NCBI GenBank assembly: GCA_019057475.1
Contig: DXJO01000006.1
Span: 194,327 to 258,326, forward strand
DNA: 64,000 nt
Direction of reading: 5' to 3'
Source: Candidatus Thorarchaeota archaeon
GTDB lineage: Archaea; Asgardarchaeota; Thorarchaeia; Thorarchaeales; Thorarchaeaceae
Shown here: one piece after another, positions 1 to 64,000 of the stretch
Numbering within the stretch: position 1 is the stretch's first letter
Layout of the letters: the number at the start of each line of letters is the position of its first letter
Notes under the pieces: model-generated
The model's input: the letters and a program-made list of their open reading frames with translations, nothing else
Told to the model about the DNA's origin: nothing
Databases searched by the model: none
Program-made: the position numbers and the translations under genes

Positions 1-10
1 TGTCATCTTT

Positions 11-1018
11 CTAATCCTCCGTTATTTTGCCATCCCAATTCATCATAATGTCACCCACTTCGGCAATCATTTTCAGTCCCTTGGGTTCCCGATCAAACAT
101 TGGGATTACTGCACAAACATAGTTGCCCAATTCCTTCTCGATTTGAACCAAGTATTTTTGCTGCATCTCTATGCGTTCACGTAGAAAGTCGCCCAGGTCA
201 TCACGCTTGAGAAGTTCCCGAGGATAGACCTGGTTGACAACAACCCCAGTAAGGGTGATGTCCATCTGCGCAAACATATCCAGCGCACGCCTGGTGTCCA
301 AGATTGCCATCTTCTCTGGGACAATGACCATGTAGAACGCTGTTCTCTTGCTATCAGTAAGGAGGTCCTGGAAAAAGCCAAGTTTCTTACGGATTTCCTG
401 CAGCTCGTTAAGCATCTCATCTTGACCGGAAGCTGCTCCCTTCTGTTGAATTCGGTATGCAGAATCACCGTATTCTTGGGCCATTCTTCGCGTTTCTTCC
501 ATCTTGTCAATCCACATATCTAGTATCCGCGCCATTGATACCATTCTGATTCCGTGACCAAATGGAGGCATATCAAACACGTAAAAGTCGAATTCCTGAG
601 ACGCTAGAAGACCTGCCATGGCGTCGTAGGTGGCTGACTCGTGCATCGCCGGTTCAGCTGCGGCTGCAGTTATGTACTCATCAATCTCTCTTGGAATCTC
701 ATCGATTCCGTACATGTCCTTGATCTTCTGGCGAATCTCTTCCTGAAAGATGGCTATTCGCTTATCAGCGTCTATCTCCATTACATACAGGCTCTCTTGT
801 AGCTCCTGTCTACCCTTCCCAAAGATGTCTTTCTCGAAGATATCGGATAGCGACGCCTGCGGATCGGTACTGAAGCAGAGAGCCCGCCGACCCTTCTTTG
901 CCAGCCAAGATGAGAGGGCAGCGCTGCATGTTGTCTTGCCCAATCCACCCTTGCCGGCGAACACTGCGATTTTCGTATCGTGATTAGATGAATAATAGTC
1001 ACTCATTTTCGAAGTCAT
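11..1018 (-). CDS. ArsA/GET3 (TRC40) family P-loop ATPase, single domain
   Basis: Deviant Walker A GKGGLGKTT, STDPQASLSD (switch I), DMPPFGH (DTAPTGH-like), VVVNQV. No CxxC motif. Confidence 0.92.
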   Translation of the reverse strand: MTSKMSDYYSSNHDTKIAVFAGKGGLGKTTCSAALSSWLAKKGRRALCFSTDPQASLSDIFEKDIFGKGRQELQESLYVMEIDADKRIAIFQEEIRQKIKDMYGIDEIPREIDEYITAAAAEPAMHESATYDAMAGLLASQEFDFYVFDMPPFGHGIRMVSMARILDMWIDKMEETRRMAQEYGDSAYRIQQKGAASGQDEMLNELQEIRKKLGFFQDLLTDSKRTAFYMVIVPEKMAILDTRRALDMFAQMDITLTGVVVNQVYPRELLKRDDLGDFLRERIEMQQKYLVQIEKELGNYVCAVIPMFDREPKGLKMIAEVGDIMMNWDGKITED

Positions 1019-1066
1019 AATGCCTCACCTCTAAGTATGAATGCTGGAACTAGTGGACCAGCTACC

Positions 1067-1369
1067 TTAGAACAATGCGTCAGTGAAATCACGTTCCTTG
1101 AATAGAGACCGTTTCCAGGTCTTGATATTCGGAACTGCATACGGTAACAGTTTCAACGAGTAGTACGGAGGAAGGATGGGAATACCCAACATGTCTCCCA
1201 AGGTGATGAGCATAAATAAGTGTTCGAGATACATACGAGTCTTCAAGGCGTACCGCGTCATACCTTGCATTGCCATACCATAGAAGAAGTCCTTCACAGC
1301 TTCCTTTGCACCGCCCCTTTTCTTATCAGGGGCATCCTTGTCTTTTTTTTTCCCCATAGGAACCACCAA
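1067..1369 (-). CDS. Small CstA/ArsA-associated protein (cory-CC-star-like), paralog 2
   Basis: Core LFMLITLGDMLGIPILPPYYSLKLLP; clearly paralogous to 1563..1871; lies between cstA and the ArsA-type gene. Confidence 0.75.
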   Translation of the reverse strand: MVVPMGKKKDKDAPDKKRGGAKEAVKDFFYGMAMQGMTRYALKTRMYLEHLFMLITLGDMLGIPILPPYYSLKLLPYAVPNIKTWKRSLFKERDFTDALF

Positions 1370-1562
1370 TTGGTCGAAAGCTGGGAAACCTATATCTGTT
1401 GTGATACTTTTGGCGCTGTGGAAATATCAACCTTGATGCATGAAACCAATAAATCTCTTCATGTTCTTGCGCTATCATGAGCATGTAGGACGCCATTAGA
1501 TGCTGGTATTCATGCTTTGAACTGGTTCATATTGGGGCGTTTTTCTGTAAGGTCTATGTTGC

Positions 1563-1871
1563 CTATTCAAACATTCTGTCAAGCATGTCCCGCTCCTTTA
1601 ATACTCGTCTTCGCCAAGAAAAAAATTGCGGAAGCAGGTGCACCAAGACTATTCGAGAGTAATATGTCGACAAAGTGGGGTACCCCAGCAGGGTGCCCAG
1701 GGTTATAAAGATTAGAGCATTGTCGTAGTGCGATTTCGTCTTTCTGAGAGGCTCTGCAAGACTCAGCTTCTGAGCCTGCCAAATGCCGGCTAAGATTGCT
1801 CTTATCGACTTAGTTATCCGCAAACGAGTGTCATCCATGTAACCTATAGAGCATCCGCCCAATAAACGCAT
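1563..1871 (-). CDS. Small CstA/ArsA-associated protein, paralog 1 (true start probably the second Met, MDDTR)
   Basis: LIFITLGTLLGYPTLSTYYSRIVL...WRRRVLKERD aligns with the neighbour's LITLGDMLGIPILPPYYSLKLL...WKRSLFKERD. Confidence 0.72.
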   Translation of the reverse strand: MRLLGGCSIGYMDDTRLRITKSIRAILAGIWQAQKLSLAEPLRKTKSHYDNALIFITLGTLLGYPTLSTYYSRIVLVHLLPQFFSWRRRVLKERDMLDRMFE

Positions 1872-1907
1872 GGGTCATGCGAATGAAGCTTCAAGCTTGA
1901 AGGCTGT

Positions 1908-1970
1908 AAAGGGAAAGAAAAAAGGGAATGCAGATCCGGCACCCATGATTGACACGGACACCGGATTGCA
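1908..1970 (-). terminator. Hairpin plus pyrimidine tract downstream of cstA
   Basis: tgcagatccgg (1929-1939) pairs with ccggattgca (1961-1970); followed on the minus strand by TTCCCTTTTTTCTTTCCC. Confidence 0.5.
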
Positions 1971-2017
1971 CTCGTTGAGAGGGACTTGAACGTCTAGGCT
2001 TTTCTGTTGAAATGCTC

Positions 2018-3799
2018 CTATGCTTCAGTCTCTCCTATTGGGCCACGTTTCAACGCCGCCCAAGCGTCCACGAACACCAATACTCCGAGTATGATCAGGA
2101 TGACTGTAATTCCAATAAATGTAACAGTCAACGCCTGAGCTGGCAAGATGTTCCCTGCTGCCGCCGCGTCTCCAATCCAGCTCCCAGCCCTAGCGTAGTA
2201 GTACGGCGCAGTGGTGAGCGCTCTTACGAAGACCCAACACTCCCATACGAGTGCAGCCAAACAGGTTACAATCATGAAGAGTGCAGGAATCAACGTGTAG
2301 TGCGTTGGCTTCTTGGCGCGTGCTAAGTAAACAGAACCAAGCATTAGGCAAAGACCTGCGAGCAGTTGGTTGCTTCCACCGAATAGCAGCCAAATGTGAT
2401 ACCAAGCACCAGTGGCCGCGAAGATGAATGCAATGAGACAACCAATGAAGGCGCCTATCCATTTATTCCTGAACAGCGGTGCGATTGGTGAAGTACCAGC
2501 AAGGTCAGCGGCTGCCATCCTAAAGAATCGCGGCATCAATTGCAGTACGGTGATGGCATACAGCTCCAGTACCATTGCAAAAAAGGCAATAAGAATCACG
2601 CTTGACACTGCTGACCCACCAAATAGACCTTGGGTAAGGATTGTGGCACCCACTGGGAAGTTGACGAACCATGCCGGGCTCAAGAGAGCGGGATCTATCA
2701 CGACGTAGGCGGACAGGGCTGACATCGCGAGTAGCCCCTCAACGAACATCGAACCGCCAGCTACAGGCAGAGCATCCACTTCAGACATTAGTTGCTTTCC
2801 GGTTGCGCTGCTGCCAACTAAGCTATGCCAGCCAGAAACAGCACCGCATGCAATAGCCACAAAGAGTATTGGCCATATCGGACCGTTTGCCTCGGTAAAG
2901 AGCGTGATGATTGGCGCTGTATGAACTACGACCGGATCTGCAGGGTAGAGCATCACTGTGAATGGACTTAGCAGCGCACCCACAATGATCATGATCACAG
3001 CCACGAAGCAGGGCCAGAAAGCCACGTAGTTTACCGGTTGTGCCCATTCAGTGATGGGCAATGTAGCTCCGAAGTACACAAGGATCAAGGCAACTACAAT
3101 CCAAAGCTCTACTGGTGTAGTAGCAATCCAGCCAAGAGCGGCTATACCTGCAGGTGCGGGTAGATAGAGCCACAATCCCAGCCAAATACCTACAACCATG
3201 AAGGCCAGCCCAACTAATGTCGAGATGACGATGCTTAGCTTCATTCGGTAGAGCAGGATTCCGCTAACGAAACCGCCTATGATAACCATAATTGTTGGGA
3301 CAATGCTCTGCGGAAACGCCCTGAAGAAGGCACCACAGATGTACGCAAAGACTGCCATAACCAAAATCAAGTAGAAGATGATAAAACCCATCAAACCCTT
3401 ACGGGCTCGAGCGCCGACCATTCGGTAACAGATGGGACCGAACGATTCTCCTTCGCTTCGAACTGTAATCATAACAGCTGTGTAGTCATGAATCCAACCT
3501 ATGAAGAATGTGCCGAATATTATCCACAAGACTGCTGGAAGCCAACCGAAGACTAATGCTATGAACGGTCCGCTGATGGGACCGAGCGCAGCAATAGATT
3601 TGAATTGGAACCCAAAAAGAACGCTCTTGGATGTTGGGAAGAACTCCACTCCATCCATATACATATGAGCGGGTGTTTTCACTTTTTCATCGGGCCCCCA
3701 CACGGTCCTATCTACAAACCTAGCGTACATCCAGTACCCTACTATGTAAATGACCAAGGCGACGCCGACAAAGATAGCCGGAGAAGTCACATATACCAC
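2018..3799 (-). CDS. cstA: Carbon starvation protein A (CstA) family transporter
   Basis: TPAHMYMDGVEFFPT, FKSIAALGPISGP, IACGAVSGWHSLVGS and WLLFGGSNQLLA motifs; many transmembrane helices. Confidence 0.95.
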   Translation of the reverse strand: MVYVTSPAIFVGVALVIYIVGYWMYARFVDRTVWGPDEKVKTPAHMYMDGVEFFPTSKSVLFGFQFKSIAALGPISGPFIALVFGWLPAVLWIIFGTFFIGWIHDYTAVMITVRSEGESFGPICYRMVGARARKGLMGFIIFYLILVMAVFAYICGAFFRAFPQSIVPTIMVIIGGFVSGILLYRMKLSIVISTLVGLAFMVVGIWLGLWLYLPAPAGIAALGWIATTPVELWIVVALILVYFGATLPITEWAQPVNYVAFWPCFVAVIMIIVGALLSPFTVMLYPADPVVVHTAPIITLFTEANGPIWPILFVAIACGAVSGWHSLVGSSATGKQLMSEVDALPVAGGSMFVEGLLAMSALSAYVVIDPALLSPAWFVNFPVGATILTQGLFGGSAVSSVILIAFFAMVLELYAITVLQLMPRFFRMAAADLAGTSPIAPLFRNKWIGAFIGCLIAFIFAATGAWYHIWLLFGGSNQLLAGLCLMLGSVYLARAKKPTHYTLIPALFMIVTCLAALVWECWVFVRALTTAPYYYARAGSWIGDAAAAGNILPAQALTVTFIGITVILIILGVLVFVDAWAALKRGPIGETEA

Positions 3800-3984
3800 T
3801 TCCTCTCTGAGAATGTCCCGTTATGAAACATCCCGAATTATGTGAGCGTTTTATAATACGAAACTTGACCTTAAGTCTAGCGGTAACTGGATTTCCATAG
3901 CTATTAGTGAGCAAATAACCACATTTAGCACAAGAATATGCTTTGGAGCAATAGGAAAATCAGCTGGAGAAGCTCTTTGCTGGC

Positions 3985-4647
3985 TCAAGACTCGTGTCCG
4001 TGGCACAGAACTGAATTCAATGAAGCAACTAATTTGTTAGCATTCTCAAGAATCATTTTAGAAGATTGTGACTTCCAAGTGAACGTTAGAAGCCTCCCGG
4101 TTTCTTCACAGGGAATGTATCCTTCAAGATTAGCAATAGGTATAGGTCGTCCTATAATCCCGAAACGGCGTCGATAACCGGTCCAAAGCGCATAGCTTCC
4201 AGCATGATTGCCTGCATGTAGTTCACCATGCTCAACGACCTCCCGATCCTTCTTTGTATGACGTGTTAAGAGGTCCTCGGGTGTAGGTGCAATTGGTCCT
4301 AGCTTCTGCAAGTCCACAACTACCCTCAATGTGAAGTCGAGGTTGGGTCTGCTCGCCCCATTTCGCTGACTAGAGATGAGACACTCAGTTTCCCCAGTTC
4401 CCACCCAAATCTTATTCTTATAGAGAAACCGATTAGTGACTAGGGGTTCGTCTAGCTGATAGCCGGTCATCCACGACTCAGGTACGCGAATGTAGTTGAA
4501 TAATGCACGGCCAAAGAATATGTTCCATGCTTCGATTGCGATCTCGCGCGTCCCATTGTCCTGCTTATTGGCATCGTTTGGCATGAATGCGCCCTCAATT
4601 GGTGATGAGCCCCTTGTTATATTCGTTGTGCAGTTCTCGGCTGCCAA
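3985..4647 (-). CDS. Hypothetical protein, possible PsbP/Mog1/DcrB-like fold (start probably MPNDA)
   Basis: Long ORF co-oriented upstream of cstA; RVPESW, CEETGRLL and C-terminal SLNSVLCH patterns. Fold call is tentative. Confidence 0.6.
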   Translation of the reverse strand: MAAENCTTNITRGSSPIEGAFMPNDANKQDNGTREIAIEAWNIFFGRALFNYIRVPESWMTGYQLDEPLVTNRFLYKNKIWVGTGETECLISSQRNGASRPNLDFTLRVVVDLQKLGPIAPTPEDLLTRHTKKDREVVEHGELHAGNHAGSYALWTGYRRRFGIIGRPIPIANLEGYIPCEETGRLLTFTWKSQSSKMILENANKLVASLNSVLCHGHES

Positions 4648-4675
4648 TTTCGTCGGATATCCTTAAAGGGAGGAT

Positions 4676-5407
4676 GTGGGGTCACGAGAACAACACTACG
4701 CAACTAGTTATCGCCTGAGGTTAGAGCTGATGCAAGACATTGAAACCGTTGGTCTCTACATCGTGATGGGACTTGGGGTTGTATTGATTTGGATTTGGAT
4801 GGCAGGCCGGATGTCCACCAAGAAACTCCGCAACAAGATTGCCCAAGACATTGCTACGCGCTTTCAATCGATAACCTCCAAGGTCAGTGTGAAGCTCCTC
4901 GGGAATACGGGAGTCAAGTTCGCACTTCACCAAAAGGCGAAGAGCTCATTCTCTAAGCTGGAAGCAACAGTCCTGCTCCTTGATCGTTCCAACGCATTCC
5001 ATATGCTCTATTGCAAGGTCCGCCATCGAACTGATCAGATTCAAATCCGAGGGAGTCTTAAGGAAAAGCCTGCTATCCGGGTTGAGATGGCATCTGCCAA
5101 CGAGAAGCAGAACTTGGATGATACACTTAAGGATCAAGCCAACAACCTCAAGGAGTTCAAGGTAGAGTACCTAGCTGAGTGGCTCTATATTCTCACAAAT
5201 GATACTGGGGATGGAGCTGATTTCTTCGACCAATCAGATGTAAGTGCAGCTTTCAAGGAAGCAGCACAATACTTGACCCGTATATCTATTGCTCCACGTG
5301 AACCTCACCTCTTTATCTCAGCGGTGCTTGTCCCACAATCTGTGGAGCCAATCGAGCGGCTTACTCTCTCCATCGCAAAAGGAGTCCGCAAGAAGAATAG
5401 AAAATAG
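4676..5407 (+). CDS. Single-pass membrane protein with CCDC47/DUF1682-like soluble domain
   Basis: N-terminal TM helix, then GRMSTKKLRNKIA...LEATVLLLDRSNAFHMLY...RTDQIQIRGSL. CDS is likely real; family call is an inference. Confidence 0.6.
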   Translation: MGSREQHYATSYRLRLELMQDIETVGLYIVMGLGVVLIWIWMAGRMSTKKLRNKIAQDIATRFQSITSKVSVKLLGNTGVKFALHQKAKSSFSKLEATVLLLDRSNAFHMLYCKVRHRTDQIQIRGSLKEKPAIRVEMASANEKQNLDDTLKDQANNLKEFKVEYLAEWLYILTNDTGDGADFFDQSDVSAAFKEAAQYLTRISIAPREPHLFISAVLVPQSVEPIERLTLSIAKGVRKKNRK

Positions 5408-5639
5408 GGGCAGAAGTTGTCCTTTGAGGACGATATCCCGGACAGCGATTCGCAGTCTGGTCTAATTCGTTGCAGAGGTTAAGGATGTGCTTCAACCCCT
5501 GAGTCTTGACTTGCTTCTTCTTCGGCTTATTCCCTTCTGGAGTGAGGGGACCGTTGTTTCTACCTGAGGTCGAGCTAGAGAAACCGATTCTTCTTTGTGA
5601 GATCATTGTCCTCCCCAAGCTCGACATTCAGGATATTCG

Positions 5640-6029
5640 CTATGTGTAGTGTTGTTTAGTTGCCGGTTGATGTAGATAGAAGATGATGAAGAGGCTTATG
5701 AGAGCGCCCCACCATTCATCGCCAACCAACCAGAGCGGTATTCCGATTATGTTCAGGATGAAAGCATATTGCCAGAACTTGCTCTCAATGTTATACAAAC
5801 CCAATGCAACCCACAGGCTAATCAATCCAAGAAGCAGTCCAATGCCTGCTGCTACGAGATTGATTGTGCCCCAGACTTCACCCTGGTACCATAGTATGGT
5901 ATCTGCGTAGGCGAGGTTTATGCCTCCGACTATGATTCCCGCTAGTCCATTTACAGCCACCAAGATACTTACCCAGGTTACTTCACTAGGCTTGCCTGAC
6001 GGCGTTCCAGTAGTTCCTTCTTCTGCCAT
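5640..6029 (-). CDS. Small multi-pass membrane protein, function unknown
   Basis: About four hydrophobic segments; GGAG upstream of the start. Confidence 0.75.
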   Translation of the reverse strand: MAEEGTTGTPSGKPSEVTWVSILVAVNGLAGIIVGGINLAYADTILWYQGEVWGTINLVAAGIGLLLGLISLWVALGLYNIESKFWQYAFILNIIGIPLWLVGDEWWGALISLFIIFYLHQPATKQHYT

Positions 6030-6166
6030 CGGTGTCTCTCCAAATTGGTCAGATTGGCTTTGCTGGGCGTCTAAAATCCTTTACTATTCCGTGAGGAGAG
6101 GTTCCTCTAGGGTTAGGGGAATGCTCGCTAAGCGAACAAGCCCCCGGTCTTTCCCCTGAGTTCGCA

Positions 6167-9100
6167 TCAATATGCTCTTCGCCTTCTGAGCACAACTGCT
6201 ACTATGATAACCACCACGACGACGCCCATAATGATGATTATGACAATGGTCATGTCAATGGGTGGGATAGGTGTGGTGGGTTCACTGACTGTGACGAGCT
6301 CTGTATCACTTGAAGAGAGTCCGTGCTCATCCGTCACAATCAAGGTATAGCTGTACGTGCCGGAATCTAGTCCATCAACTGAGATGGAAATTACTTCTGA
6401 ACTAGAGTTCCACGGACCCGATCTAACAACGGTGCCATCTATCGAGATCTCATAGCTTGCTGGAAGCGCGTCTGTTGGATGCCAAGTGATAGAGTTGCCA
6501 GTTTCGCCTAGCGTGTAGTTGATGTCTTCAGGATGGTCGATTTCTGGCGGCAGAGTGTCCTGAACACTTACAGAGAACGTGCCGCTCAATGTGTTCCCCA
6601 GAGTGTCGTTCACCCAAATATGCAGACCGTATGTTCCCTCTTCAAGGCTTACTATGCTGGTCACAAGACCATCTGCACTGACAGCGAAGCGAACCGTATC
6701 ATTCAGCCACCATGTGCTGATGCCCGAAGGATCGATTGCCGTCAATCCGTAGCTGAGGGCATGACCAAGCTCTACGTTCTGATCGGTGGGATCTTCAGCC
6801 CAGACTGGCGCAGTCGTGTCATAGGCAGGAAGGAGGTTGGTTTCGGTGATGTAGCCCTCCATGGGATTTAGTGGGTCATCCGACCTGATGTATACGAGCA
6901 TTCCTGTTGGTCGAAGAGCATACGCCGTCATCATGTGTTCCTCGTTGCTGAGAGTCCACACAGCATAACCTTCGTATATTGTGGATCCATCTACGAACAG
7001 GAGATCGTTCCACGCGAAGAACGGTGCGGCATCGCCCATGTCAGCGAACGAACCGATTACTTCTAGACTTTGTAGACCTGAGAAACAGAAGAAGTGCATG
7101 TGATCCCAGCCCATATCAGCAAATGGAATGTACCCATTGAGCACATTGACAATCATCCCGAATTCGCCAAGCATGATTGTCCCGCTTTCATTGTACAGGT
7201 GTATCGTCATCGAAACATTCACTTCAAACTCAGAGAGCCAATCGCCAAAGGTGAAGTTCATGTCCTCCGTGTACAAGTCTGTTTCAATACGCCAGTTGAC
7301 ATAGTCACCTGGATTCGGAAGGGCGATTGGAACCACATCAATGGAATCGACTGTGACCGTGGCATTGAGAGTTGTCAGGTCCCACCAGAATGCCATCAAC
7401 AAGATTGTGTTTGTACCATTCTGAAAGACTGGGACAATGAGATCCGAATTGCCCGTCGCGTTCCAGAGTGACGTTATGAATTCACCATTCACAAACACGT
7501 GAATTTCTTGTAGGTTCTCCGAATCTGAGGCGTCGAACTCAACGTACACCTGACCTCCGAAAACAGTCGCCCCAATGGTTGGCGTAACGATAAAGAAGTA
7601 CGTTCCGCCCACGCTCGGAAGAGCCGTGGCGACGTTGTTGCCGGTGAAGGGTTCACCAAGAACTGGTTCAGCATACGCAGTGATGTTGTAAGTCCTCATC
7701 TCAGTCGGTATCCAAGGATAGCTTAGCACATAGGACTCGTAGGAGTTCAACTGTGGGATGGTCACTGATGAAACCAGGGCGTCATCGATGTAGAGGCTGA
7801 ACGCAACGCCAACCTCGTCTGACGTTCCCAAGTTGGTTACTGTGGCGTCGATAATGAACAGAGTGTCCACGGGAAGTTCCGAGGGCACATTGAGAGAAAC
7901 TGCGAGGTCATGCTCGTAGGCATGATATGTGAATCTAAGAGCGAAATCGGTGACTCCTTCAAGATCGTCATCGAGATAGTTATTGTAGTGAATCCCGTCC
8001 CCGTGATTGAGTCCAACAGTTGCGGAGAATACATTCACAATCTCAAGGTAGTTGAACTGGATTAGGCCATCCGCATACAGTACAACCTCGAACGTTCCAA
8101 GAAGTGACCCTCCTAGGTGATCATAGTTGTCAAACTGTATTACCGCCCAGTCTGCGGTCACCCACGCATAGACATTGTTGTCCGCCCACAAATCATCCCA
8201 GAACGGAGCCAAAGCATATGCGAAGTCTGGGTCGGCCGATGGAAATTGCGGGTTGCTATACTCCCGCGGATCGGGGTTGCTGAAGGAGAGCCAACCGTTA
8301 CTGCTGATATAGACTGTATCAAAGGTCCCATCGTAGAATCTAAAGTTAAACGGTAGTGCAACACTGGTATACACATCATCACCATTGAGATACAGATTCT
8401 CGCCGTTGGCCTTCGCATCCAACCATGTCGCAGATCCTTCCTCCATTGTGTAGTCATGTAGCTCACAGATTGAAACCAGCCGTGTGGCAGCATTGTTCCC
8501 GGTATTCTCATCATCTGGCTTAGGCGCGACGTAGGCAGTCACATTGTATGTGCCTTCAAGAGTCGGTGTCCATAAGTAGGAGAGTGTCTGGCTAGTGCCA
8601 TTGGCGAGCTCAGAGATGAACAATGAGTCGACCTCAATGTCGTCAATGAAGAGCTGGAGCAGAACATTCGTTTCAATATTCAAGCCAGTGTTGAAGGCCG
8701 TAGCATTCAGCAAGACTGAGTCACCTGGGCTGAGGCGCTCTGGTGCTTGAAGACCAGCAGCCAAATCATGGTCATAGATGATGGGAATGTGCAGTAGGAT
8801 ATTCTCAAGGATGCGACTGCTACCGTTTTCAAAACCATATTCTAGGGTCTGTGTGGAAATAACTATAGCTCCGGCACCAAAGCGAAATTCAATAAGCGCT
8901 GGATAGTCGGGTTCAGCCACAAGAATGATGTCTGCTCCTGCAGGAATGCTGTCAAGATAACCGTATACTGACCACCACCAGTTATCCAACTCCGCATCAG
9001 TGATCAGATTAGGGTTCAACAGTATAGGATGTACGGGGTTGACAATACTCACCACATCACCGTAGAACGCAACATAGGTAGGTCCACCAGGAATCATGCC

Positions 9101-12100
9101 ATTGACCCAATATGAGTCTGTAGCTGCATGTACCTCCAGTATGCCTCCTTGGGATGCATAGTCCTCGAACCAGTCCAAATTGCTGTAAACAGCCTCCATG
9201 AAGGCTGAAGGCTGTTCGGATGCGATTACGACCTTCTCATATGGAGAAAGATCTACAGAACCAATGTCCGAACTCAAGAAGATGTCATAGCTTATGCCCC
9301 AAGCCGTAAGAATATCTCTGATAGCGGGAGAACCCCACGGATCCCAAACCTGGAAGACCGCAACAGGTCCGGTTATCGCTATTTCAAAGACCACAACCAT
9401 CGAGGTCACACCATTGTTGGTGATGCTCGCCTCGTCGGGCACGGGGGCTGCGTAAGCAGTCACGTTATAGACATCCTCAACAGCGGGGGTCCATGAGTAG
9501 GAGAGTGTTTCACTCGTACCATTGTTGAGAGTCGGAATGAGAAGTGAGTCTACCTCAATACCGTCGATAAAGAGCTGGAGCAGAACATCTGTTTCGCTAT
9601 TTAGCCCGTAGTTCGAGACCGTGGCATTGAGTAGCGTCGAATCGCCTGGATTGAGGTGACCTGGCGCGTCCAGCGCGACACTAAGATCATGCTCAGGAAT
9701 CTCGTAATCTGACCACTGGAGCGCATTGTAAATGAACTGGATATCCGCTGTGCTCGACCAGTACTCCGGTATATGTGAGCAATAGGCAAGTCCCCGATGA
9801 GTGAGTACAGCTCCATAATTCTGACTAGATACATCCAATGCTTGGTATGACGCGCCATTAAGCACGGAGGAGTCCCAACCAGAGCTCTGTGGATGGAACG
9901 ACATTCCACCGTAGCCCACTCCATAAGGAGTGGACATTCCCTGGAAAATGGGATGAGCAAGGTTCAGGATGTCGAAGTCAGTTATGCTATCCGCGGTGTA
10001 TGTGATGGAATCAGCTAGTCCATAGAAGGAAGCTAGATCCTCTGCATTCATAGGCATTGAAGAACTTGTCGACAACAGTCCATGTCCCTGCCGGACGTAA
10101 TTCATGATTGCGTCATTTTGCTCGGTAGTGTATGGGTCATAGACATGGGACAAAATCAGAACGTCCGCATTGAAATCTTCAAGGGCCTGAAGTGTGAAAT
10201 CGGGCGCGCTAAATGTCGTGTAGTCGATGAATATCGGAACACTCCCATAAGATTGCCAACGGAAATTGATCTCATCCCAACAGCAGTAATCAGGGTAAAT
10301 TGTGCCGAAGCCGTATAGAACCGCAGCTGTGATGCGAACAGGAATGTAACCGGTGAAGTTGATATGCCCAGTCAGATTGGCCTCAATTGAGATTAGTCCA
10401 CCTACAGTAGGAGTCAAAACGAAATCAATCAAGCCTGATGAGTTTGTGTAACCCGAATCGGCAACACCACAGCCAATGAGATTGATGAAACAATCTTCAA
10501 GTGGGCTACCCTCATAGTAGTCACTGGCAAAAACAGTTAGCGCTTGCGTTTCTTCTTTCATCAAGTAGATCGGGTCCGTGTCAAGATCAACTATTGGTGT
10601 ATCATAGACGATGATGCCCGTTGTGCAGTTCAGGAAACCTGACTTCATGATGTTGACTTCAATGATTCCCTCCGTACTGGGATTAATGAAAATCGTGCAG
10701 GTTCCGTCGACAGAGGTATGATTCGACGCAGAAATGCCGCACCCATCAAAGGTGACATGGGCATTGGGAATTGGTGTGCCGTTCGCACATTCAACCACAT
10801 CAATGGTGATTGTTTCCGAGGTTCCTGTTCTCAGGGCGTCATCGGAGAGTGTGGCCATCAAGCTTGGATATAGAAGGAAAGCGGCTGAGTTCTTGATGAG
10901 TTGACTTCGGTATTCTTGGCTGCCAATGGCATCAATTGAAAACCCGATGAATACAACCCCACCAAACGTGATTGAGGTTAAGGGTGACAGAGCTGAAATC
11001 GCACTATCGCCAGTGAAGCTGCCGCTGTAGCCACCGACATGCATTGATCCATTGGTTGGACTGAATACATCCGCGTACGGTGAACCCAGTCCTCCAGCCA
11101 ACGGAATGGTTGCTGGTAAACCTGAGGTAATGGGATGCGCTCCAGTCTCAAGGTTCAGACTGCCAGAATTGGTGATATGTTGATCAAATTCGACATGGAA
11201 TAGACTCGGGAAGATGGCTCCGTGCTCAGCATCCAGAGTGTTCAGAATGCTGCACCCTTCGAACAGAAGGTTGCCGCCGTTATTGTGGTAGTCAAAGAGT
11301 ACATCCAGCAGGTAGCTATTCGGAGCAACCAATGGATATCCGTAGTTATCACCAACCGAGACAACAACTATGTTATACAAATCCAGTAGAGAAAGGCTAG
11401 GAGTTGAGTTCCATCGAGGATAATAGATGGACACGTTGTACTCCTCGTGGAGCGCAACATAGAAGTCGGCGTAGTTCGTTGAGTCGCCAGCATTGTCGTC
11501 CACCCAACCACCGGGATATGATGGGCCCCACTCACCGGCGTCATCTGCGATTACTAATACATCACCTCGCTTGACTTGAAAGAAGACTTTATCGCCTCCA
11601 TGATGAGTGCCATTGTCAGCCTCGATGTATAAACTGAGCATCCCGAAACCAGTGACGTTGATGTCAGACGAGAATGCCCCGGAGGTGATGGTGAATACCT
11701 TCGTCTGAAGTACGCTGCCCTGTGCATCGAGAAGATAGGCAGTGCCGGAACCGTCTTGATCTGATGTACCGCTGAAGTCAAGAAGAGCATTATAGATAGG
11801 TGCGGAGTCTAGACCCACAGCGACATTGAGGCTTCCAACATAGAAGTCGGTCAACGTTGTACGCACGAATGGATTGTGTACTGTGGTTTCTACCGTGTAA
11901 CGCCCGGGATACTCGTTGACATAGAAAGTGGCAGTGTATTCACCAAGGACATTGGTTGCGAGGGCATCGTCATAGACAATTGTGCCAAAGGGGTCTTTGA
12001 CGGTGACATTTACAGTTCCTACTATGGGGGTGTTGTTGTAGAACAAGCTACAGGTGCCATCGAGCTGAACTTCCTCATCAGTTTCAACTGCTGAAGCTTC

Positions 12101-14125
12101 AGTTGTGACGTTATGCTTCCAATAGAATTTGAATGTAGGATCACCAAAGTAGATAGACTGATAGACTGTTTCCAAGCTAACTACATTTGTCATGTCGAAT
12201 GTCGTAACAACCTCGTACAATGCCGTCTGGAAGGCTTCTTTGGGACTGGCGGTCTGCTGGTCCAGCGCATCTTGAAGAAAATTATTCCAGAAACGATGGT
12301 GGAATCCATCGAAGGCATGATAACCGGCCCACGCAATTCGTGTGGCACCGATGTAAGCAATCGCTCCACCATTCGTAGCTCGGAAGAAGGCCTCGCCTAT
12401 CGTCGGTTCTATGCCTTCGACGTCGAACGCTGCGGTTTCGCAAGCCATTGCAAAGGCAAGGAAACTCATGTTGCCATTATCCAAATCAAGGGCTTCAGAG
12501 GCGTATAGGGAATCCACCCACTGGTCATAGGCTCCGTGATCGAAGAAGTCTACTAGGCTAACTCCCGCATTGATCCGGTCAATCGTTGCCTGATGAGACA
12601 GCGAGCCGTCTGTTGGGTAGAGCCGGTCAACCTCAAAGAACGAGTCGTAGAGAAACCTCTGATTTATCTCTTCTTCAACCATGTTGGCTCCATCGCCGCT
12701 ACCGAAGCAGTCGGGAGCAATTAGGAGGAAGTCATCCATCCAGTCGCCAAGAACAGGATTGCTTTCGAATCGAATAATAGAAGCACATACTTGCTTTGCT
12801 TGTTCAGGAGTCTGAACAGGAAGTCTGCCGACCATTACTTCTGGGAACAGGTCTACGTTATCTTCAAGCTCGCCATAGAGCCCGTTGTCATTAGCATCCC
12901 AGTCCCCATCTAGGCACTCGAAGTAGAAGTCGCTTGGTTCAGTACCGTTATCGAGCCCTGCACCGGCGTTCTCCGGATCCCATACCTCGCGAGTCGGTAC
13001 GATATCGCAATCGCCAACAAGCAAGTAATACTCGGTCCCCCTATCGTGGTACGTCGCGTTGATGAAATCGCGTACCTGCTCTGCATGGTCGTCCCCAGAA
13101 TACCATGCGTAAATGTCCTGCACTGTTTCTATGGTGACATTGAAGCCAATATCTGTCTTCCAATCCACGAAATCCTCCAATGCAGTTACAAACGTTTCAT
13201 CAGCAATGAGGATATAACCTTCGCCGTTGTCGAATGACGGTCCGAAGGATGTTGAAGGATTGATGAAATCTTCGGGTGAGATGGGCACATCGAATTGAAT
13301 CTCAACAGTCAATTGGATAGCAAGCAGGCCCTCCTTTGTGGTTGGATTGTATCGGAGCGGACGCAGTGTCATGTAAAGCCCCTGTTCGTCACCCATATTC
13401 ACGATATCGGTTTCAATGACATTATCTGGTGCAAACGTAGCCAAAGCGTAAGCATCTGGATCAAGGAAAAGCCCTTTCAGAGATCCCAGTTGATTTGAAA
13501 CTTGCAGTGGTTCAGGCCCCGGAATGATTCTAAGTCCATTAATGGACTCGAACATTTGGTCACGAACCTCAATGGATTTCACATTGGCATAGTCAGGGAT
13601 GGAGAGCATTATGTTTCTGTATGGCAGTGTTGGGCGTCCGTGATCCTGGCTGAGCTGAGTGTTTGGAACTACTAAGCTTTGAAAGACACCTTCTTCAAAA
13701 GAGTACGTGATTGTGCTGTAGCTACCAATTGAAACATCAACGTAGAGAGTGTCACCTGCAACCTCATAGCGAATGTCCATGCCAGAGCCTGCGTCTTCGT
13801 ACAGGCGTGTTTCCCAACGTTGAATGCCCTCTGCGGATTGCCTGTAAGGCGCTAGCATGTCGCGGGAGTCAAACCAGTTGTTTTTTTCGTCTAGACGATA
13901 CCAGTCATCGTCGGTGCTTGACGGTTCCTTTGAGCTCAATGGCTGAGCGCGGTCTTTGGTTGATGACGATACAAATGAGTCATCAAGTGTATTGAGTTGT
14001 TTAGTTATGCCCTCCGTTGAGTTTCCAGATGGAAAATAGCTGGAAAATGGCACGGTTAGCGGCGGTACAAAAAGCAAAGAGATCACTGCCAGACACAGCA
14101 GTTTGGAAAGCAAATCGGTCCTCAT
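6167..14125 (-). CDS. Giant membrane-anchored C25 (gingipain-type) cysteine peptidase with Ig/CARDB, GATase1-like and nidogen-like modules
   Basis: Signal peptide; propeptide (GRPTLP); YYLLVGD, SDFYF, VGRLPV, catalytic DHG and ACET; three HDL-initiated CARDB-like repeats; C-terminal TM helix plus RRRR. Confidence 0.9.
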   Translation of the reverse strand: MRTDLLSKLLCLAVISLLFVPPLTVPFSSYFPSGNSTEGITKQLNTLDDSFVSSSTKDRAQPLSSKEPSSTDDDWYRLDEKNNWFDSRDMLAPYRQSAEGIQRWETRLYEDAGSGMDIRYEVAGDTLYVDVSIGSYSTITYSFEEGVFQSLVVPNTQLSQDHGRPTLPYRNIMLSIPDYANVKSIEVRDQMFESINGLRIIPGPEPLQVSNQLGSLKGLFLDPDAYALATFAPDNVIETDIVNMGDEQGLYMTLRPLRYNPTTKEGLLAIQLTVEIQFDVPISPEDFINPSTSFGPSFDNGEGYILIADETFVTALEDFVDWKTDIGFNVTIETVQDIYAWYSGDDHAEQVRDFINATYHDRGTEYYLLVGDCDIVPTREVWDPENAGAGLDNGTEPSDFYFECLDGDWDANDNGLYGELEDNVDLFPEVMVGRLPVQTPEQAKQVCASIIRFESNPVLGDWMDDFLLIAPDCFGSGDGANMVEEEINQRFLYDSFFEVDRLYPTDGSLSHQATIDRINAGVSLVDFFDHGAYDQWVDSLYASEALDLDNGNMSFLAFAMACETAAFDVEGIEPTIGEAFFRATNGGAIAYIGATRIAWAGYHAFDGFHHRFWNNFLQDALDQQTASPKEAFQTALYEVVTTFDMTNVVSLETVYQSIYFGDPTFKFYWKHNVTTEASAVETDEEVQLDGTCSLFYNNTPIVGTVNVTVKDPFGTIVYDDALATNVLGEYTATFYVNEYPGRYTVETTVHNPFVRTTLTDFYVGSLNVAVGLDSAPIYNALLDFSGTSDQDGSGTAYLLDAQGSVLQTKVFTITSGAFSSDINVTGFGMLSLYIEADNGTHHGGDKVFFQVKRGDVLVIADDAGEWGPSYPGGWVDDNAGDSTNYADFYVALHEEYNVSIYYPRWNSTPSLSLLDLYNIVVVSVGDNYGYPLVAPNSYLLDVLFDYHNNGGNLLFEGCSILNTLDAEHGAIFPSLFHVEFDQHITNSGSLNLETGAHPITSGLPATIPLAGGLGSPYADVFSPTNGSMHVGGYSGSFTGDSAISALSPLTSITFGGVVFIGFSIDAIGSQEYRSQLIKNSAAFLLYPSLMATLSDDALRTGTSETITIDVVECANGTPIPNAHVTFDGCGISASNHTSVDGTCTIFINPSTEGIIEVNIMKSGFLNCTTGIIVYDTPIVDLDTDPIYLMKEETQALTVFASDYYEGSPLEDCFINLIGCGVADSGYTNSSGLIDFVLTPTVGGLISIEANLTGHINFTGYIPVRITAAVLYGFGTIYPDYCCWDEINFRWQSYGSVPIFIDYTTFSAPDFTLQALEDFNADVLILSHVYDPYTTEQNDAIMNYVRQGHGLLSTSSSMPMNAEDLASFYGLADSITYTADSITDFDILNLAHPIFQGMSTPYGVGYGGMSFHPQSSGWDSSVLNGASYQALDVSSQNYGAVLTHRGLAYCSHIPEYWSSTADIQFIYNALQWSDYEIPEHDLSVALDAPGHLNPGDSTLLNATVSNYGLNSETDVLLQLFIDGIEVDSLLIPTLNNGTSETLSYSWTPAVEDVYNVTAYAAPVPDEASITNNGVTSMVVVFEIAITGPVAVFQVWDPWGSPAIRDILTAWGISYDIFLSSDIGSVDLSPYEKVVIASEQPSAFMEAVYSNLDWFEDYASQGGILEVHAATDSYWVNGMIPGGPTYVAFYGDVVSIVNPVHPILLNPNLITDAELDNWWWSVYGYLDSIPAGADIILVAEPDYPALIEFRFGAGAIVISTQTLEYGFENGSSRILENILLHIPIIYDHDLAAGLQAPERLSPGDSVLLNATAFNTGLNIETNVLLQLFIDDIEVDSLFISELANGTSQTLSYLWTPTLEGTYNVTAYVAPKPDDENTGNNAATRLVSICELHDYTMEEGSATWLDAKANGENLYLNGDDVYTSVALPFNFRFYDGTFDTVYISSNGWLSFSNPDPREYSNPQFPSADPDFAYALAPFWDDLWADNNVYAWVTADWAVIQFDNYDHLGGSLLGTFEVVLYADGLIQFNYLEIVNVFSATVGLNHGDGIHYNNYLDDDLEGVTDFALRFTYHAYEHDLAVSLNVPSELPVDTLFIIDATVTNLGTSDEVGVAFSLYIDDALVSSVTIPQLNSYESYVLSYPWIPTEMRTYNITAYAEPVLGEPFTGNNVATALPSVGGTYFFIVTPTIGATVFGGQVYVEFDASDSENLQEIHVFVNGEFITSLWNATGNSDLIVPVFQNGTNTILLMAFWWDLTTLNATVTVDSIDVVPIALPNPGDYVNWRIETDLYTEDMNFTFGDWLSEFEVNVSMTIHLYNESGTIMLGEFGMIVNVLNGYIPFADMGWDHMHFFCFSGLQSLEVIGSFADMGDAAPFFAWNDLLFVDGSTIYEGYAVWTLSNEEHMMTAYALRPTGMLVYIRSDDPLNPMEGYITETNLLPAYDTTAPVWAEDPTDQNVELGHALSYGLTAIDPSGISTWWLNDTVRFAVSADGLVTSIVSLEEGTYGLHIWVNDTLGNTLSGTFSVSVQDTLPPEIDHPEDINYTLGETGNSITWHPTDALPASYEISIDGTVVRSGPWNSSSEVISISVDGLDSGTYSYTLIVTDEHGLSSSDTELVTVSEPTTPIPPIDMTIVIIIIMGVVVVVIIVAVVLRRRRAY
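8490..9695. repeat. Two internal CARDB-like repeats with DNA-level similarity (about 8490-8772 and 9410-9695)
   Basis: Shared strings aagagctggagcagaacat and agtaggagagtgt; protein HDL..L.AP..L.PGDS.LLNAT occurs twice. Confidence 0.75.
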
Positions 14126-14271
14126 TGGGAATCCCCTTTTTTTGGCGTGCGCAAGGAATAAGCGGCCAAAACTCTGTCTATGTTACAGAATTCAGCATTG
14201 CTCTGGCTTCGTCCGTCCTTACCACAGGAGTTCTAAGAAATAAATGCTATTAATTGTTTGCAGTTTTTACA

Positions 14272-14751
14272 TTATTCAGCTTCGTCATACTCTTCAAAGA
14301 CCGACCAGTTCGGTGCGTATTCGATTGGTTCAAGGTCCCGCTCTTCTAGTTGCAGGCCCTCAGCTTCTGCCACTGCTAGTCGTAGTGTGTAAGACTTAGC
14401 ACCCTCCCAGCGCAGGTAATCATTCAAGTCCGCAGAGAACTCGCCCTGATACCGCCCACACTGTCCGCTACAGAACACCTTACTATTCTCGCGGATCTCA
14501 AGAATCCCACTACAATATTTGCAGAAAGCCTCCATTCCATGGGCATGTAATCGGCCATCAATCAAGCGTACGAGAAAGACAGTGTCGTCGAGATTGCAGA
14601 CGCCCCACTCCTCGCCTTCATGGGTTGTCTTTTGCCACAGTTGTCCTTTTGGACGCTCCCGCTTCACAACCACCGGAGGCTTAGGTTGACTGACTTCTTT
14701 CTTCTCGGACTCGTCGAAGTCGGCCAGCCTTGTCTGCACAGAACGCCTCAT
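14272..14751 (-). CDS. Zinc-ribbon protein with N-terminal PIP-box-like motif
   Basis: QTRLADF near the N-terminus; CKYC...CSGQC. Confidence 0.7.
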   Translation of the reverse strand: MRRSVQTRLADFDESEKKEVSQPKPPVVVKRERPKGQLWQKTTHEGEEWGVCNLDDTVFLVRLIDGRLHAHGMEAFCKYCSGILEIRENSKVFCSGQCGRYQGEFSADLNDYLRWEGAKSYTLRLAVAEAEGLQLEERDLEPIEYAPNWSVFEEYDEAE

Positions 14752-14803
14752 GCAGTGATGTGCCTACAGGGACTGATAAACACGTAGACATGGACCGCCT
14801 GTG

Positions 14804-15772
14804 TTAGCTTGATAGATCGGTTATCCTTTCAAGCATCCATTCTTCTATGTGCTTCTTTTTCTTCCATGTATCCTCGAAGGGGGTCTCCACAAGATCTCGA
14901 CCTGATTCCCCAACCATGATACCTGTCTTGCCCTCGAGTATGCAGTCAATGGCATATGCACCAAGGCGTGTTGCCAGAATCCGATCACAATGGGTGGGAT
15001 TGCCTCCTCTCTGGATGTAGCCAAGAATAGAAACCCTGCAACCCTCTTCCACCTTGTCGGTGAGCTTTGAAGCTATTGCAGTAGCGTCCCCGGCTTCGTC
15101 GCCTTCTGCCACGATGATGATGGAACTCATCTTACCTTTTCTTCGCTCCTCAATGATAATCTGGGCGAGTTCATCAAGATCCGTGGGAGTTTCAGGGATT
15201 ATTATTGCAGAGGCACCGCTCGCGATTCCCACGTGTGCCGCGATTGCTCCCGAATGCCGCCCCATCACCTCGATAAGGAACACCCTCGAAAACGCTTCTG
15301 CAGTGTCTCGAATCTTGTCGATTGCCACTAGAGCATTGTTCACTGCAGTGTCGAAACCTATCGAATGGTCTGTACCAAAGACATCATTATCGATAGTTCC
15401 TGGCACGCCGATGAGCAACCCGTCTTTCCATCGTTTCCCAAGCTCGTAGAGCCCTCTCATGGTTCCGTCCCCCCCGACAGCAATCAGCGCGTTTATGTCC
15501 TTCTTCTTTAATTTCTCAGCCGCTTTCTTGAGACCCGCTTTGGTCTTGAACTCCTCCGATCGGCCAGTAGTGAGTATAGTGCCACCTCTGTGGATGATCT
15601 TTGCCACCGACCTTGCGTCAAGAAAAACGTACGCTTCATCAAGGATTCCTTGGTATCCTCCAACGATACCGTATACTTGGAATCTCTGCTTGCAGCCGAT
15701 TCTAACAATGGCCCTGATACAGGCATTCATCCCGGGGCTGTCTCCGCCGCTGGTCAGAACTCCTATTCTCAT
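14804..15772 (-). CDS. pfkA: ATP-dependent 6-phosphofructokinase, bacterial PfkA type
   Basis: LTSGGDSPGMNA, GGDGT, PGTIDND, EVMGR, LGYIQRGG. Confidence 0.96.
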   Translation of the reverse strand: MRIGVLTSGGDSPGMNACIRAIVRIGCKQRFQVYGIVGGYQGILDEAYVFLDARSVAKIIHRGGTILTTGRSEEFKTKAGLKKAAEKLKKKDINALIAVGGDGTMRGLYELGKRWKDGLLIGVPGTIDNDVFGTDHSIGFDTAVNNALVAIDKIRDTAEAFSRVFLIEVMGRHSGAIAAHVGIASGASAIIIPETPTDLDELAQIIIEERRKGKMSSIIIVAEGDEAGDATAIASKLTDKVEEGCRVSILGYIQRGGNPTHCDRILATRLGAYAIDCILEGKTGIMVGESGRDLVETPFEDTWKKKKHIEEWMLERITDLSS

Positions 15773-15842
15773 AGCTGAAGCGTATGTGGGTTTTCAGATA
15801 TAGCCATTCTGGCGAATGCAAACGGGTCGACTATGGGGCGTT

Positions 15843-16331
15843 TCAACCAGGAGGATTCTCAGCAAAGAACATCAGGTAATCAGTACCGGGGATCTCCTTA
15901 CCAAGCGCCCTTAAGGTCATGACAAGTTGGCCTCGATGGTGTGTGTTGTGAAATAGATATTGCAGATAAAAGTCTAGAACGTCCATCTCAAATGGTTTGT
16001 CAGTCAGGTGTGGGACCATTATCTTGCCCTGTGGAATCTCCGCGATTGTCTTGCTCAATCGAGTATCCAATCGAGCCCATCGGCTTAGAAGCTCATCCAT
16101 TGAGTATCTTTCAACTGCTTCGAACACTGTCCGATCAGATGATTCGTCTGCAATGTAGAAGCACGTTTCCAGCGCAAGAACAATATGCTCGCTTAGACCT
16201 CTTGCCGTTTTTGTTCCGATCTTCTTGTTGAGCTCCTTCTTAGTCAGTTTGCTGACCAATGCTCTGATTCTTTTTCCTGCCCAGAGATTGTACTGTCCAA
16301 GATACTTGAAGGTCGTTTTGGATTCCTCCAT
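15843..16331 (-). CDS. DinB family protein
   Basis: YNLWA, EH and HNTHHRGQL motifs. Confidence 0.9.
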   Translation of the reverse strand: MEESKTTFKYLGQYNLWAGKRIRALVSKLTKKELNKKIGTKTARGLSEHIVLALETCFYIADESSDRTVFEAVERYSMDELLSRWARLDTRLSKTIAEIPQGKIMVPHLTDKPFEMDVLDFYLQYLFHNTHHRGQLVMTLRALGKEIPGTDYLMFFAENPPG

Positions 16332-16427
16332 GTGCTTCGTAAGGTCACAACTAGCTTAGCTGAACTTTCTCTTCTTTGTATCGGTTTGACTAAGGTGTCG
16401 ATTTGACAAGCCACTCTTGGTTGCCCT

Positions 16428-17435
16428 TCAAACCAGGTTCTTGAACTTCAGATAGAACAACAGTGGTACGGTGATGATTAAGCTGAATAGCGTGATGATG
16501 ACAAACGCAAATGGGTCGCTCTCTAGCGGAAGACCGACGTTCATCCCATACAAACTTGCTATCAGTGTCGGCACACTCACAACTAATGAGATTACGGTCA
16601 GAGTCTTCATGACCTTGCTTAAGTTATGACCTACAATGCTGTCGTATGCATTCATAGCATTATTGATGAGATCTCGATAGATGGCGCTCAATCCCATTTG
16701 CTGCTCAAGATCAACCTCAAGTTCCTCAAGCCTATCAGCATCGAGTGGCATCTTGCCAATCATGTGAACTCTCTTCAATCTCCGCAAGACCCTCATGTTA
16801 GCCTTAAGGGCTGCCTCCATGAAGATTGTATCTCTTGAAAGCTGGAAGAAACGGTCAAGCTGCGACGGGTAGAGCTCGGCTAGCAGGCGATCCTCCATGT
16901 TGTTAATTGTAGCCTCAACAATATCAAGCGTATATTCAAAGGACTTGATGATGGTTTCCCACAGTTGGTAAATGACCTCACTTGGTGTGGTGCTGTTTCG
17001 AAGCTTCACCCACACCCGGTCCTTCCTAAGAGGGACAAGCTGATTCTTTACAATGATGATGTCGCGTCCGTTCGTGAAGACACCAATTGGGTAGGTGGAG
17101 TACGGGCGCTCTTCTACATTGAGATTGACGGGCACTCGAAGTATAAGCATGGTATACCTGTCTTCTATCTGAAGCCGAGGTCTCTCGTCCAAGTCCTGGA
17201 CATCCTGCAAGTCCTCAAGGTCGATCTCGAAACGCTGAGATATCTTCGCTAAATCCTTGGGAGTAAAATCAACTAGATCGATGAGCAACGGTACGTCTGG
17301 AGCTGCGTCAAGGTTGTCATGTTTTATCCCACTCTCCAATTCGATTATTGTGAAGGTGCGTTTCTCCTTCTCTATACCGCTCATCGTATCCACCTCGTAT
17401 GCAGTTTCGTATCGCTGACATCTTTCTTTACCCAA
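16428..17435 (-). CDS. corA: CorA family Mg2+/divalent cation transporter
   Basis: ERPR, MKTLTVIS, PTLIASLYGMNV signature and two C-terminal TM helices. Confidence 0.93.
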   Translation of the reverse strand: MGKERCQRYETAYEVDTMSGIEKEKRTFTIIELESGIKHDNLDAAPDVPLLIDLVDFTPKDLAKISQRFEIDLEDLQDVQDLDERPRLQIEDRYTMLILRVPVNLNVEERPYSTYPIGVFTNGRDIIIVKNQLVPLRKDRVWVKLRNSTTPSEVIYQLWETIIKSFEYTLDIVEATINNMEDRLLAELYPSQLDRFFQLSRDTIFMEAALKANMRVLRRLKRVHMIGKMPLDADRLEELEVDLEQQMGLSAIYRDLINNAMNAYDSIVGHNLSKVMKTLTVISLVVSVPTLIASLYGMNVGLPLESDPFAFVIITLFSLIITVPLLFYLKFKNLV

Positions 17436-17555
17436 CTAGATAGGTGGTTCTATTACATGCGAACCTTAGAACACAATTGTGCCTTTTACCCTGGGGCCTG
17501 TAGATATCCGCTGTTGCCCTTTTAGGGTTTTCCGCATACTTCAAGAACGAACAGA

Positions 17556-18872
17556 CTAGATTATCACACTCTCGACTTCGACCTTGCGGTTCTTCAAGCC
17601 TAGCGCTGTTGAGAGTATTGTCTTTCCACCAAACAGCTCTGCCTCTGGCTCTCCGCGATAAAGTGCGTCTGCTATCCGTGCTAAAGCGTCCGCCTTCATG
17701 ATTCCACTGCCACTAGCACCTCCAACGACCAAGACACCCGATTCCTTGTAGACAAAGGGAATCCTGTCCGGGGCATAGCTGTAACCTCCTGCCCAGCTAT
17801 TGACGGGTCTCGCATCGGTGAATGCAGGGAAGTACTTGGATAGAACCGGATAGATTGAATCCTCGTAGTAGGCGCTCTCGGGAACAAGGTCTTCATCGGT
17901 CTGTATGTATTTGTACTCGCGACCGAACTTGTCGCCGCAGCCTATCCAGAATCCTTTCTCTTGATGTTGCGGTCTGAAATAGACTCCTGCAGAGGGAAGA
18001 ATCGTGAACGGGATGGAGTCCATCTCACTGAATCCCTTGGTGTTGAGTACTTCAAGCAACTCCGCCTTGTCTTCTGCATGCAAGACGAAAATTTGACGCT
18101 TCTTCGCCTTCGTCAAGCTGTCAATCCCTATGGGATCTAGAAGCTCATTGGCCCAAGCTCCAGTCGCGAGAACTACCGTTTCAGCCCTGATGTTGCCCTT
18201 GTTGGTTCTAACACCGACCACATGCTTCTTCTGCCATACAAATGGCTCACCAGGCAATTCTAGCGGAGGGTCGGCTTCGACAATGAGGGTCTGAACGTCA
18301 ACCCCATAGCGAGGCTTCACTTTGCTGATCTTAATGAACTCCTCTAGGTAGTGCTCTACAAGGCGTGTTGGATCCAAAACACCGCAGTCTGCTCCAAAGA
18401 GGCCATAGCTTACCTCTTGAAGGTTCATCAGCTCAGCCTCCTCGTCTCCAGCAAAGTCAACATTGAGATTCGGAATTAGCTCCTTTAGCTGCTTCTTGTC
18501 ATAGACTTTACAGCTAATATCGGACTCCTTCATTCGCTTCATCCAAAGCTTTACACTCTCGTGGCTGAATTGCTCCTCACTCAGAAGCCAGAGGTACCCT
18601 GTTTTTTCAAACATCAGGTCGTAGCCTATCTCGTTCTGCACGTGTTCGAAATACTTGATGGAGGTGTCAGTGAGCAGTTGATTAGTAGAAGATGCGAACA
18701 TATTCCGCACCGCTGCGGCACTCATGGCAGTGTTAGCTTGCCCTGCAGCCAAATATCTATCAACAAGAAGTATCTTCTTTGACGGATTGTTCTTTTGCAG
18801 GTAGTAAGCAGTGGCAACTCCAATCACACCAGCTCCCACGACTACTATGTCAACGGACTCTTCATTGCTCAA
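17556..18872 (-). CDS. FAD-dependent oxidoreductase (DadA/sarcosine oxidase beta/proline dehydrogenase-like)
   Basis: VVVGAGVIG dinucleotide-binding motif, LATGAWA, SWAGGY, SGSGIMKA. Confidence 0.9.
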   Translation of the reverse strand: MSNEESVDIVVVGAGVIGVATAYYLQKNNPSKKILLVDRYLAAGQANTAMSAAAVRNMFASSTNQLLTDTSIKYFEHVQNEIGYDLMFEKTGYLWLLSEEQFSHESVKLWMKRMKESDISCKVYDKKQLKELIPNLNVDFAGDEEAELMNLQEVSYGLFGADCGVLDPTRLVEHYLEEFIKISKVKPRYGVDVQTLIVEADPPLELPGEPFVWQKKHVVGVRTNKGNIRAETVVLATGAWANELLDPIGIDSLTKAKKRQIFVLHAEDKAELLEVLNTKGFSEMDSIPFTILPSAGVYFRPQHQEKGFWIGCGDKFGREYKYIQTDEDLVPESAYYEDSIYPVLSKYFPAFTDARPVNSWAGGYSYAPDRIPFVYKESGVLVVGGASGSGIMKADALARIADALYRGEPEAELFGGKTILSTALGLKNRKVEVESVII

Positions 18873-18938
18873 AATGACAAGCCTCCAACGTGTGTTGCGG
18901 CCGAGAACAATGCCCGCCTAAAACAGTTTCCGTGCACC

Positions 18939-18991
18939 AAAAGAAAAAAGGTGCCAGAGGGGCAGCAGAGCAACCTCACTGCCTATCTGGC
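18939..18991 (-). terminator. Hairpin plus T tract downstream of the nuclease gene
   Basis: gccaga..ggcag pairs with ctgcc..tctggc; followed on the minus strand by CTTTTTTCTTTT. Confidence 0.5.
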
Positions 18992-19021
18992 CTGTAGTTT
19001 CCTGCTTTCATCGTAGCCGGG

Positions 19022-20737
19022 TTATATCTCTAGGACACACATGAGCACATCATGATCCGAGCTCCTAATCCCAGTATTCCGATCGTAGACATATGTCCAA
19101 TAGGGAAAGTCAGGATTGAAATGGATCACCATGGCCTTATGAAAGGCTTTCTTCAACGATGGTGTAAGCAGAATGTGGTCTAGACATTCCGATACCCCCC
19201 TGTAGATGTAGGTGTAGCGATCTTCTTTTTCTACCTCATAGTTCAGATGGTTCAACCCACCAACAGTCAGCGCTGCCAATGTTGCGCTATCCACGAAGTC
19301 GTTTAGATCACCAATCACAACGACCTTCGCGTCTGGATGGCCATCATCAATCTCGTCAACTAAGCTACTGACCCACTCTGCCTGTTCGATGCGTCGGGGC
19401 TCTGGATCCGCATAGTATGGTTCATAGACACCCTTCGACTTGAAGTGATTGATAATCAACCACAGATCTGAGGTGCTTCCTTTCTTCCCCAGAATCTCAA
19501 GATTGACCACCAGGGGTGGTCGCGAGAAGAGTGGATTGGCTCCCTCTGGGCAAACGTAATTGGGGTCTGTACCAGGTCCGTAGCCATCGTTCAAGTATGT
19601 GTGATACTGCCTAGCCTCCGCATAGTTAACCGAGCCAACTCTATCAGTTCGATAGAGCAGACCAACATTGATTCCGCGGACATCTGGCCCATCAATGAGG
19701 ATTGCCTCATATTCAGCCTCAATTGGCCACGTTGCTGCCAGTTGCTGAAGGAGTTCAATCTTCTCTACTTCTTGCACTGCGATTAGATCAGGCTCGCCTA
19801 GGAAATCATGAATGGCGTGAGCATGCTTCGCAAAATCCGTTGCAACGTAGTAGTCATCAAAGAAGTTGTACATGTTGTAGGTGGCAATCGTTAGAGCCTT
19901 GTAATCCTTGGCTGGCTTCAAGTTGTGCCCTTGTTCAATTACTTCGAGCTCGATGTTCCTAGCTGGCTGTATCTTGTACTCGTCGTAGGTGTAATCGAGC
20001 GGCCCGTATAGACCTTTAACCACCCAACCGGATTCGACTTCAAGTCGACACCCGCCTTCATCATCCACAAAGATTAGCTCGCCTGTGCCAACGGGGTCGT
20101 CCTGGAACACTCGCTCGACATTTAGATCCTCGACAACACCAGCGAACTCGTTAAAGCGATCTGTACCAGCCACCACTTTCATGTCTGAAACCGAAACAAG
20201 CATCCCCTCAAGCGATTCATAGTAAGCATCGGATGCATAGTCACGGCGTGGCGGATTGAGCTCAACTGCGTCAGGAAGTGGATTGTCACTGGACAGGATA
20301 GTGATAGTCCTTGCATAGTATACCTCGGTCAACCCGTAGTACTCCTTGACCTTTCCGACCAAGTAAATCTCATCGCCGACATTCACATCCGTCCAACGAT
20401 TGTAAACGAAGATCCCGTCAGAGGTATCCGGATTACCGTCACCCTCTGAATCTTGAAGGAAGAACCCTTTCTTATTCTCACCTTGGTAATCGGCTGTGAC
20501 AATACCCGTAGTTTCCAGATACGTGTATTGATGCGGTGATTCAAAACCATCGCCTTGGATATCCCCGATTCTATAGAATGTATAAGCATGAACCAGAGTT
20601 GGACTCATAATAACGAGAAATCCAAGTGTAGTCAGAATGTACAGCGTAAGCAGCCTACGTATTTGTTTCTGCGTCATTTTCATTCTCTCTCCCTTTTTGA
20701 ATGTCAAGACATGCTTCTGGAGCTGGTCGTTTGACAT
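19022..20737 (-). CDS. Secreted nuclease (OB fold plus endonuclease/exonuclease/phosphatase domain, ExeM/YhcR-like)
   Basis: Signal peptide; GFFLQD..GDGNPDTSDGIFV; ATYNMYN, AVQEV, NHFKSK, GDLND, LDHI, SSDHD. Confidence 0.92.
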   Translation of the reverse strand: MSNDQLQKHVLTFKKGERMKMTQKQIRRLLTLYILTTLGFLVIMSPTLVHAYTFYRIGDIQGDGFESPHQYTYLETTGIVTADYQGENKKGFFLQDSEGDGNPDTSDGIFVYNRWTDVNVGDEIYLVGKVKEYYGLTEVYYARTITILSSDNPLPDAVELNPPRRDYASDAYYESLEGMLVSVSDMKVVAGTDRFNEFAGVVEDLNVERVFQDDPVGTGELIFVDDEGGCRLEVESGWVVKGLYGPLDYTYDEYKIQPARNIELEVIEQGHNLKPAKDYKALTIATYNMYNFFDDYYVATDFAKHAHAIHDFLGEPDLIAVQEVEKIELLQQLAATWPIEAEYEAILIDGPDVRGINVGLLYRTDRVGSVNYAEARQYHTYLNDGYGPGTDPNYVCPEGANPLFSRPPLVVNLEILGKKGSTSDLWLIINHFKSKGVYEPYYADPEPRRIEQAEWVSSLVDEIDDGHPDAKVVVIGDLNDFVDSATLAALTVGGLNHLNYEVEKEDRYTYIYRGVSECLDHILLTPSLKKAFHKAMVIHFNPDFPYWTYVYDRNTGIRSSDHDVLMCVLEI

Positions 20738-20962
20738 CTAATGGCTGCATGTGTAGGCACACTATTTGTTTGTTATGCTTCGGATCCCCTTATGCCGCTG
20801 AAACCAAGCCCTGCCTGGAGCATCTCCAGTCGGTGGAATAACGCCAAGCGATTCAATCTCGCATTTCGCGTGGTGCTATTATTACCAATACCAGATGCTA
20901 ATACATGCCGAGGGATTGTTATGCCAGACACTATCAACCCCTTCGGTTAGAGGTGTGACGAG

Positions 20963-22132
20963 TTGCAGACATTGAAAGGAATCAATGCACTTGAGCGAAT
21001 TGAAGAGCGCTATCTCGCACTTCGCAAGCTCCTTACCGATTTGGTTGCTAATTCATCCTCCAGCACGCAGATTATGTCTGCATTACACAAGATTGGAGAA
21101 ATCGCAAAAGGGATGGCTTCTATCGGCGTATACATTGGGCCTGGCGAGTGGATTGCGCTGAATCCTACGGACAAAAGAGCGAACTGGCGGCCTGCCGAGA
21201 GGAGTGAAGCAGACCTCTTCACAAAAGCAATGAACGTGAGCACAGTGGAGTTCTGTGAAGGGCAATCCAGTTCCAGTCCTCTGATAGCAGTGTCCTCCGA
21301 AGGTCAAACTCCGTTGGTCTTGGTTATCACTGACATAAAGGATTCAAAATGGTCAGATTCGACTATCGAAGGCTTCAAGGAACTCATGCTTCCTCTCAGC
21401 TTAGCTGTCCAATATGCAATGTCACTTCAAGAGGCCAAGCGGTCAGCACGCCAGACAGATCTACTTCTTGACCTTCTTCTCCACGACATCAGGAATTTTA
21501 TCAGCATAACTCGAACCTCCCTGGAATTCCTAGAGATCGACTCCAGCAATGTGAACACAAGAGAGGAACATATCGCAATCGCATTAGACCAGACCGACGG
21601 CATAACCAACTTGCTTGCACGTGTGAAAGGCATTCTATCCAAGAAAGAACCAGGAGAATTGTCATCGGTGAATCTTATCGAAGCCTTGAGGGCGAGCATT
21701 AGCACCGTCACGTCACAGTATGGAAACGATATACTCGAGATTGGACTGAAAGACGAACTGGAAGATGGCACGCCCTTTGTGATTGCAGACCAGCTCTTAT
21801 CGGAGGTCTTTGTGAACATTCTCACCAATGCAATCAAATACACAGAAGAAGATACCAAGTGGATTGAAATTGATTGGAACCGCTGGAGTGTCAACCCCTC
21901 ATTCGTTGTGATATCGTTCTCTGACAGAGGTAGGGGGATTCCAGAACACCTCAAATCCAAAGTTATCGGGCGTTTTGCCCTCGAAAGCAGCACGGGTATG
22001 GGTCTTGGACTAAATGTCATTTTGCGACTTGTTGAGCAATAGGCTGGGTATCTCTGGTTCGAGGATAGGGTTAAAGGTGACCATAGCCAAGGCACCGTAG
22101 TAAACGTCGCTCTTCGTTTAGCTGGCGATTAG
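20963..22132 (+). pseudogene. Sensor histidine kinase interrupted by an in-frame TAG at 22040-22042
   Basis: H-box LLHDIRN, N-box NILTNAIKY, DRGRGI, GMGLGL. After VEQ* the frame continues AGYLWFEDRVKGDHSQGTVVNVAL, the final HATPase strands, to TAG at 22130-22132. Confidence 0.8.
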
Positions 22133-22155
22133 TTACAGGCACGGTCCTGAGTGAA

Positions 22156-22974
22156 TTACGGCTCAGGTGGAGGAACTGTCAGCTGCGCTCGTTCATTGAA
22201 CATCTCGCGCAGGAACAGACGCGACGTTATTAGAGCAGCAATCATGGCGGACAAGAAGATCATGATGAATATAATGACTTGATAGATGGCGGCCTCGAGT
22301 GGATTTACACCTCCGATAATCATTCCGCTCATTAGCCCCGGAATACTCACGATGCCAAGAGACGCGTACCGGTTCAAATTCGGCAGCAAGCCGGACCTTA
22401 TTGATTCACGAATTGTTAGCTCTGTTGCTTGCTTAGGCGTGGCGCCAAGAGCCAGGGCGGTTTCAAGGAGTGGTCTTTGCTTTTGGGCGTTTGACCACAT
22501 CCTGTCGATAACCAAGCTGGTTAGACCCATGCAATTCCCGATGAGCATGCCACCCATTGGAATGATGAATTCCCCAGGACCCGACCGCCAATCGATAATT
22601 TCCAGTACAACTACAACGGCCATGACAGAGAGAGCGCCGACCAAGATTCCCGGGAGAGTTGCACGCATGACCCCGGGAATGCGTTCCAGATTGCTTCTTG
22701 TCGTATGGCCGGCAAAGACGCCCATGAACGTCAGCACACCAAAAATGACAATCAAATCAGAGAGGGCAAAGATGTAGACCAGAATCAAGGCCATCAATAT
22801 GATTTGAATTGTACCCCGAATCGTGCCTACGATCAGTTTGTGTCCTATGCCGATTCCTTGCCATTTTGTTACTATGATAAGGACAGCCAGCAGTATCATC
22901 GCGGCGGCGTAGCGTTGGAGCATCACAGTGTACTGCTCTGGAATCTGAAATAGGGCGAATAGATCTAATTGCAT
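22156..22974 (-). CDS. fetB: UPF0014/FetB family ABC permease
   Basis: IIPMGGMLIGN, ALALGAT, GIVSIPGLMSGMIIGG..P..AAIYQ. Confidence 0.9.
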   Translation of the reverse strand: MQLDLFALFQIPEQYTVMLQRYAAAMILLAVLIIVTKWQGIGIGHKLIVGTIRGTIQIILMALILVYIFALSDLIVIFGVLTFMGVFAGHTTRSNLERIPGVMRATLPGILVGALSVMAVVVVLEIIDWRSGPGEFIIPMGGMLIGNCMGLTSLVIDRMWSNAQKQRPLLETALALGATPKQATELTIRESIRSGLLPNLNRYASLGIVSIPGLMSGMIIGGVNPLEAAIYQVIIFIMIFLSAMIAALITSRLFLREMFNERAQLTVPPPEP

Positions 22975-22975
22975 T

Positions 22976-23629
22976 CTAGGACGCCTCCGATAGGTTTTCC
23001 AACTCTAGGACTCTAGAGGTGAAACGTTCTGCCTGCTCTTTGTTGTGTGTCACAATCAAGACGCCCATCTGGTGATCACTCAGAAGACTATTGATTGTCT
23101 TCTCCACGGCCAACGCCGAATCTGTATCGAGGGCAGAAGTAGGTTCATCGAGGAGTAGCACATTGGGTTTGAGCAGGAGTGCGCGAGCTATTGCCACGCG
23201 TTGTTTTTGACCACCTGAGAGGTTCTCAGCATTACCATCCAAGTCTATTGGCCAGAGCTGAACCTCCCGCAGTATTGCTTTCAGTTGTTCATCCTCAGTG
23301 GTCATCCCGTGAACCTTTAACCCCCACACGAGATTCGCTCTAACCGTGCCGGGAAACATCTTGGCTTCTTGGGGGACCATCACTACTCTCCGACGTAGCT
23401 CTTGAGGATTCCATTCTCTAACATCCTTCTCTTGAAACCGCACACTTCCGGAAGTGGGTGACAGGAGATCGTTGACGATTCGAAGCAGTGTACTCTTCCC
23501 ACATCCAGAAGGTCCAGTGATTCCATAGGTTTCATTGTGGTGCAAGATAAGAGAAACATTCCTCAGTACTTGCTTCCCTTCAAATGCCATAGAAACCTTC
23601 TCTAGCTCTAGTATCGGAGCGTCAGGCAT
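22976..23629 (-). CDS. fetA: ABC ATPase, FetA-like
   Basis: GPSGCGKS, LSGGQKQR, LLLDEPTSALD; abuts fetB. Confidence 0.85.
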   Translation of the reverse strand: MPDAPILELEKVSMAFEGKQVLRNVSLILHHNETYGITGPSGCGKSTLLRIVNDLLSPTSGSVRFQEKDVREWNPQELRRRVVMVPQEAKMFPGTVRANLVWGLKVHGMTTEDEQLKAILREVQLWPIDLDGNAENLSGGQKQRVAIARALLLKPNVLLLDEPTSALDTDSALAVEKTINSLLSDHQMGVLIVTHNKEQAERFTSRVLELENLSEAS

Positions 23630-23751
23630 AGATATTTCAATCCTAGATACTAACGGATTGCATCGTTGTTAAAACTGCTAGTATCAGTAACTTGGTACCA
23701 TAATGGTCATAAGGCAAGCTCTTAGTTCGCTCTTGCTGAGTGTGAAACTGG

Positions 23752-24549
23752 ATGGATGAATCTGACGCTGAACAGGATATGGTGCTGATTGAAGGAAGAT
23801 CAGAAACCATCCGAATTGTTGTTGGAGTTGTTCTTGCGGCCCTTTATGCGGTTTTGGCACTTCTTCCTATGAGTGGCTTTGTGGGGGCTGGAGGCATCAC
23901 TAGTATCCTGAGCTTCGCAGTTATCATTGCACCTCTCTTCGGATTGCTGCTTGGACCAACCAGGGGTTTTGTCTTCGGTTTGATAGCTGGAATACTAGCG
24001 TATGTAGTGACTCTGCCCGTCGGTACAAGCGTCTACATATTGCTGCCACTAACAATCCTAGGTCCGGCAGTCGCCGGGCTTTTCACAGGGCTCGCGATGA
24101 GGAGAATTACCAAGATTCGAGGCGTTCGCCTGCCTGGCCCAATCTTGACAGCGCTATTTCTAGCTGCAATAATCGTGCTGTACGAGATTCCCAACCACAG
24201 CGCCTGGTGGTTCATGACGCCCTACATGCTCGCATTGATTATTGTGTTGCTCCTGCAGGTGAGAAGCATTGAATTCAATCCTGATAGGCAAGGGCCCTTG
24301 AGGTACCTGCAGCTCCTTCCGTACACATTCATCGGCGCGATGCTTGACCACTCTATGATGGCGATGGGCTCTGTGTATCTCTTGACACTGGAGCCAGCGG
24401 TCTTTGGTTTCGTTATATTTCCGTTGATGCTGTTGGAGCGTGGGCTTGCGGCGATTGTCGGTGCCATGGTCGCATCTGTTGTGCTGGGCGCATTCCGCAA
24501 CGAGGTGTGGATCAAAATTCAGGTTTCCTCGGCTGAATCCAGTGTCTGA
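23752..24549 (+). CDS. Integral membrane protein, ECF transporter S-component-like
   Basis: LAALYAV...APLFGLLLGP..G pattern; about 7-8 TM helices. Confidence 0.65.
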   Translation: MDESDAEQDMVLIEGRSETIRIVVGVVLAALYAVLALLPMSGFVGAGGITSILSFAVIIAPLFGLLLGPTRGFVFGLIAGILAYVVTLPVGTSVYILLPLTILGPAVAGLFTGLAMRRITKIRGVRLPGPILTALFLAAIIVLYEIPNHSAWWFMTPYMLALIIVLLLQVRSIEFNPDRQGPLRYLQLLPYTFIGAMLDHSMMAMGSVYLLTLEPAVFGFVIFPLMLLERGLAAIVGAMVASVVLGAFRNEVWIKIQVSSAESSV

Positions 24550-25142
24550 ATAACAATCTCAATTGCTCGGACGATGCTTTCGAGGGGCATTGTGGCAAGC
24601 TCCATCTTATCCTTCTCAAGGGCTTGAGAGGGCAGCGGTGGCAAGTGTATGAACGTGACACGCGCGCGAATCTTGCCTGTCGCAATTCTGTGGAGGATAC
24701 TGAATAAAATCCAATTGCATCCATATGTTCCTGCGTGATAGCTGACGTAAGCAGGAATTCCCTCACTTTTAAGAGCCTCTACAAGTGGATGAGGGTCAAT
24801 GTTTGCGTAGTAGGCCGCCGGTGCATCTGCATCAATCACATCAGTTTCCGGAGTGTTTCCCCAGTTATCAGCGCGCTTTGTGCCCAATGCGTTGATAGCA
24901 ATGCGTTCAATGGATACCGTAGCTCTGCTGGCTTGGCCACAACACAAGATGACCTGTGGGTTATGAGCAGCCAACAGCTCCTCAAGCTTATCCAAGGCTG
25001 TCGCATAGTCGAGCGGAAGGGTAGCCCCTACGATGTCGTATCCTGCAATCTTTCGCCCACTGATTGCCTTCACTAGTTCATCTGAGGGGTTTATGCTGTA
25101 TCCATTAAAGGGCTCGAACCCTGTAGCAAGCAGTTTTGACAT
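24519..25142 (-). CDS. pcp: Pyroglutamyl-peptidase I (C15)
   Basis: TGFEPF...NPS, ERIAIN, AGTYGCN, FIHLP (Glu-Cys-His triad). Confidence 0.95.
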   Translation of the reverse strand: MSKLLATGFEPFNGYSINPSDELVKAISGRKIAGYDIVGATLPLDYATALDKLEELLAAHNPQVILCCGQASRATVSIERIAINALGTKRADNWGNTPETDVIDADAPAAYYANIDPHPLVEALKSEGIPAYVSYHAGTYGCNWILFSILHRIATGKIRARVTFIHLPPLPSQALEKDKMELATMPLESIVRAIEIVIQTLDSAEET

Positions 25143-25308
25143 CCATCCACTTCATTTCATAGCATTGTGATCGTGTTTCGTCATATACGCAACCAGATAT
25201 CGAAGCAGAGGGATATTGATATAATGCATCCTATCAGTCTTGCAGCACCTCTAGAGGAGATAGGAAAAGGGAAATCTCGCTCATAGAGCCAGCCCCCTTC
25301 AACTTAAG

Positions 25309-28300
25309 CTAACTGCCACCTCGTTTTCTCAGGAAAATTACGATCCCAATCATTAGCACAACTAAGCCTGCTGAGATTCCCAAAATCATGCCGAAATCAA
25401 AGATTGGAGTTGTCGTTTCTGTGGGCGTCGTGGGCGTTGGTGGCGTTTCGACAGGCTCCGTATACGGATTTACTGTGACAATGACCTCGTCAGATACTAA
25501 ATTTCCGCCATAGTCAATGACCACGATTGTGACATTGTAGACTCCTTGTGCCCAGTTGCTAATTCCCATCTCTATGGGGTAGCCTGAACTCCAAACTCCC
25601 GAGCGGAAGACGACACCATCTCGGTATATCAGGAATTCATGCGGATGGTCGTCTGTTGCCGTCCACTCAATCATGAGACCATAGTCTTCTTCGCCTTCAG
25701 TGTATTCGACGTCATCAGGATGACTGATCTCTGGCAAAATGCTGTCTGTCACCGTGATGCTAAAGATGACTGACGCGTAATTGTCGTAAGGGTCAAATGC
25801 TCTGACCTCTAACCAAAATACGCCGGGCCACCACAATGAAGATGAGTTGGTAATCACGCCAGAGGAGTCTATGTAAAACTGCTCCGTGACATTCAGCCAC
25901 CATTGATCAATGCCAGATGGGTCAGTTGCGTTCAAATCGTACCGAAATTCATCAGTGTACTCTACAGTCTGATCCGTAGGTAATGGATGCCATTCAGGGC
26001 CTGTCGTATCCTCCACAGTCACTGTGAAGACTGCTACGAGCTCAAAGCCTTGGAAATTCATTCCTGATACGCGTAGCTCGTATGCACCAACCGCTAGCGG
26101 AGTGATGTTTGTAATAACCCAGTTCCCATCAATGGTGAAATGAACTATGTCGCTAACCACCATGTTCAGGGGTTCAGGAGCAGTAGCATTCAGGTCGTAC
26201 CGGAAGCTATGGTCGAACTCGACTATTTGATCTACAGGTTCTTCCACCCATGATGAGGGCAGTTCTGGAAAACCGGGTGTCATTAATGGATACTGATCCT
26301 CGTTGCTAGCGCTACCTGGAATTGGGTGAGGTGTATCCCCAATCCCATCTGCATTGCCGTCAGAGCCAGTATAGTTCAACCAGTAGTTATGGTGGATGAA
26401 GTTATCTTCTCCGTCATCAACCGCGTTGTTGGAATTATTCGCAAAGGTGTTCCAGAAAATTGAGCACTTGATTGCACGATCATCAATGTAGAGTCCATAC
26501 CTGGTGTTGTTGGCACATGTGTTGTTCATCAGTGTGGCAAACTCGTAATACTCAATGGAGATGCCATCACGACTGTTGTTAAAGCAGAAGTTGTCCACAA
26601 TCAGGATGTACGATGAATAGAAACCCCCTACATGGATCCCATCAAAGCTATTGTTGACGCACGTATTGTTCGAGATTATGCCCCCCACGATATTACCCAT
26701 TACAATACCAGTGGAGCCATTGCTGCATGTGTTGTTATCAACTGTCGTGTAGTCACAATTGCTACGGATACTGATGCTGGTGCTGGGAGTTGTAACGGTA
26801 TTGTTTGCAATAACGCAGTGTTCTGAATCCTCCAAGTGGATCCCAACTCCACAGTTACCGATAAGATTGCCAGCGACTGTGACCCATTCGGAGTATTCGA
26901 GTTTGATACCCTCCCAAAGGTTATCGCAACAGGTATTATTCAATGCGGAGCTGTAGTCAGCATTTCGCAAGGTCATCCCTGTGCCATCGTTGTATTGGCA
27001 TGTGTTGTTTACAATAGCGCTTCCGTGACTCGAGTGGATTCGAATTCCCTCATCGTAATTCCAACTGCAATTATTGTTAGCAATAGTGTTGTTTTCCCCA
27101 ACTAAATCGTAGATGCCGCGATAATTGCGCATGCACGTATTATTAGCCACGGTGTTGAATGTGCTTTCATCAGTGGAACCAACATTCGCAGAGATATAGA
27201 TACCAGTCCGTAGATTGTCGGTACACGTATTATTGGCAACTAGATTGTGTGGACCACATCGTTCCAAGTTGATGCCATGAATGCAATTCGTGACTGTATT
27301 ATTAGTGACTGTAGAATAATTCGAACGCACCAACTGAATACCAACTGAGCAGTTAGCCATAGTCTGATCTTCAACAACTATACCGGAACACGCAACAATG
27401 ATGATTTGTCCAGCTTCCGCTGGGACGATTTCCCCAACCTGATCCTGCAGGTATACTAACGGAAGACCATTGACAGTGTTATCAGTGACTTGCTCCTGCC
27501 GGACAAAAATTTCAAAACGGGGTTCCAGAAACAAGCCGCAGCCTATCATGGTGTTGTTGGCGACAGTATTGCCACCCGACTCGTGTAGCAGTATCGCATA
27601 CTTTCCATTGTCGATGAAAGTGCTGTTGGCAATAGTATTGTCATTGCAATAATGACCAATACTTATCCCCGTGTCGCCATTCTCAGTGAACGTGTTGTTG
27701 TAGATAGTGTGAGAGCCATTATATAACATGTAGATGCCTACGTCGTCTTGCATGAATCTATTGCTGGAAACATTGACATCGCTTGAGTGATCCAAATAGA
27801 GACCATAGGCATTACCAATGAACGTATTGTTGTAGATTGAAAATCCAGGGGTGTGTTCTATAGCTATCCCGAAGTTGCAGCTCGTAAGAGTGTTGTTGAT
27901 TATCGCTGCTGAACCACAATCCTGCATGCGCATTCCGTAGGTATTGTCTTCACAGAGATTGCTGACCAGTTGTGCGTTACTCACATTCAGTAGGTGGATG
28001 CCTATTCCGCCGGCTCCTCCATTATCCCGCACAGTGCAATTCAGAATGATGAAGTGAGCTCGTGTATTCCATATAGCAATGCAGTCATCACTTCCTCCCG
28101 TGATGTTGTAGTTCTCGATGCGGTATGGGTCTTCATCTGTACCTGCTCCAGGCCACCCTTGACTAGCGAAATCTGCATCACCATTAATCGATATGACTGC
28201 ATGCGGTATATGCCCAGCTGTAGCGATTTTCTTGGTGAATGTAATTCGATTAGTATCCACCTCTTCCGAGATGGCAATTTCAGGAGGGATAGTCAATAGA

Positions 28301-28377
28301 AGAAGTCCAAAGATTGCAATGATGGTCAGTGAATTCGCTATCCCTCCATGCTTAGTGGTAACTCCACAAATACGCAT
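25309..28377 (-). CDS. Membrane-anchored right-handed beta-helix (NosD/pectin-lyase-like) surface protein with Ig-like domains
   Basis: Many GI.L...N..NNTC repeats; NYW..Y.G.D..DGIGDTP cap; Ig-like repeats; Thr/Pro linker; TM helix plus RKRG. Confidence 0.88.
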   Translation of the reverse strand: MRICGVTTKHGGIANSLTIIAIFGLLLLTIPPEIAISEEVDTNRITFTKKIATAGHIPHAVISINGDADFASQGWPGAGTDEDPYRIENYNITGGSDDCIAIWNTRAHFIILNCTVRDNGGAGGIGIHLLNVSNAQLVSNLCEDNTYGMRMQDCGSAAIINNTLTSCNFGIAIEHTPGFSIYNNTFIGNAYGLYLDHSSDVNVSSNRFMQDDVGIYMLYNGSHTIYNNTFTENGDTGISIGHYCNDNTIANSTFIDNGKYAILLHESGGNTVANNTMIGCGLFLEPRFEIFVRQEQVTDNTVNGLPLVYLQDQVGEIVPAEAGQIIIVACSGIVVEDQTMANCSVGIQLVRSNYSTVTNNTVTNCIHGINLERCGPHNLVANNTCTDNLRTGIYISANVGSTDESTFNTVANNTCMRNYRGIYDLVGENNTIANNNCSWNYDEGIRIHSSHGSAIVNNTCQYNDGTGMTLRNADYSSALNNTCCDNLWEGIKLEYSEWVTVAGNLIGNCGVGIHLEDSEHCVIANNTVTTPSTSISIRSNCDYTTVDNNTCSNGSTGIVMGNIVGGIISNNTCVNNSFDGIHVGGFYSSYILIVDNFCFNNSRDGISIEYYEFATLMNNTCANNTRYGLYIDDRAIKCSIFWNTFANNSNNAVDDGEDNFIHHNYWLNYTGSDGNADGIGDTPHPIPGSASNEDQYPLMTPGFPELPSSWVEEPVDQIVEFDHSFRYDLNATAPEPLNMVVSDIVHFTIDGNWVITNITPLAVGAYELRVSGMNFQGFELVAVFTVTVEDTTGPEWHPLPTDQTVEYTDEFRYDLNATDPSGIDQWWLNVTEQFYIDSSGVITNSSSLWWPGVFWLEVRAFDPYDNYASVIFSITVTDSILPEISHPDDVEYTEGEEDYGLMIEWTATDDHPHEFLIYRDGVVFRSGVWSSGYPIEMGISNWAQGVYNVTIVVIDYGGNLVSDEVIVTVNPYTEPVETPPTPTTPTETTTPIFDFGMILGISAGLVVLMIGIVIFLRKRGGS

Positions 28378-28482
28378 GGCTTCTACCTTCCTCTCTTCGT
28401 AGTGTTGAACAACTGGCCGCGAAGCTATTAAGTTTTATCGAAATCGAAGCCCTGCCCGACAAGTCACCAATTGCTTCTTCAT

Positions 28483-28526
28483 AAAGAAAAAGGGGGTGCC
28501 CCACGGGTCTAAGAAGCGACCCGGGG
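28483..28526 (-). terminator. Hairpin plus T tract
   Basis: cgggtc/gacccg stem extended by ccc/ggg; followed on the minus strand by TTTTTCTTT; downstream of 28574..32332. Confidence 0.5.
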
Positions 28527-28573
28527 AGCTCACAGCAGCTCCTTTGCAGGGTGACCGCTCTGATTTGTACTAC

Positions 28574-31500
28574 TTAGCTCTTTCCTCGTTTTTTCATGAC
28601 TATGACTATCACGATTATCGCAACAACTCCACCAGCAGCACCGATCATGATAATCAAAGTCATGAGATCCAATGGGACCCCGGTGTCAGTCGTACCTGTC
28701 GTCGTGGTTGTAGTTGTGGTTGTTGTAGTCACAGCTTCGGTCACGGTGACAATCACTGTATCACTCGTCAATCGACCTTCGCGGTCGTATACAGTACAGG
28801 TATAATTGTAGGTTCCAACTTCAAGTCCATCAAGAGAGATTACTATATTCCCTCCGTCCCAAGTGTCTGACTCAAAGACAGACCCATTCTCTAAGACCTG
28901 ATAGGTTGCTGGGTCGGTATCAAAGACAACCCATGTGAGTTCGTTACCCGTACTATCCTCTTCTATCGACATGTCCGAAGGTCCTTCAATGGTTGGCGCT
29001 ATTATATTCTGAACAGTCACCTCCACACTGTCCATGGTAGATCGGCCATTCATATCGAATAAGACAATACTATGATTGTGTATCCCGACTGTCATGTACG
29101 GAGTTAGATTATGAACAATGCGATGACCAGCCTCCCAGGAGCCACTACCCACATTTACTCCATCAACGAAGATGATGTAGTTGGTTGGATAATTACCAGA
29201 CGCCACCCACTGAATGGTGGGGCTTGTGGCATCTTCAGGCAAGTCCAAGTCAGGAGGACTAGATACAATTGGATCACGACCAAGCAGTGGCAGCACATCT
29301 GAGGAAACCAATTCTCCGCTCCCTATGGCAGTTCCGTATTCGACAATCATCCCACTGAATTTCAAAACTGAGATGTAATACAAGCTACCACCGAGGACAG
29401 CTTCAAGAATATGAGTTTCATACCCATTCCAGCTCCCTTCTCCAGTAACGGTGGCAATTTGGTTCCAGAGTTGGAAACAGCTCTTGTCACCTATACTAGC
29501 AGCAGGACGCGCATCTTCAGTAATCGTTTCCTGATACGGAATACGTTCGGGTGCCGCCAGGTTAGTGAACCACATGAAGCATGAGTGCAAAAAGTATGGT
29601 GTTACTGGCCATGTCTGACCTTCTTGTGAGATCCATCCGTTGAGAACATTCACAACAATCCAACTCTCAGAGATCACCCATTCACCCATGTACTGTGCAA
29701 TGGTCAATGTGCAATTGAGTTCGAACTGCGAAATCCACGAGTCATAGGTTGTGTTGATATGCATGACTTCCATTCCCAAAGCGATGAACACGAAGTGGCT
29801 ATAACTATCAGCTGGGATGTCAGCTATCGGCACAACATACTCAGAGGTTATTGAAACCGTGTCGTTGGTAATGGCTCCGGAAGGATAAGCTCCCAACAAT
29901 GAAATCACATTCGTCCCATTTTGGAAGACGGGGACAACCAGACCATTATTCGGATACGCACTTACGTGGTACACAGTGAAAACTTCCATACCATTTACAC
30001 GAGCAGTCAGGTTTTCCATCTGAGCGAAATTGGTCGCTGAATAACTAACGAATACGCTTCCTCCGACCAGAGTTGCTCCTGGTGTTGGATCCAATATCGT
30101 CAGTTCCTCAATTGACACAATAACCGTGTCCCTATTGTTAGTAACATAGACTTCACCCGTCACGGGCGCCACAAAGGATGTGATGTTTGCGGTCCCTGCA
30201 TGATCTACTACGATTGGCACAATGAGCTCAGTCCATTCGCCCGAATCAAGGGATGCTACGTTGAGAGTTGCTTCAAGTGTTTCATCTATCCATAGCTCTA
30301 AGGCGAAACTTGTTTCAGTCGAACCGCCCTGGTTAACCAGATCTATAATGCAAGTTGTTTCTTGACCCCGTCCCACTCCCTGTGGTTGAATGACAACTGT
30401 GCTGAGATCATGATCCTGTACTGTGAGCCAGTTCTCTACGATGTTTGTAAAAAGCTGGCGGTTGTCCTCTTCGTCAATGAACCCTTCAAAGCTTTGTGCA
30501 AGTGAGAGTATCTTGGTTGCGCCGAGTTCCACACTAACACCAAAGGGATACAAACCATCGGGCGAGTAGATGAGTTTTCGTCCTGGTGTTGTGACTTGAA
30601 ACTCCTCTTGCATAATTCCCACCCACAGGCTACTGATGCTTTCCATCAATGGATGTGAAGCATCAAAGCTAGTTGTAGTATCATGATATATATGCTCTCC
30701 TCCACTAAAACTGATGCCATACGGAGCTATTATTGATCTGACAGAATTCGATAGGGAACCATCGCCCATTGTTACTAGAATGCCACCACTGGAGAGATAA
30801 GACTCAACTGCAGCAATATCATAATCAGGCCAGATGTACTTGTTGCTTGTAACAAAGAGGATATCATAGGAATCAAGGTTGGTTTCAGAGAGGTTGCCTC
30901 TCAACTCAACGGTGATGTGACCCAGCATCTGATAGTGATCGAAGACGTCCCATATTTCCATCTCTTGATGTGCATATATCATTCCAATCGTCGCAACGGT
31001 TCGATTATACAAGACCGTGACATTGTCCGCACCGTAGTTGAGGGCTTCGTCGTAGGCTACCACAGTGATATTGACCCATTGCTCATTTGGAATTGCTAGG
31101 TACGTTTCTACTGCCCAAGGCTCAAGTGTAGTATGCAATACTCCATCCACTAGGACTTCGATTGCTGAAATATCGAAGTTTTCAGTCACAGACCAGTTAA
31201 CCTTTCCATCGGATAATTCAGTATCATTAAGCGGATAATCAATCGTTACCGTAGGTGATGTCAAGTCAACTGCCAAGTCCGTGGAGTAGCTATAATTAAC
31301 CCCTCCAGTTTCCATCTTGATTTCTATGTTATGCCAGTTTTCTGATAGTCCAGTGAGAGAGTAGTTCATTGACGATGTGCTTCCATTATAGGCAAAGTCC
31401 AGGTAGACATGGAAATCATCGATTGATGCGCTGGAGCGTGCATACCATGTTATGTTGAAGTCTGTGGAGCTTGTAACAATCGGAGAGGGGCCCCATATGA

Positions 31501-32332
31501 CGATTGGATTATACTCGAACCTAAGGGCCAGGTCATCGACAGGATCTGAGGAGAAGGTGTAGGTATTGTAGAAGCTAGTGTTCAATCCGTAGTTCAGGCC
31601 AACTGTGTAATTGTCCATTCCCTGCAACCAGTCATATTGGAATACAATGTCACCCCAAGCATATAGTATGACTTGGAAAGTTCCAGCCAAACCTCCTTCT
31701 CTGTAGTTGATATCCTCGAATTGAAACACGAGTCGTTCAGGAGAAGAAAGGTGTTTCACAGACATCCTTTCGATTTCCAAATCCGCCCAAAAAGGGGCTA
31801 GGAGGAACTCAGTGTCAGTATCGCCTAAAGGAAATGGTCTGATATCATAGTAATCGGGACTATTTCCGAAACAAAGCATGCCTGACGGTAATATGGTCAC
31901 ATAAGTAAAAGCTTCGCCATAGAATTCAAACTCGAATGGGAATTGAACGGAAACTGAATTTTGTATGTTTAAGTAATACAGATCACCATCACTCGCATCA
32001 ATCCAGCTATAAGCTGGTATTGTCATAGTATAGTTGTACCCGGTGATTTCAGGTGGATCGTCTAGAGGAATCATGTCGGAAAACTCGAATGTGCCAGGGA
32101 AACCTACTCCCTGAGGTTCTTTGTTCCAAGAAACGATATCTTGCTGATGATCTACTGAATTATCTTCGCGATGGTCAACGGAGGTCTCTTTAACAGGAAA
32201 ATCAGAGGTTTCAGTAACCACACGCGAAGGATTGCTCGAAACATTCACCGCAGGGGGCATTATCGCGGCAATGTTCACAAATAGAAATACAAGTGTTAAT
32301 ACCACTAAGAAAAAGCAGGGTCGTTTCTTCAT
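28574..32332 (-). CDS. Membrane-anchored modular surface protein (nidogen-like, Ig, DUF4350/GATase1-like, CARDB)
   Basis: Signal peptide; FPFEFEFYG...LAPFWADL; YLSSGG..HPLM domain; poly-Thr linker; TM helix plus KKRG. Confidence 0.85.
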   Translation of the reverse strand: MKKRPCFFLVVLTLVFLFVNIAAIMPPAVNVSSNPSRVVTETSDFPVKETSVDHREDNSVDHQQDIVSWNKEPQGVGFPGTFEFSDMIPLDDPPEITGYNYTMTIPAYSWIDASDGDLYYLNIQNSVSVQFPFEFEFYGEAFTYVTILPSGMLCFGNSPDYYDIRPFPLGDTDTEFLLAPFWADLEIERMSVKHLSSPERLVFQFEDINYREGGLAGTFQVILYAWGDIVFQYDWLQGMDNYTVGLNYGLNTSFYNTYTFSSDPVDDLALRFEYNPIVIWGPSPIVTSSTDFNITWYARSSASIDDFHVYLDFAYNGSTSSMNYSLTGLSENWHNIEIKMETGGVNYSYSTDLAVDLTSPTVTIDYPLNDTELSDGKVNWSVTENFDISAIEVLVDGVLHTTLEPWAVETYLAIPNEQWVNITVVAYDEALNYGADNVTVLYNRTVATIGMIYAHQEMEIWDVFDHYQMLGHITVELRGNLSETNLDSYDILFVTSNKYIWPDYDIAAVESYLSSGGILVTMGDGSLSNSVRSIIAPYGISFSGGEHIYHDTTTSFDASHPLMESISSLWVGIMQEEFQVTTPGRKLIYSPDGLYPFGVSVELGATKILSLAQSFEGFIDEEDNRQLFTNIVENWLTVQDHDLSTVVIQPQGVGRGQETTCIIDLVNQGGSTETSFALELWIDETLEATLNVASLDSGEWTELIVPIVVDHAGTANITSFVAPVTGEVYVTNNRDTVIVSIEELTILDPTPGATLVGGSVFVSYSATNFAQMENLTARVNGMEVFTVYHVSAYPNNGLVVPVFQNGTNVISLLGAYPSGAITNDTVSITSEYVVPIADIPADSYSHFVFIALGMEVMHINTTYDSWISQFELNCTLTIAQYMGEWVISESWIVVNVLNGWISQEGQTWPVTPYFLHSCFMWFTNLAAPERIPYQETITEDARPAASIGDKSCFQLWNQIATVTGEGSWNGYETHILEAVLGGSLYYISVLKFSGMIVEYGTAIGSGELVSSDVLPLLGRDPIVSSPPDLDLPEDATSPTIQWVASGNYPTNYIIFVDGVNVGSGSWEAGHRIVHNLTPYMTVGIHNHSIVLFDMNGRSTMDSVEVTVQNIIAPTIEGPSDMSIEEDSTGNELTWVVFDTDPATYQVLENGSVFESDTWDGGNIVISLDGLEVGTYNYTCTVYDREGRLTSDTVIVTVTEAVTTTTTTTTTTTGTTDTGVPLDLMTLIIMIGAAGGVVAIIVIVIVMKKRGKS

Positions 32333-32447
32333 GAAGATCTCTCTCCTTCAATCGACGCAGGATGACATCCACGCTATGCACCAGAATCCTGCGTAATTAC
32401 TTTCATTGTCATGTTGAACTATAAGTCTTTTCAATTGTCGCAGAATG

Positions 32448-33170
32448 TTAATAGAGAGCCTCTAGTAGGAACCACATTCCCAATACAATTTGAAAGACCC
32501 CTACCATCACACTGATCCAGTTGATTCCTCCAACCTTGGCCTTTTTGCCAGCCTTTTCAGTTCCTACAGCAAGAACAACGCCGAAGAGAAGGTCTGTTGA
32601 GATGTGTACGAGGTACACGAGGACTCCAGCAAGGAAAACTGTCCCTACCTCAAGAGTTTCCATGAGGCTTGATACGGCCGTGAACCCTGCTGCAATCCAC
32701 CAAAGTAGAAAATAAGGTGAGAGAATGCTCACTAGAGCACCTTGAATCGTCGCTTCGGCAGCAGTTGCCGAACTCATTGTTTCCTCGGATTCTTTGCTTT
32801 GTAAATTGTCATTATATCGATATTCTCTGAGGGCCACAAAGCCAAAGAGGATGATCACGAGACCCCCGCCTCCCTTCATGAGGTCGATGATTAGCTGGTT
32901 TTCAATGACCATCTGAACGCTCAGGATTATCACCGCAATAATGCCAATCTCAACGATGGCATGTCCGATCATGGGGAGCATTCCGTGCAGCTTACCTCTT
33001 TTGTTTGTCTGCATGACAACTGCCGCGGAAAGTGGACCTGGGGCTAAAGCTCCTGTCAATGATAGGATGAACCATCCAACAAGAATCTCTACAACAGCCA
33101 AAGCACTGGTCTCCACGCTCCATGCGACACACCCCCTTGAAAAAGGTTCGAATGTATGCATAACACGCAT
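32448..33170 (-). CDS. LysE/RhtB family translocator
   Basis: SLTGALAPGPLS, GHAIVE, SPYFLLWW. True start is probably slightly downstream. Confidence 0.85.
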   Translation of the reverse strand: MRVMHTFEPFSRGCVAWSVETSALAVVEILVGWFILSLTGALAPGPLSAAVVMQTNKRGKLHGMLPMIGHAIVEIGIIAVIILSVQMVIENQLIIDLMKGGGGLVIILFGFVALREYRYNDNLQSKESEETMSSATAAEATIQGALVSILSPYFLLWWIAAGFTAVSSLMETLEVGTVFLAGVLVYLVHISTDLLFGVVLAVGTEKAGKKAKVGGINWISVMVGVFQIVLGMWFLLEALY

Positions 33171-33270
33171 ACAATGGTATTACCACTATTACAGGTCATT
33201 CACTTAACGCGTGCCGAGAAAGTCTTAATAGAACTCTGAGCCGAATCAACTCCAATCGGAGCGGAATTCT

Positions 33271-34422
33271 ATGAAGCAGGTTCAAATCGTTGTTCCTTTC
33301 GAAAAGACCGAGTCCGTACTCAATTTCCTTCTTGATGTTGCTGATGTCAAGAACGTCATGAAATTCAATGCGGACAATGCACATGTCTTGCAGTTCCGGA
33401 TTCCAGACGGCGCTGTCTTGGAAACCGTGGAGAAGCTAAAGAGCCGTGGCATTGGTGTAGAATACGGCTATGTGGATATCCTGGACCTGACTGCCTCACT
33501 TCCAAGGGAGATTGAAGAAGAAAATGACAAAATGCTGCATAGAGAGGCCAGTTTGGCGGTTGAAGAGATCTACGAGAATGTCAAGAAGCAAGCATCACTG
33601 AGTTTTGATTTCATTGCATTTGTGGTCGTTGCAGCGGTCATGGCCGGGTTTGGCTTGATGCAGAACAACATGGTCATTATTGTTGCTTCAATGCTCCTGT
33701 CTCCGCTTATGGGCCCGATGCTAGGAGTGGCGCTTGGACACGTGGTTGGTGACCATTCACTCTTCATCAAAGGGACGAAGAACGAACTGATTGCACTAGC
33801 ATTTTCGTTTGCAATGGGGGGGGTGATGGCTCTCCTGATGCCTATTTTGGACCCTGGCCTACTTGCCCGTGTTGTAGCAGGAACCGGGGAGTTTGCATCG
33901 AATGCTACCATGCTTACGGAAATCACTCGAAGGGGGAATATGTTCTCCGGGCTCGACATCGGAATCGCGATCTTCTCTGGTGCTGCAGTAGCAATATCCG
34001 TGACCAGAGGCGATATGTCAAGTCTAGTTGGTGTTGCCATCTCAGCGGCACTGATGCCGCCAGCTGTCAATGTAGGAATGATGATTATACTTGGCATCGC
34101 CTATGGAGCCCCAATCGCGATAACGATTGGGACGGGTTCCTTGGCACTTCTAGCTATGAACATCATATTGATTGATGTAGCTGCGATTATCACTTTTAAA
34201 ATCAAGAAGCTGACACCCATAGCTAACAAGTCAGCGACCTGGACAGGGGTCATGGAATTCAAGCAAACACGGTCAGCAAGCCTCTATCATACAGCCCCGA
34301 TAGAGTCTGTGAGCAAACCTGAGGTCACAGCTGCGACCTTCACCCCTGCGCCTTCGGAAAAAGAAGACAGCAAAGAAACCGGGAACATCGCGAGTCAAAA
34401 ACCTGCAGAGCCAGAAGGCTAG
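33271..34422 (+). CDS. TIGR00341/DUF389 family membrane protein
   Basis: IVASMLLSPLMGP, LVGVAISAALMPPA. Confidence 0.9.
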   Translation: MKQVQIVVPFEKTESVLNFLLDVADVKNVMKFNADNAHVLQFRIPDGAVLETVEKLKSRGIGVEYGYVDILDLTASLPREIEEENDKMLHREASLAVEEIYENVKKQASLSFDFIAFVVVAAVMAGFGLMQNNMVIIVASMLLSPLMGPMLGVALGHVVGDHSLFIKGTKNELIALAFSFAMGGVMALLMPILDPGLLARVVAGTGEFASNATMLTEITRRGNMFSGLDIGIAIFSGAAVAISVTRGDMSSLVGVAISAALMPPAVNVGMMIILGIAYGAPIAITIGTGSLALLAMNIILIDVAAIITFKIKKLTPIANKSATWTGVMEFKQTRSASLYHTAPIESVSKPEVTAATFTPAPSEKEDSKETGNIASQKPAEPEG

Positions 34423-34679
34423 AATTCACTTAATGAATGCACATCTAGATATGCTGGCTCAGGGTGAATCCAAAGAGTCCAGTTCCGTCAGTTCTCTCGA
34501 TGACATCTTCGATAGTACAATCCCACTAGAAGCTGATGATGTGATGTCAGAATGAAGATTCCCAACATAGAACCCGATAACCAGTGGGTTGATTTGGTTG
34601 CCAAGGCGTTTCATACTTCGTTGGGGGATTAGCAAGTCGCCGGGGGATGAAAATCAGAATCGTTATTAATAGCAGTTGA

Positions 34680-36671
34680 GTGATTCCCACCTGTTATGAT
34701 AGGGCGTGGGATGCAATGATGAATGACAGGTCAAAAGAATCGCAGCTTCTTCTAGGTCTATTGGCTATCCTAATGCTTGTAACCTCATTGGTCCCGTTTG
34801 CACAGCAAATTCCACCTACGAATTTAGACATATCAAAAGGACAGACTGAAGGTTCTAGTCCACAGGACAAATTCATCCCTTCTTATATCACCCATGATCC
34901 CATTACGATTACCTCAAATGCGGATTTTGTATCTCAGGGTTTTTCGGGTAGCGGGACAGCAGAAGAGCCGTTTGTGATTTCAGGTTATAACATAACAACA
35001 ACAGAAACATGTATCTCCATTCAAGACACTGACGCTTACTTTGTCATTCGTGACTGTCTACTCACAGGAGGGTCATCAGGCCATGGTATTAGTGGCATTA
35101 GATTGCACAATGTGACCCACGGGGAGACACGAAATAATACCATCAGTCAAAAGGAATATGGTGTGTACCTCTCTTACTCCTCGAACAACAATGCGGTGGT
35201 GAACAACACCATATCTGATAGCGATTATGGTGTGCTTCTCTTTTATGGCTCACGCAACAACGTGATGGTGAACAACACCATCTTGGGAAACCTAGTCGGT
35301 GTGTACTTGTATAGATCCTTTGACAACACGTTATCATCAAACATCATGGTGAACAATGGAGTCCTCATTTCTGGTAATGCAGTGGAATATTGGCGGCATA
35401 ACATCACTACTGACAACTTGGTGAACGGAAAGCAGTTGGGTTATTTCTGGAACTGCACCGGTGTAGTCATTGACGGGGCCCAATACGGTCAGGTAATCCT
35501 TGCAAATTGTACTGGGATGGCTGTGGAGGACGGTGTGTTTAGCAACGCTTCGGCGGGGTTTCTTCTGGGGTACTCGTCATACTGCAGTTTGACGAATAAT
35601 ACACTATCAGGAAACTACTATGGCGTGCACCATATTTTTTCCTCGAATAACACATTGATGAACAACACAATCTCGGGAAACTATGATGGTGTGTACCTCT
35701 ATTATTCCTCGAACAACACAATAGTGAACAACACCATTTTAGAAAACTCAGATTGTGGCGTGTATTTGTGGGCTGTGTCAGAAGGCAACCTCTTCTACCT
35801 CAATGTAATTGCCTATAACGCTTATGAGAATGCTCATGACAGTGGAACTGACAACCACTGGAACTCCACCGGGATGGGAAACTACTGGTCTGACTATAAT
35901 GGTATTGGTGTGTATTATGTCACAGGGCCTACAGGTCCCATCGACTACCACCCCTTCATGTACCCACCTGATACCGCTCCACCAATAATCGACCACCCTG
36001 CAGACATAAGTTATGAAGAGGGAACAACTGGCAATTTCATCTTTTGGACTCCTAGTGATACCCATCCCTTTCATTATGTGATCTACAGGAATGGTACAGA
36101 GGTGGCATCCGACAGCTGGGATTGGATCTTCATTGGTATAAACATCGACGGACTGAGCGTAGGTGTCTACAACTACACGATTGTAGTGTATGACACTTCG
36201 GGGAACTATGCCAATGATACTGTTTTTGTCACAGTTATTGAAACCATCGAACCAACGATCGACCACCCTGCAGACATGGATTATGAAGAGGGAACAACTG
36301 GTCATAGTATCACCTGGACATCTAGTGATGAACATCCCTCACATTATGTAGTCTACCGGAATGGCACACAGGTGGTTTCTGAGAGTTGGGACGGGAGTTC
36401 CATCACGGTGAATGTTGATGGTCTGGGCGTGGGAGTCTACAACTATACGATTGTGGTGTATGACACCTCGGGGAACTGTGCCAGTGACACTGTTTTTGTC
36501 ATTGTACCACCACAAACGACCACAAGTACAACAACGACCACAACATCCACGACTACCACAACTCTTGATGAACCGGGTACATTTGACTACGCTACAATCA
36601 TAATCATAGTATCAGCTGGGGCTGTGCTAATCATAATTATCATCATAATCCTGAAAAAACGTGGTGATTAA
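34680..36671 (+). CDS. Membrane-anchored NosD/beta-helix surface protein with two Ig-like repeats
   Basis: GSGTAEEPFVI, YGVYL..S.NN repeats, GNYWSDY, two IDHPAD repeats, poly-Thr linker, TM helix plus KKRG. Confidence 0.88.
   Translation: MIPTCYDRAWDAMMNDRSKESQLLLGLLAILMLVTSLVPFAQQIPPTNLDISKGQTEGSSPQDKFIPSYITHDPITITSNADFVSQGFSGSGTAEEPFVISGYNITTTETCISIQDTDAYFVIRDCLLTGGSSGHGISGIRLHNVTHGETRNNTISQKEYGVYLSYSSNNNAVVNNTISDSDYGVLLFYGSRNNVMVNNTILGNLVGVYLYRSFDNTLSSNIMVNNGVLISGNAVEYWRHNITTDNLVNGKQLGYFWNCTGVVIDGAQYGQVILANCTGMAVEDGVFSNASAGFLLGYSSYCSLTNNTLSGNYYGVHHIFSSNNTLMNNTISGNYDGVYLYYSSNNTIVNNTILENSDCGVYLWAVSEGNLFYLNVIAYNAYENAHDSGTDNHWNSTGMGNYWSDYNGIGVYYVTGPTGPIDYHPFMYPPDTAPPIIDHPADISYEEGTTGNFIFWTPSDTHPFHYVIYRNGTEVASDSWDWIFIGINIDGLSVGVYNYTIVVYDTSGNYANDTVFVTVIETIEPTIDHPADMDYEEGTTGHSITWTSSDEHPSHYVVYRNGTQVVSESWDGSSITVNVDGLGVGVYNYTIVVYDTSGNCASDTVFVIVPPQTTTSTTTTTTSTTTTTLDEPGTFDYATIIIIVSAGAVLIIIIIIILKKRGD
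35981..36500 (+). repeat. 270-bp tandem duplication encoding Ig-like domains
   Basis: gaccaccctgcagacat at 35991 and 36261; tgtttttgtc at 36221 and 36491. Confidence 0.9.
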
Positions 36672-36681
36672 AGAAATCCGA

Positions 36682-36723
36682 GCCCGTCTAAACCCACGTG
36701 ACGGGCCGTGGCTTCCTTTCCTT
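36682..36723 (+). terminator. Hairpin plus pyrimidine tract
   Basis: gcccgtc (36682-36688) pairs with gacgggc (36700-36706), then cttcctttcctt, just after the stop at 36671. Confidence 0.45.
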
Positions 36724-36839
36724 GAGCTTGAAATGACACATTGAATGACTAAATGTGCTACTACGACTTTTCACGTATTACAAGCCAATATAGCGAGAAG
36801 GGTTACCCTTCTAACTATTCTTGGCTGGAGAATTATGCC

Positions 36840-37124
36840 GTGTCGAAGAAGGCAGAACTGAAGAATAAGCTCTTCAAAGGCTTAACACCGCATGATATTC
36901 TGACGTGGGAAGAGGAGAAGATGCGATACCAAAGAAAACAGGGCAGGAAAGTCACTGACCTTGAGTTTCTAAGACATCTGATGATGTACGCATCTCGACC
37001 TGTGATTTCTAGGAAAGAAGGCGTATCCGGCTACCTGACAGGGCAAGGTCCGATCTATGATAAAACTGGAAGTCTGCTAAGTCGGCATAGATCCCAGAGC
37101 AGCAAGCCATCACAGAAGGCATAA
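36840..37124 (+). CDS. Small basic protein, possible ribbon-helix-helix regulator
   Basis: GTG start after GGAG; helix-GRKVTDLEFLRHL pattern; ends 9 bp before the next gene. Confidence 0.55.
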   Translation: MSKKAELKNKLFKGLTPHDILTWEEEKMRYQRKQGRKVTDLEFLRHLMMYASRPVISRKEGVSGYLTGQGPIYDKTGSLLSRHRSQSSKPSQKA

Positions 37125-37133
37125 ATTCATAGG

Positions 37134-38441
37134 TTGAATGGAACACGCGACACGTTGAAGGGAGCTCTCGCATTGGCTGACCATAACATCCAAGCTATAT
37201 TACTGATGGACAAAGGTGGCATCCCGCTTTTCTTCATGAAGCTGGATCCGAAAGTCCTTGATATTGATCCAATGCTAGTGTCAGGATTCTTCACAGCGAT
37301 TCGGAGTTTTTCTAAGGAGGTAATCGAAAAAGGTGCAACGCAGTTCCAAGTTGACTATGGCGCACGGTTATTCAATATCACCTCCGGGAAGAAAGCAGAT
37401 CTCCTAATCGTCAGTCTTGGAAAACTGCAGGAGCGATTCGGACCTGTTATGACATCGATGCTCAAGGAATTCGAGAGCAAATGGCTCAAGGGCAAGAGCG
37501 TTGAAAAGATAGATTCCATGGACATTCACACTTGTTTTCCCAAGTTCCGTGAGAGTATCATTCACCGACTAACTTCTGGACGGATATCCATCTCATGGAT
37601 TCCATTCCTCGTCAGCTCTGATGGTGAACAGTCACCCGACCTGACAAGCCCTATCTTGTCCCATATCGACGGGGTGCGCACTTTGGAACTCATTCAGGAA
37701 CAGAGTGGGTTTCCAAGAGAAGAGGTTATTGAGGAGATATCCCGTCTTTGGGTGATAGGAGCAGTTGCGTTTCGCAGAATCCTGGACACAAGAGACATTA
37801 TAGCTTCAACGTCCAGACTTGACCCACTGCTGCAGTCCTCATCTGCGGAAAGAGAAGAGCTGAAACGAAATCATCCGGATATCGCAGTTCTGCTTCCTCG
37901 GCTATCTGGTATGTTTGACGGAAGGAGAACTGTGGAGGAAATCCTGAACGCGCTTGAAGGCCAACTCGAAAGGGAAGCTTTGGTTGATGCTATAGAAACC
38001 CTTCTTGACATGCAAGCAGTAGAGCCGCTATCACCTGAGAGGAGACGAATTCTACTCGCAAAGGAAGCAATGGATATAGCCATTAGAGTTGCAGAGAAGG
38101 TGTATTCTTCCGGCGAAATGACCAACGCGCTGCAGTCTTCACTGACCATGGGTTCTGCGCCAGAAGTCGTGGGGGAGATTAGATTGGTGGATAACAAATG
38201 GTCTGTCGAGTACGATTCCAGACTTCTTGAAGGCCTCGACCCCAGACGATTGATGGACCTGTATGCCGACTGGATGAAGCTGCTTGCTCAATTCTCAGCC
38301 GCTCTTGGAAGAAAGAAGTTGAAGCGATTCGTGGAAACCTTGACTCAAGCTTATGAAGTGTACCTATTGAACCGCTATTCCTCTCAAGACCTCAGAGGGT
38401 TTGAAGAGTTCTCATTCTGGCTGGAGCTGATCAACAAATGA
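37134..38441 (+). CDS. Longin-domain plus tandem winged-helix protein (NPRL2-like)
   Basis: ILLMDKGGIPLF...DPMLVSGFFTAIRSFSKEV longin-type N-terminus; IDGVRTL and FDGRRTVEEI winged-helix repeats. Confidence 0.75.
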   Translation: MNGTRDTLKGALALADHNIQAILLMDKGGIPLFFMKLDPKVLDIDPMLVSGFFTAIRSFSKEVIEKGATQFQVDYGARLFNITSGKKADLLIVSLGKLQERFGPVMTSMLKEFESKWLKGKSVEKIDSMDIHTCFPKFRESIIHRLTSGRISISWIPFLVSSDGEQSPDLTSPILSHIDGVRTLELIQEQSGFPREEVIEEISRLWVIGAVAFRRILDTRDIIASTSRLDPLLQSSSAEREELKRNHPDIAVLLPRLSGMFDGRRTVEEILNALEGQLEREALVDAIETLLDMQAVEPLSPERRRILLAKEAMDIAIRVAEKVYSSGEMTNALQSSLTMGSAPEVVGEIRLVDNKWSVEYDSRLLEGLDPRRLMDLYADWMKLLAQFSAALGRKKLKRFVETLTQAYEVYLLNRYSSQDLRGFEEFSFWLELINK

Positions 38442-38767
38442 ATCAAAATGAAACCGGTCTTCAAGAGATGGTCAGTATACTTGGTAGACGAGGGCAAACC
38501 ATCTACGGCAGACAAAGCATTGTGGAAGCCTGTACCAAAGCAGGTGTCATACTCATCGACACTCCTGATGACGAGCGATACGATGAGAATAGTCGAAAAT
38601 CGTTGGAGCGCTTCTTGCTAGAATACTCAAAGCTGGGTCCAGCTGCCAGATTGACGCTATTGATTCTCTCAAAACAATATGAAGCCACGTTGCCTGAGGA
38701 ACTTGCTCGCAAGAAGAAGAGCTTGGTTGACATTGTGAGCCTGCTCTCAGACTTTATGAACCAGTGA
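38438..38767 (+). CDS. Hypothetical helical protein, translationally coupled to the upstream gene
   Basis: ATGA overlap with 37134..38441. Confidence 0.75.
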   Translation: MNQNETGLQEMVSILGRRGQTIYGRQSIVEACTKAGVILIDTPDDERYDENSRKSLERFLLEYSKLGPAARLTLLILSKQYEATLPEELARKKKSLVDIVSLLSDFMNQ

Positions 38768-38809
38768 GTTGTCCGTAACATTGAACTAGGTGTAGGACGC
38801 TAGGAAGGC

Positions 38810-39334
38810 TTGGTATTCGCCATGAGTCCATCATACTTGTTTAAAATCGTTACAGTAGGCGGAGCGGCCGTGGGAAAGACCTCGATAATTCTGCGTTATA
38901 CAACGGGGAAGTTTCGCGAATACTATTCCCCTACGCTGGGAGCAGATTTCGCCATTAAGACAATGGAGTTAAATGGCAACAGGGTCAAGCTTCAAATTTG
39001 GGATTTGGGGTCCCAAGATTTCCTAGGAGGCGTTCGAGCGGGATTCTATCCAGGGTCAAAAGGCGTGCTCTTTATGTACGATGTTACTTCCAGAGAGAGC
39101 TTTGAGGAATTGACCAAGTGGAAAAAGGAAGTTGACTCACACCTCAAGGGATACGAACGTCTTATCGTGGCCAATAAGACAGATCTCAAGGATGAGCGAG
39201 TTGTGTCAAAAGCAGAAGGCAAGAAGATTGCAGAACGTTTCGGTGGAGCCTATCTCGAAGCCTCAGTGAAGCTAAACGAAAACGTGGACGACAGCTTCAG
39301 CGAAATGGCTAAGATGGTCCTCGATGCGCGATAA
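38810..39334 (+). CDS. Rab-like small GTPase (Asgard type)
   Basis: G1 GGAAVGKTS, PTLGADF, KLQIWDLGSQ, ANKTD, EASVK; no C-terminal Cys motif. Likely start ATG 38822. Confidence 0.93.
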   Translation: MVFAMSPSYLFKIVTVGGAAVGKTSIILRYTTGKFREYYSPTLGADFAIKTMELNGNRVKLQIWDLGSQDFLGGVRAGFYPGSKGVLFMYDVTSRESFEELTKWKKEVDSHLKGYERLIVANKTDLKDERVVSKAEGKKIAERFGGAYLEASVKLNENVDDSFSEMAKMVLDAR

Positions 39335-39559
39335 TGCTCATGCGAACTAGGGACCGCCTGGTTCACAAGTCTTATTAGTAAAGCAACGGACTGTACTAGG
39401 GACCGACTATTACTCTAGTCCGGCACTTTGACGTGATGTAAACTTGATTGCAGACATAGATGTAGAGGCGAATGTAGAAGCAAGACAGGACAATATCGGA
39501 CCATCCGGGTGGATGACTATCTCTAATGTGAGCTGGACACCCAGCAAACTGATGATAGA

Positions 39560-40351
39560 GTGGTATACTATCCTAACAGGCATGTGGAATATTCTTGTCT
39601 TCTAGGTGTACTTGGAGGACTGCCGTCGTTGACAAGAACAGATCCAGAAGATCTTGACAAGCTGTTCAAGGCCCTTGGTCACATTACTAGAAGACGCATA
39701 TTGCGGCTTTTGGCACAAACCCCAAGATACCCATATGAGCTAAGCAAGCTTCTGGAGCTAAACAGACGAGTGGTGCTGAAGCACTTAGACGCACTGCAGG
39801 ACGCAGCTCTCGTAGAACGCGAAGCGGGTGACAGTGATCTAGGTCCGGACAGGATATATTACCGCCTAAAAGCAAGTTTCGGTCTGTCAACTACAATATC
39901 GCCAAACGCATTCCTGATGCGATTCACCCAAAGGCAGCATCCTGCCGCACTTGCTTCACATCCAAGCTTTGTCATACGCGACACAGATTCTGATGTGAAG
40001 GCTGTACGTAGACTCCTTGGGGAGTTAGACAAGACGCACAAGCAACTGAGCGCTATTGACGAGGAGAGAATGCGCCTTGCGTCCATTCGTGCGGAGATAA
40101 TTCGACGCATTGAAGGGGTAATGAACGAGTGTAAGTGGGATCGAGAGAGCTGTCAGCGTGTGAGGGCGCTCATTAACCCAGTTCGCATGAGCGTTCCTGT
40201 TGAAACGACAACAGGAAAGGATCCGTGGTCAGAGTCGATTCGTGAGGCGCTAAACCTGTTTGAGAAGATGTTCAGTCTGCCAAGAAAACCGAGGGACCTA
40301 GAGAAGAAGGATGACCTGACTGAGAAGGATGTACCAATAGAATTCGAGTGA
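39560..40351 (+). CDS. ArsR-type winged-helix transcription regulator with coiled coil
   Basis: FKALGHITRRRILRLL...YELSKLL...VLKHLDAL..AALV. Probable start TTG at 39629. Confidence 0.88.
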   Translation: MVYYPNRHVEYSCLLGVLGGLPSLTRTDPEDLDKLFKALGHITRRRILRLLAQTPRYPYELSKLLELNRRVVLKHLDALQDAALVEREAGDSDLGPDRIYYRLKASFGLSTTISPNAFLMRFTQRQHPAALASHPSFVIRDTDSDVKAVRRLLGELDKTHKQLSAIDEERMRLASIRAEIIRRIEGVMNECKWDRESCQRVRALINPVRMSVPVETTTGKDPWSESIREALNLFEKMFSLPRKPRDLEKKDDLTEKDVPIEFE

Positions 40352-40378
40352 CTATGCTTTGTTCACACTCAGCTCAGT

Positions 40379-40753
40379 TCATAACCCAAGCTGCTTCTTT
40401 ATGACAGCTAGAAGGTTCTTCCCTGAGAATGGTTTGACTATGTATTCGTCAGCTCCAACTTGACGACCTCTTTCAATGTCTCGACTAAGACCCTTAGCAG
40501 TGAACATGACGATACGAACATCTTTGAAGTCAGGGTCACTCCTTAGCTCCTCACACACATCGAAACCATCCTTCTGGGGGAGCACGATATCTAGAAGAAT
40601 AAGGTCCGGTTTCTCGGCCCGCGCAACCTCAAGAGCCTCTACTCCATCATAGGCAAAGACCACTTCAAAGTCGTGGGGTTCTAGGAATGCCTGAACAAGC
40701 TGAGTCGTGATGCGCTCGTCATCGACTATGAGGATTTTTTTCCTATTCGTCAT
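40379..40753 (-). CDS. Stand-alone response regulator (receiver domain)
   Basis: ILIVDDE, LILLDIVLP..DG, FTA, YIVKPF. Confidence 0.95.
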   Translation of the reverse strand: MTNRKKILIVDDERITTQLVQAFLEPHDFEVVFAYDGVEALEVARAEKPDLILLDIVLPQKDGFDVCEELRSDPDFKDVRIVMFTAKGLSRDIERGRQVGADEYIVKPFSGKNLLAVIKKQLGL

Positions 40754-40858
40754 TCTCTACCACCACTACGCATTTCGCTCTAATTCACTCTTCTCCTCAT
40801 CATCTATATACCAATTGGGGTGCATAATCGTGGGACATTTCTATCAGTTCCAACAGCC

Positions 40859-41394
40859 TTATCGACCAAGGGTATCTGATCGGAATATTTCCATCATTAC
40901 GCTGACCACATGTTTTCCATCAATGTAGAACTGTTGATGTGCAGTTCCGTACTCAACGAAACCCAGTTTCAGGTATACTTTCTTTGCACGCTTATTGAAG
41001 GAATGAACGCCTAGCTCTAGTCTTCAAAGATTGATGTGCTTCCAGCAGAAGTCGATAAGCAGCTCCATCGCTTCTGTTCCATATCCCTTACCCCAGTTCT
41101 CAGGCTTATGGACAACAATCCCTAATCGCCCATTTCTTGAGATCCACTCGATGTCATGAACCGCCAATGTACCCAGGAATGCATCATCAGATAGGCGTTC
41201 AATTGCGAATGCAAACAGCTTCTGCCGCTTCATGTCATCTTGCACGGACTGAAGCCAATCTACCTCCGATTGCCTGCTGTGCGGGATGACACCTGCTAGG
41301 AATCGTCTCATTTCGGGATTGTTCCAATTCTCTATTATTTGATCTAGGTGCGCCTTTTCAAGTACAACAAGCCGTACTAGTTCCCTTCAAACAT
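40859..41394 (-). pseudogene. RimJ/RimL family GNAT acetyltransferase pseudogene
   Basis: Reconstructs to MFEG[frameshift at 41381-41382]LVRLVVLEKAHL...WGKGYGTEA...HINL*(TGA 41024-41026)RLELGVHSFNKRAKKVYLKLGF...; stop at 40859. Confidence 0.88.
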
Positions 41395-42435
41395 GGGTTT
41401 CACTTAGCGCGATTGTGCTATTTGGTGGATATGACTGTTTCCACACTGAATCCTACATCGCATCCAAGCCGTTTGACCAGGGCAAATAGCATAAACTCAA
41501 CACGTCCTATCACTCAATTTTCATGTCCAAATTCATGCTTCACCCCTACAAATCACTTCCTACCTGAGTCGGCAGATATCATATTCATTCAAACAATTAT
41601 TGTAGGTATTTTTTACTGAGCGGTATTGTATCAATCAAACACCTAATTATTTCACTGTGCGTTACACTATATTGTATTGCCTTTGCTTGGTTGATATTGT
41701 ACCATATGGGGGCATATTCTCATAACCATTATTTGTATTTTATTGCTCCAATGGTTATAGTACTCTTTGTAGTAAACGCGCTTCGTAACCGATTAACAAC
41801 ACTTTCATCTACTAATGGGATCTCTTCATTTTACTCCTCATACCCAGAAACTAGGTTATACAGTCTATAACAATAAAGAGTGTCCAAATAAGCCGGGTTA
41901 TCCTCGGTGGAAGCTACCAGTACACGGTAACTGAGTACAGCTGTAGGTGATGGATGGGTCAAGATGAACTATCCGTATTCGACAAATGGATACAGCATAA
42001 TTCGTCATCTACCATAAGGAATGCCATGATCGTGAGTAGACCATTACAAGCTTCAAGTATATGATAGTGACCGGATTGAGAAATGCATACGGTTGGTACA
42101 AAGATGCGGCTATCACTGCCTCCAAAAAGATAAATTTGAAGGCAATGGAGGAATGAAAAAAGAAAAAAAGGGGCACGAAAGTGATGGTCGCATGTGAGCG
42201 AAACCTTTCGAAAAATCGACAGGTTCTGAGTGACAAAAGTGAGCGATAAAAATACGGATCAAAAGTCAAATGGCAAAGCGAAGAGCTTTACCATGGGATG
42301 CCTAACCCAATATAGTTTATATCGTTAAACAGGAGCTAAGCAATCAGCGCGCAATGACTGCAGGGACTACATGAACTATCTTCAGCAAGCGACAACGTAG
42401 AAACAGTCTACGAGCGTACAGGTAGGCAAGAGAGT

Positions 42436-42798
42436 ATGGTCACAGTATTCATCATCGATGACGAAGCTATCCTGCATCGGCTTTACAAGGACGTTTTCGC
42501 AATCAAGGGACATCAAGTGATTGCTGACGCATACGATGGTACTGAGGCCGTAGACAAATTCAAGCAGATGGACCCAAAGCCCGATGTTATCATTCTAGAC
42601 CATCGAATGCCCAATAAAGACGGACTCGAAGCAATGTCAGATATCCTGGCGTTAGATCCAAAGGCCCGCATAGTGTTCATTAGCGCAGATGCCAATGTGA
42701 GAGAATCTGCAATGACTAGCGGGGCCTCGAGTTTTGGCCTGAAGCCGGTGACCATCAGACACATGCTTGACTTGGTTGAGAGTGCAGTAGAGGAATAA
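42436..42798 (+). CDS. Stand-alone response regulator (CheY-like)
   Basis: VFIIDDE, IILDHRMP.KDG, ISAD, LKP. Confidence 0.93.
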   Translation: MVTVFIIDDEAILHRLYKDVFAIKGHQVIADAYDGTEAVDKFKQMDPKPDVIILDHRMPNKDGLEAMSDILALDPKARIVFISADANVRESAMTSGASSFGLKPVTIRHMLDLVESAVEE

Positions 42799-42808
42799 GA
42801 GTGCTCAG

Positions 42809-43246
42809 ATGGGTCATTCAGGTATCCTTGAACATCATCTCGGAGGCATGATTATTTTGTCGGACAAGCCTGAGATGAGAGTAGTAATAGCATGTGATGT
42901 ACCGTTACTCGGAGCGTTATTGCGCCTGTCGATTGAGGATGCAGGTTTTGAGGTTGTCAGAGAGGTTTCCCAGAGCACTGAACTGCTTGTAGCGGTGAGT
43001 CAACATGAACCTGACATTGTCATTCTGGACCTGGAGCTCCCTGAAATGGAGCACATTAGACTCATAGAGAGTATCCTTGACCTTGACTCAACCCTTGCGA
43101 TTGTAACCGTTTCTAATCTCAATGATGATCTGGGCGAGATGGTTTTCGCCGCAGGTGCGAGAGCATTTCTTCGAAAGCCTTTCAGCATGTATGATTTAGT
43201 TGACATTGTCAGGAAGGTTGCACCCGTTCATCGAAGTCACCGTTAG
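42809..43246 (+). CDS. Stand-alone receiver-domain protein, partly degenerate acidic pocket
   Basis: VVIACD (DD replaced by CD), VILDLELP, GARAFLRKPF. Confidence 0.88.
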   Translation: MGHSGILEHHLGGMIILSDKPEMRVVIACDVPLLGALLRLSIEDAGFEVVREVSQSTELLVAVSQHEPDIVILDLELPEMEHIRLIESILDLDSTLAIVTVSNLNDDLGEMVFAAGARAFLRKPFSMYDLVDIVRKVAPVHRSHR

Positions 43247-43417
43247 ACCTTGGTACAGCGGAATATGATTCAAATGGAATGTGTTCAATCACATGTTAAG
43301 CGATGTATTGGTAGTGCCTTCTGGTCCTAGCTGCATGCGGATAAACCCACTAGAACCTTAAATTGAGTGTTTGCGGGTTTTCGGAAGGTCCCATCCGATA
43401 GATAATTGGTGTAAGAA

Positions 43418-44983
43418 TTGATACCCGAATTCGCGATGCATGAGTATGGACTAGATTCCTCCGAGATAGAGGAACTTGAAAGAAGCTTGGCCACAGCCAT
43501 AAGGACAGGAAAGGACCGATTCATGGCATTTACCGACATCCTGGTTGAGCATGTTAGGAGCAGTGAATGGAAAGACAAGAGTCCCAGTTTCGTGACTATG
43601 TGCGCAAAGGCATCCTTTCTTCGAGGACTGTACAGCTACAATCAAGTCTTGGCCAAAGGAACCCCGAATATAGCTTGCAAAGGATACGCCGCGGCTGCCA
43701 ATTGCAAACAGAGCCTAGACCCGCGATGGATGAACAATCTGCGAAACTATGTGAATCAGGCGTGGCAAGCACGAGACCACATCGTATTCGCAGAGCTTTC
43801 GGGTCTGCTTGCGTCAATACTCATGGATCTTGGTTATGCTGATCATGCTAAAGCAGTAGCTTTTGAGAGCATTGAAAAAGTAACAATGACAACGAGCAAG
43901 AATGCCGAGATACGCAATAGAGTCCAGGCAGCACTGCTTAGACCACGGATTATGCTTGCGTCGATATCGCGAGAATCTGAACCTAGGGAGGAAGTCTTGA
44001 TTCGGTTGGATGCAGCAGAAGAGGCTGCGAAACACCTTGACCATCAACTAGCGCTTACAGACATCAGCTATCAAAGAGCCAGAGTCATGGAAGAAGTCAA
44101 CGAGTACGAAAAGGCAATGGACCTGGCTATCTCCGCTCTTCGGATGTATGAGCGAATGGGTTACCTACAGGGTGTAGCCAATGCACGAAATATCAGGGGA
44201 GTGGTCTTTCTGGACCGTGGCGAAGTGCAGGATGCCAGAGACCAGTTTGAGGAAGTCTTGGGGATTCAGCAGCAGCTAAACAACCAAATCGGAGTGGCCA
44301 ACTCCTTCATCAATGTTGGAGAAATCGACCGGGTTTTGGATCAGTTTGACCAGATGGAAACATACAATCGCAAGGCGCTGGAAATAAGCCAAGAAGCAGA
44401 GTACATGAGGGGAATCGCGATTTCCAAGATCAACCTTGGTGATGTTGCATTGAGACGCGGCGGCATAGACGAGGCCATTGAGCTTTACGAAGAAACGATA
44501 TCATTGGCTGAGAGCTCAGGAATGAAAGATCTCTTGTGTTTCGTTCTTTTCTTAGCGGGGGATGCCCACTTCTTGAAGGGAGAGTTCGATAGCGCACTCG
44601 AACTATATCACAAGGCAAAGGAATTCTCAGCTGAAACAGGACACTCGGTACATTCATTCACCGCAGATGTAAGCGAGTTGATGACTACTTGGGCTCGCGA
44701 GGAAAGGCCAAGCGCAGAGCTGCTTGAGTCAGTGAAATCCATTGTAGGACCAAAATCGAAGTGGCTAGAGAAAAAGGATGCTTCCATGATGCGAGATTTG
44801 TACCAGATTGTGGTGGAGGATCCTTCCGTCGAAACTGAGCTTTGCGTCTTCTATGATGGGGAAATGAATTTCCAGTGTCGCGTGGAACGCAAGTCCCTCA
44901 AGAAGGAGTGTTTTGGCAATCTGTTTTGGATGGGGGGTCTCTGCAAACACTTCAAGGAGTTCCTTGAATCACTAGACAGCTAG
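43418..44983 (+). CDS. Tetratricopeptide repeat protein with Cys-rich C-terminus
   Basis: Several TPR units (GVANARNIRGVV, GIAISKINLGDV); four Cys near the C-terminus. Confidence 0.85.
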   Translation: MIPEFAMHEYGLDSSEIEELERSLATAIRTGKDRFMAFTDILVEHVRSSEWKDKSPSFVTMCAKASFLRGLYSYNQVLAKGTPNIACKGYAAAANCKQSLDPRWMNNLRNYVNQAWQARDHIVFAELSGLLASILMDLGYADHAKAVAFESIEKVTMTTSKNAEIRNRVQAALLRPRIMLASISRESEPREEVLIRLDAAEEAAKHLDHQLALTDISYQRARVMEEVNEYEKAMDLAISALRMYERMGYLQGVANARNIRGVVFLDRGEVQDARDQFEEVLGIQQQLNNQIGVANSFINVGEIDRVLDQFDQMETYNRKALEISQEAEYMRGIAISKINLGDVALRRGGIDEAIELYEETISLAESSGMKDLLCFVLFLAGDAHFLKGEFDSALELYHKAKEFSAETGHSVHSFTADVSELMTTWAREERPSAELLESVKSIVGPKSKWLEKKDASMMRDLYQIVVEDPSVETELCVFYDGEMNFQCRVERKSLKKECFGNLFWMGGLCKHFKEFLESLDS

Positions 44984-45527
44984 GAAGTTCTGGAACAATC
45001 GCAGGCAATCCTATTTTCGACAGCAAACCTTGATGTTCTCTGCATTTCTTGGAGTAAACGATAGAGCTTAAGGAATTCACGGTTTCCTTGCATCGTTTTA
45101 CGCGTTAAGGAGCATCGCTGTGTATTACAAGGTCCAATATACTAGGCAGCCACTGCACAAGTCAGAAGTAAACGATACTTATTGGCGAAGTGCATTCGCA
45201 ATCAAGTGTATTCCCAAGTTTCCTCCTACTTCGAGTCGAGAACGACTTTCTATCAGATTGGGTGCCGGATGTACTGATTTTTGCTAACGTGTACTATTAG
45301 CACCAAAACAAACATGCGTGTACTGGAGCTGAAGAAGAACGGCGCGTTTTTCCTAGGTGTCGTTCGACTCCTTGGGCAAGATGTGGATGTGTTTCCCAGT
45401 ACACGCGACCATCTATTCCCTCATGAGTCTAGAACATAACGTTTACTCGCATTCTTGGGTTGAAAGAAGTCAAGAATCAACAGGACTAATGTTTTATGTC
45501 TGATTCCATTGACCGCGAAGGGATACT

Positions 45528-46766
45528 ATGTCCAATGTTGATATCCCTATTGTGATCATTGGTGCGGGGCCAGCAGGTCTAACTGCCGCTAGAGTGCTAA
45601 CCGAACTGGACATTGATTACATTCTACTGAGCAGGGAGAAGGTGCCAGGAGAAAATAAGGCGTGTGCGGGCTTCATACCATCCAGCGCTCTTCGCGATTT
45701 TGACATAAGCACTTTTCCTGGAGCACATCCAGTAACAACAGTGCGCATGAAGTTCCCAAGACAAGATATGAAGACAGTGGAATTTGGAGCAAAGGTTGGC
45801 GTAAACGCCAGTCGCGCAGACCTTGGTATGACGATGTTGAAGTATGTTGGCGCGGGTAGTGGAGAGATACGTTTCCAGACTGAGGTAGGGCATGTATCTG
45901 TCAAGAAATCTGGGTGTGAGATGACACTCCATAAACAAGGACAATTCGAGAAGTTGACGTCAGAGATTGTGATTGATGCTAGCGGCGTAAACCCCGTATC
46001 ACTCAAGACGGTACAATTGCGAGAGCGGCTTCCTGATCATCTTATGGGCTACACAGCTCAGTATCAAATGCGAAGACCTTCATCAATGGGCTCTCTGAAT
46101 GGAGTAAATGATTTCTACTATGGAAGCGATTTTTCACCCAGCGGATACGCCTGGGTGTTCCCCCGCGGGCATGATATTGCAGTGGGTACAGGGGGACTGC
46201 TAAGGTCCTTCAAGGAAGAAAAGAAGCGCATGTTCGACTACCTTGAGCACCTTGTTTCTCATGATGATTCTGCTAAAGCGACCCTTGAGAACGCAGAGGT
46301 TGTCAAGAGGGAATCAGCATTAGTTCCTCTTGCAGGCGTTGTGCAACCCTCATTTACGGATCGGCTCATGCTTGCTGGTGATGCGGCGGGTCATTGTTGC
46401 CCCATAACAGGAGAGGGAATCCATTACTCGATGATAGGGGGAAGGAAAGCAGCACAGACAGCTGCACAAGCGGTAAGAAAGCGGGACTACTCAGCTGGCG
46501 TCCTATCCAAGTACGAAAAAGACTGGATCAAAGCGATTGGCTCGAACCTCAAATGGGGACTGTGGTTACAGCAAAGGATGGTAGGGTCCAGTTCTGGTGG
46601 ACTTGGGACAAGTCTAGTGGGGTCCGACAGGAGCCGCAAGCTCATCGCCGAGATGCTTGTTGGTGCCCGGTCTGTAAGAGCTACTCTTCTTGCAGCAGCC
46701 CCCACATACATGGCCAAGAAACTGCAACGCAAATTACAGCACCCTGCCCCACATCATGGTGGCTAG
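45528..46766 (+). CDS. Geranylgeranyl reductase family FAD oxidoreductase
   Basis: IIGAGPAG, KACAG, PSGYAWVFP, LAGDAAG..P.TGEGI. Confidence 0.92.
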   Translation: MSNVDIPIVIIGAGPAGLTAARVLTELDIDYILLSREKVPGENKACAGFIPSSALRDFDISTFPGAHPVTTVRMKFPRQDMKTVEFGAKVGVNASRADLGMTMLKYVGAGSGEIRFQTEVGHVSVKKSGCEMTLHKQGQFEKLTSEIVIDASGVNPVSLKTVQLRERLPDHLMGYTAQYQMRRPSSMGSLNGVNDFYYGSDFSPSGYAWVFPRGHDIAVGTGGLLRSFKEEKKRMFDYLEHLVSHDDSAKATLENAEVVKRESALVPLAGVVQPSFTDRLMLAGDAAGHCCPITGEGIHYSMIGGRKAAQTAAQAVRKRDYSAGVLSKYEKDWIKAIGSNLKWGLWLQQRMVGSSSGGLGTSLVGSDRSRKLIAEMLVGARSVRATLLAAAPTYMAKKLQRKLQHPAPHHGG

Positions 46767-46948
46767 TCTGTGCATTTTGCTCTTGCTCGATGATAAATGG
46801 ATTAAGAGGAGATTCCAAGCATATTCTTCAGGACTATCTGGAAATTCCAAAAGAGAAGTGAAAGCAGACCCGCCAACCTAATGCTTTTCGTTGACGGGCC
46901 AGCTTGGAGAGTGGACGTTGAGATAGAGAATGGACAGTTCTACAAGTT

Positions 46949-47221
46949 TTAGGATCCTGCAGTTCCCCGCATCTTGTGAACAATGAAGCATTTCTGACGA
47001 TAAGCCTGTTCGTCAAGATCAGTGATGTAATTCTCCAGTTGCTTGACCCTGGTGAACTCTGCCTCAATACCTAGATCTCGAACCGTGAGCATTGCTTTCT
47101 TATTCTCGATTCGGACGTAAACGCCGCCCAAACCGACATTGTGTTTCATGTATACTGGCTCGTCCTGGTTCTTGACCCTGTAGAAGCCTTGTCTCCTGAG
47201 CATTCGTGTGAACATCATCAT
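46949..47221 (-). CDS. Small hypothetical protein (about 90 aa)
   Basis: GGGAGG upstream of ATG 47221; protein-like composition from MMMFTRMLRRQGF. Confidence 0.65.
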   Translation of the reverse strand: MMMFTRMLRRQGFYRVKNQDEPVYMKHNVGLGGVYVRIENKKAMLTVRDLGIEAEFTRVKQLENYITDLDEQAYRQKCFIVHKMRGTAGS

Positions 47222-47708
47222 TTTGTCTTGGCCCTCCCGGCGGTTGACAAGAAAATGGTAAACGCTAACCGCAATATAAACCCATTCGGTTTTGATGTGT
47301 AAACGCGCCATATCGAACTGGAAGCTCAATCCGCAAATACAGTGGTGCAGAAGCTTCCAAGGCCTATTCTGTGCAGTTTCCCGCGTTTTCCTGCGCATTT
47401 GTAAGACGATTATTCTCTTCCATTAGCTAATTAGCTAGGAAATGGCGCGAATTAATGCTGCGTGTACAAATCAGTAGAAAGTGGAATCTTCAATTGACAT
47501 GCAGCGTGTACACAGACGTTCTAAGATGGTGTACAGATTTCGAATCTTAGCTAGGGCTTGAGACCGGTTCTTCTGTCTCATACGCTGGATTTGAAGCGAT
47601 TTGTGGCTCAATTCAGCTGTAAAAGAATGATTTGCGCAGCAACCCTCGGTACACCAAGGACTATAGAATGCAAACCATTGAAGGTAAGCCGGATTGCGTT
47701 GGTTCGAC

Positions 47709-49001
47709 CTAGACTACTGTGTCCATTAGGTACGAGCTCCAGATTGCGCGACAGCGTTTCCTTATGCCTGCTAGTAGGTACTTGGCGCTGAGCGGTCCGG
47801 CATCGTTTGATAGCTGGTCCGCCACCGCGAGAATCAGGAACTCCACTGCGTCGCATATGTTATCCAAATCTTCTGGCGTCATGGTTTCATCGAGTTGACA
47901 TCTAACAGCCATGTTGTCTTGGAGCTTAATCCTTCCAACCCATGGATGCATCTCAATCCCTCTGTCTTGGCCTGTGAAGAAGTAGTTCGTAGCATCCGAG
48001 GAACTTCTCACCTTAACACATGCTCGAACGAGTGCAGAGAGGACACACTCGTTGGCAAGAAGTAGTCGCCTCTCAATTGATGCTCTCTGTAAGTAGCCTT
48101 TGTTAACCAAGTTGCCAAGTTCATAGAGTACAGAACTTGTTGTCCAAAGATTCAGCTTCTCGAAAACAGATACTAGTGGAGTGCGGCCATCAAGGGTGGT
48201 TATTATTCTCAAGACCTGCAGAGAGTTTCTCAGGGGGTTCTCGCGACTTAGCAGAATGCCTGACGACTTCTCTGAGGTCAAAAGGATATCATCATCTGAT
48301 GGCACATAGCTCAGATGAATGGCATTATTCCAACGAGCCATAGATACTAGATCCTCTACCTCTCGCATTGGAAGATCTTGCGCTTCAGCTATCTCTGACA
48401 ATGATTGGCCGCTCGTTGCTGAATGCAAGAACTTTGTTATCTTGAAAGCCATGCTGGGCAACTCGTAGTGTCCAGAGGTGTCATATCTGCGCGCATTCTT
48501 TAGAATGATCGAGCGTTCTGTCAGTCTATCTCCCAGGAATGTTCTCCTCACGAATTGGTCAAAGTCCTTGAATAGATGGCTTTCGATTCCATCATCGTGT
48601 TTCAGACATTGGAAGCTGTCTTCAAATTCCATCACGACACGTCTAAGCTTGCTCCGCCCTTCATTGGTTTCTCTCGAAACTGCAAGAACTCCTGTTGTCC
48701 AGTCCCCAACCTCTACTAAGAGTGTGGAGCTAGACCCAAATTCTGTCTTCCACTGGGTCTGCTCTGAACCCGTAAGCTCGCCCATGAAACTCGTCATAGC
48801 CGATACAAAACCTGCGAGAATCTGGGGGTCCTGTTCCCCCGAAACAAACTCATGCGAATAGGGAGCAATCCCCGTGAGCTTGTTGAGGATGAAGAGTACC
48901 TTCTCGTTGGATATCTCCGAGTAATCAGATGTCGTTGGCTCAACTGCGTCGTCTAATTGCGGACGCGATGAAGCACTGGGTTGTTCTGAGCCTTCAGTCA
49001 C
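47709..49001 (-). CDS. Longin-domain plus tandem winged-helix protein (NPRL3-like), paralog of 37134..38441
   Basis: LFILNKLTGI...DPQILAGFVSAMTSFMGEL; GQSLSEIAEAQDLPMREV; LDGRTPL; SIERRLLLANE versus SPERRRILLAKE. Confidence 0.72.
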   Translation of the reverse strand: MTEGSEQPSASSRPQLDDAVEPTTSDYSEISNEKVLFILNKLTGIAPYSHEFVSGEQDPQILAGFVSAMTSFMGELTGSEQTQWKTEFGSSSTLLVEVGDWTTGVLAVSRETNEGRSKLRRVVMEFEDSFQCLKHDDGIESHLFKDFDQFVRRTFLGDRLTERSIILKNARRYDTSGHYELPSMAFKITKFLHSATSGQSLSEIAEAQDLPMREVEDLVSMARWNNAIHLSYVPSDDDILLTSEKSSGILLSRENPLRNSLQVLRIITTLDGRTPLVSVFEKLNLWTTSSVLYELGNLVNKGYLQRASIERRLLLANECVLSALVRACVKVRSSSDATNYFFTGQDRGIEMHPWVGRIKLQDNMAVRCQLDETMTPEDLDNICDAVEFLILAVADQLSNDAGPLSAKYLLAGIRKRCRAIWSSYLMDTVV

Positions 49002-49177
49002 AGCTAATTCCCCTATCAGAGGTCAGAATGACAGGATTCCTTGATCGGTTTCGGTTTTGCACAGCGAATCTTTTCTTGAGTTGACCCCTGCTCGATACGT
49101 GTGGAGGGCACATATCAAGTTTCACTGTTTGGCAAGAGAATGCGATAGACATGGTTCTTGAACCCGAATAGCGAAAA

Positions 49178-49789
49178 AGGAACCACCTACAAGCGATTAT
49201 TATGGGCACAGAAATCCTAGCTACAACGAGCCTTGACCCCAAACTGGCTTCTTTGATTGGCTTAAACATTGAGTCGGTGGAGAGAGCGCAGAACCTAATT
49301 CAGAAAGTACAAGCCACACGGGGGTTGCTTACAGTCCCGCTCACCGAGAAGTCATTAAGAAACGCTCTCGAGGAATCAGTGGGGGCTTTGAAAGCAACCT
49401 ATGACGACCTTGAGATTAAGGTCAATTACAGGCTTCGGCGTTCAAAGGTCAAGGCTGACCAGTACCTTGACAACCTACTGGCGAACCTACTTGAAAACGC
49501 AACCATTCACAACAATAGGAGCCCCAGAAGAGTTTGGGTTACCCTGCGAGAATCTAAAGGTGGCTACGAAATCTCGATCGCAGACAACGGACCTGGAATC
49601 TCGAATGAAAAGAAGGAGAATTTGTTTGACCCAGAGAGACGCTTCGGTGGTGTTGGAATCCATCAGGCGTTACGCATCGCACAGAAATATGGCGGATACA
49701 TAAGCGTGGAAGATAGAATTGTAAATGACTCAAGCCAAGGCGCCAAATTTCTGGTCTGGTTACTAAAGTCAGATGCCTCAGGCTCATGA
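49178..49789 (+). pseudogene. 5'-truncated histidine kinase (partial DHp plus HATPase)
   Basis: Homology starts at RNHLQAIIMG, just after the missing phospho-His; in-frame TAG at 49169-49171; NLLENA, DNGPGI, GGVGI. Confidence 0.75.
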
Positions 49790-49898
49790 TGCTAGCTCTC
49801 AAGCAGAACAACGAAGTTCGCACTTTTCTTGCGATTACCCTTGACTTCGCTTTAATCACGAGAGTGAGGGAGCCAGGGCCCCTCAACGGCAACTTTGC

Positions 49899-51686
49899 TT
49901 AGAGCGCGTCCTCAAGCATCTTGATGAACTCAGCGTACTGATCGATGCCCTTCTGCCAGAACTCCTCAGTTGTGATATCGAACCCAACGTCAGCAGCTAG
50001 GTCGCGGGGGGACCTGCTAGAACCAGCGGAGAGAATCGCCTTCAGCTTGGGTACAAACTCCTTGCCTTGTTCCTTGTACAGACGGTACAGCGCGTACACA
50101 AACAACTGGGCAAACACGTACGGATAATTATAGAAACGAAAGTTGGGCATGTAGTAATGAACTTTCATCGTCCATTCCCACTTCATCTCAGGTAGCCACT
50201 CGACGCTATCGCCGTAGATCTTGTCCCGACCTGCAGTCCACAGAGCAGCGACTGTATTCCCATCTAGGAACTTGCCTTCCTTAATCGCATCATACATGCT
50301 CTGTTCAAAGAAGAATCGAGCTGACACTTGGAACGCCGCCATGCCAGCCCCATCAAGGACCGTAGCAAGAATGGCTTGTTTCTCTTCATTCGATTTAGCC
50401 TTAGCCAAAAGCCTCTCTGTAAGCAGTAGCTCGCCGAATATCGAGCCTACCTCTGCAATGCAGGCGCCAATCTCATAGTTGCTCGGTTTCTGGGCTCGCG
50501 TTCCTAGGTACGCATGGGCAGCATGCCCCAGCTCGTGAGCCTGAGTATAGACATCACCAATTATGCCATTGAAGCTCTGAAGGATGTAGGCACTCTTACC
50601 GTTGTGCCAAGTTGCGCAGAAGGCTCCAGACCTCTTACCGTTACGAACCTCACCGTCGATGTGACGCCGCTCGTACATCTCGTCAATCCAGTCGCCAATC
50701 TCCCCGTCGAACTCGGTATAGGCGCCGACAGTTTCTTTTCGCGCTTCCTTCCAAGTGTATTTGATTTCAGGAGCATTGGGCAGTGGTGCCATTATATCCC
50801 AGTTCCCAAGCTTCTTGAAACCCATGATCTTTGCTTTTATGGTCAGATAATTCTGGTATACTCCAACGTTCTTCTCGATGGTCTTCATAAGACTGTCAAG
50901 GGTCCCTTGATCAAGGTCGTTGGCTATGAGGCTCTGAGATGTCATGGCGGGATGCTTTCTCAACTTACACATCTGTATATGGTCTGCACAGACAGCACGT
51001 ATGGCGCTAGCCCACAGAATCTCGTCCTTGCCAAGGTACTCGTACACGACGTGATTAGCAAGGCGTCTAACATCGCGGTCAGCATGTTCATAGAGTGCTA
51101 CTATCTCGCCATAAGACATTGTCTTGACTTTGCCTTCAATCTCAATGTCAAACTTGCGCGTTGATAGCCAGTCGCCTTGAATCATTTGCCAGGCGCGTAT
51201 GCCATTCTTGTCCTTGATTATCGCAAGCTGCTCTTGCTCTACAGAGAGCATATGGGGAACTTCTCTGAGTATCTTCTCCAAGTAGTGCTTGTACTCAGCT
51301 ACGATGGGGTTTTCGACTATCTTTGGGGTCTCGGACAGGAGTTTTCCCAGCTCAATTTGAAGAACAACAAGGCTCTGCCCAATAAGCATCAATGCTCTGC
51401 GCACCTTGTCATTCAACTTCTTCGCCAAGTCGGTGGTGGAGTTAGCTTGGTACATGAGGTAGCTATACATCGTAGCTCCTTCGAACTTCAACTGCATGTC
51501 ATCGCTCTCTTCCAGCAATCCAAGAACGCCGTTTGCATCCAAGTTCGCGATTTTGCCAGAATACTTCTCTTGGAACTCTTGCACCAAGGCAACAGCTGCG
51601 TCCAGTTCCTTCTCAATCTTGTCAGGATCATCGCTCTTCACGAGCTGTGCTAGATCCCATTGCATCTCCTCGACTGTCATTGTCAA
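49899..51686 (-). CDS. pepF: Oligoendopeptidase F (M3B)
   Basis: WDL N-terminus, GKRSGAFC, AHELGHAAH, AEVGSIFGE, HYY..FYNYPY. Confidence 0.93.
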   Translation of the reverse strand: MTMTVEEMQWDLAQLVKSDDPDKIEKELDAAVALVQEFQEKYSGKIANLDANGVLGLLEESDDMQLKFEGATMYSYLMYQANSTTDLAKKLNDKVRRALMLIGQSLVVLQIELGKLLSETPKIVENPIVAEYKHYLEKILREVPHMLSVEQEQLAIIKDKNGIRAWQMIQGDWLSTRKFDIEIEGKVKTMSYGEIVALYEHADRDVRRLANHVVYEYLGKDEILWASAIRAVCADHIQMCKLRKHPAMTSQSLIANDLDQGTLDSLMKTIEKNVGVYQNYLTIKAKIMGFKKLGNWDIMAPLPNAPEIKYTWKEARKETVGAYTEFDGEIGDWIDEMYERRHIDGEVRNGKRSGAFCATWHNGKSAYILQSFNGIIGDVYTQAHELGHAAHAYLGTRAQKPSNYEIGACIAEVGSIFGELLLTERLLAKAKSNEEKQAILATVLDGAGMAAFQVSARFFFEQSMYDAIKEGKFLDGNTVAALWTAGRDKIYGDSVEWLPEMKWEWTMKVHYYMPNFRFYNYPYVFAQLFVYALYRLYKEQGKEFVPKLKAILSAGSSRSPRDLAADVGFDITTEEFWQKGIDQYAEFIKMLEDAL

Positions 51687-51736
51687 TCAGCTATACGCAA
51701 GCCAAGGATGCCGCCTTAAGAGTTCAGCGAAAAGGG

Positions 51737-52408
51737 TTATTCTTCCAGCAGCTTTCTTCTGGAGGACCCCCGTCCGGGGCATTTCGTAGCATATGCGCCG
51801 GCAATGATGCAGAGCGTGGCAGCTGCGATTATCACAAGACCTACGATAAGCTGTGGAGAAGCAAGACCTGCCGCTATAACGAATGGTCCGACGAAATTCT
51901 CAGGGGAAGACACTTGGAAAGGAACCTCAACTGTGCTATTCGAGTAGGTTCCCTCCACCGCTACTGCAAAATAACAATCTGTACCAGTGATGGACCCGTC
52001 AAGAATCATGCTAGCGGATGCTGCGGCATACTCGGCTCCGGACATAGCTGGAGAAAACTCCTCGATCTGGACTGACACCAATGTATACATCGACCCGCCC
52101 GGATCGCCCCTCTGGACGGTAAGTACAATCTCTGTAATCGTTATCGTAGTGATATTCTCTGCTAATGGAGCAACCTGTAGAGAGATGTTTACTTCCTCAG
52201 AAAATGGGCTATACCATGGTGTGTTGGCCGTTATCCAGACAGTCACTTGAACATCATCTTCAGTGAATGAAGCTTCTGCGAAATCAACAGCATGTGCCGG
52301 CATGATCAGAAGGACTAACAAAAGGCATAACGTCAGCACACGTTTCATCGCAGAGTCGCCCAGAGATATACACAGTAATCTCATTCTTAACTTTGACTCC
52401 CAAAGCAA
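51737..52408 (-). CDS. Secreted, membrane-anchored hypothetical protein (start probably MKRVL)
   Basis: Signal peptide ending AHA, beta-rich domain, C-terminal TM helix and basic tail. Confidence 0.7.
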   Translation of the reverse strand: MLWESKLRMRLLCISLGDSAMKRVLTLCLLLVLLIMPAHAVDFAEASFTEDDVQVTVWITANTPWYSPFSEEVNISLQVAPLAENITTITITEIVLTVQRGDPGGSMYTLVSVQIEEFSPAMSGAEYAAASASMILDGSITGTDCYFAVAVEGTYSNSTVEVPFQVSSPENFVGPFVIAAGLASPQLIVGLVIIAAATLCIIAGAYATKCPGRGSSRRKLLEE

Positions 52409-52655
52409 GGTCCTTGGAGATGGTTATTCGAGCGATTCCTTAATAGGCAAGAGCTAAACAGGTGCTATTCTTGCCGATATGCGAAAACCTCACCCGTCCG
52501 TACACTCCTGCCGGAGTTGCGACATGGTGAGGCTAGATGATGTCACTGGACCTGCTCTTTGACATAGCTAGAAAGGTGTTACAAAGAAGGAAATTATAAA
52601 ACCTATTCATTTCAATGCAAATGAAATTTCGATTCCATCAAGCTAGAAAAGATTA

Positions 52656-55600
52656 GTGCATACTCTGAAATATCAAATAATCCTCCGAGGATTTAATAAC
52701 CATCCCGCCTTGTTCATACCACTTCGCGCTAACGGAGGAGATCCATCGTTGCATAGTAGAGAACACTTCCTACGACATAGAGGGATTTCGACCTTCCTCG
52801 TCTTCTTCGCTCTATTTGGGCTTCTATTGCATTCCATTCCCTCTACAGATTCCGTGCAAGTGGGATACAAATCATGTCCGAGTCTGACTTGGACGCCAAG
52901 GGTTATGGAAGCCAACATCGGGCCATCTACAATGACTGGCTTTCATGCAAACCAACAGGGCATTTCGATTCTTAGCGTTGCAAAACTCGCTCCAACACCA
53001 ACATCCCCGAGAAGGAATCTGGAGCCAGAAACGTGTTCAGAGTTGGCAATTCAACACACCTCCGAGAAGATTGTACACCCCCCAAGAGGGAGGCGTCCAG
53101 ATTTCGCAATACTTGAGCCCATTCCAATGGACCCCGATCCCCATGGAATCATCCATATCAACAATGATACACATTTCGCGTCAATAGCAGATGCTGAGAA
53201 TTGGGAAGGATCTGGTACCTCAGGAAACCCATACATAATCGAAAATTATGATATCGATAGCGATGACACTGGAGATGATTGTATATTGATCCTCAATACA
53301 CGGGTCCACTTCATCATCCGCTATTGTGTGCTAATCGGTGGTGAATATGCTGGACATCGATTCCTCCAATCCGGCATCAAATTCTATAACGTGAGCAATG
53401 GTGATATCGTTGACAACACAGCCTATGACCATGGGGAAAGCGGGATACTATTAACGAACTCGTCCAACTGCCAGGTAACTGACAACACCTGCACTGGCAA
53501 TTGGAATGGTGGAATCTATCTGGGACGTGGTTCACACAGCAACACTGTGGCGGATAATGGCTGCTCAGGGAATGACTGGGCTGGCATCATGTTGAAAGGC
53601 GAAACTGTCAGGAATAACACAATCGTGGGAAACACACTCTCTAACCACCATTGGGAGGCGCGCAATGAAGCTGGCATATTACTACTGGAATGTGAAGCCG
53701 GAGGCAATACAGTTAGCTTCAATACTGCAACGGACAATGACCTTGGTGTTGCCTTGGCTGAGTCTTACGACAACACTGTTGTCAATAATACGTGCAATAA
53801 CAATGACTTCTGTGGCATCTACTTAGGGGGCAGTGAGTATGGGGACGGCTCAAAGTCGAATCTTGTTGGCAACAATACCTGCAACAATAATATCGTGTCA
53901 GGGATACATTTGGAGTACAGATCGCGCTTCAATAGCCTGACCACTAACCTCTGTGATAACAACGAGCACGGCATCCACCTTGACGACTCCAATAACAATA
54001 CCTTAGTTGAGAACGAATGCTCCATGGGTACGTACGGAATCTATGTGTATAGCTCAGATTACAACACATTGATAGGCAATAAACCCACGGAGGTCCTTCA
54101 TGGTATTCGTTTGGACGGTTCCACCTACAGTAACATCCATAGCCACACCATCCATGATCTAGTGTGTGGCATCTCATTGACAGCGTCCACAAACAACATC
54201 ATACATGACAATGTTTTAATCAGCAATACCGAAGTAGGCATCTATCTTGAGTCGGATTCGGAGTCGAATCACCTTGAGGGCAACACCTGCAGATTCAATC
54301 ATTATGGAATCTATCTGGACATATCACACTACTGCACCTTGACTGATAATGTGTGCGTGAACTCAACATCACAGGGACTGCATACGAGGGGGTCTTGGGA
54401 TATCCTTGTTATCCTAAACACGCTTTCGAACAATAGCAACTACGGCCTTGGCATTGATGGTGCTGAAGATGCCAACTTTACTGACAACACTTTCGATGAC
54501 AATGGCGCGGGCGGCATTCACATATCTGGCTGGGTTGACGACTGCCTTGTCGCCAGGAATTCAATCTCTGGAGGCGGCTCAGGCATCTACATCAACAGCG
54601 CAGATGGCAGCCGCTACGTAAACAATACATGCATTGATTGCACTTATGGAATTCGATGCGACACCGGTTGGCACAATTGGATAGAGGAGAATACCCTGGA
54701 CTGTGACGTGGCGTGCATAGACCTGTTTGACGTGGCCAGACTGAATTGGGTGGTTGACAACTGGTGTACCGGAGGCGAATCCGGCATATCCGTACGCAGC
54801 TACTCATATCAGAACACATTGGAAAATAACACCTGCACCGGGAACGAGAAGGGTATATCTCTTGATGACACACACACGAACACAATCGAGAATAACGATT
54901 GTATGGACAATGATATCGGAATCTATGTTCATAATGCTGATTCCAATACATTCGTCGAGAACGATTGCTCTCTAAACGCCATGGGCATCGTTCTGAACGC
55001 GTCTGACAACTGCAATGTCCTCGATAACTACTGCAGTCAGGCTTCTGGTGGCTCACCGTCTGTCGGTCTACTACTATACTCCACAAACCAGACAACGGTA
55101 TTTGGAAACCTGATTGACAGCTGCGACAACGGTATTCATCTAAACATCTCTGATTATGCCCGCATAGAGAACAATACTGTTAGCAATAACGTATACTACG
55201 CTGTGATCATGGATGCCATGACGAACAGATCTGAGGTTCATTGGAATATAATCGACAATAATTCTCTGAACGAAATTGATGACGGTACATTCAACGACAT
55301 AGACTACAATTACTGGTCTGCGTACGAGGGCACTGATTCCAATGGCGATGGCTTTGGTGATACGCCATATCCAATCTCTGGGTCAACCGGCAATGAAGAC
55401 CCACACCCGCTCGTTTATCTACCAACACCGCCAGAATGGAACCCCGAGCCTACAGACCAAATAGTCGAATGCGGCACGCATTTCACATATGATCTGGATG
55501 TCATTGCAACCACTACAATTAGGTGGTGGATTGATGACACCGCACACTTCACAATCGACAACGATGGCGTCATCACTGACAATGAACTCCTGACATATGG

Positions 55601-56111
55601 AGAATACTGGATAGAGGCACGCGCATACAATCTGTACAATGCCTCATGTAGCGCTACATTGAAATTGACCATGGATGACACCACTGCACCGGAAGTCGAT
55701 CATCCTGATGATGTGACCTTCCGTATGAACGAAGAAAGGCGGATCACGTGGACAGTATCCGACTTCAATCCGGACTACTGTTGTATCTATGAAGGAAGAT
55801 GGCAGGAAACGTATATAGGCTGGGCTGATGGAGAAGCCACCGTAGAGTATTGGATTGGATACGTTGAAGTGGGCTGGGTTATCAACGTCACAATTGTGGC
55901 TTTCGATGTTGCAGGGAACACCGCAACCGACACAGTGATGGTGACAATCATTAGCGCAACTGACGACACGCCCACAACCACGACGTCAACTGGACCCACA
56001 GGCGGTGGCTGGGACTTCAGTGATATGACCACAATGATAGCAATTGCAGGCACGGCTAGTATCATTGCAGTGCTTGTTATTGTAGCAGTCATGAAGAAAA
56101 GAGGAAGCTGA
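52656..56111 (+). CDS. Large membrane-anchored beta-helix (NosD-like) surface protein
   Basis: GSGTSGNPYIIEN, more than 20 GI.L..N repeats, NYWS.Y.G.D..GDGFGDTPY, Ig-like repeats, TM helix plus KKRG. Start uncertain. Confidence 0.87.
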   Translation: MHTLKYQIILRGFNNHPALFIPLRANGGDPSLHSREHFLRHRGISTFLVFFALFGLLLHSIPSTDSVQVGYKSCPSLTWTPRVMEANIGPSTMTGFHANQQGISILSVAKLAPTPTSPRRNLEPETCSELAIQHTSEKIVHPPRGRRPDFAILEPIPMDPDPHGIIHINNDTHFASIADAENWEGSGTSGNPYIIENYDIDSDDTGDDCILILNTRVHFIIRYCVLIGGEYAGHRFLQSGIKFYNVSNGDIVDNTAYDHGESGILLTNSSNCQVTDNTCTGNWNGGIYLGRGSHSNTVADNGCSGNDWAGIMLKGETVRNNTIVGNTLSNHHWEARNEAGILLLECEAGGNTVSFNTATDNDLGVALAESYDNTVVNNTCNNNDFCGIYLGGSEYGDGSKSNLVGNNTCNNNIVSGIHLEYRSRFNSLTTNLCDNNEHGIHLDDSNNNTLVENECSMGTYGIYVYSSDYNTLIGNKPTEVLHGIRLDGSTYSNIHSHTIHDLVCGISLTASTNNIIHDNVLISNTEVGIYLESDSESNHLEGNTCRFNHYGIYLDISHYCTLTDNVCVNSTSQGLHTRGSWDILVILNTLSNNSNYGLGIDGAEDANFTDNTFDDNGAGGIHISGWVDDCLVARNSISGGGSGIYINSADGSRYVNNTCIDCTYGIRCDTGWHNWIEENTLDCDVACIDLFDVARLNWVVDNWCTGGESGISVRSYSYQNTLENNTCTGNEKGISLDDTHTNTIENNDCMDNDIGIYVHNADSNTFVENDCSLNAMGIVLNASDNCNVLDNYCSQASGGSPSVGLLLYSTNQTTVFGNLIDSCDNGIHLNISDYARIENNTVSNNVYYAVIMDAMTNRSEVHWNIIDNNSLNEIDDGTFNDIDYNYWSAYEGTDSNGDGFGDTPYPISGSTGNEDPHPLVYLPTPPEWNPEPTDQIVECGTHFTYDLDVIATTTIRWWIDDTAHFTIDNDGVITDNELLTYGEYWIEARAYNLYNASCSATLKLTMDDTTAPEVDHPDDVTFRMNEERRITWTVSDFNPDYCCIYEGRWQETYIGWADGEATVEYWIGYVEVGWVINVTIVAFDVAGNTATDTVMVTIISATDDTPTTTTSTGPTGGGWDFSDMTTMIAIAGTASIIAVLVIVAVMKKRGS

Positions 56112-56249
56112 CACAAGCAGATCAACCGTGGAAGATCACCCATCCGAGTGTTCTTTCCCTTCTCTTTTTATCGTCAAAGACTGGTTCGTTGGCTATGGCT
56201 CAGCTTCGGCCTTAAATCTGGGTTCGTAGAAGAATCTTGAGGAAATGGA

Positions 56250-56576
56250 ATGGCAATTATACCTGAATGGATAACAGAATGGATTCAGAAAGATCGTCTC
56301 GTTGGAAACAAGTTCAGAATAAGCCAGAGCTATCTCCGTCATTCAAAGCGAATCCAACTAGCGAGAAGTGAGAGAGATACTGAAAGCGGATTGGAGAGGT
56401 TCCATTACGTCGTGCATTCACCAAAGTACGGGCGATACAATGTAAGGTATGAAAGGGGCCGATACCAATGCAACTGTCCTTTCTTCAAGCATAGAGGGAT
56501 CTGTAGCCACATCTTTGGCGTTTGTCGGCTCACTGACATTTGGCCAGAACGGGAGTCAATCTTCAACCACGATTGA
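56250..56576 (+). CDS. SWIM zinc-finger protein
   Basis: CNCPFFKHRGICSHI (CxC-x8-CxH). Confidence 0.8.
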   Translation: MAIIPEWITEWIQKDRLVGNKFRISQSYLRHSKRIQLARSERDTESGLERFHYVVHSPKYGRYNVRYERGRYQCNCPFFKHRGICSHIFGVCRLTDIWPERESIFNHD

Positions 56577-56646
56577 GCTGCATGAACCATACAGCAATGC
56601 CTTTGTAGCAGTTCTTTGCAGTTCCCTTCACTTGACGGTGCATCAG

Positions 56647-57510
56647 ATGAAACTCCCAATGATTATTGTGCACGGCGGCGCAGGAAAGTGGAAGGACGAG
56701 CGGATACCAGTCGGCCTAGAGCAGGTCGAAAAGGCTGCCACAGCTGGTTTTCAAGTCCTGGATAATGGTGGTTCCGCTCTCGATGCGGCTGAAGCGTGCA
56801 CTGTGTACATGGAGAGTTGTGGTAAGCTCAATGCAGGTCTTGGAGCTCGCGCTAACATCGATGGGGTCAAGGAACTCGACGCCATGATTGTGGACGGCAG
56901 CTCGCTCAACTTCGGATCCGTAGCGGCCATCACTGGAATCCGGAATCCAGTTTCTTTAGCTAGATACATCATGGAAAAGACAGGCTTCTCATTCTTCGCC
57001 GGAGACAACGCCAAACGGCTCTACGAGAAGATGATTGCCGAGGGTTACAGAACCGAAGCAGAACCAGGTGTTGTTGCCCAGTCATCTGATGGTGGGGCGA
57101 AGGACACAGTTGGATGTGTTGTGGTTGATGGCCAAGGTCGAATCGCAGCGACGTCGTCAACTGGCGGAATCTCCAAGAAGATACCTGGTAGAGTGGGCGA
57201 TTCTGCGGTAATGGGCTCAGGTGCGTATGCAAATGATGTCTGCGGCGCAACTGCCACTGGCTGGGGTGAACACATTATGCGTGTGACCCTGTCAAGGATG
57301 ATAGTGCTGTACGTCGAAGAGGGCTTGGACGTTGGTTTGGCTGCCAAGAGGGGGATGGAGATGTTTGAAGCCAAGACTGGAAGCGAAGCTGGTGTAGTTG
57401 TCGCTGATGCAAAAGGGAACTACGGCTTCTCTACGAATGCCAAAGCAATGCCAACTGTCATCATTCAAGGAAGTATTGACAACATGACTTCCTTTACTTG
57501 CCAAGAGTAG
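56647..57510 (+). CDS. Isoaspartyl peptidase/L-asparaginase (Ntn hydrolase)
   Basis: IIVHGGAG, ELDAMI, D-TVG autocleavage site, STGG...PGRVGDS, TGWGE. Start re-assigned to ATG 56647. Confidence 0.94.
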   Translation: MKLPMIIVHGGAGKWKDERIPVGLEQVEKAATAGFQVLDNGGSALDAAEACTVYMESCGKLNAGLGARANIDGVKELDAMIVDGSSLNFGSVAAITGIRNPVSLARYIMEKTGFSFFAGDNAKRLYEKMIAEGYRTEAEPGVVAQSSDGGAKDTVGCVVVDGQGRIAATSSTGGISKKIPGRVGDSAVMGSGAYANDVCGATATGWGEHIMRVTLSRMIVLYVEEGLDVGLAAKRGMEMFEAKTGSEAGVVVADAKGNYGFSTNAKAMPTVIIQGSIDNMTSFTCQE

Positions 57511-57519
57511 CGAATGCCC

Positions 57520-58125
57520 TTACAGCCTCTCAATCTTAACGACCAAAGATGCGCCGCAATGTGGACACCGCACAGTATTAGGACCAATCCAGTCGACTTC
57601 TTCAGGATTCACGTCCGCACCGCATTTGTGACACGTGGGTGGAATCCTTCGCGTTAGGAGCACCTCACGCTCGATTACCTCGCGCTCAATGACCGTTTCC
57701 GAGCCCCATCCCCTTGGAAATTGCGGTGGTTGGATATAGGATTCGTCGAATAAAGGAATGCCTTCCACGTTCTGCGTGCTCTTGAATTTTCGTCTGCTTA
57801 CCAAATACATGATTGGTGCGCCTGCAACTATGTAGACGAGGCCGAGCAAAGTAAGCCAAGTCGCTAGAAAGGGGTTTCCATCAAAGGGGTTTGAAAACCA
57901 GCTGCCTTGAAAGATGATAGCTAGACCAGCGGCCACCATCAAGAAGCCAGCTACGCAGGAGGGGAACAACAACGGATTTGGCTTGGTCTTGAGTATTGAA
58001 ATCGGGAGACCTACAGCTAGAATCGTAACTCCTGCCAGTTGCATGATTATCCCAAACCCACTGAGGACAATATTAGCCATAGATCCGATAACAATAAGAA
58101 AGAAACCAAACATCAAGACAATCAT
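57520..58125 (-). CDS. Membrane protein with C-terminal zinc ribbon
   Basis: Four TM helices, then CHKCG...CPHCG. Confidence 0.8.
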   Translation of the reverse strand: MIVLMFGFFLIVIGSMANIVLSGFGIIMQLAGVTILAVGLPISILKTKPNPLLFPSCVAGFLMVAAGLAIIFQGSWFSNPFDGNPFLATWLTLLGLVYIVAGAPIMYLVSRRKFKSTQNVEGIPLFDESYIQPPQFPRGWGSETVIEREVIEREVLLTRRIPPTCHKCGADVNPEEVDWIGPNTVRCPHCGASLVVKIERL

Positions 58126-58253
58126 GGGCTTGGATGGGGAGCTTTGGACAAGCGTTATCTGTTACGACTTCCATCTGGTCGACAGCGGTTCCGCATTTAA
58201 TCTGTTCGCAACTACTGCGGCAATGTGCGATCTATTAATAGTAAAGGGGCTTT

Positions 58254-58712
58254 TCAGTTCACGGAGTTCAGGAGCTTCTCTATCAGCATGTCATAATCGT
58301 TGATAGATCTCAGACCTGGAAGGTTTCCCACTGGTTTTCCATTCTTGAACGCAAAGACCATCGGGACAGATTGAATGCCGAACTGCGTCGATGTCCGTCT
58401 GTTACGGTCTATGTCCATCTTGCCAAAGTAGACCTTACCCTTATGGTCAACTGCCAATTCTCGCAGGATAGGAGTTAGAACCTTGCAGGGCTGACACCAT
58501 TCCGCACTGAAGTCCACAAGTGCAGTCTTGGTCTTCCCAACAACCTGCCAGAAGTTGGCATCGGTAAGCTCATTGACAAGCCCGTTAGCAAGAGGCTCAA
58601 GCACCGCAGGTTGTTGTGCCCGCTCCATCATCAGTTGCATCTTTTTGCGCCTGATCTCTGCAAGCTCGTCGTCGTTAAGCATCTCGGCACTATCTCCATT
58701 GCGCTTGTGCAA
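58254..58712 (-). CDS. Thioredoxin with N-terminal charged helix
   Basis: DFSAEWCQPC, SVP cis-Pro loop. Likely start MLNDD. Confidence 0.93.
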   Translation of the reverse strand: MHKRNGDSAEMLNDDELAEIRRKKMQLMMERAQQPAVLEPLANGLVNELTDANFWQVVGKTKTALVDFSAEWCQPCKVLTPILRELAVDHKGKVYFGKMDIDRNRRTSTQFGIQSVPMVFAFKNGKPVGNLPGLRSINDYDMLIEKLLNSVN

Positions 58713-58813
58713 TTGAAATGCACAACCGTTTTAAGCATTGCGATTCGAAGCTCAGTTCGTTCTCTTTAATAGACAGTATGTTAGCGAGCAAGGAAATGAC
58801 TTGGTGAAACTCT

Positions 58814-59761
58814 GTGGCTGAGAGACCCATCACATCATATGCGCTTCTCGTCTTCGCTATGATTGTATGGGGCGGAAGCTGGGTCTCAGCCAAGATTGCT
58901 GTGTCAATTGCTCCACCCCTCACGATAGGGTTCTTCAGATTCTTCTTTGCAACCATTCTGTTCCTGATTTTTATGCCGACCACAGGACATAGTTTGAAAA
59001 AGATGTTTTCGCGCAACAATCTGAAATGGTACATTCTACTTGGCGTCACAGGCATCTTTGGCTACGGCGTGTTCTTCCTCTTTGGCATGGGTTTCACAAC
59101 CGCCGCTCAAGGAGCTCTCATTGCCGGACTTAATCCTGCCTTTGTTAGCATATTTGCACATATCATCCACAGGGAACGGCTCGCCCAGAAGTGGCGGTAC
59201 AGTGGTTTTCTCTTGGCATTTCTTGGAATCATTTTGGTTATAGGGATCCAGGTGTTACTCGACTTCCGCATCGAGTACCTTGTGGGAAACCTGTTGATTG
59301 TCTGTGCAATGCTGGTTTGGGATCTCTACTCCTCTATTGGAAAAGCAGCGATGAAATCCATTTCGTCCATGGAAGCTACTGCAGGAGGTGTGTTTGTAGG
59401 AACAATCCTATTCGGCATCGGTGCAGTGGCGGAGGGCTTTTGGGCACTTCCTGCCATGTACGACTGGATATTCTGGGCAAATACGCTCTTTCTCGGAATT
59501 TTCGTAACATTCCTGGGGTTCCTATTCTACTTCGATGCAATCAACAAACTAGGAGCCACAAGAACGGGAGTATTCATCAACCTCGTCCCGATTTTCGGCG
59601 TTTTTCTTTCTATGCTGATACTAAACGAGATTATTCATTGGACATTCTTTATTGGCCTTGCTCTGGTGATAATCGGTATTGTCATCATTAACGGTGGAAT
59701 CGCAAGGGTTGATATCCCGCAACAGGCAAGCAAACAAACAATTTCTTCTCCGGAAGAATGA
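58814..59761 (+). CDS. EamA/DMT family transporter
   Basis: IVWGGSW, two EamA repeats, FINLVPIFG...LNE. Confidence 0.93.
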   Translation: MAERPITSYALLVFAMIVWGGSWVSAKIAVSIAPPLTIGFFRFFFATILFLIFMPTTGHSLKKMFSRNNLKWYILLGVTGIFGYGVFFLFGMGFTTAAQGALIAGLNPAFVSIFAHIIHRERLAQKWRYSGFLLAFLGIILVIGIQVLLDFRIEYLVGNLLIVCAMLVWDLYSSIGKAAMKSISSMEATAGGVFVGTILFGIGAVAEGFWALPAMYDWIFWANTLFLGIFVTFLGFLFYFDAINKLGATRTGVFINLVPIFGVFLSMLILNEIIHWTFFIGLALVIIGIVIINGGIARVDIPQQASKQTISSPEE

Positions 59762-59826
59762 TAACACTGCTAGGAGCCGAAAACCAAGGGCAATGGCTCA
59801 ACTCTGTTGAATTGTGGTGTTGAAAG

Positions 59827-61344
59827 ATGGATGCTTATGATGAACTAATGACCAAGGCGAAAGAAATCACCCATTTGCGATTAATCGCAGGCGTCGCTCA
59901 TTGGGACCTTGAAACCTATATGCCTCCAAAGGGCGTGATGCAGAGAAGTGAACAACTTGCAGCTATGAGCAAGCACATACACAGAATGTTCACCAGTCCA
60001 GAGGTCGGGAAGCTACTTGGTGAAGCCGAAAAGGTATCTTCACTGAACGAGGTCAAAAAGCGGAATCTATTCCTAGTCCGTATCAAATACGACGAGCAAA
60101 CGAAGGTCCCGGGGGAGCTTGTGGCCAAACTGGCTAAACAGCGGGCGCTTACCACAAACACCTGGAAGAAGGCAAAAGCCAAACAAGATTGGAAAATGTT
60201 CGAGCCGGACCTTCAGAAGCTTGTTGACCTATCGCGAGAGAAAACCGAGATCATCATGAAGGTCAAGGGAACCAAGACGCTCTACGATACGCTCTTGGAT
60301 GACTACGAGAGAGGAATGACTGCTAGCATGGTTTCGAAAGTTTTCAAGGAACTAAGAAACAGTCTAGTGCCCCTGACTGAGAAATGTGCGGAGGCCTCCA
60401 AAAACGTAGATCCAAGCCTACTGAGGAAGACAGTACCAATCGATGCACAGAGGAAGATAGCAACCGATCTTGCAACATTGATTGGCTACGACACAACATC
60501 TGATGAGGCGGGGGGCCGCATCGATGAAACCGAGCATCCTTTCACCACAGGCTACTACGATGACGTTAGAATCACGGTGAAGTATCACGAAGATAATGCT
60601 GGTTCAATGGTCTTCGCCATTCTTCACGAAGGCGGTCATGCCTTATACGAGCAGAATCTGAATCCCGACTGGAAATTCCAGCCCGTGGGAAATGCAGCTA
60701 GCTACGGAATTCATGAGTCAATGTCACGGTTCGTCGAAAACATGGTAGGAAGGTCTCCTGAGTTCTGGCAATTCTATCTACCAAGGCTGAACGAACTCAC
60801 TAACGGTGCTTTCTCTGGAATCCCGCTCGATCAATTCGTGAAGACTACGAACCTCGTAACCCCATCAAAGATACGCATTGAAGCAGACGAAGTGACCTAT
60901 TCGCTCCACATCATAATTCGATTCGAGATTGAGCAAGCTCTCTTCGCAGACAAAGTCACAGTATCAGAGCTGCCCAGTCTTTGGAACGAGAAGTACGAGG
61001 AGTATTTGGGATTGGAAATCCAGAATGACTCTGAAGGAGTCCTGCAGGACACTCACTGGGGAAGCGGTCTCTATGGGTACTTCCCGAGCTATGCGTTGGG
61101 CAATGTCTACGATGGTATGTGGCTCGAGAAGCTTGACAAGGATATGCCAGACTGGCTGAACCATGTTTGCGCAGGGGAGATAACCACTATCACCAAGTGG
61201 CTTGCTGAAAACATCCAACATCAAGCATCACTGTATGATCCTGGTGACTTGGCCGAGCGAGTAACCGGCAAGAAGCTCACGGCCAAACCATTCTTGGAGT
61301 ACGTTGAGCAGAAGTACTCGAATCTCTTCGGTTTCCAAATTTAG
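59827..61344 (+). CDS. Carboxypeptidase M32 (Taq/Pfu type)
   Basis: HPF, HEGGHALYEQ, HESMS, IRIEADE, GVLQDTHW, GYFPSYALG. Confidence 0.96.
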   Translation: MDAYDELMTKAKEITHLRLIAGVAHWDLETYMPPKGVMQRSEQLAAMSKHIHRMFTSPEVGKLLGEAEKVSSLNEVKKRNLFLVRIKYDEQTKVPGELVAKLAKQRALTTNTWKKAKAKQDWKMFEPDLQKLVDLSREKTEIIMKVKGTKTLYDTLLDDYERGMTASMVSKVFKELRNSLVPLTEKCAEASKNVDPSLLRKTVPIDAQRKIATDLATLIGYDTTSDEAGGRIDETEHPFTTGYYDDVRITVKYHEDNAGSMVFAILHEGGHALYEQNLNPDWKFQPVGNAASYGIHESMSRFVENMVGRSPEFWQFYLPRLNELTNGAFSGIPLDQFVKTTNLVTPSKIRIEADEVTYSLHIIIRFEIEQALFADKVTVSELPSLWNEKYEEYLGLEIQNDSEGVLQDTHWGSGLYGYFPSYALGNVYDGMWLEKLDKDMPDWLNHVCAGEITTITKWLAENIQHQASLYDPGDLAERVTGKKLTAKPFLEYVEQKYSNLFGFQI

Positions 61345-61376
61345 GAGAACACGGAGCGAGGAGGAACAGGGTAAGG

Positions 61377-62237
61377 TTGAGAAAAATCACTCTGAATCTT
61401 GAGGAGAAGACATATCTTCCGGGGGATCGAATCGAAGGATTAGTTACTGTTAGTACAGACGAATACTTCGAGTGCAATCGAGTTGTTTTATCAATCAAAG
61501 GACAGGAACGATCGAGAGTTGTAAGGGGAAGTGGAAAATCACGTCGCGTCTATCTGGAAAGAAAACACCATATCGATGAGCAAATCGAACTCGTTGGTTC
61601 TACTGGTATGCAAGCTGGCAAAACCAATTTCCCTTTCAGCTTCGTACTTCCAAGAAACATCCCAGGTAGTTTCCAAGGGACGTACGGCAAGATAGAGTAC
61701 AAGCTGGAAGCGAAAGTCGAGATCTCGTGGGCTACCGACCCTAAGGCCAGGCAGAAGATTACAATTGACATGAAGCAAGAGATGGCGAATGAACAGTCAG
61801 TGTACGAGAATCTTGATGACAACGATGCAAGACTATTGAGCGTTCAATTGCCAAGCGACATGATTCATCTGGGGCAGGACTACCCCATCAAACTGATGGT
61901 CAGCAGTGAAACGAAGATTAGAGGTGTCAGAATAGAGCTAGTGTACCATGAGTTCGTTTCGCCCAGGGGACACAAGGCTACAAGAAAGCAAACACTTGCT
62001 AAGCTGTATTTGGAAGAGCTCGAGTTGCCACGCGAAATGTGGATTGATGCAGCAATCGGTACACAAGGCGAATGGTTGCAGCCCTTCAAATCCGAACTCA
62101 TCGAAACATACTATAAACTGAAAGTGACCCTAGATATCGCGTGGCGTATTGACAAGACGATTTGGATTCCGCTCAAGATAACCCATGAGCTTAACCAGAA
62201 TGATGAAAAAGACCCGTTCGCGTTTGGCTTCTACTAG
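61377..62237 (+). CDS. Arrestin-fold protein (alpha-arrestin/SpoOM-like)
   Basis: YLPGDRIEG.V, IKGQER, FPFSFVLP.NIPGSF.G.YGKIEYKLEA; second sandwich ends Y.LKV.LDI.W..D. Confidence 0.85.
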   Translation: MRKITLNLEEKTYLPGDRIEGLVTVSTDEYFECNRVVLSIKGQERSRVVRGSGKSRRVYLERKHHIDEQIELVGSTGMQAGKTNFPFSFVLPRNIPGSFQGTYGKIEYKLEAKVEISWATDPKARQKITIDMKQEMANEQSVYENLDDNDARLLSVQLPSDMIHLGQDYPIKLMVSSETKIRGVRIELVYHEFVSPRGHKATRKQTLAKLYLEELELPREMWIDAAIGTQGEWLQPFKSELIETYYKLKVTLDIAWRIDKTIWIPLKITHELNQNDEKDPFAFGFY

Positions 62238-62277
62238 GTGGGCTGTCTGCCGAAGCCGTTGAACTAGAAAGTACCCC

Positions 62278-62317
62278 AAAAAGAAAGAGAGAAGGAAGCC
62301 CTGAAACCAAGGCTTCC
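62278..62317 (-). terminator. Orphan hairpin plus pyrimidine tract facing the minus strand
   Basis: ggaagcc (62294-62300) pairs with ggcttcc (62311-62317); followed on the minus strand by TTCTCTCTTTCTTTTT. Confidence 0.5.
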
Positions 62318-62424
62318 AGCTTAGGTATCATTACCGTTCATTGTAAACCTAATAATGGTTTTATACAGTTCACCACAAAGCATAAATAGGAATTCATCGT
62401 ATTTTTTACAAAGGCGAGCTGCCA

Positions 62425-62583
62425 ATGAACACGAACAAGAAATACTACATCAGAACCAAAGGCAAGGAACGTAGAGTGTTCTTTGACTCGAAAACAAGAT
62501 AGTACTACTACAAGCAAGGCAGAGGCAAGGTCTTCCTGTCACAGGACGGACTCTCACGCCTCTACTACAGGGAGGCACACTAA
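62425..62583 (+). pseudogene. Small basic/aromatic ORF with in-frame TAG at 62500-62502
   Basis: MNTNKKYYIRTKGKERRVFFDSKTR*YYYKQGRGKVFLSQDGLSRLYYREAH; its TAA overlaps the next ATG (TAATG). Confidence 0.5.
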
Positions 62584-62885
62584 TGACTGTTATGAAGAAA
62601 CGGTTCAAGTGCCGAACATGCGGCAAAGAGTTCGCATATCACAAGGCCTTCCAGAAGCACAGAAAGGCACACACGAAGGAGGAGATGATGAGTCGCAGAA
62701 AGGCACAAGGTCTGATCTGCGGCGCATACTCAAAATATTGGAAGGATATCAAGCAGTGTTCTATCTGGGGTCCAAGGACCATCCATACTTCTACTCCGAT
62801 TTGGGAGCCTGATACTATTTGCACTCTGGCATTCTGCCAACATGTGAAGGGCGAACCCAAAAATTTTCACGAGGAGGAACATTGA
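62583..62885 (+). CDS. Classical C2H2 zinc-finger protein
   Basis: FKCRTCGKEFAYHKAFQKHRKAHT; abuts the integrase start. Confidence 0.75.
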   Translation: MTVMKKRFKCRTCGKEFAYHKAFQKHRKAHTKEEMMSRRKAQGLICGAYSKYWKDIKQCSIWGPRTIHTSTPIWEPDTICTLAFCQHVKGEPKNFHEEEH

Positions 62886-64000
62886 ATGAAAAAACTGCGA
62901 AAAGAATACCGTGAATATCTGGACAAGAAGACAAAATTGAAACCAACGACAAGGAAGGACCAAGAGATAATCTTGAGGAACTTCCCGCCGATTGGAAGAC
63001 TGAATGCCGCTTATTTCCGGTCTCTTATGAGAGAGAAAAAAGATTCGGGAGAAGAGAAGTATTCAGCTTTCACAATCTGGAAGCGCTACGGATTGGCCAA
63101 GAGGGTCTTGGAGTCTCATGGGATTGAACACGACTTGGACACACTGAAGAAAGACGACCTGCCAAGTCTGCATGACAAAGAACCCGTGACCCAGAAAGAC
63201 TTGTACACATCTGATGAGTTGAAGCGGATGTTCGCCGCCTGCAAGAACAGTCGGGACCGTGCACTACTTGAGATGTTATACGAGTCTGCGGCAAGGGCAA
63301 GCGAATTGATTTCCTTGCAGGTTGAAGACATTAAATTCGGTAATGACCCCAACAACGGGCCACACTACAGTATAACAGTCGTCGGCAAGACCGGCACTCG
63401 GACCATTCCGATGGGTCACAGCGTCGTTGCATTACGGGCTTTGTTGAATGTGCATCCTTTATTGAAAGACAAATCAAAGGATGACTACAAAGGACCACTC
63501 TTTGTCTCTGCCACTGGGTCACATCGCCAGATAATACGCAGTCACTTGTATTTGATCGTAAAAGCCGCACTGGAGGACGCAGGCATAACGGGCAAGAGGA
63601 AAATCGTCCATATGTTTCGCCACACCAGAGCCACCGAATTAGTCAACCGTGGAGTGCGTGGACCACTACTGTGTAAATTCATGGGGTGGAGCTTGAAATC
63701 AAACATGGAACAAGTCTACGTGCACCTATCGACGAGTGACATCGAAAACGAGATGGCCGAAAAGGTCTATGGCCGCCAAGTCGTTGAGAGGAGAGGCCAG
63801 ATGGTCGAGGCCAAGTCGTGCCCTTCGTGTTCGCAAGACGGGATGGATATGGCGGCAGTGTTTTGTTCTGCGTGCGGATTCCCATTAACAAAGAACGGTG
63901 TGCGACTTGCCGAAGAAAGAACTGACGACTTGGAAGCAAGAATATCGAGCTTGGAGAATTTGATACGTGACGTGGCTAACGGCAAGGTGCCAGTCGATGA
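62886..64000 (+). CDS. Tyrosine recombinase/integrase with C-terminal zinc ribbon (3' end outside the window)
   Basis: Manual translation from ATG 62886 is open to the window end: RDRALLEMLYESAARASE, GKTG, HMFRHTRAT, FMGW, QVYVHL, CPSC...FCSACG. Confidence 0.95.
   Translation, partial: MKKLRKEYREYLDKKTKLKPTTRKDQEIILRNFPPIGRLNAAYFRSLMREKKDSGEEKYSAFTIWKRYGLAKRVLESHGIEHDLDTLKKDDLPSLHDKEPVTQKDLYTSDELKRMFAACKNSRDRALLEMLYESAARASELISLQVEDIKFGNDPNNGPHYSITVVGKTGTRTIPMGHSVVALRALLNVHPLLKDKSKDDYKGPLFVSATGSHRQIIRSHLYLIVKAALEDAGITGKRKIVHMFRHTRATELVNRGVRGPLLCKFMGWSLKSNMEQVYVHLSTSDIENEMAEKVYGRQVVERRGQMVEAKSCPSCSQDGMDMAAVFCSACGFPLTKNGVRLAEERTDDLEARISSLENLIRDVANGKVPVD

Follow-up and report, generated by a model that had tools for sequence, protein, structure and literature searches.

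The first genes of the window, by which we mean the whole 64,000-nucleotide stretch analysed here, may encode one dedicated, ATP-switched CstA nutrient importer complex and not a general membrane-insertion machine, a reading that we hold tentatively and rate a little short of an even chance; the same data also suit a dedicated chaperone role. The core of the locus, which comprises cstA, two cstX genes and two adjacent genes for ArsA-like ATPases, is the cstA-cstX-arsA module described by Castillo and Saier (Int J Microbiol 2010:187373; PMC2963123), who identified cstA-cstX-(cstY)-arsA-homologue clusters from gene context and put forward an energising/linker hypothesis, with no bench test in that paper. 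The preliminary description had presented the system as uncharacterised; because the core module and this hypothesis have been in print since 2010, that label is not supported. In the literature searched, CstX, a protein of about 90 aa, was named together with CstA in this single paper only. New with respect to it are the predicted one-site asymmetry of the ATPases, the predicted placement of CstX2 in their groove, the CCDC47 fold and the Cys/His residues of a PsbP-fold protein; neither catalytic asymmetry, nor the CCDC47 fold, nor a physical model is noted there. The locus is composed of the following genes:

Positions 1 to 6 and on beyond the window (L001:11323-12333, contig C29), minus strand: ATPase A2, 336 aa, an open reading frame matching TIGR00345
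Positions 11 to 1018, minus strand: ATPase A1, a single-domain protein of the Get3/ArsA family, 335 aa, matching TIGR00345
Positions 1067 to 1369, probable start ATG at 1357, minus strand: CstX2 (DUF7990 / cory-CC-star-like), with a weak NF041419 match
Positions 1563 to 1871, minus strand: CstX1, a divergent paralogue of CstX2, with a weak NF041419 match
Positions 2018 to 3799, GTG start at 3799 or 3790, minus strand: CstA-family permease, about 590 aa (PF02554, E 1.5e-95)
Positions 3985 to 4584, minus strand: soluble PsbP/Mog1/DcrB-fold protein, 199 aa, assigned from the fold of its model
Positions 4730 to 5407, plus strand: tail-less CCDC47-fold protein, 225 aa, with one N-terminal membrane helix, assigned from the fold of its model

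All six genes proposed earlier are real open reading frames, the last two forming the divergent pair that had been described, and the ATG at position 6 of the minus strand indeed opens a second ATPase. The two small genes are also paralogues as suggested, CstX1 and CstX2 sharing 40% identity over 58 aa (E 4e-15). A further gene downstream encodes a 118-aa CxxC protein, which has no detectable kinship (hhalign probability 0.8%) with the thioredoxin-like CxxC protein encoded beside other modules. A scan for promoters and terminators with a sigma-70 model, which is ill-suited to archaea, returned counts at chance level. Four metatranscriptome assemblies from one study contain related-strain contigs, 90-99% alike, over cstA, cstX2 and A1, with the CCDC47-fold gene covered for a short part only; being contigs with a low word share, these matches show neither transcription nor co-transcription.

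The genes co-occur well beyond this locus. Among 79 CstX loci of archaea and bacteria, 76 carry the ATPase(s) and 71 carry cstA, while the CCDC47-fold gene is found at 28 and the PsbP-fold gene at 13. A1 precedes A2 in 75/75 loci with both genes full-length, and cstX keeps its place immediately upstream of A1 at loci in which cstA has been inverted or relocated. Close relatives hold one or two copies of CstX1/CstX2. The module is not specific to Asgard archaea. With CstA, CstX, two adjacent single-domain ATPases of ~336 aa and no ars genes, the locus resembles the published cluster-15 modules, and, like Pyrobaculum arsenaticum, it has cstX in duplicate. Identity to the paralogues of Symbiobacterium thermophilum is 46% for A1 and A2 alike, and both share clades with this cluster-15 pair (support 100/98 and 100/99), directly upstream of which lies a CstX homologue (L167) with 59% identity. 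Compared with the published cluster-15 loci, this one adds a CstY-like gene, the PsbP-fold Cys/His gene and the downstream CxxC gene. In the paper on the module, CstY appears only alongside ArsA cluster 14 (PMC2963123); compared by description, the 225-aa CCDC47-fold protein fits it in size, topology and linkage (one membrane segment, ~210 aa, archaeal).

Both ATPases score well above the 135-bit cut-off of TIGR00345 (218.5 bits for A1, 214.5 bits for A2). A1 retains the catalytic Asp52 of switch I and the switch II Gly154-His155, and these residues are 100% conserved in 84 sequences. In A2, the signature Lys is retained, the switch I Asp is replaced by Asn (N53) and the switch II Gly by Ala (A159); the homologues of A2 have Asn and Ala at these positions in 98% of cases each (79 sequences). 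The equivalent Asp of Get3 (D57) aligns the attacking water (PMC10248533). From its motifs, the nucleotide site of A2 is predicted to be non-hydrolytic, and the loss of both residues implies that the two proteins form a heterodimer in which a single site is active. Among solved structures, the nearest to A1 and A2 are archaeal Get3 homologues (PDB 3UG6, 3ZQ6), with which, as with Get3/TRC40/ASNA1, they share the fold, the deviant Walker A motif and long groove helices with an insert. These helices and insert are present in A1, and both proteins align to 3UG6 without the ArsA gap. Unlike the Get3 homodimer, A1/A2 would form a heterodimer with one degenerate site, and neither protein has the CxxC motif. 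In a Get3/ArsA tree built without eukaryotic sequences, A1 and A2 form sister clades (99/96), separate from true ArsA and from standalone Asgard Get3-like proteins.

The small proteins had been described as hydrophobic partners. They are moderately so (best 19-residue Kyte-Doolittle windows 1.56 and 1.26); a tail-anchored nature did not hold, because the hydrophobic segment is central. Relatives of both CstX1 and CstX2 carry PF25952 (DUF7990), with NF041419 (cory-CC-star) related, and the two gave no match to YbdD-type families and no Asterix-like match in Pfam. From Asgard archaea to bacteria, the central hydrophobic hairpin, which includes Pro-Pro-Tyr-Tyr, hardly varies. A complex prediction for A1, A2 and CstX2 reached an ipSAE of 0.63 in three runs versus 0.39 for the best control, with a contact agreement of at least 79% and a partner pLDDT of 61-65. 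The ipSAE mark was reached by 58/80 solved complexes and 2/110 mismatched pairs in a calibration unlike this job of three chains with their own alignments, and the controls, being unrelated, are not necessarily hydrophobic. CstX2 is predicted to sit in a Get3-type client groove, and its contacts fall on groove helices of both A1 and A2. The predicted groove is hydrophobic, with seven Met on the A1 side, and both the Met-rich surface and the predicted helix capture recall Get3. Conservation reaches 90% or more at 24/44 interface positions in A1 and 27/42 in CstX2, an enrichment confounded by the general conservation of inward-facing helix residues. Since Get3-client complexes have already been solved, the placement itself may be learned and may apply to any hydrophobic helix. 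As had been proposed, CstA is probably acted upon by the ATPases together with the small partner proteins.

The permease has at least 13 hydrophobic segments and matched no solved structure by sequence. It scores 133 bits against the 1188-bit cut-off of the E. coli CstA equivalog; its substrate is therefore read from the family, which makes peptides or a small carboxylate probable. E. coli CstA, of the same permease family, depends on the small partner YbdD (PMC5847655), and BtsT, the closest characterised member, is an H+/pyruvate symporter (PMC7730263), from which it follows, against the importer reading, that CstA-type carriers need no ATPase. Both E. coli systems, which import pyruvate/peptides, lack one.

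In the proposed working of the importer, A1 and A2 would form a heterodimer that hydrolyses ATP at the A1 site only, with A2 binding nucleotide and supplying the trans lysine; the motifs are observed, and the activities would follow from them. The heterodimer is predicted to grip CstX2 by its hydrophobic hairpin, using the groove equivalent to that for tail anchors in Get3. Get3 clients are diverse C-terminal anchors, whereas CstX is one conserved partner, dedicated to the pair, whose hairpin is central; its predicted retention in the groove therefore suggests that it serves as a fixed subunit for coupling and not as a cargo that varies. Through CstX, the open/closed cycle of the ATPases may gate, activate or energise CstA. 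The closest mechanistic template is ArsA of the ArsAB pump, a pseudo-heterodimeric ATPase coupled to a secondary carrier; unlike ArsA, A1/A2 are encoded by two genes, lack the metalloid cysteines, and go with an unrelated carrier and an extra coupling subunit.

The two remaining genes would encode optional accessories. The CCDC47-like label given to one of them is borne out by the fold of the model (Z 18.9 and rmsd 2.6 with 217 positions aligned; E 6.3e-10 in Foldseek). Pfam CCDC47 (PF07946) is matched by 23/72 members of the family, with a best E of 3.3e-08, and not by the copy in the window. As in CCDC47 of the PAT complex (PDB 7TUT/7TM3 chain 4, 9I78 chain 4), an N-terminal membrane helix is followed by the same globular domain. 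The alignment, at 11-12% identity, covers CCDC47 residues 135-399 only: the protein lacks the lumenal N-terminal region, and it ends with a helix (202-224) at residue 225, equivalent to CCDC47 residue 399, without the coiled coil that, at the C-terminus of CCDC47, extends to the ribosome and Sec61. Its gene, unlike that of CCDC47, is linked to CstA. A single-sequence scan of the genome contigs with this protein returned nothing, profile searches being required, and bacterial matches that resembled antisense artefacts held when rechecked with the original profile (E 6e-33 or better). The third-best structural match of the model is TtfA (PDB 6T84; Z 12.3, rmsd 3.6, 155 aligned), a membrane-anchored mycobacterial protein that binds the transporter MmpL3 and is a proven accessory needed for its activity (PMC6593404). 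At 6-9% identity and with an unrelated transporter family, the likeness is one of related fold and functional analogy only. By this analogy, the CCDC47-fold protein may bind CstA from the membrane and stabilise or assemble it.

The PsbP-like assignment also stands on the fold, with CyanoP at Z 11.2 (rmsd 3.5, 141 aligned) and the top 18 rows of the search (Z 8 or more) belonging mostly to the PsbP/Mog1/DcrB superfamily; the model has a pLDDT of 76. The protein has neither a signal nor a membrane segment. Its invariant H127, C159, C194 and H195 form a possible metal site, and it would thus be a cytosolic accessory, probably metal-binding.

Much of this evidence could also be drawn on for a miniature GET route, in which the ATPase pair shields CstX, or helices of CstA, and delivers them to the membrane, the CCDC47-fold protein helps to assemble CstA, and transport then proceeds without the ATPases. 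The predicted position of CstX in a hydrophobic, Met-rich client groove would serve such a route well, as would the fold of a multipass-protein chaperone and the kinship of both ATPases with archaeal Get3 homologues, some of which bind tail anchors (PMC6593721). However, at 44/51 bacterial module loci no CCDC47-fold gene was seen within the fetched flank, and a hairpin near-invariant from Asgard archaea to bacteria better suits a permanent subunit than passing cargo. To our knowledge, moreover, most CstA carriers, such as that of E. coli, are built without helpers of this kind. We regard the delivery route as possible but rather unlikely.

The preliminary description further suggested that this one locus brings together relatives of two eukaryotic pathways, GET and PAT. 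A true CCDC47-fold protein, from a family partly recognised by Pfam CCDC47, does neighbour a Get3-family ATPase in an Asgard genome, but it is very improbable that ancestors of both pathways are joined here into a general system for inserting membrane proteins. A separate ATPase on contig C42, with canonical motifs and CxxC, is far closer to human ASNA1 (202.5 bits by phmmer, against 91 and 79 bits for the locus pair); searched in turn, it gave Asgard matches only, among the matches listed. The CCDC47-fold protein is tail-less, and in a tree without eukaryotic CCDC47 and with weak deep support it clusters with module-linked proteins and not with standalone Asgard ones. In archaeal and bacterial genomes alike it accompanies CstA, and among 76 genomes of this Thorarchaeial family its gene was found in five, all of which carry the module. 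The CstX marker itself was detected in 17/301 Asgard genomes and in 0/6 congeners searched (52-92% complete). The suggestion is therefore not supported.

That the pair is an arsenite/antimonite efflux ATPase divided over two genes can be dismissed as having next to no probability, as the preliminary description had judged: 27% identity to ArsA and an Acr3-like gene elsewhere in the genome (C42) speak for it, but the positions of E. coli ArsA C113/C172/C422 are taken by Ala/Glu/Ala in A1 and by Ala/Ser/Ala in A2, the ArsA clade does not include the pair (support 100/99), two-domain ArsA (TIGR04291) scores 95-98 bits against a cut-off of 650, ArsB and ArsD have no match in the whole genome, and Castillo and Saier saw no arsenic genes in cst operons (PMC2963123). 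As had also been stated, no arsenic efflux pump or reductase gene is at the locus, an ArsC/LMW-phosphatase-like gene lying on contig C21.

The importer reading has a stronger form, which we consider unlikely: that an asymmetric Get3-like heterodimer, holding a permanent coupling subunit in its tail-anchor groove, makes a LeuT-fold CstA carrier an importer driven or gated by ATP, with a prokaryotic CCDC47 as scaffold. This would constitute an undescribed transporter class. Having a defined partner, a predicted interface and an asymmetric active site, the module is directly testable, and cultured bacteria such as Symbiobacterium carry it. What most Get3-like ATPases of prokaryotes do is an open question in the literature (PMC6593721), and the module would, if this holds, provide a first defined function for them. 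The locus further contains a member of the CCDC47 family from a prokaryote; the literature treats CCDC47 as eukaryote-only and prokaryotes as lacking PAT components (PMC9630114), and no paper linking CCDC47 to Asgard archaea was found in the literature searched. If the proposal is true, the CCDC47 core would have been a transporter accessory before eukaryotes.

ORF finding returned six genes at the positions anticipated in the preliminary description:

11-1018 (-), ATPase A1 of the ArsA/Get3 family, 335 aa (TIGR00345, 218.5 bits)
1067-1369 (-), small paralogue CstX2
1563-1871 (-), small paralogue CstX1
2018-3799 (-), CstA (PF02554, E 1.5e-95)
3985-4584 (-), PsbP-fold protein, 199 aa, soluble
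4730-5407 (+), divergent, CCDC47-fold protein, 225 aa, carrying a single membrane helix at its N-terminus

The ATG at position 6, suspected to open another ATPase gene, is indeed the start of A2 (336 aa), which begins 4 bases past the A1 stop and shares 28% identity with A1. CstX1 and CstX2 are 40% identical across 58 aa, and PF25952 (DUF7990) is present in their relatives. Their supposed hydrophobicity is only moderate, and the hydrophobic segment is central, hence neither is a tail-anchored protein. Neighbouring genes have close relatives labelled Thorarchaeota, which makes the host an Asgard archaeon.

The core of the locus is already known as the cstA-cstX-arsA module of Castillo and Saier 2010 (PMC2963123). 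These authors reported 26 instances in which CstA is accompanied by an ArsA homologue and coined the names CstX (the small protein) and CstY (an archaeal protein of ~210 aa with a single membrane segment). They also noted that CstX is duplicated in Pyrobaculum and that ATPase genes stand side by side as pairs in Pyrobaculum arsenaticum and in Symbiobacterium thermophilum (cluster 15). The S. thermophilum pair shows 46% identity to A1 and A2 each and falls in the same clades. Their proposal, that CstA is energised by the ATPase with CstX as linker, means that the main hypothesis goes back to 2010; nor is the module confined to Asgard archaea. The system had been presented to us as uncharacterised, which does not hold for its published core; in the literature searched, CstX is named together with CstA in PMC2963123 only, and the module therefore appears untested.

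We surveyed the neighbourhoods of the best 79 CstX loci on genome contigs (28 archaeal and 51 bacterial), which are the most query-like and include many short contigs. The expected co-occurrence was found, with ATPase(s) in 76 and CstA in 71 of the 79; the CCDC47-fold gene accompanied 28, of which 21 are archaeal and 7 bacterial, and the PsbP-fold gene 13, of which 12 are archaeal and 1 bacterial. Thorarchaeial relatives keep the seven-gene order, with CCDC47-fold proteins ~45-50% identical, while in other archaea the module genes are reshuffled yet clustered, cstX lying invariably directly upstream of A1. The Asgard distribution is patchy: a search of 301 genomes found CstX in 17, and none of six congeners searched (completeness 52-92%) yielded it. 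Some Thorarchaeia (L026:6219-6482, L027:6480-6743, L118:13294) carry two CstX1 copies and an extra CstX2-like gene, on the other strand at a distance of ~5 kb.

Proteins rich in Cys are repeatedly encoded as accessories near the module. Outside the window, ~400 bases downstream from A2, position 10571-10927 (-) of L001 (the fetched surroundings of the window) encodes a 118-aa protein with a conserved C-terminal CPxC motif and no Pfam match. Its gene trails the module in Thorarchaeia; in a second Asgard family (L103, L106) it is located within modules whose order has changed. The protein is possibly an eighth module component. A ~125-aa CxxC protein, thioredoxin-like in look, adjoins the module at L130:5128-5511 (-) and ~18 further archaeal and bacterial loci; it was not found in the source genome. 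Within the window, 5640-6029 (-) encodes a 129-aa hydrophobic membrane protein with weak family matches only, not recurrent beside the module, and 6167-14125 (-) a 2652-aa protein, secreted and anchored at its C-terminus, with an N-terminal region that by eye appears gingipain/C25 peptidase-like. The proximity of a large putative surface peptidase to a putative importer of peptides may be of relevance; the protein was not seen as a conserved module neighbour. A tandem pair of Rab-like small GTPase genes lies ~8 kb left of the window (L001:3471-4082 and 4051-4659 (+)).

In Get3, the switch I Asp places the attacking water (PMC10248533). A1 keeps this Asp and the switch II Gly-His in 84/84 sequences; A2 has Asn for the Asp and Ala for the switch II Gly in 98% of 79 sequences, with the deviant Walker A motif retained in full. 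From these motifs and the established chemistry of SIMIBI ATPases, we infer that A1 and A2 form a heterodimer in which one site hydrolyses ATP and the other does not. In the tree, which has no eukaryotic rows and a midpoint root serving drawing only, A1 and A2 form sister clades, each covering archaea and bacteria. A third paralogue, on another contig of the source genome (L111:1483-2481 (-)), has canonical switch motifs, CxxC and 24 Met, and among solved structures it matches Chlamydomonas ArsA1 best (5ZME, 411 bits). Its score to human ASNA1 is 202.5 bits; A1 reaches 91 and A2 79. Judged by sequence, this paralogue rather than A1 or A2 is the closer Get3 relative, and it is the genome's leading candidate for tail-anchor targeting.

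Co-folding of A1, A2 and CstX2, part of a larger assembly suggested beforehand for modelling, gave an ipSAE of 0.63 over three runs (controls 0.00, 0.00 and 0.39), with contact agreement of at least 79% and partner pLDDT of 61-65. Of 80 solved complexes, 58 reach the mark thus passed, as do 2 of 110 mismatched pairs; these counts are only roughly valid for a three-chain job. Predicted contacts involve A1 residues 88-132, 155-180 and 198-213 and A2 residues 98-131 and 160-178, helices that correspond to the Get3 client groove by alignment to 3UG6; CstX2 residues 34-81 (numbering from window 1363) occupy this predicted groove. Conservation is higher at the interface than at adjoining positions, a signal confounded by helix geometry. 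Since Get3-client structures are already solved, the score may show likeness rather than specific binding; independent support is the gene adjacency and the near-invariant CstX hairpin.

The CCDC47-like label was upheld. The model (pLDDT 95, from a 72-sequence alignment) matched rabbit CCDC47 with Z 18.9 (rmsd 2.6, 217 residues), fungal CCDC47 with Z 16.5 and mycobacterial TtfA with Z 12.3, the next unrelated structure standing at Z 7.0. Pfam CCDC47 is matched by 23 of 72 family members, so the relation is one of homology and not of shared fold alone. The window's protein does not have the C-terminal coiled coil of CCDC47. The family was found in 109 of 301 Asgard genomes, and 32 of 40 fetched Asgard loci had no module gene within ~8 kb. 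Such standalone homologues, unlinked to CstA, are common (L071:8104-9030 (+), L096:8293-9003 (-), L078:8013-8714 (+)); in one group (L071, L072, L079) the C-terminus extends into a long tail rich in Lys and Glu. The Pfam cut-off was passed by 3/10 standalone versus 0/10 module-linked proteins tested, and as candidates for the ancestor of CCDC47 in eukaryotes the standalone proteins are better than the window's copy. In the tree, that copy groups with module-linked proteins (deep branches are weak). It is the sole copy in its genome, with no standalone type there, and in the host's Thorarchaeial family the gene was found in 5 of 76 genomes, only together with the module. This pattern fits a CstA accessory resembling TtfA, a transporter accessory (PMC6593404), rather than a housekeeping PAT complex. 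The 225-aa protein also fits CstY as that protein was described.

The PsbP-like label likewise agreed with the model (pLDDT 76), which resembles structures of the PsbP/Mog1/DcrB superfamily (Z 11.2 against CyanoP). H127, C159, C194 and H195 are invariant across 29 homologues, and the placement of H127 and C159 at the open ends of one modelled beta-hairpin suggests a putative metal site.

The analysis establishes the genes and how they are linked, their motifs and folds, and that the ATPases stand apart from ArsA. Beyond this, CstX2 is predicted to be held in the A1/A2 groove, and CstX would link CstA to the ATPase cycle so that uptake is gated or energised, the CCDC47-fold protein serving as a possible, optional scaffold; we give this reading close to even chances. 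The main rival, a private chaperone route that would only build the transporter, seems less probable. A general system uniting GET and PAT, the strongest form of the initial idea that relatives of both pathways share the locus, is improbable, given the third paralogue's closeness to Get3 and a CCDC47-fold gene that tracks the module. A1 and A2 are not arsenite pumps, as foreseen, and arsenic efflux is the least credible role: none of the three metalloid Cys residues known from E. coli ArsA is present in either ATPase, the pair falls outside the ArsA clade, ArsB and ArsD have no match in the source genome, and the Acr3-like gene found there lies on a different contig. The locus is a variant of the known module; its apparently asymmetric ATPase pair, predicted groove partner and prokaryotic CCDC47, each absent from the papers searched, are directly testable.

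Follow-up and report, generated by a model that had tools for sequence, protein, structure and literature searches.

Known proteins of the architecture considered here include NPRL2 and NPRL3 of GATOR1 (Npr2 and Npr3 in yeast, GAP for RagA/Gtr1), in which a longin domain is followed by two winged helices. Their partner is the Rag heterodimer, composed of G and roadblock domains. In Asgard archaea a family with a longin domain and an NPRL2-type C-terminal region was catalogued by Liu et al. (bioRxiv 10.1101/2020.10.19.343400); according to the available part of that text it is present in the majority of Thor MAGs and in a few from Loki. This is in agreement with the first-pass annotation, which had mentioned NPRL-like proteins in these archaea. 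Longin dimers form the GTPase-binding face in C9orf72-SMCR8, GATOR1 and Mon1-Ccz1 (PMC8213707, PMC8534245). Thor-Rab (PDB 7EZB) combines slow intrinsic hydrolysis with the lack of a lipid anchor (PMC10933270). Furthermore, ODP oxygen/iron sensors are coupled to chemoreceptors or kinases, as described for TDE2498 of Treponema denticola (PMC7666581, PMC7319448). In Asgard genomes small GTPases and longin proteins are encoded by the dozen, and partners are known for almost none of them.

We analyzed a window of 64,000 nucleotides from a Candidatus Thorarchaeota genome, to which all coordinates refer. It contains a cassette of three genes encoding an NPRL2-like protein (here referred to as the large protein), a small helical adaptor and a Rab-like GTPase. 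As in NPRL2 and NPRL3, the longin domain of the large protein precedes two winged helices. In contrast to GATOR1, the large protein lacks a GP motif and an evident arginine finger and has an extra C-terminal helical domain, whereas the cassette adds the adaptor, has no paired NPRL3-like gene and encodes a stand-alone Rab-like G domain of 170 aa in place of the Rag heterodimer. Since both parts of the Asgard NPRL2-like family, as far as described in the available text of Liu et al., are found in the large protein, it is very likely a member of this family. Unlike our cassette, the family is presented in that part of the source without an operon, an adaptor, a GTPase partner or an ODP link.

The GTPase shares its Rab-like G domain and the KLQIW segment (RabF2) with Rab8, Rab10 and Thor-Rab, and it is without a lipid tail like the latter (PDB 7EZB; PMC10933270). 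It differs from all three by a DxGSQ motif at G3, a non-Gly residue at P-loop position 12 and its dedicated operon, and from eukaryotic Rabs by the lack of a hypervariable tail and of prenylation cysteines. A small GTPase encoded or paired with a roadblock or longin platform is likewise known from MglA-MglB, TRAPP and Mon1-Ccz1, and the longin fold found here is closest to Trs23/synbindin of TRAPP. However, compared with MglA-MglB and the longin GEFs, the cassette longin belongs to a multi-domain protein with winged helices and an adaptor, and the GTPase is Rab-like, not MglA-like. With the ODP sensor systems the cassette has an adaptor homologue in common but no ODP. The protein family is already known. 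For the cassette, the adaptor and the ODP link no published account was found in our literature search of incomplete coverage, nor were experiments on any member.

Arrangement of the locus

The features of the locus, all on the + strand, and the evidence for each are as follows:

36840..37124, +, 94-aa conserved Thorarchaeia protein, host flanking gene outside the cassette (family-genome counts, neighbourhood comparison)
37173..38441 (frame open from 37134), +, NPRL2-like protein, probably 422 aa, with longin, two winged helices and C-terminal helical domain (homologue starts, AlphaFold, Foldseek, profile match)
37185..37577, +, longin domain, residues 5-135 (structural comparison, DSSP, alignment)
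37596..38027, +, two tandem winged helices, residues ~142-285, homologous to NPRL2 ~180-328 (hmmsearch alignment to 6CES_N, weak Pfam matches)
38034..38438, +, C-terminal helical domain, residues 288-422, with a conserved DLRGFEEFSFWLE helix at its end (AlphaFold model, alignments, fusions)
38438..38767, +, 109-aa helical adaptor of the ODP-partner family, translationally coupled (fusions, ODP adjacency, homology to bacterial genes)
38822..39334, +, Rab-like small GTPase, 170 aa (Pfam Ras 3e-46, PDB matches, alignment)
38999..39016, +, aberrant G3/switch-II motif WDLGSQ with Ser at the Ras G60 position (alignment)
39560..40351, +, ArsR-type regulator that flanks the insertion site downstream (Pfam HTH_5 5.9e-8, gene order in relatives)

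Four ORFs in the same orientation lie upstream of the ArsR gene: 36840-37124 (94 aa, beginning with GTG), 37134-38441 (435 aa as the longest frame), 38438-38767 and 38810/38822-39334. Because homologues of the large gene start at the position equivalent to the TTG at 37173, the large protein probably comprises 422 aa from this codon rather than 435 aa from 37134, which leaves a first gap of 48 bp. The large gene and the adaptor gene overlap by an ATGA (-4), and the GTPase gene lies 42 or 54 bp past the adaptor gene, depending on its start. Of the gaps given by the first-pass annotation (9, -4 and ~40-55 bp) the latter two were thus confirmed, whereas the first probably has to be enlarged. A promoter and terminator scan of the archaeal DNA with a bacterial model gave signals only at chance level.

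The 94-aa gene is highly conserved and occurs once per genome in 62 of the 76 genomes of the family. Outside the genus of the window its neighbours at nearly all loci are a DUF389 gene on one side and the ArsR gene on the other; nothing resembling the cassette lies nearby, and in most relatives the ArsR gene follows it directly. Only the genus of the window and one other (L016, L018) carry the cassette between the two genes; at its other loci the cassette has different neighbours. Since the 94-aa gene adjoins ArsR elsewhere without the cassette and the cassette elsewhere has other neighbours, the latter is a block of three genes inserted into a DUF389/94-aa gene/ArsR neighbourhood that is conserved in Thorarchaeia. 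An operon of four genes had been proposed. All four genes are real and three of them stay linked in other Thorarchaeia, but the 94-aa gene falls outside this conserved unit. Its suggested role as a possible RHH regulator is unproven: the protein had no Pfam or NCBIfam match, and its ESM feature match (0.90, rank 29) was to a cluster with RHH_1 in 11% of the members.

Domain composition of the large protein

The AlphaFold model of the large protein (81 sequences, pLDDT 81) consists of a longin domain (residues 5-135), two winged helices (~142-201 and 209-285) and a helical domain (288-421). In a Foldseek search of the PDB the top 13 matches were all NPRL2, NPRL3, Npr2 or Npr3 chains of GATOR1/SEA, with E-values from 9e-7 to 7e-4. 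The alignments covered ~350-500 columns at low TM-scores of 0.22-0.26; thus, the series of domains is shared with NPRL2-type chains but their overall arrangement is not.

Single-sequence searches against PDB and Pfam gave weak or chance matches only. With a profile of close homologues, human NPRL2 was matched at E=1.3e-6, and with a broader family profile at 2.7e-10 over NPRL2 residues 123-328, followed by yeast Npr2 at 1.6e-5 and the next unrelated match at 0.0024. Weak matches to Pfam HTH_NPRL3 and NPR2 were present in 29 and 7 of 81 family members, respectively. On this evidence the likeness to NPRL2 is one of true homology, far above chance. The segment WIPFLV...PDLTSPILSHIDGVRTL...EVIEEISRLWVIGAV, in which the first-pass annotation had recognized NPRL2, is indeed present with its W at 37596, and the longin fold and the paired winged helices that it had predicted are borne out by the model and by the structure and profile matches, the latter two pointing to an NPRL2-type tandem.

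Considered alone, the longin domain was nearest to the longins of TRAPP Trs23/synbindin, Sec22b and Vamp7 (VIA Z 11.4-12.4), and its structure is closer to TRAPP, SNARE and adaptin longins than to that of NPRL2. The C-terminal helical domain is absent from NPRL2 and is the site at which the adaptor is attached in fused orthologues; compared with PDB sequences it gave nothing below E=0.039.

The Rab-like GTPase

The best PDB matches of the GTPase were Rab10/Rab8A (1e-39) and Thor-Rab (1e-36). Its motifs are GGAAVGKT (G1), PT (G2), NKTD (G4) and SVK (G5), and the RabF-like segments LGADF, KLQIW, FYPGS and YDVT were found. No Gtr1/RagA match in Pfam and no roadblock domain was detected. Together with the Pfam Ras match and the stand-alone G domain, this upholds the earlier assignment as Rab-like rather than Rag-like.

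The GTPase of the window lacks the canonical DxxG of G3. D(L/M)GSQ was present in 67 of 68 cassette GTPases, with Rab10 as the aligned reference for the register, whereas D(L/I/V)AGQ is the usual motif in the other GTPases encoded by the window's genome. The catalytic Gln is kept, and the protein ends at its last helix with no C-terminal extension. Read in the light of Ras biochemistry, Ser at the G60 position and the non-Gly residue at position 12 (Ras numbering) suggest a modified switch.

The adaptor and its relation to ODP sensors

Among 72 distinct loci without ODP the adaptor was fused to the large protein in 43 and split from it in 29. The fused orthologues are ~530 aa long and have the adaptor domain at their end. 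The adaptor is predicted to fold into a small bundle of helices, from which its C-terminal helix stands apart. The 109-aa protein has a C-terminal basic patch in addition to this helix (tail moment 0.55); the helix is amphipathic in split versions and missing from the fused forms. There was no Pfam match, and comparison of the fold with the PDB gave nothing clear (best Z 6.2, scattered matches to H-NOX N-termini, Foldseek E>2). A search for longer proteins with this domain came back empty but missed the known fusions too and is thus uninformative. The adaptor and the C-terminal domain of the large protein as repeats of one fold were ruled out (hhalign probability 0.6%).

A structure search of the Atlas matched the adaptor to an ODP-fused domain (TM 0.57), a link that was later confirmed by synteny and hhalign. 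A phylum-wide search detected the adaptor in 70 of 301 Asgard genomes, of which 15 do not belong to the family of the window; within this family, adaptor-marked operons were present in 54 of 76 genomes. The operons outside the family either begin with the large protein, followed by ODP and the adaptor, or have it last, after ODP and the adaptor. Their ODP belongs to PF19583 (E~1e-52), and its metal ligands HQDPD, H, D and H are invariant, with a ligand numbering based in part on secondary papers. Members of this clade of ODP occurred in 22 of the 301 genomes, spread over seven families, and adjoin the adaptor in every one (22/22). Ca. Harpocratesius repetitus and Ca. Lokiarchaeum ossiferum, which carry relatives in such sister operons, are among these genomes, and the distribution fits that of the Asgard NPRL2-like family. 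ODP and adaptor also occur together on contigs labelled Hodarchaeales and Kariarchaeaceae, the latter without the large gene.

An adaptor homologue follows ODP in Ca. Scalindua and in a genome of Nitrospinae (hhalign 95% and 85%, respectively); in Ca. Scalindua a large sensor kinase comes next. Because of these bacterial homologues and the adjacency to ODP in Asgard archaea, the adaptor is, judging from gene order and profile comparison, a widely occurring ODP-partner domain. Its residues differ with the type of operon: RGLG and NLPAKM of the ODP type are replaced by RGQT and SPAAKL in the GTPase type. The small subunit had earlier been listed as uncharacterised; it is a real helical protein of 109 aa, but that label misses both its status as a fused domain and its ODP-partner family.

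No ODP of the sister-operon clade was found in the genome of the window (96% complete). Four ODP-family matches in this genome were longer flavodiiron-like or other MBL proteins with 26% identity.

Linkage and history of the cassette

The GTPase gene is located downstream of the adaptor in 66 of the 68 loci with enough sequence to be assessed, in 61 cases at a distance of no more than 250 bp. The clade of this GTPase is present in 10 genera with the cassette and was not found in 6 genera without it, which among related genomes is a pattern rather than a test. Many genomes carry one split and one fused cassette, each with a GTPase of its own. The interswitch motif LGADF is changed to LG(T/V)GF in all 39 fused-type GTPases, and the fused forms make up one clade in the large-protein tree (SH-aLRT 100) as well as in the GTPase tree (99), with matching subclades; both are quick trees supported by SH-aLRT values only. 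Linkage, co-occurrence of the clades and concordant trees therefore support a dedicated, co-inherited trio, in line with the self-contained module that had been envisaged. The linkage is not without exceptions. Unrelated genes are inserted between adaptor and GTPase in L003, L005 and L011-L013. Orphan GTPases of the cassette clade occur at L017, L018 and L184. In L017 and L018, closed or well-assembled relatives, the GTPase was kept and the other two genes were deleted, and the window's genome includes a GTPase of this clade that has no cassette.

A quick ML tree was built from 91 large proteins, with half of the fused rows excluded, SH-aLRT as sole support and two distant paralogues as root; long branches meet near its base. 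In this tree the 47 GTPase-type rows formed one clade (SH-aLRT 100) nested among the ODP-type rows and sister to those of Thorarchaeia (85). According to this tree the GTPase-type cassette is a single Thorarchaeia clade within the longin-ODP-adaptor operons of seven Asgard families. The large protein is strongly constrained even without ODP, and the cassette GTPase is absent from the ODP-type operons. Residues specific to the GTPase-type large proteins are few on the longin helix and more numerous in the C-terminal domain (R359-Q373, R401, R408).

A swap of the sensor gene for a GTPase gene in an older oxygen/iron-sensor operon seems to have given rise to the cassette. The ODP operon would have been duplicated in Thorarchaeia, and the copy that lost ODP would then have recruited a GTPase with a modified switch II. 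A later duplication of the cassette may have been followed by fusion in one of the copies and by relocation of the cassette as a block. Through such a descent, GTPase parts of eukaryote-like kind are connected with a sensing part of bacterial type. The cassette is confined to Thorarchaeia, which is not the lineage closest to eukaryotes. Its proteins are small, probably soluble and form a matched set, for which the fused, split and deletion variants found in nature can serve as controls, so that the role of NPRL2-like proteins before GATOR1 becomes directly testable.

Possible modes of action

On balance we consider it more likely than not that the NPRL2-like protein and the adaptor form one unit, the dedicated partner of the Rab-like GTPase in a three-gene signalling cassette of Thorarchaeia, with a longin docking/exchange platform as the mechanism. 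The established part of this explanation comprises the folds and the homology, the fusion, the linkage and co-divergence of the genes, and their origin in the longin-ODP-adaptor operon, whereas we infer every functional step from context, phylogeny and fold. The adaptor would dock on the C-terminal helical domain. In the split versions its amphipathic tail would hold the unit at the membrane and so give attachment to a GTPase that has no anchor; since fused forms lack this tail, a membrane role would not be universal. The longin domain, probably as a dimer, would bind the GTPase and control its nucleotide state as a docking/exchange factor, not as an arginine-finger GAP. As the GTPase-type-specific residues are mostly found in the C-terminal domain, the contact could also lie outside the longin. 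In a complex prediction with the large protein, a second longin copy, adaptor and GTPase, performed without controls, the GTPase scored 0.15 against a mark of 0.32, which we count neither for nor against a contact.

The position of the GTPase-type-specific residues would also fit a GTPase that replaced ODP as the input on the adaptor or the C-terminal domain, with the winged-helix pair as output on DNA or another protein and the large protein as effector, not regulator. Such an arrangement would agree with the constant adjacency of adaptor and ODP in bacteria and Asgard archaea, the shift of adaptor residues with operon type, the lack of the cassette GTPase in ODP-type operons and weak matches of the family profile to winged helices of MarR/Lrp/TrmB (E 0.02-0.04). 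However, the match of the winged helices to NPRL2 is better by eight orders of magnitude than that to DNA-binding regulators, those of NPRL2 are not known to bind DNA, and longin domains are established GTPase platforms; we regard a switch of this kind as rather unlikely. That the GTPase gene merely landed behind a degenerate sensor operon and is co-transcribed without any partnership would account for the orphan GTPases and for the loci in which unrelated genes separate it from the adaptor. Yet the linkage has outlasted many relocations, one duplication and one fusion, the trees are concordant, down to the interswitch change that accompanies the fusion, and the large protein is still under strong constraint in the absence of ODP, which makes mere neighbourhood improbable.

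An archaeal GATOR1-like GAP, in which the longin gives an arginine finger to the Rab-like GTPase, is suggested by the NPRL2 homology, by the retained catalytic Gln and by R65 in the beta3-beta4 hairpin. This sole conserved Arg of the longin is present in 90% of the GTPase-type but 47% of the ODP-type large proteins. R78 of NPRL2, which we take to be located in the beta4-beta5 loop, lies outside the profile match over residues 123-328. By DSSP of the model and by alignment the beta4-beta5 connection is here a 3-residue turn without Arg. In favour of a GAP, a weak activity of this kind towards Rabs is known for C9orf72-SMCR8 (PMC8213707); the finger of NPRL2 was placed on 'a loop of the longin domain' (PMC8534245). 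Longin GAPs are marked by a GP motif before strand 2 and an adjacent arginine finger (PMC12290439), whereas the motif is replaced by G-I-P here and by G-x-P in all aligned members. No arginine finger was evident in the longin by alignment and model. Because the GP motif is missing and no such finger is evident, a docking/exchange platform is likelier. The proximity of the domain to TRAPP, SNARE and adaptin longins also argues against a GAP, and the residues at G12 and G60 would disfavour a Ras-type finger; overall we judge a GATOR1-like GAP improbable.

Returning to the docking/exchange platform, a wider view can be put forward tentatively, as possible but doubtful: ODP-type and GTPase-type operons might be two halves of one design of sensor, adaptor, longin platform and small GTPase, in which a bacterial-type adaptor is wired via an NPRL2 homologue to a Rab-like GTPase. 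The Thorarchaeia trio might then interact physically and represent an ancestor-like stage in the control of small GTPases by longins, without GAP function and with a GTPase whose switch II has been rebuilt. The cassette itself contains no second longin gene; 18 matches to the longin-winged-helix profile are present in the genome, ~8 of them spanning the winged helices.

Genomic neighbourhood of the cassette

In the window, the cassette of NPRL2-like large protein, 109-aa adaptor and Rab-like GTPase lies between a gene for a 94-aa protein and an ArsR gene. Both are part of a neighbourhood conserved in Thorarchaeia (loci L147-L172), in which DUF389, the 94-aa protein and ArsR follow each other, in part with receiver/TPR genes thereafter. 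In the window this region contained the following genes in addition to the cassette:

33271-34422, DUF389 gene
34680-36671, + strand, gene for a secreted NosD/beta-helix protein, an insertion that separates DUF389 from the 94-aa gene
36840-37124, gene for the 94-aa protein
39560-40351, ArsR gene

The slot filled here by the NosD/beta-helix gene contained different genes in relatives or was empty. The 94-aa protein shared 65-80% identity across the taxonomic family of the source genome, belonged to no known protein family and, with the window's sequence as query, gave no match in other Asgard families.

C-terminal tails of the adaptor

At loci L079-L098, the adaptors of ODP-type operons, which encode an oxygen/iron sensor (ODP) in place of the GTPase, had strongly basic and often amphipathic C-termini with a net charge of +4 to +10 in most. 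These tails resemble membrane-targeting sequences. Tails of the split GTPase-type adaptors were neutral and amphipathic; fused forms lacked such a C-terminal tail.

Rearranged and incomplete cassettes

Downstream of the fused large gene at L096:6053-8573 came a 265-aa partial duplicate comprising the C-terminal domain and the adaptor, and next the GTPase; an additional small GTPase gene was located immediately upstream. A single genome (L095:3756-10274) carried an ODP-type operon and, 2 kb apart, a GTPase-type cassette whose large gene was interrupted, leaving pieces of 167 and 282 codons. In one lineage (L005:7720-8982, L011, L012 and L013), a gene for a secreted beta-lactamase-family serine hydrolase (PF00144) had been inserted between adaptor and GTPase.

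Large-gene deletion stumps of 52-56 codons were located immediately 5' of an intact cassette GTPase at L017:6001-6159 and L018:6013-6183, one of them in the closed genome CP070761; the adaptor gene was missing as well. One further cassette-clade GTPase encoded by the source genome (L184:5265-5798; G000:C29:73285), with a canonical DLAGQ motif, had no cassette and was directly followed 3' by a PAS histidine kinase gene.

Paralogues and other contexts

A longin-winged-helix profile search gave 18 matches in the genome. Two distant large-protein paralogues were likewise built of four parts, a longin, two winged helices and a helical domain; one was at L185:5586-6836, directly 5' of a PAS histidine kinase gene, and one in the window, where a histidine-kinase ATPase fragment was also noted:

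47709-49001, - strand, distant large-protein paralogue
49202-49789, + strand, stand-alone histidine-kinase ATPase fragment, HisKA domain not detected

On a contig labelled Odinarchaeota (L178:4668-5654), a 328-aa protein that gave a weak longin-like match carried the adaptor fused at its N-terminus; its gene was situated directly 3' of ODP amid PAS/receiver genes. Bacterial pairs of ODP and adaptor were present as well (L180:5001-6070 and L182:5001-6034), in Ca. Scalindua 5' of a 1721-aa hybrid sensor kinase and in Nitrospinae adjoining flagellar and hydrogenase genes.
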